Shown here: in pieces, positions 1 through 64,000 of the stretch
Numbering within the stretch: the stretch's first letter is position 1
Layout of the letters: each line of letters starts with the position of its first letter
From: Eledone cirrhosa
Taxonomy: Eukaryota
DNA length: 64,000 bases
Direction of reading: 5' to 3'
NCBI GenBank assembly: GCA_964016885.1
Contig: OZ024740.1
Location: 169,198,001 to 169,262,000 of the forward strand
Notes under the pieces: generated by a model
What the model saw: the letters and a program-made list of their open reading frames with translations, nothing else
Database searches by the model: none
What the model was told of the DNA's origin: nothing
Position numbers and translations under genes: made by a program

Positions 1-32814: not shown

Positions 32815-34625
32815 ACTTTGATTTCCACTACTGTGCATGTTTTCTTCTCCCTGTCCCATATCATAATATCTGGTCTATTATGCCTGCATTTTATTGGTTT
32901 TTTTACTGGAACATTCCACCAGTACTCTTTCATATTATGTACATGGATGTCTTCCACATTGTTGTAGCTTTTAATGTGTTTATTATCGGGGCTATCTTTT
33001 TTACGAACTGCATTGTACAGTGTTTTGGCCACTACATCATGCCTCATAGGTAGATAGTACCGCGATGACATCTTTGGACAGCTGCTTATGACATGGGTGA
33101 TATACTCGATGTTAGTTCTGCAGAGTCTGCACTTGTTATCACATCTAGGTGTTTTGCCTGCATCCCTATCTCTTTTGTGAATCAGGTATTTCGTGCTAAT
33201 CTCCTGTTCCTGGATTGCAAAAGCGTATCCTTCAAAGTGGGAGCCAATATTGCGGTTGTTGGTCCAAGATAGACTACTTTCCTTATCTATATTACTCTCA
33301 CTCTGGAGCTTCCTGGCAACATATTCATGCATGATTTTTTGCTGAGAGGCATGCAGCTTTTCAGCCATAGATTCACTGCGATACTGCTGAGCGACATCTC
33401 TTGGTGTGAGTTTTTGATTATCACACAGGGAATATCTCTCAAGGAGTTCCTTCCCAACTCTCATGATCTTATCTGTTTCATGCAGATAGACTTGCTCGAG
33501 AAACGGGCTCCTACGCTTCGAGGTTCGTAGATGTTGTCGGAGGGATATAATGTGACATTCAAATGTTGTCTGGACTGATGTTAGGCCTCTGCCTCCCTGC
33601 TTACGTTTCAAGTAAAGGCGGTCTATGTCACTGTTGATGTGGAAGTTTCCGGTGTTGTTCAGTATTTTTCGAGTTCCAACATCAACTGCTCGGATTTCGT
33701 CTATCGTCCAATTGAGTATTCCAAACGTTGGTGTTAGAACAGGCACAGCAAACACATTGTGAGCCACTGTTTTGTTTTGCGCAGAGAGTTCTGATGACCA
33801 GATCTTTCTTAATCGGGTGTAGTATTCCCTGGTTACGCGTTCTTTATTACAGATACCATTATAGGATATGTTCTCATCTATCCCCAGGTATCTGTAGCAG
33901 TCCTCATCAGATATCGGTGAAACAGTTAGACCATTGATGACAATGTTGCTAGATTGGGTTGTTGTTTTTCCCCGCTTTACAGACATGTATGAGCATTTAT
34001 CTTGGCCAAACTCCATTCCTATATCCTTTGAGAACGTTGTAACCAGGTCAATATTTTTCTTCATTCCATCCATGTTCTTGGCATAGAGTTTCAGATCGTC
34101 CGCAAAGAAATTATGGGTTAGGTTCGTATTTCTGTCCTCCCGTGAGCCAATGATGTATCCCTCACATTTCTTGAGCAGAAAGGACAAGGGGTTTAATGAC
34201 AAGATGAACAATATCACAGAGAGACTGTCCCCCTGAAATATACCCCTGCAATATTTTATTTTATCAGTGAAAATAGAGTCCCTCCTCTCTGTCTTTAACC
34301 TTAGGATAGTAGCCCAAGAAGAAGACAGCCTCTCTATGGCTCTGACAATAATGTCTGGGACTTTAGCAAGTTGGAGGGCCTCTATCATCCAAGAGTGGGG
34401 AACAGAATCGCTAGCTTTCCTGTAGTCCAGCCAGACTGTAGTCATATTCCTCTTAAGTTGTCGCACCTCCGACATCGCAGTTTTGTTGATTAGGAGTTGT
34501 TCAGTACATCCCCAAACCCCTTTCTTTCCAGCTGCTTGTTCATCTGTGATGATGTTATTATTTTCACAGTGATCTTGGAGGAATAGGTTCAGGAAGGCTG
34601 TATACATCTTATACATCAGGTTGTA
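32815..34625 (-). mobile_element. 5'-truncated R4/Dong-like (RLE) non-LTR retrotransposon
   Basis: Open ORF with WLDYRKA.DSVPH, GIFQGDSLS, FFADDLKLY, YRYLGI, CCHC knuckle CRLC...HVISSC, RHD, and NRPDI...VEI (PD-D/ExK). The C-terminus is cut by a TA array. A further C-terminal relic lies at about 32330-32712. Confidence 0.9.
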
Positions 34626-34629
34626 TGTA

Positions 34630-36960
34630 TGTTATCACTTTCTCTTAATTTCGAGTATATTTTTTTGACCGGTCACCTTCCTGGTGGCAAGGTTGTAAAA
34701 CAAAAGAAATTGTCATCCCTTGAATCGCAAGAATGTTTTGCAAATTTTGAAGGTGCCAGCTGCGCAGCCATTTGTAGACTATGAATTAGGGAGCTGCGCT
34801 TTTTGTCCGCAAATCCAAGTTCAGTCATACTTTGGTCCAAGCGGGTTGGTATATAACCCGTAGCTCCAATAATGATGGATATGAAGCTAAAGGTGTATAT
34901 TCGATACTGGATTTGTAAACTCCTCATCAATGGTCCGTAGATGTCCTCCTTCTCCTGTATTTTTCTGACAACGTTTACATCAAGTGGGCAGCTGATCTCC
35001 ACAACAGAACACGTTTTCAATGTGTGGTCCCAAACCACAATATCAGGCCGGTTGTGCTTTAATTTGATGGCAGTTTTTATTTTCAGGTTCCACCAGTATT
35101 CCTTAGTGCCATCTGTCTCAATATATTCTTCCTCGTTTGTTTTTAATTTTGTTTTCCGAAGTGCGTTCCAGATGGTTCTAGCTATCCCATCGTGTCTCAT
35201 GGGGAGGTAGTAGCGAGATGACATTCTTTCGCAGCTGGCAACAATGTGGCTTACATCCTCGATCTTTGTTTTACATAGCCTACATTTATTGTCAGCTGCT
35301 CGCCCTCCCCTTTTGTGCAGCAGATATTTGGTAGGGAGTTCTTGTTCCTGTATTGCATAGAGATATCCCTCAAGGTGTGATGTCATAAACTTGTCGGAAC
35401 TCCATGCCAGGCTTTTTGAGTGGTTTATCCCCTCTATGGTCTGTGTTTTACGTCTCAAGTATCCGTGGACAACTTTTTCTGTAAATTGGTTAAATTTTTC
35501 ATCTTGTTTGAACATTGAATAGGATCTTCCGATTTCTCTGGGTGAGAGATTTATCAGGCTTTATTCCATATCTCTCCTCCAGATCAGTCGCTATTCTAAT
35601 GATATTTTTTTTTCATGCTCATAAACCTGGGCAAGATGGTTGCCAACCTTTTTCCTCTGTTGAAGGTGTTGCTTCAGTGTTACTATCCGAGTCTCATATG
35701 TTGTTAATATGGATTTTAGACCCCCGGCCACCTTCCTTGAGTGAGAAGTATAGCCTATCCACATCACCATTGATGTTAAAGTTCCCAGTAACACTGAAAA
35801 GTTCGCGAGTTCTAACATCCATCTCACTTAGTTCTTGCAATGACCAGTTCAGCAGGCCAAATGTTGGCGTTAGAATTGGCACAGCATAAGTATTGTGGGA
35901 AATGTATTTGTTGTACGCTGACAGTTCTGATGACCATATTTTCTTTACTCTTCTGAGGTATTCAGTTCTGGTTCTCTCCTTATTTATGGATCCATCATAT
36001 CTGACATTCTCATCCTGTCCAAGATATCTGTAGTTGTCACCTGTAGAGGTTGTATTGTCAGGCCGTTCATCTCTAGATTTCTAGAGGAGGGAACAACTCT
36101 TCCACGTTTTACTGCCAAATATGCACACTTGGACTCACCAAATTTTATTTTGATGTCTGTTGAAAATTGTGTAATGAGGTCCAATTGTTTCTTGATGTCA
36201 TTGATATTTGGCCCATACAACTTCAGGTCATCAACAAAGAAAAGATGGGAGATACTTCTGGACCCACTTCTTTGTCCACCTTGTTTCCTGAGTAGGTACG
36301 ATAGTGGATTTAGTGAGAGAATGAAGAGTAGCACTGACAAGCTATCACCCTGAAAGATGCCCTTATGGTAATGTATCTTATCAGTCTTAACTTGCTCCTT
36401 TTCACCTCTAAGGATCAAATTGGTGTACCAGTTCTTGGTCAGGCGTTCAACAGCAGCTACCAATGGTTGTGGGACTTTGGCTAACTGTAAAGCCTTAATA
36501 ATCCACCCATGAGGTACACTATCAAATGCTTTTTGATAGTCCAGCCACACCACAGTCATGTTTCTGCGATTCTTTGTTGTTTTTTCCTGAATCATTTTAT
36601 TAGTTAGTAGGTGATCTATGCAACCCCACACCTCCCTCTTTCCAGCAATTTGCTCAGGTGTTATAAAGTTGATGGTAGCACATTGATCTTGTAAGAACAG
36701 GTTAAGGCACCCAGTATATAATTTATACATGATGTTTTGGCAGGCTATTGGGCGGTAATTTTTAGCAAGGGTGGTTTGGCTATTTTGGGGAATGAGGAGA
36801 GTAGTGGCAGTTGATAACCATCTGGGCAGTTCTTGTGTGGCTTTAATGGTTTCTGTAAACAGCTGTATGAGATCTTGCCGATAGAAAGTGAAATTCTTCA
36901 ACCAGTATCCTGTAATGAGGTCTGGGCCTGGTGATTTCCTATTCGACATTTTCTGTACAG
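34630..36960 (-). mobile_element. Second, divergent R4/Dong-like element (frameshifted), head-to-tail with the first
   Basis: KSPGPD, NYRPIAC, WLDYQKAFDSVPH, FQGDSLS, FVDDLKLY, CRLC...HIVASC, RHD, NRPDIVV...VEISCP. Confidence 0.9.
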
Positions 36961-37535
36961 CTGTTTCCAGTATGAAATTATGGCTGTCAACGTGAACAAG
37001 TTTTCATTAAATTTTCGTGTCCTTATTTGGAAATCCATTCTGTAGGAATAAGGACACGAAAATTTAATGAAAACTTGTTTCATTTATAACCAACCAAAAA
37101 AAAAGCCTTCGTGAGCCCCTTTTTTCAAGTAAAAAGAAATTCAAACACTCATATATGAAAAAAACAACCTGTGACAACCCCCCCTCTTATTTGAAGAACT
37201 ATTGTAACGCGAACTGGCGCGAAATTTATTATAATTATTGACAAACCAATCAAATTACTTCTCGAAAAACCTGGTATTTCGAGCCACTTTTTCCATATAA
37301 AACAAGTAACATTCAGAGACCAACCAGATGTGAGAAAAACCACAGACCCTCCATCTCAACTCACCTTTTGAAAAGCAGAAGAACTGCGAAACCGGTAAAG
37401 GAACCAAATAAATATATATATTTAAAAAAAAAAAATAAGACTCCAGTTGCATTTTTGATTTCATCTCTTTTTCTTTATACTTTCACTCGTGTAGGACACC
37501 TCGGTTAGTTTTCATTTTGTAAAAAAAAACCTCAC

Positions 37536-37564
<29 letters not shown>

Positions 37565-37566
<2 letters not shown>

Positions 37567-37702
37567 ACGAAGGAAATGTGGTAAGGAACCAGGTGGACCA
37601 TAACGCACCAAAGTACTCAATACTTGAGGTAGTAGAGTGGGTAATAGGAACCAGTAAGACCCCGAAAGCTGAGCTCAAGCCGTTTCGACGGCTAATTCTG
37701 GA

Positions 37703-37706
<4 letters not shown>
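37565..37706 (-). repeat. Family B cassette, single arm, truncated inside helix II
   Basis: Almost identical to 17578-17719 and flanked by TA on both sides. Confidence 0.85.
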
Positions 37707-37730
<24 letters not shown>

Positions 37731-37738
<8 letters not shown>

Positions 37739-40700
37739 TTCAAAATATTAACAAAAATAGAACTGCTTGTGATCAAGTATATTTTATTATACATATTTCA
37801 GAGGTACTGAGCTAACTTCAACAGTACGTCCTCATCAGATAAAATAAGATGATGCATGACATACCCTGACATAGAAGATGTTTAAGATCCAGTCATGGTA
37901 GTGAGTAAGATATGACAAAACTCAATATTTATATACCTTAAAAACCTACATATAATACATATAATACAGAGGGTGCGTGTAAGAAAGCTTAAAAATACAT
38001 AACAGTAATTTACATAACTGTTAGAGATTCAAATAATTATTGAAGAAAAAGGAAGAAAAAAGACAGAGAGAAAACAGATGAGGGGAAAATATAGCTAGAA
38101 AAGGTATAGAGAGCAAAAGAGAATTGATCATGAAAAGGGAGACAAAGAGGAGTAATTATAAATATCTCTACATGACTATACATTTGGGCATAGCTATGCG
38201 ATAGAGTAAACTCGAATCAATGAATTATCTAGAAATATTCATCAATCTAAATCATAAATATAACTGGGTGTAATCAATAAAGGTTAATTTCCTTAGTTAA
38301 TTAGTTATATATACCATCCAAACGTATCTGGTTGACCGTTAACTTTTAAATCATTTAAGTTAGTTCAGAGTAATGAATTAATTAAAGTGTATAATATTTC
38401 AGGCTATAAAAGTTTATAAATATCTGTATTAATATTAAAGTATACTATCATATTTAATTTATAAAATCATATTTTATGAATTCATATTTAAACTATTTAC
38501 AAACATGAGAGAGAAGACATGCTATTTATCATCATCTCGAAGGTAAATCTTAATAATTTTTATATAATATATATAATTATTTATATTATATTGAAGATAA
38601 TTCGCATTATATAATTTATAAAATAATTACAGTTATAATTTTAAAAATTCAGATTAACAATCAGAATGCCTTAAAGCATCAAAAAGCCTTATAATTAAAC
38701 TTAAAAAAGTTTATTATTAAATTAGATATATGCATTTGTCTAAATATAAACAAAGATTCTATTGTCTAAAGATTAAGATGAAGATGATATCTATCATTTA
38801 TATATAACATAATATAAAACAATACATAAGTTACTGATAATATTGTTAAAAATTAAGGTTTTAGATCAATTATTATAATAAGGTCATGTAACACATATAT
38901 ACTATACATATACAAGTCAAACTTCTTGAATCATACGGATAAGAGTCTGATTCAAATTAAAAATGTGAATTGTCTGCGATCTTAGATTTTCTTTATAAAT
39001 ATATATAGTAGTATAATGTTCTTGCAAACATGAGAAAGAGAAAGCCTAAGGATTTCATTGACCCGAAGGTAAGCCAAATTTAATTAAATTAAATTAAATA
39101 ATAATCGTTATATAACTTAAAAAATTTAGAAAATATTTAGAACTTATTTAACGATTATAACACTAGAAAATCATTAAAGTATCTAAAGTACTTATCAATA
39201 ATAATCGTTAAATAACTTAGAGAGTTTAGAAAATATTTAGAAAATATTTAACGATTATAACACTAGAAAGTCATTAAAGTATTTAAAGTACTTATAAATG
39301 TAACTAGAAGCATGTTATTATACTAGATATACAGATTTGTTCAAATATAAATAGAGTATTCCAGATATTAGTGATCGATATACATATAATAAATAATTAG
39401 TACAATCATTGTTAGTAATGTTATAATTGAAGTTTTACATCAAGTTAAGTGGAAAATAGTTTGTCGGCTAGTATGGTGTGATGCATAAACCGTAAATATA
39501 TAAATACAAATATATAAATCAAACTTCCCGAATCGTAAAACATACTCCAAATGAATAAATATACAAAAACATAAATGTATGAATGATTTACGGTACATTA
39601 TAATTGTTAAGCGTATAAGCCATATATAAAAAAAATATACAAGAATCCCAGTCAAAAATTAAATATATCTTAACAATCAAAAGATATGCACATTCCTCAA
39701 GAGATTATGTTAACCAATAATATGTTTATATACCTAAACAGGACCCTTTAATCTAACATTAATCATATCATAAAACAGTTAAAAAATAAAAATTATTAAA
39801 GTTTTTTAATCAGTTATAACGTTGATACGCGACGTCAAAAATTAGAACCTGCTTATTTAGTGTTTTTTCCTGACTTTTTGCGAGGCTTGGAATGTAGACA
39901 AAGCTTTATGAAGGCAGTTTGTTAATTAAATTTTCACAATCAGTAATTATTAAAAGGGTCTCCATGGTACAGAGGTTGCAGTTAGGTGATATTGATGAAT
40001 TCAAATAAATTCTACTATTCCATAATTATTAAATTTTCACAATCAGTAATTATTAAAAGGGTCTCCATGGTACAGAGGTTGCAGTTAGGTGATATTGATG
40101 AATTCAAATAAATTCTACTATTACATAACTTCGCCCAAGAAATCGAGTATTTGTGATTAGCAAATCTCGATTTAAATGTCGAAGAAGTTGCGCCTATATA
40201 GTTGTATGTGATGTTATTTGCTTTTACGGTGCATTTATATACCAAATTGCTATCAACACAGTTATTTTGCAGAGGGCAACCTGGTCTATTTCTACAATTA
40301 CACTTCGATTTATTGTTATTACTATAAATTGTACTATTTACATTAACATTATTAGTATTCCGAAATGTTCTCTTGATTGCGATGTTACTGTTATTTCTAG
40401 TGTCAATATTGCTAGTCTTATTATATTCATTATCGTTAAATGTATGTTGATTTAGAATTCTACTATTTATTTTAGCGATGTTTTGGGCCATATTCATAGT
40501 TGTAGAATAAGAAAGCTTAATTGTGTGTCTGTTAAATATGGAACGGTATTTATGTTGAATGGGGAAGGATTTATCTAAAGCTTTAAAAAATAGATTTGCG
40601 ACTGGAGTTTTTATTGCTACAGAAGCCGGGGGGGGGGGGGACCATATAACTTATAACTGATTTAGTTCTGATTTTTTTCCCGATTTATTTACGGTAGTGG

Positions 40701-42377
40701 TCTTTGTATTAACATTTTTAGAATCTCGTTTATACACGTTAATCTTAGGATTATAATTCAAATTATTATCCATATATTCTATATTATTTTTATAACCTGC
40801 TTTCGTAGCGCGTCATTATAATATCCTGCTTTTTCATCAAATATGGATTTATTAGCGGATATTCTAGTTATGCGTTTCTGTACACTATTGACTATTGCGT
40901 TTTTCACAGATTTAGGGTAATTAGAGTAATAGCTAACGTAGTTTAAGTTTTCATTGGGCTTATGGAAAGGGTAATAAAAGCCTGAGTTTAAGTTAAGGGT
41001 AACGTCAAGGAAATTAACTATTTTTGTACTACTTTCAACTTCTAATTTAAGGTCGTAATTTTTAAAGAATACAATTATAGTTTTCTTAACCCAATTTAGT
41101 TCTGTATTGTTATGTTTGACAACGGTAAATAAAGTATCGTCCCTATATAAACCACCAGTAATCTCCGGTAGTTTTCTATTTACCATATTTAATATGAAAA
41201 TCCCCAGAAGATCGGTGACCTGCGCTGAGTCCGATGATCCCATGGTAATGTCAAAGTTACTATTCCTATCTGAACGGGTCCAATATTTATTGTTGAAATT
41301 AATTAGAGTTCTTCTAGCAGTTAGTATGATATCAATTTCATCCGTAGTTAGATCTGTATGTTTGTAAGCATAAGACAAAGCCTTATTTAATAGGTTAGGT
41401 GTAATAGAAGAATAATAGCTTGCTATGTCCATTTGGATGAATTTGTGATATTTCTTATTCTCTATATTTTTAAACCAGTCAATCACTTCATTAGTGTCCT
41501 TCCATAAGCTCAATTTAGACTTCAATTTCAGAGTAGGTAGAATTATATCAATAATATTCTTACTGATTACTCCAATATCCGATTTAGATGGAGTAATCAG
41601 TCTAACTGGCAGGTCTTCCTCAAAGTTTCTTTTGTGATCCTTAAAATTTATCCTCGGCTGTCTAGGTATGAAAGGCTCAGTTCTTCCTTCAATTCCAAAT
41701 TATGCTATTAATTTAAATGCATCATTATTTTTCCTTAGTTCTTTTAAAATTAAATCATTATATACTTCTTTATTTATGCCATATAAATTGTTCGTTTTGT
41801 CCGACTTCACCAATATTTTATTAACTTTTTTTATATCCAAGATTTTTTCTTTAAGAGTTCTAAGGTATTGGTGACCTTTATATGGGTTTTTCCTGAATTT
41901 AATTTTTTTTAATATATTGAGCATTTCCGTTTCAAAATCCTCCAGGAGTTTGTTGTATGGAGGATTTTTTCTAGATTTAAAGATAGTTTCGAAATAATTG
42001 CTGTTGGTTTTCCTTTTAGCTTCTTTATTATTGAAATGAAATGCACGCAATCTCACTCTTCATATAAAAGAGTTTGTTTGCTCTATAAGTTTCCTCATGT
42101 ATTCTTCATTAGATGGTATAGGTATATCTTTGGGAGATGTCGGGAATGTGAAGAATTCCATTATTTATTAAATTTGCAATCTGTTGTTTAGGAAAGCGCT
42201 CAACCTGCTGGGAGCTAGTTATTTAAAGGTTAAACAAGGTTCAATGAATAAATCAAATAATTATTTTTGCTAATATTCTGAATTAATATAACTCCGGAAA
42301 ACCATTACTGTTGAGTGCTTCCAATCTATTGTAAAATTAATTCTTTGATTTATTCATTGAACCTTGTTTAATCTTTA
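37731..42377 (-). mobile_element. Near full-length, decayed Penelope-like element (Naiad-like): RT plus C-terminal GIY-YIG, long AT-rich 3' region, HHR, and inverted 5' pLTR piece
   Basis: ATG at 42161 (MEFFTFPTSPKDIPIPS). Motifs SDKT, FDITMGSSDSAQV, GLYRDD, VNFLDVTL, CNCRNRPGCPL, YNYIGAT..FKSRFANH and CNLC. Several frameshifts and stops. 37731-37760 is an inverted match (27/30) to 42261-42290. Confidence 0.88.
37780..37846 (-). ncRNA. Type I hammerhead ribozyme at the 3' end of the Naiad-like PLE
   Basis: TATTTTAT-CTGATGA-GGAcGTACTG..12 nt..CAGTACcTCT-GAAA-TATGTA-TA^ATAAAATA. Helix I is 8 bp, helix II about 9 bp, and helix III is minimal and quasi-palindromic. Confidence 0.82.
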
Positions 42378-42652
42378 TATATATATATATATAACAAATA
42401 ATGTCTATGTATCTGTTTCCCTAAACCTCGAGAACTACCCAACCGTTCTTTTCAAACTTTACACATGTAATACTTATGGTTCTATTGAGTGTTCTGAGCA
42501 AAAACATTTTCAAATTTTCAATGCCTTAGGGACCGCATTAGGCGATTTAGCGATCTCTTTCTCTTTTTAGATAGATACATAGATATGACGTCGCGCCTTC
42601 ATAATATCTGTCTGTATGCCTGGCTGTCTGCATTACGACATTATGATGCGAT

Positions 42653-42706
<54 letters not shown>

Positions 42707-43395
42707 ATATATATAGTGTGTGTATATATATATATATATATATATTCTTATGCCAGGGAACGTCTTCACGAATCAAAGTGTCGTCTTCCTGATTTTCTTC
42801 GGTTGCAACGTTTTTCGAAATATTTACATCTGCATTCACAGATTGATTTTTTTAGTTTCAGAAGATACCGTTAAGGTTGAAAGCAACGATTCTTTGCTTA
42901 AACATGAATATGTTATTTTAATATAGATATTCGTGTACAGATATTTTTGCATACACAAAAACAAAATATAAACAGAAAAGGCTGGCGATTACATAATCAC
43001 ATGCATCACTGACATATATTTTTGCATACACAAAAACAAAATATAAACAAACAAGGCCAACGATTGCATCACTTAGTCTTAGTGTACTTCATACCGTTTT
43101 TGGTAGAAGATCCCGTTAAGGGTGAAAGCAGCGATTCATTTTCTGCGTTGACAGATTGATTTTTTTAGTTTCACAAGATCCGTTAAGTGTGAAAGCAGTG
43201 ATTCTTTGCTTACACTTTAATCTGTTATTTTAATATATATATATAATTATATATTCGTGTACAGATATTTTTGCATACACAATAACAAAATATAAACAAA
43301 CGTATTTATTTCACGAGGCTCGATAAGGATAAATATATATCAAATATATAAGAACGCTAGAGCAAATCCCGAGCAACGCCGGGCCATTCTGCTAG
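42372..43395 (+). mobile_element. Non-autonomous Helitron
   Basis: The 3' end has a GC hairpin CCCG-AGCAACGC-CGGG followed by CTAG|T. The 5' end A|TC(TT)TATATA is less certain. There are internal microsatellites and duplications and no TSD. Confidence 0.75.
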
Positions 43396-43477
<82 letters not shown>

Positions 43478-43482
<5 letters not shown>

Positions 43483-43960
43483 TAAAATAACAGATTAAAG
43501 TTTAAGCAAAGAATCACTGCTTTCACCCTTAACGGGATCTTCTGAAAAAAAAATCAATGTGTGAACGCAGAAGTAAATATTTCAAAAAACGTTGCAACCG
43601 AAGGAAGACAGGAAGACGATACTTTGGTTCGTGGAAACGTTCCCTGGCAAAGAACGGATAAAAGCGAAGATAATACGTCATTAATTGGAGCGGTGAAAAT
43701 AATTACACGCAAAGACAAAACCACGTTTATGGTATAAATGAAGTCGTAGACTAATATTCTATTAGGTGGTCCGTGGAGACGTTCTCTGGCAATGAACGGA
43801 AAACACGAAGATAATACGTCGTTATGTGGATGCGGTGAGAACAATTACACGCAAAAACAAAATCACGTATATGTTATAACTGAAGTCGTAGGCTAAAATT
43901 CTATTTAGGAAACCGAATGATTCTCGGCTTCAGAGTTAAGAATAAAGTCAATAAATTACA
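43478..43960 (-). repeat. Helitron-related dispersed repeat (inverted relative to 19045-19468)
   Basis: Reverse-complement match to 19060-19468 and 43130-43232. Confidence 0.78.
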
Positions 43961-45410
43961 GAGGTAATTGAAATTAAATATATACATGCACGCCTCCATA
44001 TGTACATACACAAGCATACGCGAAAACACCCGCAATGGGTATGCAAATACAAGCACGTACACAAAAAACGCACGCACATATAGAACCCACGCAACGCCTG
44101 TACACGCATACATACGAACGTATACACCAAATACACATAAAAATATATATAAAAAAATGTATATATGTGCGTGTATATATATAATTATATAAACGCATAT
44201 AAATATACACACATAAATACGTATATAACGCGCACACACATACCTACATGTAAATACACATATGTACACAGACGTACGTCAACCAAACACAAAGAACACA
44301 TATACACACACCCTACATACGTACGAACCCGCATACTCACACAGACACAAAACTCACGTATACACATAACCATATGCACATGTACCAGTATATAATATAT
44401 ACGCCATAACATATACAAGCAAATATACGTACGAGAAAGTATACGTACCCTCACAAAACATACAGGTAATATATACTTACCTATACAAATAAGTAATGGT
44501 ATAAACATAACATATACTTAGCTACCACATCAAGACGTAAATATCCGCGTATAGTTCGTACTATCTGTTAGGGTATAATGTGGGGCTGTAATACAGGAAA
44601 GTTTGTGCAATTTATGTTTACAAGCCGAAATTGTCTCAGACTTTTTGTTTAAGATGTGGTCTTTGGCGCAGAGTATTTCCAGGGCCTCAGCTGCGCAGAG
44701 GTCACATGGTCTTTTATTTCCGTTATACGATCTAGCTTTAGCTAGGATCTCCCAGTGTAACTTATATTTGGTGTGGTTGTCTTTTAGACTCCAGATATAA
44801 GTTGAAAGTGACGTCATATTCCTTCTTAAACGGTTAAGAAAAGAATGGATATGCATGTAAAGACGCTGCTTGAATCTTTTGGCGGTTAACCCTATGTAGG
44901 CCCTACGGACGTGGGTGTTTCAACCTTACATTTGTAGACAATGTTACTAGAGAGACATTTCCCGGATAGGGGCAGTCAACCCGATTCCTACAATTACAGG
45001 TAGTACTAGCTACAGGATTGCACGTGTTCCCACGGCTAGGTAATTTAGCTAAATTTGAAGCTGTGATGTTATGTGAAAGGTTAGGAGTCGTATAGTAAGA
45101 AATTTTAATGGTATTTCTATTAAACATTTTACTATATTTATGTGCTGGGGGCACATGCTTCATAATAAGGGAGAGAAAGATCTTAGCTAATGGTGTGGCC
45201 ACCTCCATATTATATGGTGGGTTATACCATATAATCGTCGGGATCTATTTTTCCTAGGTCTACTCTCGTACTCTGTATATGCTACTTTATCGACAAATCC
45301 ACTCCGAGCGAGAGCTTCATTGTAATATGTAGAATGGTCGTTGAAAATATGCACGTTTGTAGATAGACGGGAAAGCCTCAAAGAAACGTTTCTTACCAGG
45401 TTCTTGGTTA
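43960..45410 (-). mobile_element. 5'-truncated Naiad-like PLE (RT thumb plus GIY-YIG relic and TG/TA-rich tail)
   Basis: MFNRNTIKISYYTTPNL, CNCRNRVDCP, YIGLTAKRFKQR, TSLSTYIWSLK...WEIL...CDLCAAE...LNKKSETISACKH across frameshifts. Confidence 0.85.
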
Positions 45411-45526
45411 TGCTGAACTTTAATCTGTTATTTTAATAAATATTTGCTCTACGGTTCTTATATATTTGATATATATTTATCCTTATCGAGCCTCCTTTGG
45501 ATTTTAGTCTTCAAATTTATTATAAT

Positions 45527-45573
<47 letters not shown>

Positions 45574-45577
<4 letters not shown>

Positions 45578-45759
45578 AACAAGTAAGACCCCGACGGCTG
45601 AGCTCAAGCCCTTTCGACGGCTAATTCAGAATTAGCCGTCGAAACGGCTTGAGCTCAGCCGTCGGGGTCTTACTTGTTCCTATTACCCACTCTACTACCC
45701 TAAGTATTGAGTACTTTGGTGCGTTATGGTCCACCTGGTTCCTTACCACATTTCCTTCG

Positions 45760-45762
<3 letters not shown>
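45574..45762 (+). repeat. Family B cassette with palindrome centred at 45628
   Basis: gacggctaattc-a-gaattagccgtc followed by GAAA-CGGC-TTGAGCTCA-GCCG-TC^GGGGTCTTAC. Confidence 0.85.
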
Positions 45763-45797
<35 letters not shown>

Positions 45798-45805
45798 GAT
45801 TAACG

Positions 45806-45873
<68 letters not shown>

Positions 45874-46143
45874 CGTTAATCAACTCAATAATATCTCTAT
45901 ATAATTCTCTATGAGGTATTTCTAGCTACCATTTATTGAGAGATTCAGTGCACCAGTTACAAATAACCTTGTTACTGCTTGGTTCTCAAAGATCCGAACT
46001 CAACAGTTCGGATCTAGCTGTCTAAACGGCCGGAGATCAGCCGTCGGGGTCCTGGCTCTTCTCCTATATATATATATATATATATATGAGTTTTACTATG
46101 AATTAACCATTTGTTTGGAATTAACAATTGATTGGTAGTTTTA

Positions 46144-46222
<79 letters not shown>

Positions 46223-46709
46223 CCGGACAGACGTTTATCCACGAAACTCGCGAGCCTCGCATGGTCCCTCAAGGACTCAAGTATGGACTACTCCATTCAA
46301 TGGAAAGCCATCACTAAGTCTAAGCCATACGCAAGGGGCAATCCGTCGTATTGATGAACGAATAAATATTCTAAAGAGATTACGCAATAGTGATTGCCTA
46401 AACCAAAAAATGAATTCTTCACACGTTGTCCACACGTCTGGAAACACCTCTTACATAACTACAAAGCTCCGGATTGAATTACAACATCCTAATTTTCTTA
46501 TCAACTAGAAACTTTCGGACTTTCGCAGTTATCTCCCTTACACCTCTCGCACGCAATTTAGTATTGCCTGTGTGAAGTGATCGTTTTTGCGCATGTGCGT
46601 TCGTACGGTTTTCCTTCCTGTTCCGTATAACCATGTCCATTACGAGCTGAGGATCTGCTAAGGTGAAACAATTGCTCTCGTAATGGTGAAATAACTGTTG
46701 TGTAACCAC

Positions 46710-46767
<58 letters not shown>

Positions 46768-47446
46768 TTAGGGTAAATATTGATGCAATTCAATTCAAGC
46801 ACTCAACGTAATTATTCCACATAGGAGTGACGGAGTAAAGTGATTAACAATTGGAATCCGATACAATTCTGTCTCTCGACCAGCCACCGATTTACAAACT
46901 TTACGTGGTGTCGGGAGAATAGAAAACAAATCTTTTCGTTCCCGTCCAAAGCATTCAGCCAACGTGTCTCAAACACAAATTAATAAGAAGTGAAAAGATG
47001 GTTATTAGAAAGAACAGTCCCACATCGATGTATAATAGAATGGTAGCATTCGGCTCATGTCTCCAAGTCCCATGGCTAGAGGAAAGCGATAGTAACAATT
47101 GAAGTGCCAAGAACCTTTAACGTACATTAAATGCCAGTACGGCATCCACGTGCGTAAACCAGTCTATTTCACAACTTAAAAGAGTGAAAGATGAAATTAA
47201 TAGCAGGAATTAGAGAGCATATCAAAACAAAAACACAATAAAAAAAGTAAAATATTTATCAATGCCAGGACCAGTTTTATCTCAGCGTACTCAATAGATA
47301 ATGTATCGTGCATTCCCATATATATATATATAAATTTATCCCGGGTTCAATCGGGGGTAACCACAGTAAGTAAGGTACTCAATACAAAGGAGTGTATAAT
47401 ATTGATTTCTTCCGAATGAAACAATTCTATTCCTGTAGAAGCCTTT

Positions 47447-47502
<56 letters not shown>

Positions 47503-47613
47503 TTAAAAGGTAAACAGAAATAACAACACAATCGGTACAGTATATGGAAGGTATATATCAGGTAAACGCTCGAAATAGCAGGAAGAGTGTCTTTATATAT
47601 ATATATATATTCA

Positions 47614-47792
47614 GAAATATTCATTAGTTAAGCAAAACAAAACCACAAATTTCACAAGGAAGACATTATTAAAAGATTGTCAACATATTTTAGTTTGATG
47701 TAAGGAATGTAGAGAATAATAATAATAATATTAATAATAATGTCTTCCTTGTGAAATTTGTGGTCTTGTTTTGCTTAACTAATGAATATTTC
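47614..47792. repeat. Inverted repeat (about 57-bp arms) adjoining a TA run
   Basis: gaaatattcattagttaagcaaaacaa..caaggaagacattatt versus its reverse complement at about 47736-47792. Confidence 0.85.
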
Positions 47793-47964
47793 CAGCTCTG
47801 CGCGCCTAACTTCTGCATGAACCCAGCCACCTACCTGCTATCCACTGCATATTGCACATTGAGCACATGCCTTTACACTTTGGCTTCTAACTAATTCACC
47901 AATCTCTCCTCTCCTATCTCCTCTCCTATCTCCATCTCTCTCTTTAAGATTGGTTACTCTTGAA

Positions 47965-48022
<58 letters not shown>

Positions 48023-48150
48023 GGTGTGGGATGCTTAAAGCGTCCGTAAGCGGTAGGCCGTTTGAGCACTCGATGTCCTAACAGAGCAGAGTCTGATATC
48101 ATATATATATATATATATATATGATATCACCCCCCCCCCCCCCCTCCCTC

Positions 48151-48221
<71 letters not shown>

Positions 48222-48415
48222 ATACTTGGACACTCACTGTTTGGTTGGTTTTCGCTTCTGTGTCTTTTATATCGGTTAATTTAATTTATTCGGTCCGCAA
48301 TGTTACCATTGACTGACCAACGGTCAAAAATACAGATACAATATAGACACAAACACATATATATAGTCTAACAAAGTTTGTTTCGACATACGATTTCATA
48401 CCAAAAATCTCGCAA

Positions 48416-48457
<42 letters not shown>

Positions 48458-49118
48458 GTGTCCGGAGTAGTGTGTGTGTGTGTGTCTGTGTGTGTGTGTG
48501 TGCATATGTGTATGTTAGTGTGTCTGTCTATATCTATATATACATTTACTAACAATTCATAATTACTTTTTCAATGAATGGAAAACTCACGTCACCTGAT
48601 GGTCAGTGAAAAAACGTATTTATCCTTATATGAAATAAATACAAATACATCGTACGCGAAATCTGTGGAATGCATTATATTATATAACATTATGCTGTAT
48701 TATATCACACTAGATAAAGTTTTGAAATTTAGTTAGTATGTACATATTCAGAATATTTTATATCACGGCAGAATTTTCAGATTTAAACAATATTCGTTTT
48801 TTTTCTTATCTCAATTGTTTTTAGTAAGTGAACATTTGCATATCTGTTGTAAGAGTTACCTCCCATAGTTCTGGAGAGATTGCAATCCAAAGTACGTAGT
48901 TAGTTTGGTGGTCCTCGAGTCATTAGTATGCTGATAACTGACTGGGAAATAAACGGTTCATATCCTATTTCAGACATTATATTGCGCTTGTGGCAAGGAG
49001 TCCTAATTCTTAAATTTGACCAGGGAAACTAGGAATGTGAGATATGATTTGTATCATATTATATATAAAGTGCAAAATTCAATTAGAAAGTGCATATTCT
49101 CTCCTCCCCCTCTCTCTC

Positions 49119-49177
<59 letters not shown>

Positions 49178-49389
49178 AGAGAGAGAGAGAGAGAGGGAGA
49201 GAGAGCTGGTGGTGGTGTTTTATTTGGAATGAAAGACAGAGTGGTCATTTTGGCATTACATTTGAAAGCTTTGGAGAGTTATTTCCCATAATTTAAAAGT
49301 TTAGTATGTTTCTTTGCCTATTCAGTTTGTGAGAGAGAATTCACAGAATTTGTGATAGAATCTGTATAAACATGATATTATTTACAGTA

Positions 49390-50037
49390 ATAATTGTTTC
49401 TACTTTTGGCACAAGGCCAGCAATTACGCAGTGCATTACTGGTACTTTATTTTATCGACCCCGTAAGGATGAAAGGCAAAGTGAACCTCGGCGGGATTTG
49501 AACTCAGATCATAAAGGGACGTAACTCTATGCTGCTAAGCATGGCGTCCGATCCTCTACCAATACTGCCAACTGCACAAGGCCAGCAATTACCCAGTGTA
49601 TTACTGGTACTTTATTTTATCGACCCCATAAGGATGAAAGGCAAAGTTAACCTCGGTGGGATTTGAACTCAGAATGGCAAGGGCCGTAACTCTATGCATC
49701 AAAGCATGGCGTCCGACCCTCTACCGATACTCCACCTAATAATAATTGTTTCTACTTTTTGGCACAAGGCCATCAATTAACCAGTGTATTACTGGTACTT
49801 TATTTTATCGACCCCGTAAGGATGAAAGGCAAAGTGAACCTCGGCGGGATTTGAACTCAGACTGCAAAGGGACGTAACTATGCTGTAAAGCATGGCGTCC
49901 GACCCTCTACCGATACTGCCAATCCACCGCCCTATAATAATTGTTTCTACTTTAGGCACAAGGCCAGCAATTGGCCAGTGCATTACTGGTACTTTATTTT
50001 ATCGACCCTGTAAGGATGAAAGGCAAAGTCAACCTCA
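49390..50037 (-). mobile_element. Head-to-tail tandem array of four SINE copies
   Basis: Four consecutive cores actggtactttattttatcgacccc.taaggatgaaaggcaaagt. The last copy is truncated. Confidence 0.9.
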
Positions 50038-50269
50038 ATAATGACAACTATAATGACAGTAATAATAAAAAAAAGGGAAACAAAGGGAATGAAAGATTAT
50101 AGAAATATAGAGAAAAAGAGAGAAAGAAAGAAGAAAAAGAACGGGAAGGGGAGAAGATGGCAAAGGCTCTGGTGTCGCAGAATAGAGGGGAGGGTTGAAG
50201 GGGAGGGTGATTGGGCTTTGGGCCTAGGGCAAGGGGGAAGAAATGTTGCACGCCGCGGACAAGACGGCA

Positions 50270-50810
50270 AAAAGCATTCCCGCGGACGCTGGCCAGTGAC
50301 ACCCGCTGCAACAGCCATCCAACCTCGCGAGGCTCCCTTCTTAGATAGGCCACTGACGCTCCGATCTTGCAGAGGAGCTCGTCAGTATAGGGTCCAAGTA
50401 CGCCTGAGGTCTCGACGGCGACCGGTACGAAGAAGAAGCGGCCGGATAAACCCCGGTATTTGTTTATTTTTCGTTCTTTTGCGCGGCAAGCCGTGATGCG
50501 GGGTTTGTGGTCGAAGTGACTTAGTTGGGGGCAGAGAAGGTGTCGCAGTAGGTGGCGTCCCAGATGAGGGATCTACCGCCTTCAAAAGGAAAGAGGGGGA
50601 TTCCGTCGGGGCGCTTGCCATCTCCGCGGTCTAGGCCTCCTGCTCCAGTTGAGATGGAAAGCCAGATGCGTGCAGGCTTCTCAATATTTCATTGAGAGCG
50701 GCGTGTTGGGGGAACCTGCCTGCGCTCTGGTGGGAAGACAGAGGGTGCAGGCCGTACATGTTAACAACCGCCCCGCAGCGGTATTTATGTGGCTCACACA
50801 CGCGGAGGCC
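50270..50810 (-). mobile_element. CRE-like (RLE) non-LTR retrotransposon 3' relic
   Basis: HAALNEI..., RGDGKRPDG...[28 protein letters not shown] across frames. Confidence 0.8.
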
Positions 50811-51047
50811 ATGGGATAAACAGTTTTATATTAATGATATATATTCCAAACATGGAACTAGGTAGCTGCAAAGAGAAATTTGATACCACTCTCGCGCGCA
50901 CACACGCTCACACATACAGCTATACACATACATTTCTGCTATTCTCCACCTATTTTTTGTATCCTCTTTGGATGAAAGTACCTATATCTTCTTTCCAGCG
51001 TTACCCATTGTACCTATAAAGAGGGTGAGAGGTAGTGAGAGATATAT

Positions 51048-51330
51048 AATAATTGTTTCTACTTTTGGCACAAGGCCAGCAATTATGCAGTACATTACTG
51101 GTACTTTATTTTATCGACCCCGTAAGGATGAAAAGCAAAGTTAACCCCGGCGGGATTTGAACTCAGAACGTAAAGGGACGTAACTAAGCTGGAAAACATG
51201 TCCGACCTTCTACCGATACTGCCAATATAATAATAATAATAATTGTTTCTACTTTTGGCACAAAGCCAGCAATTACGCAGTACATTACTGGTACTTTATT
51301 TTATCGACTCCGTGAGGATGACAGGCATAA
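51048..51330 (-). mobile_element. Two tandem SINE copies
   Basis: Same family. The second copy is truncated. Confidence 0.85.
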
Positions 51331-51836
51331 AAACATTTGTGGTTGTCCTGCAAGTTAAATTAAATCAAACGCTGGTGCGTAGTAGTTACCACTATAATAA
51401 ACATTAGCAAATGAAAAATCTACAAAAATGACAAACGAATACAACTATTAACTTTCCTCTTCAGCAATCCCCTGGAAATACAATTTGGTACATTACGACA
51501 AGATTATGCTATTATATATAGAGCACCTTTAAATAATTTAGTCTCCAAAGAGATGCACACGTGAACACGACAACAAAGCATCAGGTAAGACAATAAATTG
51601 CACAGGTGAACCCAAACAAGAATATGTGTAGCGAAATCTCTCCACACATATTAACCGCCAAATGACACGGCAGAGATGCTTCTCTTTATCTCGGGTTGGC
51701 GCCAATGGTCTAGAGAAACTGGCCAACTTGAGATTGAAGAAGATAAGGTTTTCTTTAGATCATTTCACCTTCGTTTAAGATGCAGCCACTATATCACACA
51801 GACCTCCGTGGGGTCTCTCTCTCTCTCTCTCTCTCC

Positions 51837-51907
<71 letters not shown>

Positions 51908-52198
51908 TTTCTCTCACACACAAACAGTTTCTCTCCTTCTCTATTTCTCTCTTGGTCTCTCTCACTGTCAGACAAACGACTGTAAACCCATTACAGAAAG
52001 ACAGTAAATACCATCTTTGTATTCATTGCATGCACGCATCTATCGAGTTTCAATGCACTGTATGACCTTGCTATAACAATACAATTCAACCCTGACGTAG
52101 TAAATTGTTTTTCCACGAGGTGGCTGAAGAGGAAGATATTTGCCTGTATTCGTTTGTCGCTTATGCCTGATTTTCCATGTGCACATTTGTCAATATGT

Positions 52199-52266
<68 letters not shown>

Positions 52267-53043
52267 GTGTGTTTGTGTGTGTTTGCGTTTGTATCTGTGT
52301 CTGTGTTTATGTTCCGTAACTGAGCGGTTCGACAAAAGTATGCTTGAAAAAATAATGGGGGTCGATGTAATCAACTTTAAGAAGGTGGCCTAGTAAGGCA
52401 GCTGTTTTATAACGGAAACCATTAAAAGGATGGCATTTAATGTTTTAGGCACTACCATTGTTACTGGCGCACTATTTCTCGCCATGGGACTTGGAGACTA
52501 GGGCTGAATGCTACCATTCTATTGTACAGCGATAGGAGACTGATATTTTAATAACCGTTTTTCACTCGTTTGTTAATTTGTGATTGAGACACGTTGACTG
52601 AGAGCGGACCTATTTGAATTTCGTCTCCTGCCGTCACGTAAATTTCTGAATGGCGAATCGACTGGCGGCATTATGATGACACGTAGGGATTTCATTTGGT
52701 AATGTTTAACTGTATTGGCGGTCACATTCAGTCATAGCCGACACGAACTGGAATCAAATTCTATCGCTCGATTGATTATTGATTAGGCGAAACCCGCTGA
52801 TGAAGCCACATGCGCCGATTGTGTATTGTTGCATAATAAATGCAGACAATAGATTGCTGCATTAAGTGTGGCAGAAACTCGAGTACGGGCATAGTTTGAA
52901 GGTACCCATTTACATGTGTTGTGTTAAAGAGAATAACTATGTGTCTACTCTGGGAGTTTACTTAACATTACCTATTGAGTACGTTGAGATGCAACCGGTA
53001 CTAGCAGTGAAACCCATGCTAGTATCGTCTATCTACCTATTAT

Positions 53044-53151
<108 letters not shown>

Positions 53152-53699
53152 ATCAGGAAGTACAGCTAGAAGTTGAACAGAAAAAAAAATGCTTCTGTTG
53201 TTTCGATTCATTGATATGCTAATATTTGGTGTTGCTTTCTCAAAGCACCGGTGACATATCATGCTTTGAGAAAGCAACTGTATTAGAATTCGTAGAAGAA
53301 TGAGAACTGAACGCAAGGAAGCTGTTAAAACAGCAAACTCCCATCAATGACAGCGTCGGGTAAAGTTTACCTCAAAAGATAGAAATTAGTGGCTAGAAAT
53401 GTGTTGGTCCAGAGAAGTGATAGGAAGAAAGGGGAAAAGGGAGAATATGGGTGAGGGAAGATCACTTAAACATTTATATATACTCTATATCAGCTTTTAG
53501 ATCGTCTGTGGTTTCACACGATTTAACTAAAAGCTAATGAGTGTGTATAAATGTTTGTGTAATCTTCTCTCACCCATTTTTTCCTTGGTGGAAAAATAAT
53601 GGTTACAGCCAAATTTACTAGGGAAAATAAACTGGAGACAAAATTCTAGTACATGCCTACAACGTCTCATATGTATATACATATATATATATGTTTATA

Positions 53700-53765
<66 letters not shown>

Positions 53766-53853
53766 CGTGTGTATGTGTGTGTGTGCGTGTGCGTGTGCAT
53801 AATGACACACACACACATATATTTAAATATATATATATATATATATATATATA

Positions 53854-53899
53854 CCTGATGATTTCTAAAGAATGAAACAGTTCTAGTCCTGTAGAATCT
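53854..53899 (+). ncRNA. Family A hammerhead whose 5' helix I strand is lost to the TA array
   Basis: C-CTGATGA-T TTC TAAA GAA T-GAAA-CAG ttctagtc CTG-TA^GAA. The cassette continues to about 53985. Confidence 0.7.
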
Positions 53900-54175
53900 C
53901 ATCTATATTAAAACTTTTATACTCTGCTATGTATTGAGTACCTTACTTACTGTGGTTACCTCCGATTCAACCCGGAAAACGTATATATATATATATAGAT
54001 ATAGATAGATAGATAGATAAATATACACGGGTGTGTATGATTGTGTATAGAAGATTATATTAATAAAAGGAATTCCAACTTTGTCTGATTTACTCGTTTT
54101 ATTTACAATCCTTTAAAATTTATAATAGTATTATAATGAAATAGTATGGTAGAATATTAAATGTTAAGTGTTAAT

Positions 54176-54214
54176 TGAACAAGTACTTTCATGCTTTCGC
54201 AATCTTCAGGTTCA
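54176..54214 (-). ncRNA. Minimal type I hammerhead ribozyme (39 nt)
   Basis: TGAAC-CTGAAGA-T TGC GAAA GCA T-GAAA-GTAC-TT^GTTCA. Helix I is 5 bp, helix II is GNRA-capped, helix III is the palindrome GTAC, and the triplet is CUU. Confidence 0.85.
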
Positions 54215-54539
54215 TAATGTGTGGTGGCAGTCAAGTTTGCAATTTTCAACTGTAATGAGATGGGTAAATTTTGTACTTTATATACAGTGAAAAGTGGCTC
54301 CAGAATGCTAAATCTTGCAAACTGTATTTCGACCAATCGGTGTGTAGTTTCACTGAATTACTAAAGCTGATTGGTTTAGGCGTCACGGTTGGTTGAGCAT
54401 GTCTAACGACCACTAATTGATCCTATCCAAAGCATCAATTGTTTTGCTATTTTTAGAAATGATGAAAATAGCATTTTCTAGTAATCATCACCATCAACAT
54501 CACTTTTATTATTATTATTGTTGTTGTTGTTGTTGTTAG

Positions 54540-54610
54540 TGGTCGTAGTCGACATGGTCGTAGTCGACATGGTCGTAGTCGACATGGTCGTAGTCGACAT
54601 GGTCGTAGTC
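54540..54610. repeat. 15-bp minisatellite (ggtcgtagtcgacat), about 4.7 copies
   Basis: Seen directly, within the PLE 3' region. Confidence 0.9.
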
Positions 54611-55314
54611 ATAGTCATAGTAGGAGTAATCCCCATTATTATTGTTCATTTAGCTTGGGTTTGAATTTATCAATAAAATTATTTTCTTTGTTTTTTCTCT
54701 TGATATCACTTGGGCTGTGTAATTTGTAGAATGGGAATATTATAAATATTCCCTGACCACATGTTGCTATATGGTTACTTAGGGGTATCTGACGGACATT
54801 TGGGTCTTTGATTTGCTGTCGGTGTACCCGTGCACGTTCCGATAGTGCATTTCCAGTTTGACCGACATATAGTTCTTCACAATTCGGGCATTTAATGCAG
54901 TAAATTAGATTTCTGCTTTTGCAGTTCATATTTGCATTTGGGAATATTTTTCCAGTTTTTGTTTTCATATATTGACCGGCGTGTATGGATTGACATGTGC
55001 CGCATCGACTATCATTGCATTTAGATACAGTGAATGATTGGTCTTTGTTGTTAAGGTCAAACTTTGCTTTTGTTAGTAATTGCTTCAAATTTTTCGGCTG
55101 TCTTTTACTAAGAGTCAAAGATCGATCTGTGATTAATTACTTTGAGCAATGATCGGTAGGTTTGCTTTGGCAGTGTTGAAGATATTCTTCTGGTGACATG
55201 GGTTGTGTGTCATTATAAATGGTATGACCAGTTCTTGGTTTCTTCTTCTTTGGGTTGTCTTAAGTTGTTGTATAGGTATTTTTATAGCCCGCTACACATA
55301 TATACATATACATG

Positions 55315-55363
<49 letters not shown>

Positions 55364-56039
55364 CGAGAGAGAGACTGATTACTGTTATTGTTGGTGTGTT
55401 TTATTTTGCGCAGCGCTCTTTGTTTTTTTTTTCTTTAGGAAAATTTCAGAAATTCTTTATATTTTTCATAATTTGTATATATATATATAACTTATTTTAT
55501 TACTGAATGTTATAGAATTTAGTTAGCTGCTAAAATTGATGTGCAGCTAAATTTGTTATACTTCTACAATACACAATATATTTTTTAAATGTTTTAAATG
55601 TTTTACACAATTCCTAATAACATCTAAATACAATAAACATTTTAAAGCATCGAATGGATATGGGTCTCACCAGAGTAAAGTAGTAATTAAAGGGATCCAT
55701 AGCTAAAATATGGCTGAAATCACTGTTTTTAATAGTGCCAAAGAAATATATTTTGTTTATATATATATATGAGTGTGTGTATGTACATATGCATATATCT
55801 AAATGTAGAGGCAAGTCATATATTTTTCTTGAGACAACATACTGAAGTAGCCTACATTACAAGAAAAATAAATATTTCAAGACAAGATGGACTTGTTAAA
55901 AATTATTCTTTAGCGACAGCATTAAAAGTAAAACAAATTAGCAAAAAACAAACAAACAAAGCAAAAAAAAAAAATCACGACAAAAACAAAACAAAAATGG
56001 GAAAACGCAGAGTGGTAAATTCTCCTTCCTTGGCTGAAC

Positions 56040-56375
56040 AGTATATTTTAGCTGCGCTGCGCTGAGATGCCGCGCCTAGCAATCAATGCTACACACTGCA
56101 TCAGCCATTCCAAATCAAAGGGCTCCTTTCTCAAGCGTGATACCATGATCCTAATTTGGCGGAGGAATACAACAGTCTGGAGACCATGGGTACCGGTCGT
56201 CTTAATGGTGACCGATATAAAAAGGAATCGGTTCATCAACGCTTGATATTTAGTCACCTTCTGTTTCTCAGCGTTGTGAGCGACAACGCCTGAATTTGCG
56301 GCCGAAGCGACGAGGCTGGCATTCGATAAAGTGTCATAACATGTGACATTCCAGATGAACGACCACCCCAACTCA
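56040..56375 (-). mobile_element. Second CRE-like RLE relic
   Basis: IWNVTCYDT...AEKQKVTKYQAL...F......T.G..G...WLMQCVALIARRG. Confidence 0.72.
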
Positions 56376-57587
56376 AACTAGAATAAGGTTAACTGCGAGT
56401 TGTCGAAAAACATTACCAACTGCGACGGGCAGAATGCTCCCGTCTTTCCTTTTCAATGCAATCAAACTGGCTGAGACGAAAAGGTTAGTAATAGACTGAA
56501 GCAGATGTACACAGGCCCTAATATAATGTGGTGAATTTGGGCCCTTGAACAGCCTGGTTGCAAACCATTCATCCCACCATTGTTGGAAGAATTCAGGGCG
56601 TTGATCATGTCTTCATGGAGGCGGTCAAAGAGATATGACAAGCAGTGGCTTGGTTTGTTCTGATATCAGTCGGAGATTAAACTGCTTTGAACGACACGCG
56701 GTTAGAACCTCGAATATAGGCTCTTGGACGATGCCAACACCCTGTAATTTTGTAGACGATGCCAACACCCTATAATTTTGAGCTGACATGATCACGGAAA
56801 TGTCTCAAATAAATTATTGGGGACATGGTGCCGAGTGTCGATGCAGGTGAGAAACTAGAGAGAGCAGAGAGGATTGTTGGTGAAGGACGGTTAAAAATGT
56901 GATGTTACCACAGTGTCTCAAAGCAAGACATGAACCATGCAACATGAAGGCAGAAAGTGTTGAGGTGGATGATGTAATTAAGTGAAAAGTTGTTAGCAGG
57001 TCGAGTGTGTTCTCAGAGTGACGAAAATTAGTGTATTGAGAATTGCTTGTTTCTGTTTCCAAAGGTTGACTACCTGTTCTTTCAGAAAAGAAGGAAAGAA
57101 CACACAAACAGTTAGGGAAATATGAAGAGGAGGTGAAATATTGATATCTAAATTCTTCAAATATAGACAACCGTGACATGCATAAAACACAAACATTCAA
57201 GCAATATGTCAAAACATGCCTAGAATAAAATCTCGCGTTTTCCTTCTAATGTTGATGTCTTTCAATAAGCGACTTGACATATCACATATAATAAATACTT
57301 GCATACATAACTACGGAAACACAATGACGAATATTCATACTGGCCGAAATGACAAAAGAGTATTATTAATCATTGAGTTAGCTTTGTCTTTCAACCACCG
57401 TTTCTAATTGACATTTTGATGCTCACCGACTTAAATATGTTAACACTATCTTGAGTAATCTCTCCTTAATGTTTTATTGTATTTTATTTTGATTTATGAT
57501 AATTTTCACACTTATTCGTTTATAGCATTATACATCTACTTAATACATCAGTAAGTATGGTGAAGTTGATGATAGGATGAGGAGGTC

Positions 57588-57875
57588 TAATAATTGTTTC
57601 TACTTTTGGCACAATGCCAGCAATTACTCAGGCGGTCAAAGAGATATGACAAGCAGTGGCTTGGTTTGTTCTGATATCAGTCGGAGATTAAACTGCTTTG
57701 AACGACGCGCGGTTAGAACCTCGAATATAGGCTCTGGTACTTTATTTTATCGACCCCGTAAGGATGAAAGGCAAAGTTAACCTCGGCGGGATTTGAACTC
57801 AGAATGGCAAGGACCGTAACTCTATGCGTCAAAGCATGGCGTCCGACCCTCTACCGATACTGCCAATCCACCGCA
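57588..57875 (-). mobile_element. SINE interrupted by a 106-bp templated insert
   Basis: SINE halves flank 57630-57735, which is a copy of 56619-56724. Confidence 0.85.
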
Positions 57876-59249
57876 GGAGGTCTAATAATACTAACATATA
57901 TCTGCAGTGGTCTACCACACTTGCTGAAATAATTAAAACAATAATAGTAATATAGTTATCATTTCATTATCGCATAATAGTTGTCTTTTCATTATCGCAT
58001 GCTTATGAAAAGCTAATTAAACATTATCGCATGATTATGTTTAATTAGCTTTTCAATGTTCACTGCACTAGATATGATAACAGCAATTTAACTATTATTT
58101 TTCATGCGGTTGGTACGAATTGTTGCAGAAAGTTTAGGACTGCAAAATATTCTGGTGTCGGACGGGTGAATTCGTATTCCAAGAAGGGTTGAGAACATTG
58201 AAATTCCAGTGAACGATGAGTTCAGAGAAGAGTGACCTACGATAAACATGTTTTCGCTGCAGGTCAAGATATGGTCGAATAGCTGCTGATGGTGTTTGAA
58301 GATAACTAGAGATAGCAGATGAATTTAGAGGAAGGGAGACGGAAGCATTACGCTAGAGTAGCTGGTAGTCCTTCTTGATATTTAAATGAGACAGGCGAGT
58401 GTCAGGGGGCGTAGAGTCTACATATGCACAGATGTCAGCTTTTAGAGGAAGATTGGAATGTAGAGTGTAACTTGGACAACCCGAATATTGTGTAGTTAAA
58501 TGTTATGTGATTTGTCTATAGGAAAGAACAGTATTATATAATTTATGTATTACTAGGAAGTGCTACAAATGTTGATAAAAGAAGAGTAAAGTATCCAGCA
58601 GGTATTTCATTGTATTTTAATTACATTTTTATTTGGTTTGTAATTAAAGCTCATGAAGTAACTCTAATTACTACGTTGTTATGTGTAAGTAAAACTCTTC
58701 CTTCGTCCCTTGTAAATAATTCAGGCGAATATTAAAAGCTATTGATAAACGTCTTATGCATTTTGTGTTGTCCCTCTCTGTATTTTCAGTTGAGTGGTTT
58801 TCATATTACCATAGCTGTCATCATATTCCGCTCGTACATAGATGAATTTATAATATATTTCAGCTGCTTAGTGCATAATTCAGTAGGTAATATATATAGA
58901 AAATGTGCATGTATAGACACAGCCACAGAGATACACACGCATGCGGGCGCACACACGTGCACACACATGCATACGCACACACATGCATAGACATACACAT
59001 GCATGCACACACATGCGCGCGCGTACACATGCATATACACAAACATATACATATAGGATGAACCTTTGCACGGTTTCCGTCATCGAAATTTTGCTCAAAC
59101 GGTATTTATGAACTCGAGGCACTTGAACAAGATGCCACCTCGTGGGATTGAACCCGAAATAGCAGGTATGTGCAGTGATGTTCTAACAAAATAAACTTGC
59201 TTGAGCTTGTATGTAAATAAAAAATAATTTTGTTTAGGGAAGTGTGTAT

Positions 59250-59927
59250 ATTAGGGTGTTTCATATTTATAGAGAAAACAATTTTTTCGTCATGTCCATT
59301 CCGTTGTTATGAAGTTACGAGTTAAATTTCTTCGCTTTTGCTTTTTATAGCTCGAATGGGTTCCAGACACGTAAGAACCCAAAGTCTCGTTAAAAATAAA
59401 TTGATTGATTGATTTTACATTTCAACTTTCACAAAATGGGAAAAAGAAAGACCATTTGGTTGTTTTGGAAAAAAAACACGAGGAGCAGTTACCTCAGACT
59501 TGACTCCCGTTCAAACAAGAAATGCTGTTGTGTTTTCTCTACCATCACTTCGAACTCCGGGAGTCAAATTCAGTTGCTATCAAAAACACTTGTCAGAAGA
59601 TTCAGGAAGTGTCGGGGGAAGCAAATATCCCTACCAAAACAGAAAGAAAAACTTCTACACTTCAGTCAATAAACTGTAAAAGGAGTATCAAGGACCGAAA
59701 AAAGAAACGTCAAGGATGAACAACAAAGGAATTGCAAAGCGGGAGATTTGGAAAGGTGATCTCGATGAACCTTTTTGACATTGAGAGCCAGGACATTCGC
59801 AAACGAAAGGATGTCACATCTGAAGACAAAGCTTTTCATGAAGATCAGATGTCTTCATACATGGTTGGTGTTGATGTAGAGCACGTGAGAGACATTCAGA
59901 AGAAAGAAAAGAAGATTCATGATATGA

Positions 59928-59987
<60 letters not shown>

Positions 59988-60560
59988 AAAGAAGATTCAT
60001 GATATGAAAGAAAGAAAGAAAGTAGGGTGAAAAAGACTAGAATATGTCCGAGAAAGTAGCTCTTGAAAGTAGCTATTAATGATGATGATGAAATCGTCAA
60101 GTTAGCATCGACTCGAAAATGACCGCGATTAAAGGCGACTCTCCCCACCACTCTTATTACCACGTGAGAAAGGGAGAAACTATCGGTACGACAAGTAAGT
60201 ACTTCTTACATTACAATTGCGAAGAGTCTGAACTCTCGATTTCCTCCTCAAATGTTTATTGAGCAAGAACTACTCACGTGAGAAGATGGCACAGGAAATC
60301 GAGTTATCTGCTTTCCCACCTGAAAAGCTAGTCCTCGAATGGGATGGACAAGTTATTGCCTTGGGCTTCCCGATTCAGCACACTCGAAGATCGGATTGCA
60401 TCTTTAGTTACAGGAAAAGAAAAGAAGGAGATCTTAAGTGTTCCGATTGCAAGAAATGGAACCAGACAACAAGTCGCTGAAGTCATTTTGAAGGAAATTC
60501 AACGACACAAGATTGAGGATAGAATAATGGCTATAAGTAAGTCGCTAGCAGGACCACGGC
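59250..60560 (+). mobile_element. Decayed DNA transposon, Sola2-like transposase relic
   Basis: LLCFLYHH...EANIPTK, LFDI, LVLEWDG(KLLP)...EDRIASLVTG...ILSVP...GT..QVAE fragments, interrupted by (AAAG)n. The family is assigned from recalled motif similarity. Confidence 0.55.
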
Positions 60561-61022
60561 TGTGATGCTCATGATTAAGTATCAAGGGATGGCATTACTA
60601 GAAATCGAGTTGCAGCCATCGCAGCTAGAAGCGTTGAGAATATATGTATATATATATAAGTATAAAGAAAATGCTCTAGCGCAGAAATGCTATAAAGATA
60701 GCTTATAAAATAGGGTGAAGACATTTAAAAGACGGGAAAAGAAGTTGCCATCGGCCGCTATGAGGTATTGAACCCCATATAGAAATGGCTTCTCCAAAAC
60801 TAGGATTGTTTTACACTTCCGAAATCATCAAGGCATTCCTGGTGGTTTCATATGAATGAAGCAGTTCTCGTCCCGTAGAAGCCATTTCTATATTAAGTTT
60901 TTGATGTTTTCACTCAACTAATGTATTGAATAAGGTTATTCACTCTGAAGGTAATCATAGTGAATAAGGTTATTCACTATGATTACCTTCAATTTAATTC
61001 GGGATCTATCTATCTATCTATC

Positions 61023-61081
<59 letters not shown>

Positions 61082-61099
61082 TTATCTATCTATCTATCG

Positions 61100-61993
61100 T
61101 AGAATCAGTGGAAGCTTCACGGCAACATTTAGTAGGGTTTAGTGGAGGATAAGTGCGATGACGTTCTCGGGGATACTCCGGACGCTGAAGAGGACGAGCT
61201 GGCCAGTCTGTTCGAGAGTACTTTCCGTCCAAGGCCTATGGAAAACTACCAAAGATCTCTGGCCTGGCAGTGCTACCGAGAAGTGCTATCAGTTCGAGAC
61301 AAAATCTATAGGTACGGACGCCCCGGTAGGGATCCTGTTAAAAGGACCTGTCCAAGATGCGAGCGGGACATCGAAGCCGTTCTGCACGCAATTGGTCAGT
61401 AACGAGGGATCACCAACCTGTGGAATTATATCAAACAGCTGCTGTCACGTGTAGGACGAATCCAGTTGTCAGCCGAGTCCATCGTGAGGATTACCCCACC
61501 GCCTTCATTTAACACCGAAGAAGAGGCAGGTTTCCTGTCTAGTGGCTATGGCGAAAGAAGTGATATGGTGGACGAGACTGAAAGAACTGAGTGCAAACAC
61601 GTTTGTTTCCACACAGCAACTCATACTTTTCTTTAAATATCACTTCAAAAAGAAGGTGAGAGTGGAGAGAGTGGTGCTGCACCCCAATGAATTCGCTGAA
61701 AGGTAGGTGAATGTGGCGAAAATGGCCCGAGTGAATGGGCTTTCTCTTTATATAAACCTGTAGGTTGAAGAAGACAAAAGAGGGAAAACAGGAACACTTA
61801 CAAAATGTGCTTCTGGTGTTTAGGGTTGTTCTCTCTACGGGGTGTAAAACAACCTTGCAGTAACGTTCCCCCCTATTGGGGATTTCAATTTTTAATTTTT
61901 AGTTGTTAAACTTGTTTACACGATTTTCTGTAAAACCCCCACCGTCACGTCTTGTAATGTCCCATTTCTTGTGCGTCCTTGTGGCAAATAAAG

Positions 61994-61995
<2 letters not shown>
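61100..61995 (+). mobile_element. L1/Tx1-clade LINE 3' fragment (zf-RVT region)
   Basis: SLAWQCYREVLSVRDKI...CPRC....E.VLHA. AATAAA near 61987. Starts after a (TATC)n run. Confidence 0.75.
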
Positions 61996-62071
<76 letters not shown>

Positions 62072-63299
62072 ATATACATATACTCATATATGTAAATAGG
62101 CACACGCACGCACACATATATATGTAGATACAGCCCAGCCTATGTACACCCACTTATATACCTAATGTACATTGGCTGTACCTTTCTACAGCTGTTTATA
62201 TGTTCGCATTTCACTTTCTGTAAAATCGCGCACGAATAGATATACATGTGCACACACCGACACAAACATACACAACTATATATATATATCTCAGTATATA
62301 TATACATACATATAAATTCTCCGAGTTTCAGTTACTTCAAAGTAAATTTATATTTTGACAATTCAAACGAATACAACTAAAAGTTGTGTTTATCATCGTG
62401 GCATATTATCGGCACAAGGCCACATAAATTGTGGGCGGGTGTAAATTATGATACTCAATCTATGGTTCGACTGCTTGCTATTATATCAGCCACTATAGTG
62501 AAATGGCTAAGACGTTTGCTTCGCAATTATCTGGCTGTGGGTTAGATCTAACTGCATTACATTGTAGGCAAAGGTCATTTACCACAGACTCGGGTTGACC
62601 GCCCTTTGGATGGCCTCTATCTAATTAAAAATCCAGTCTTGTTACAGATTGTGTCACTCTGAATTCTCAAGGGAATGCTCAGCCACTTGCACGTTAATAT
62701 CACGAATAGGCGGCTCCGTTGATAGTAAAACTGGATCATAAATTGTCAAAGACCAAGGTGTTCCGATCCATATAGTACATGGATAAATTGATTTGAAACT
62801 CAAAACTAAATATGCCAACTTTTTTATGCGACATTCTACAAATACATCAATTATCAACTTTATATCTCTCACCCCCCCCCCTCTTTTTCTTTGTATATAT
62901 AAATATGGGCTTTTGAAAGAGCAACATCGAAATAAAGTTTGCCTCCTTATCAAGAGACCGTATTGCATTAGTAATATCGTGCTTAGTACATGAGTCACCT
63001 AAAATGATATCTGAAGAAGTTGTTTTAGTGATTGCATTACAATAACATCACAGAAATACGTATTACAACGAATTAAGTAATGAAATGAATTATGGAATTC
63101 GAGACTTCGCATTTAAATTATTAATGTATTTATATTCCGTCACGATCACATTGGAATTGGATGGGTACTTATGGCGTTGAGTGGTTGATTCTAATTACAC
63201 CTGCTCTCCGAGCTACGCAGTCTATCGAGTAATATTACTAAGAGAAAACCCTTCGGGGGAACCTCATTCCGACCGCTTGTATTCGCAATTGTATTCTTT

Positions 63300-64000
63300 C
63301 AGTCATTTCATGAAAGGTTGGCACGAATACCGAATTGAAGATATTGGTTTGGATTTTACACCTACCTCCCTTCTTCTGATGACTAAATACTGAAGCTGGC
63401 ACATTAATGCACCAGCTCCTGCAATTCTTGCACTTGATTCAGCCTCCTGCCTTCCATCACTCGTGAATACGACACCGAGATATTTCAATCTTCACCTGCT
63501 TCAATGGAACTCCACTCACATATAAAATACCCTGTGCAGGCTTCCTTGAGAGGACGAATGCCCAGTCTTTCCAGCACTGATTTACATTCTTGCCATGCGG
63601 TACTCAGCGTCAAATCTATCAAGTGTATTTCGCAGATAACTTTCTGACCAGTTAAGCAGTACCATATCGTCCACAAATTCCAGCCGACTAATCCAACACC
63701 TACCAGTATCCCGGCTGCGCATATCAATCATGTCCATGAAGATTATGAACAGGAGAGGTGAGAGGATTCACCGTTGGCGGAGTCTAACACCCGCATTGAA
63801 TGCTTTCGACTTAGCACCATTTATCCGAACACAAATATTAGGGCATCAAGAAGCTATCCATCGATACCATACTCCTGTAGTGCCGTCTACAACAGGTCTC
63901 GTGGAACGCAGTCATGCCTTTTTGAAGTCTACGAAACAAGTATATACCCCTTGGCCATACTACAATTATATGCTGCAGTGTGATTGACTTGATCCTGTGA
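63300..64000 (-). mobile_element. RTE-like RT relic
   Basis: GVRLRQR.ILSPLLFIIFMD and KYLGVVFTSDGRQE.E..ARI..A fragments. Confidence 0.75.

Follow-up and report, generated by a model that had tools for sequence, protein, structure and literature searches.

The fold-back analysed here occupies positions 45573-45760 of a 64,000-nucleotide stretch of the Eledone cirrhosa genome (contig OZ024740.1), hereafter called the window. Two inverted arms of 55 nucleotides each (45573-45627 and 45629-45683), differing by one mismatch, flank a loop of a single nucleotide. The palindrome is predicted to fold with −102.9 kcal/mol (z −21.7), and 0 of 200 shuffled sequences fold equally well. It is bordered on either side by (TA)n target tracts (45530-45575 and 45761-45794), recognized from the sequence, and nearly all copies of the element share this (TA)n context on both sides.

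Adjoining the left tract is a short arm on the minus strand (45576-45627), delimited by self-alignment and junction comparison, which is an inverted copy starting from a GTTCC end, the first of two putative start sites for reverse transcriptase (RT). Its inner limit lies 1 nucleotide upstream of AATTAGCC, and the end of this arm, TATATAGGAA, is found in 69 of the 88 copies compared. The arms meet head-to-head at CAG (45627-45629) with a 1-nucleotide microhomology. This junction falls within a 13-nucleotide breakpoint zone in the loop of hammerhead helix II (loop II), 4-6 nucleotides downstream of the A of a putative transcription start. The right arm contains the 3′ half of a type I hammerhead ribozyme (45629-45680, plus strand), which comprises the 3′ strand of helix II, GAAA (45641-45644), helix III formed by CGGC/GCCG around the palindromic loop TTGAGCTCA, the GUC^ where cleavage is predicted (45663/45664), and the 3′ strand of helix I (GGGGT), with GTTCC at the end of the segment. 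There follows the 80-nucleotide 'tail' (45681-45760, plus strand) of a Penelope-like element (PLE), which ends in CCTTCGT, the second putative RT start. In the parent copy L034, described below, the tail runs on into an ORF, of which it is the upstream 5′ UTR.

A preliminary description of this locus had reported the palindrome, the hammerhead 3′ half and the existence of related copies, all of which stand, and each named component of the right arm (helix II strand, GAAA, CGGC/GCCG, GUC^ and GGGGT) was located. The 5′ core box of the hammerhead is absent from the fold-back, as that description also held, and the inverted arm occupies its place. Its assignment of the matching helix I and helix II strands to the left arm was not confirmed, and the fold centre lies in the loop of helix II, outside the stem. 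The proposed strands, GTAAGACCCC and GACGGCTAATTC, are plain inverted copy, and the true strands in unfolded copies are ACCCC and GCTCGGCTATTT.

Related copies in the window and the genome

A second fold-back on the minus strand (17578-17794) has the geometry attributed to it previously, with the tail on the left (tail arm 17580-17719, short arm 17736-17792) and a slippage duplication plus an A-run at the junction. The copy at 37565-37706, also on the minus strand, is a lone tail arm fused straight to (TA)n; it does end in the helix II region as suggested, but 9 nucleotides into the loop and not in the stem. Both derive from the element that gave rise to the main fold-back, with 98-99% identity. 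The copy near 17.7 kb additionally gives a sub-threshold microRNA match in Rfam.

An exact search with a 30-mer from the right arm yields 31,953 matches genome-wide and 0 for the reversed 30-mer. The fold-back pattern (spacer of 0-30 nucleotides plus tail) yields 10,173 matches, with a few sites counted twice. A sister family is represented in the window by a plus-strand fold-back (45990-46064) centred on TTAGTTC, whose left arm ends in GAACT plus an extra C. This family has 2,755 matches in the genome, and 30 loci fold back at the same TTAGT motif. Its members (loci L161-L222) are older and have a GC-rich loop II, with the TTAGT centre and the tail unchanged, and its intact copies carry the core UUGAUAA or UUGAUGA.

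Several other features were noted in the window. A second palindrome, AGTTGATTAACGT-(TA)n-ACGTTAATCAACT (45793-45887), adjoins the fold-back on the right. Two decayed minus-strand ORFs (40015-42137 and 44530-45411) are akin to the parent protein with 32-51% identity, and the TA tract of the fold-back adjoins one of them. Translations read by eye reveal LINE-type RT fragments, other GIY-YIG fragments, and a Kunitz-like cysteine-rich exon (jointly 9835-11305, 23364-23816, 32661-37003, 18378-19043, 54639-55136 and 29269-29697). Motifs of the form CUGAUGA...GAAA that resemble minimal hammerheads with an AT-rich helix I occur at 22905-22990 (plus strand) and 37770-37845 (minus strand), and these probably belong to another PLE family.

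Unfolded copies carry a putative variant hammerhead

In parent copies, the sequence upstream of the arm completes a putative ribozyme of the form ACCCC-YUGANRA-G..helix II..C-GAAA-helix III-GUC^-GGGGU. Loop II spans roughly 33 nucleotides and holds both the centre of the fold-back and the end of the copy near 37.7 kb. The preliminary description predicted intact copies in which CTGANGA precedes GACGGCTAATT. A genome-wide search for this arrangement gave 0 matches in 3.0 Gb, and the real box is YUGANRA.

The minimum free energy structure of a natural copy has the three-way topology of a type I hammerhead, although shuffled versions of this intact region fold with similar stability (z −0.33). 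Across 30 natural copies from the parent and sister families, 92.8% of 629 cells are paired, compared with 29-48% in slid controls. In three base pairs of helix II both partners vary among these copies, which derive mainly from two related families and so reflect few events, chiefly the split between those families.

At the core 3/8 positions, the first 100 of 2,426 intact matches, read by eye, include 68 with U3/A8, 30 with C3/A8, two with U3/G8, and none with C3/G8. The 30 aligned copies contain U3-A8 (21), U3-G8 (six) and C3/A8 (three, unpaired) with no C3-G8, and exhibit no compensatory change at this core pair. Position N7 takes all four bases. U4-G5-A6 and A9 were preset by the search patterns. 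Rfam reports no hammerhead in the window, in five intact loci, or at the canonical-looking motif near 37.8 kb. One subfamily, ACCCC-CTGAGAAG, accounts for about 30% of the intact matches and places C3 opposite A8. This pairing is predicted to weaken catalysis, and the subfamily might thus serve as a natural control for the cleavage-site breakpoints discussed below.

The parent element is a Penelope-like element

The locus L034 carries a full copy of the element, with direct pLTRs (3115-3609 and 6233-6727) that are 99.4% identical and spaced 3,118 bp apart. Between them lies a single ORF (3780-5936; 719 amino acids from the first Met) with RT motifs and C-terminal GIY-YIG motifs, including YRDD and VIYQC..YIGLT. 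Reading by eye also identifies RLRWRT (with R for K), SDKTG, CNCPDRSIC, CNLCSEE, and LNKK..ACKH. A Pfam search of this ORF returned 0 families. Among 8,000 candidate proteins, 2,054 are relatives, mostly unnamed, and the best listed are about 700 amino acids long with 38-54% identity.

These features agree with the published description of Hydra-clade PLEs (PMC8557442), as far as the accessible parts of that source extend: a single ORF joining RT to a C-terminal GIY-YIG domain in an element of under about 3 kb; RWK (here RWR), DKT, the CxCX5C linker, and CxxC and CxH around E and N; and a (TA)n target, a pLTR, a tail, and an inverted 5′-truncated copy. No canonical CUGANGA hammerhead was found in the pLTR among the first 100 intact matches or the 30 aligned copies, which have the variant core. 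By its motifs and architecture, set against that description, the element probably belongs to this clade, and the fold-back in the window is a mini-insertion of it in (TA)n.

The outer ends of the fold-backs are those of the long insertions. GTTCC|TA is exact in 69 of 88 sites and CCTTCGT|TA in 67 of 88, and both also terminate long insertions. Independent contigs assembled from public short-read runs, the best of which may derive from the same sample as the assembly, have loose ends into (TA)n at L034 positions 3609 and 3689, corresponding to these ends. L034 also includes an inverted copy with the tail (908-1737), and L031 and L033 are other long inverted copies of the family. The inverted tail arm of L034 matches 2867-3692 of the same locus, and the match extends over sequence that the 3′ pLTR has lost. 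Because this arm matches its own 5′ pLTR, its template would have been a tandem read-through RNA in which both ribozymes were uncut.

Arms end at a ceiling within loop II

A census was made of all 101 arms containing the 30-mer in the region C1:2.21-22.03 Mb. As had been predicted, breakpoints concentrate beside helix II: 82 of the 101 arms end within 13 nucleotides upstream of AATTAGCC (78 by BLAST and four re-read by eye). The remaining 19 continue for at least 45 nucleotides, and none stops at 14-44 nucleotides. Genome-wide, where a different anchor from that of the census was used, 4,725 arms of the common subfamilies extend at least 14 nucleotides. Junctions were compared in a list of 101 rows, of which 13 were dropped because they were nested, doubly tailed or had a deleted arm, and 88 sites remained. 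The longer arm ends most often at 6-7 nucleotides (43 of 88) or 10-11 nucleotides (18 of 88).

Position 7 is the A of a TTAGT or TCAGT motif. TTAGT is common to the parent and sister families, whereas most of loop II differs between them. In L034, this putative start A is at 3549, with another A nearby at 3545, and the predicted GUC^ cut is at 3589/3590. The ceiling also applies to non-inverted copies fused directly to (TA)n, those listed all stopping within 10 nucleotides. The independent short-read contigs reproduce the outer ends, and one contig of 60 nucleotides folds at this very spot. A 25-fold depth step coincides with the breakpoint zone, a value that represents summed contig depth and not copy number. 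A TATA-like box at −29 was considered and dropped, being seen in two subfamilies only and unconserved across subfamilies. More complex junctions also exist: L102, L149, L021 and L156 include double or triple fold-backs and short slippage duplications, and L149 combines arms from two subfamilies.

An added G at the TTAGT motif

Many arms that end at the A of TTAGT are preceded by a base that the element does not encode. In one subfamily, TATAT is joined to AGTCC through an added G in 43 copies, through C in two, and directly in 68. The frequency of the added G (39%) exceeds the approximately 5% expected from how often G follows TATAT in the flanks (p about 1e-26), and it drops to 4 of 29 for arms ending one base downstream (Fisher p 0.014 versus the start A). 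Where both arms end at the A and two bases lie between them, at least one cDNA end has an extra C in 13 of 15 sites (p 0.012). In the sister family, 22 sites (among the first 100 of 110 rows, by eye) have both arms at the A and a single C:G between them.

This untemplated G before the A of TTAGT is likely the footprint of an mRNA cap. We infer that TTAGT acts as a Pol II initiator and that the added G is a copied cap. At full-length 5′ ends of L1, a non-templated G in front of a pyrimidine-purine start has been interpreted likewise (PMC9341517), and an internal Inr/DPE promoter is reported within the Penelope pLTR (PMC2377424), according to the accessible portions of both papers.

A different junction class, CTGGAC+G, receives a G after position 6 whatever the partner arm. 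In the control for this class, the first 100 rows gave A 78, C 18 and T 4, and G is enriched there without a cap partner. One cap test (C 45, T 3, G 2; n = 50), which looked decisive beside its companion count (C in 0 of 4), is therefore confounded by the position-6 class. In two other cap tests the partner arm templates the base, and they were discarded as controls. The CTGGAC+G point is the centre of zero-loop palindromes at about 200 sites, and hairpin opening of the kind that creates P-nucleotides is one option for the source of this G.

Further breakpoints lie at the predicted cleavage site

Fold-backs centred near helix I constitute a separate class of 258 sites, or 371 if a wider window is used. 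In 33 of the first 50 of these 371, read by eye, the longer arm ends exactly at GUC^, and the narrower set of 258 gives a similar picture. Among these 33, 19 have untemplated A/T and 10 have no spacer; the ten spacer-less junctions could reflect CG microhomology one base further on. The other rows among the first 50 extend 2-13 nucleotides beyond on one arm (14) or fall short (three). All 20 sites fetched from this class have a short arm of 17-19 nucleotides, a tail arm, and TA-rich flanks.

Where a single base is added at the cut, it is A in five copies and T in 3-5, in fixed orientation, so that either polarity occurs. The added base thus differs between the two breakpoints, being A at the GUC^ cut and C on the cDNA at the putative start. 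RTs add A at the end of an uncapped template, and a difference from the C at the start is what would be expected if the cut end is uncapped. The GUC^ class is therefore likely to be a footprint of self-cleavage in vivo by the variant ribozyme, with self-cleaved read-through RNA (5′-OH) as the presumed template.

One cDNA or two

The preliminary description proposed that a single cDNA stalls at or leaves the helix II hairpin, folds back, and primes its own copying, as Arkhipova (2013) suggested for palindromes at inverted PLE junctions (PMC3846280, from the accessible text). Certain observations fit such a process. Both arms of an insertion agree at subfamily columns in 69 of 88 sites, where 16.5 would be expected by shuffling, and recurrent junctions use short palindromic microhomologies (CTGTACAG, ATTC/GAAT).

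The reach of the two arms was also compared. A cDNA primed at GTTCC lacks the tail and cannot be copied into a tailed arm. Any single snap-back would therefore have to begin at the tail, and its tail arm could not be the shorter of the two. Among the 88 sites, the tail arm is longer in 43, the arms are equal in 19, and the short arm is longer in 26, in 16 of these by at least 3 nucleotides. The excess of longer tail arms among the 69 asymmetric junctions is in the direction expected for self-priming, although it is slight (p 0.053), and a single snap-back cannot give the 26 in which the short arm reaches further. Only four rare variants are common to both arms compared with 82 found on one arm, and later exchange between arms is therefore unlikely to have scrambled the polarity. 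Furthermore, non-inverted copies have the same ceiling and the same extra G, a second class folds at GUC^ some 40 nucleotides away from helix II, and zero-loop palindromes are common, with one such junction present at about 200 sites. For these reasons, copy-back on the helix II hairpin is an unlikely general source of the palindromes, although some copies may be snap-backs.

The data are best fitted by the head-to-head joining of two cDNAs that in most cases share their RNA, or at least its source. Agreement between the arms is as compatible with two RNAs from one active source as with one template, and a few clear subfamily mismatches between arms exist (L086, L141 and L149).

A second possibility is that arms end at the ceiling because a long read-through RNA is structurally blocked, or cut by a host nuclease, in loop II, and that no transcription start is involved. 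Hammerheads form loop-loop contacts that involve loop II, and this reading would accommodate the existence of two peaks (6-7 and 10-11 nucleotides) instead of one, as well as the G after position 6. However, such a block would have to add C to the cDNA at the A of TTAGT and A at the ribozyme cut, which is the pattern of capped versus uncapped ends. It would also have to explain the conservation of TTAGT within a loop II that has otherwise largely diverged, and why 19 of 101 arms pass through with no stops at 14-44 nucleotides. We judge this reading improbable.

Long palindromes are unstable in genomes, and since long inverted copies do exist (L031, L033 and L034), fold-backs might have lost their centres later, or might be assembly artefacts. 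Deletions would not be expected to halt at the same two points of the element and to leave particular bases added there, and the unique flanks, together with the outer ends, depth step and folding contig found in independent short-read data, make both versions highly improbable.

Finally, the preliminary description envisaged a route from ribozyme to MITE-like fold-back DNA, and although the fold-backs are short, non-coding, inverted, high-copy and TA-flanked, their amplification as units by a DNA transposase is scarcely credible and the MITE reading is largely refuted, because the inversion is internal and asymmetric (80-nucleotide tail on one side only), 53 distinct junctions in 88 sites indicate independent births, and the termini are putative RT start sites that coincide with the ends of full-length retroelement copies. 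Terminal inverted repeats and uniform copies, as in MITEs, are not found given the asymmetric ends and the 53 junction types, and target-site duplications are not readable inside (TA)n. Non-LTR retrozymes were also considered. These consist of tandem units that each contain a whole type I hammerhead (bioRxiv 10.64898/2026.07.22.740005, in its accessible part), and were rejected for these dispersed half-ribozyme fold-backs.

Proposed mechanism

We favour a model in which two cDNAs initiated at the tail sites run off a likely capped RNA 5′ end in loop II and are joined head-to-head, and on the sequence evidence we consider this account probable. The enzyme would cut both strands of the (TA)n target, and each target 3′ end would prime at one tail site, aided by TAT matching. 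Both cDNAs would then run off the RNA 5′ end, which mostly would be the capped start within loop II, leaving 58 and 138 nucleotides to be copied, but at times would be the cut made by the ribozyme, leaving 17 and 97 nucleotides. Presumably, host end-joining, by microhomology or blunt, would fuse the two cDNAs.

The main mRNA would begin downstream of the YUGANAA box, and thus would contain half a ribozyme and escape cleavage. By contrast, read-through RNA from an upstream copy would include the whole ribozyme and could be cut. Full-length copies would arise only from uncut read-through RNA, and most insertions would consequently be abortive fold-backs of 190-220 bp. A fuller version of this scheme holds that the promoter start is nested in the ribozyme, that the capped mRNA is uncleavable, that a U3-A8 hammerhead cuts the read-through RNA in vivo, and that the RT, acting as a dimer, makes two cDNAs of either RNA, one from each tail site, and links them head-to-head. 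For this combination as a whole, we regard the case for and against as evenly balanced.

Comparison with known retroelements

Earlier publications already describe tails, inverted pLTRs, promoters within pLTRs, and junctions that are palindromic, and the fold-back is a very abundant by-product of a known retroelement class. In L1 twin priming, two target ends likewise prime two cDNAs to produce an inversion, but these copy non-overlapping parts of the RNA, whereas those proposed here overlap fully and yield a palindrome. An extra G at full-length 5′ ends of L1 is described in the accessible part of PMC9341517.

Published Hydra-clade hammerheads have a CUGANGA core and a loop II of 3-10 nucleotides, in contrast to the variant core (YUGANRA) and loop of about 33 nucleotides found here, and the tail is 30-40 bp in that clade compared with 80 nucleotides (PMC8557442). 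Minimal fold-backs dominate in E. cirrhosa, a feature that the accessible parts of the same paper do not describe for the Hydra clade.

For PAc Poseidon, two internal RT starts bound the tail in vitro, and the similarities with the present element, as modelled above, include cutting and extension of both target strands, an AT-rich target, a predicted dimer, the location of the tail between the two RT starts, and the position of the hammerhead upstream of these starts (PMC11167929). In the sections of that study available to us, the joining step is left open, and no RNA-seq reads end at the hammerhead cut. Unlike PAc Poseidon, as described there, the breakpoints in our family pile up at the predicted cut and the predicted start within the ribozyme, and both putative RT starts precede a TAT that matches the target. 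How PLE insertion is completed and what the hammerhead does are stated as open in the accessible text of both reports (PMC8557442, PMC11167929).

Partial accounts of Penelope in Drosophila virilis and of PLEs in Adineta vaga (PMC2377424, PMC3846280) likewise report an Inr-type promoter in the pLTR, as well as head-to-head inverted pLTRs with palindromic junctions. There, the palindromes are read as self-priming on an antisense template, and in the accessible text starts are not tied to breakpoints. The Cercyon PLEs of Schistosoma (PMC4209133, accessible part) share the U3-A8 core, a bulged helix II, a palindromic loop III, and pairs of motifs on opposite strands. The present family differs from them by its full 5-bp helix III, its long loop II with a putative start, and its U3-G8 and C3/A8 subfamilies. 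In the plant retrozyme NbRZ1, transcription begins upstream of the cut and the resulting RNA undergoes cleavage, according to the available portion of PMC12029980, which is the opposite of the arrangement proposed here. In the literature searched, outside which most subscription papers lie, we found no report that breakpoints of PLE fold-backs fall at a start site or at a cut site.

Implications

Junctions numbering in the thousands give testable positions for a start inside the ribozyme, for a cut apparently used in vivo, and for the joining of two cDNAs. Any genome rich in PLEs can be examined by counting junctions in this way, and repeats of this type are prone to being misfiled as MITEs or hairpin RNA genes. 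If the proposed mechanism is true, roughly ten thousand fold-backs would preserve, as fossils, the positions of the two RNA 5′ ends to the exact base, and the inverted pLTRs of PLEs would have a general explanation. The hammerheads of PLEs would then function as switches between mRNA and read-through RNA.
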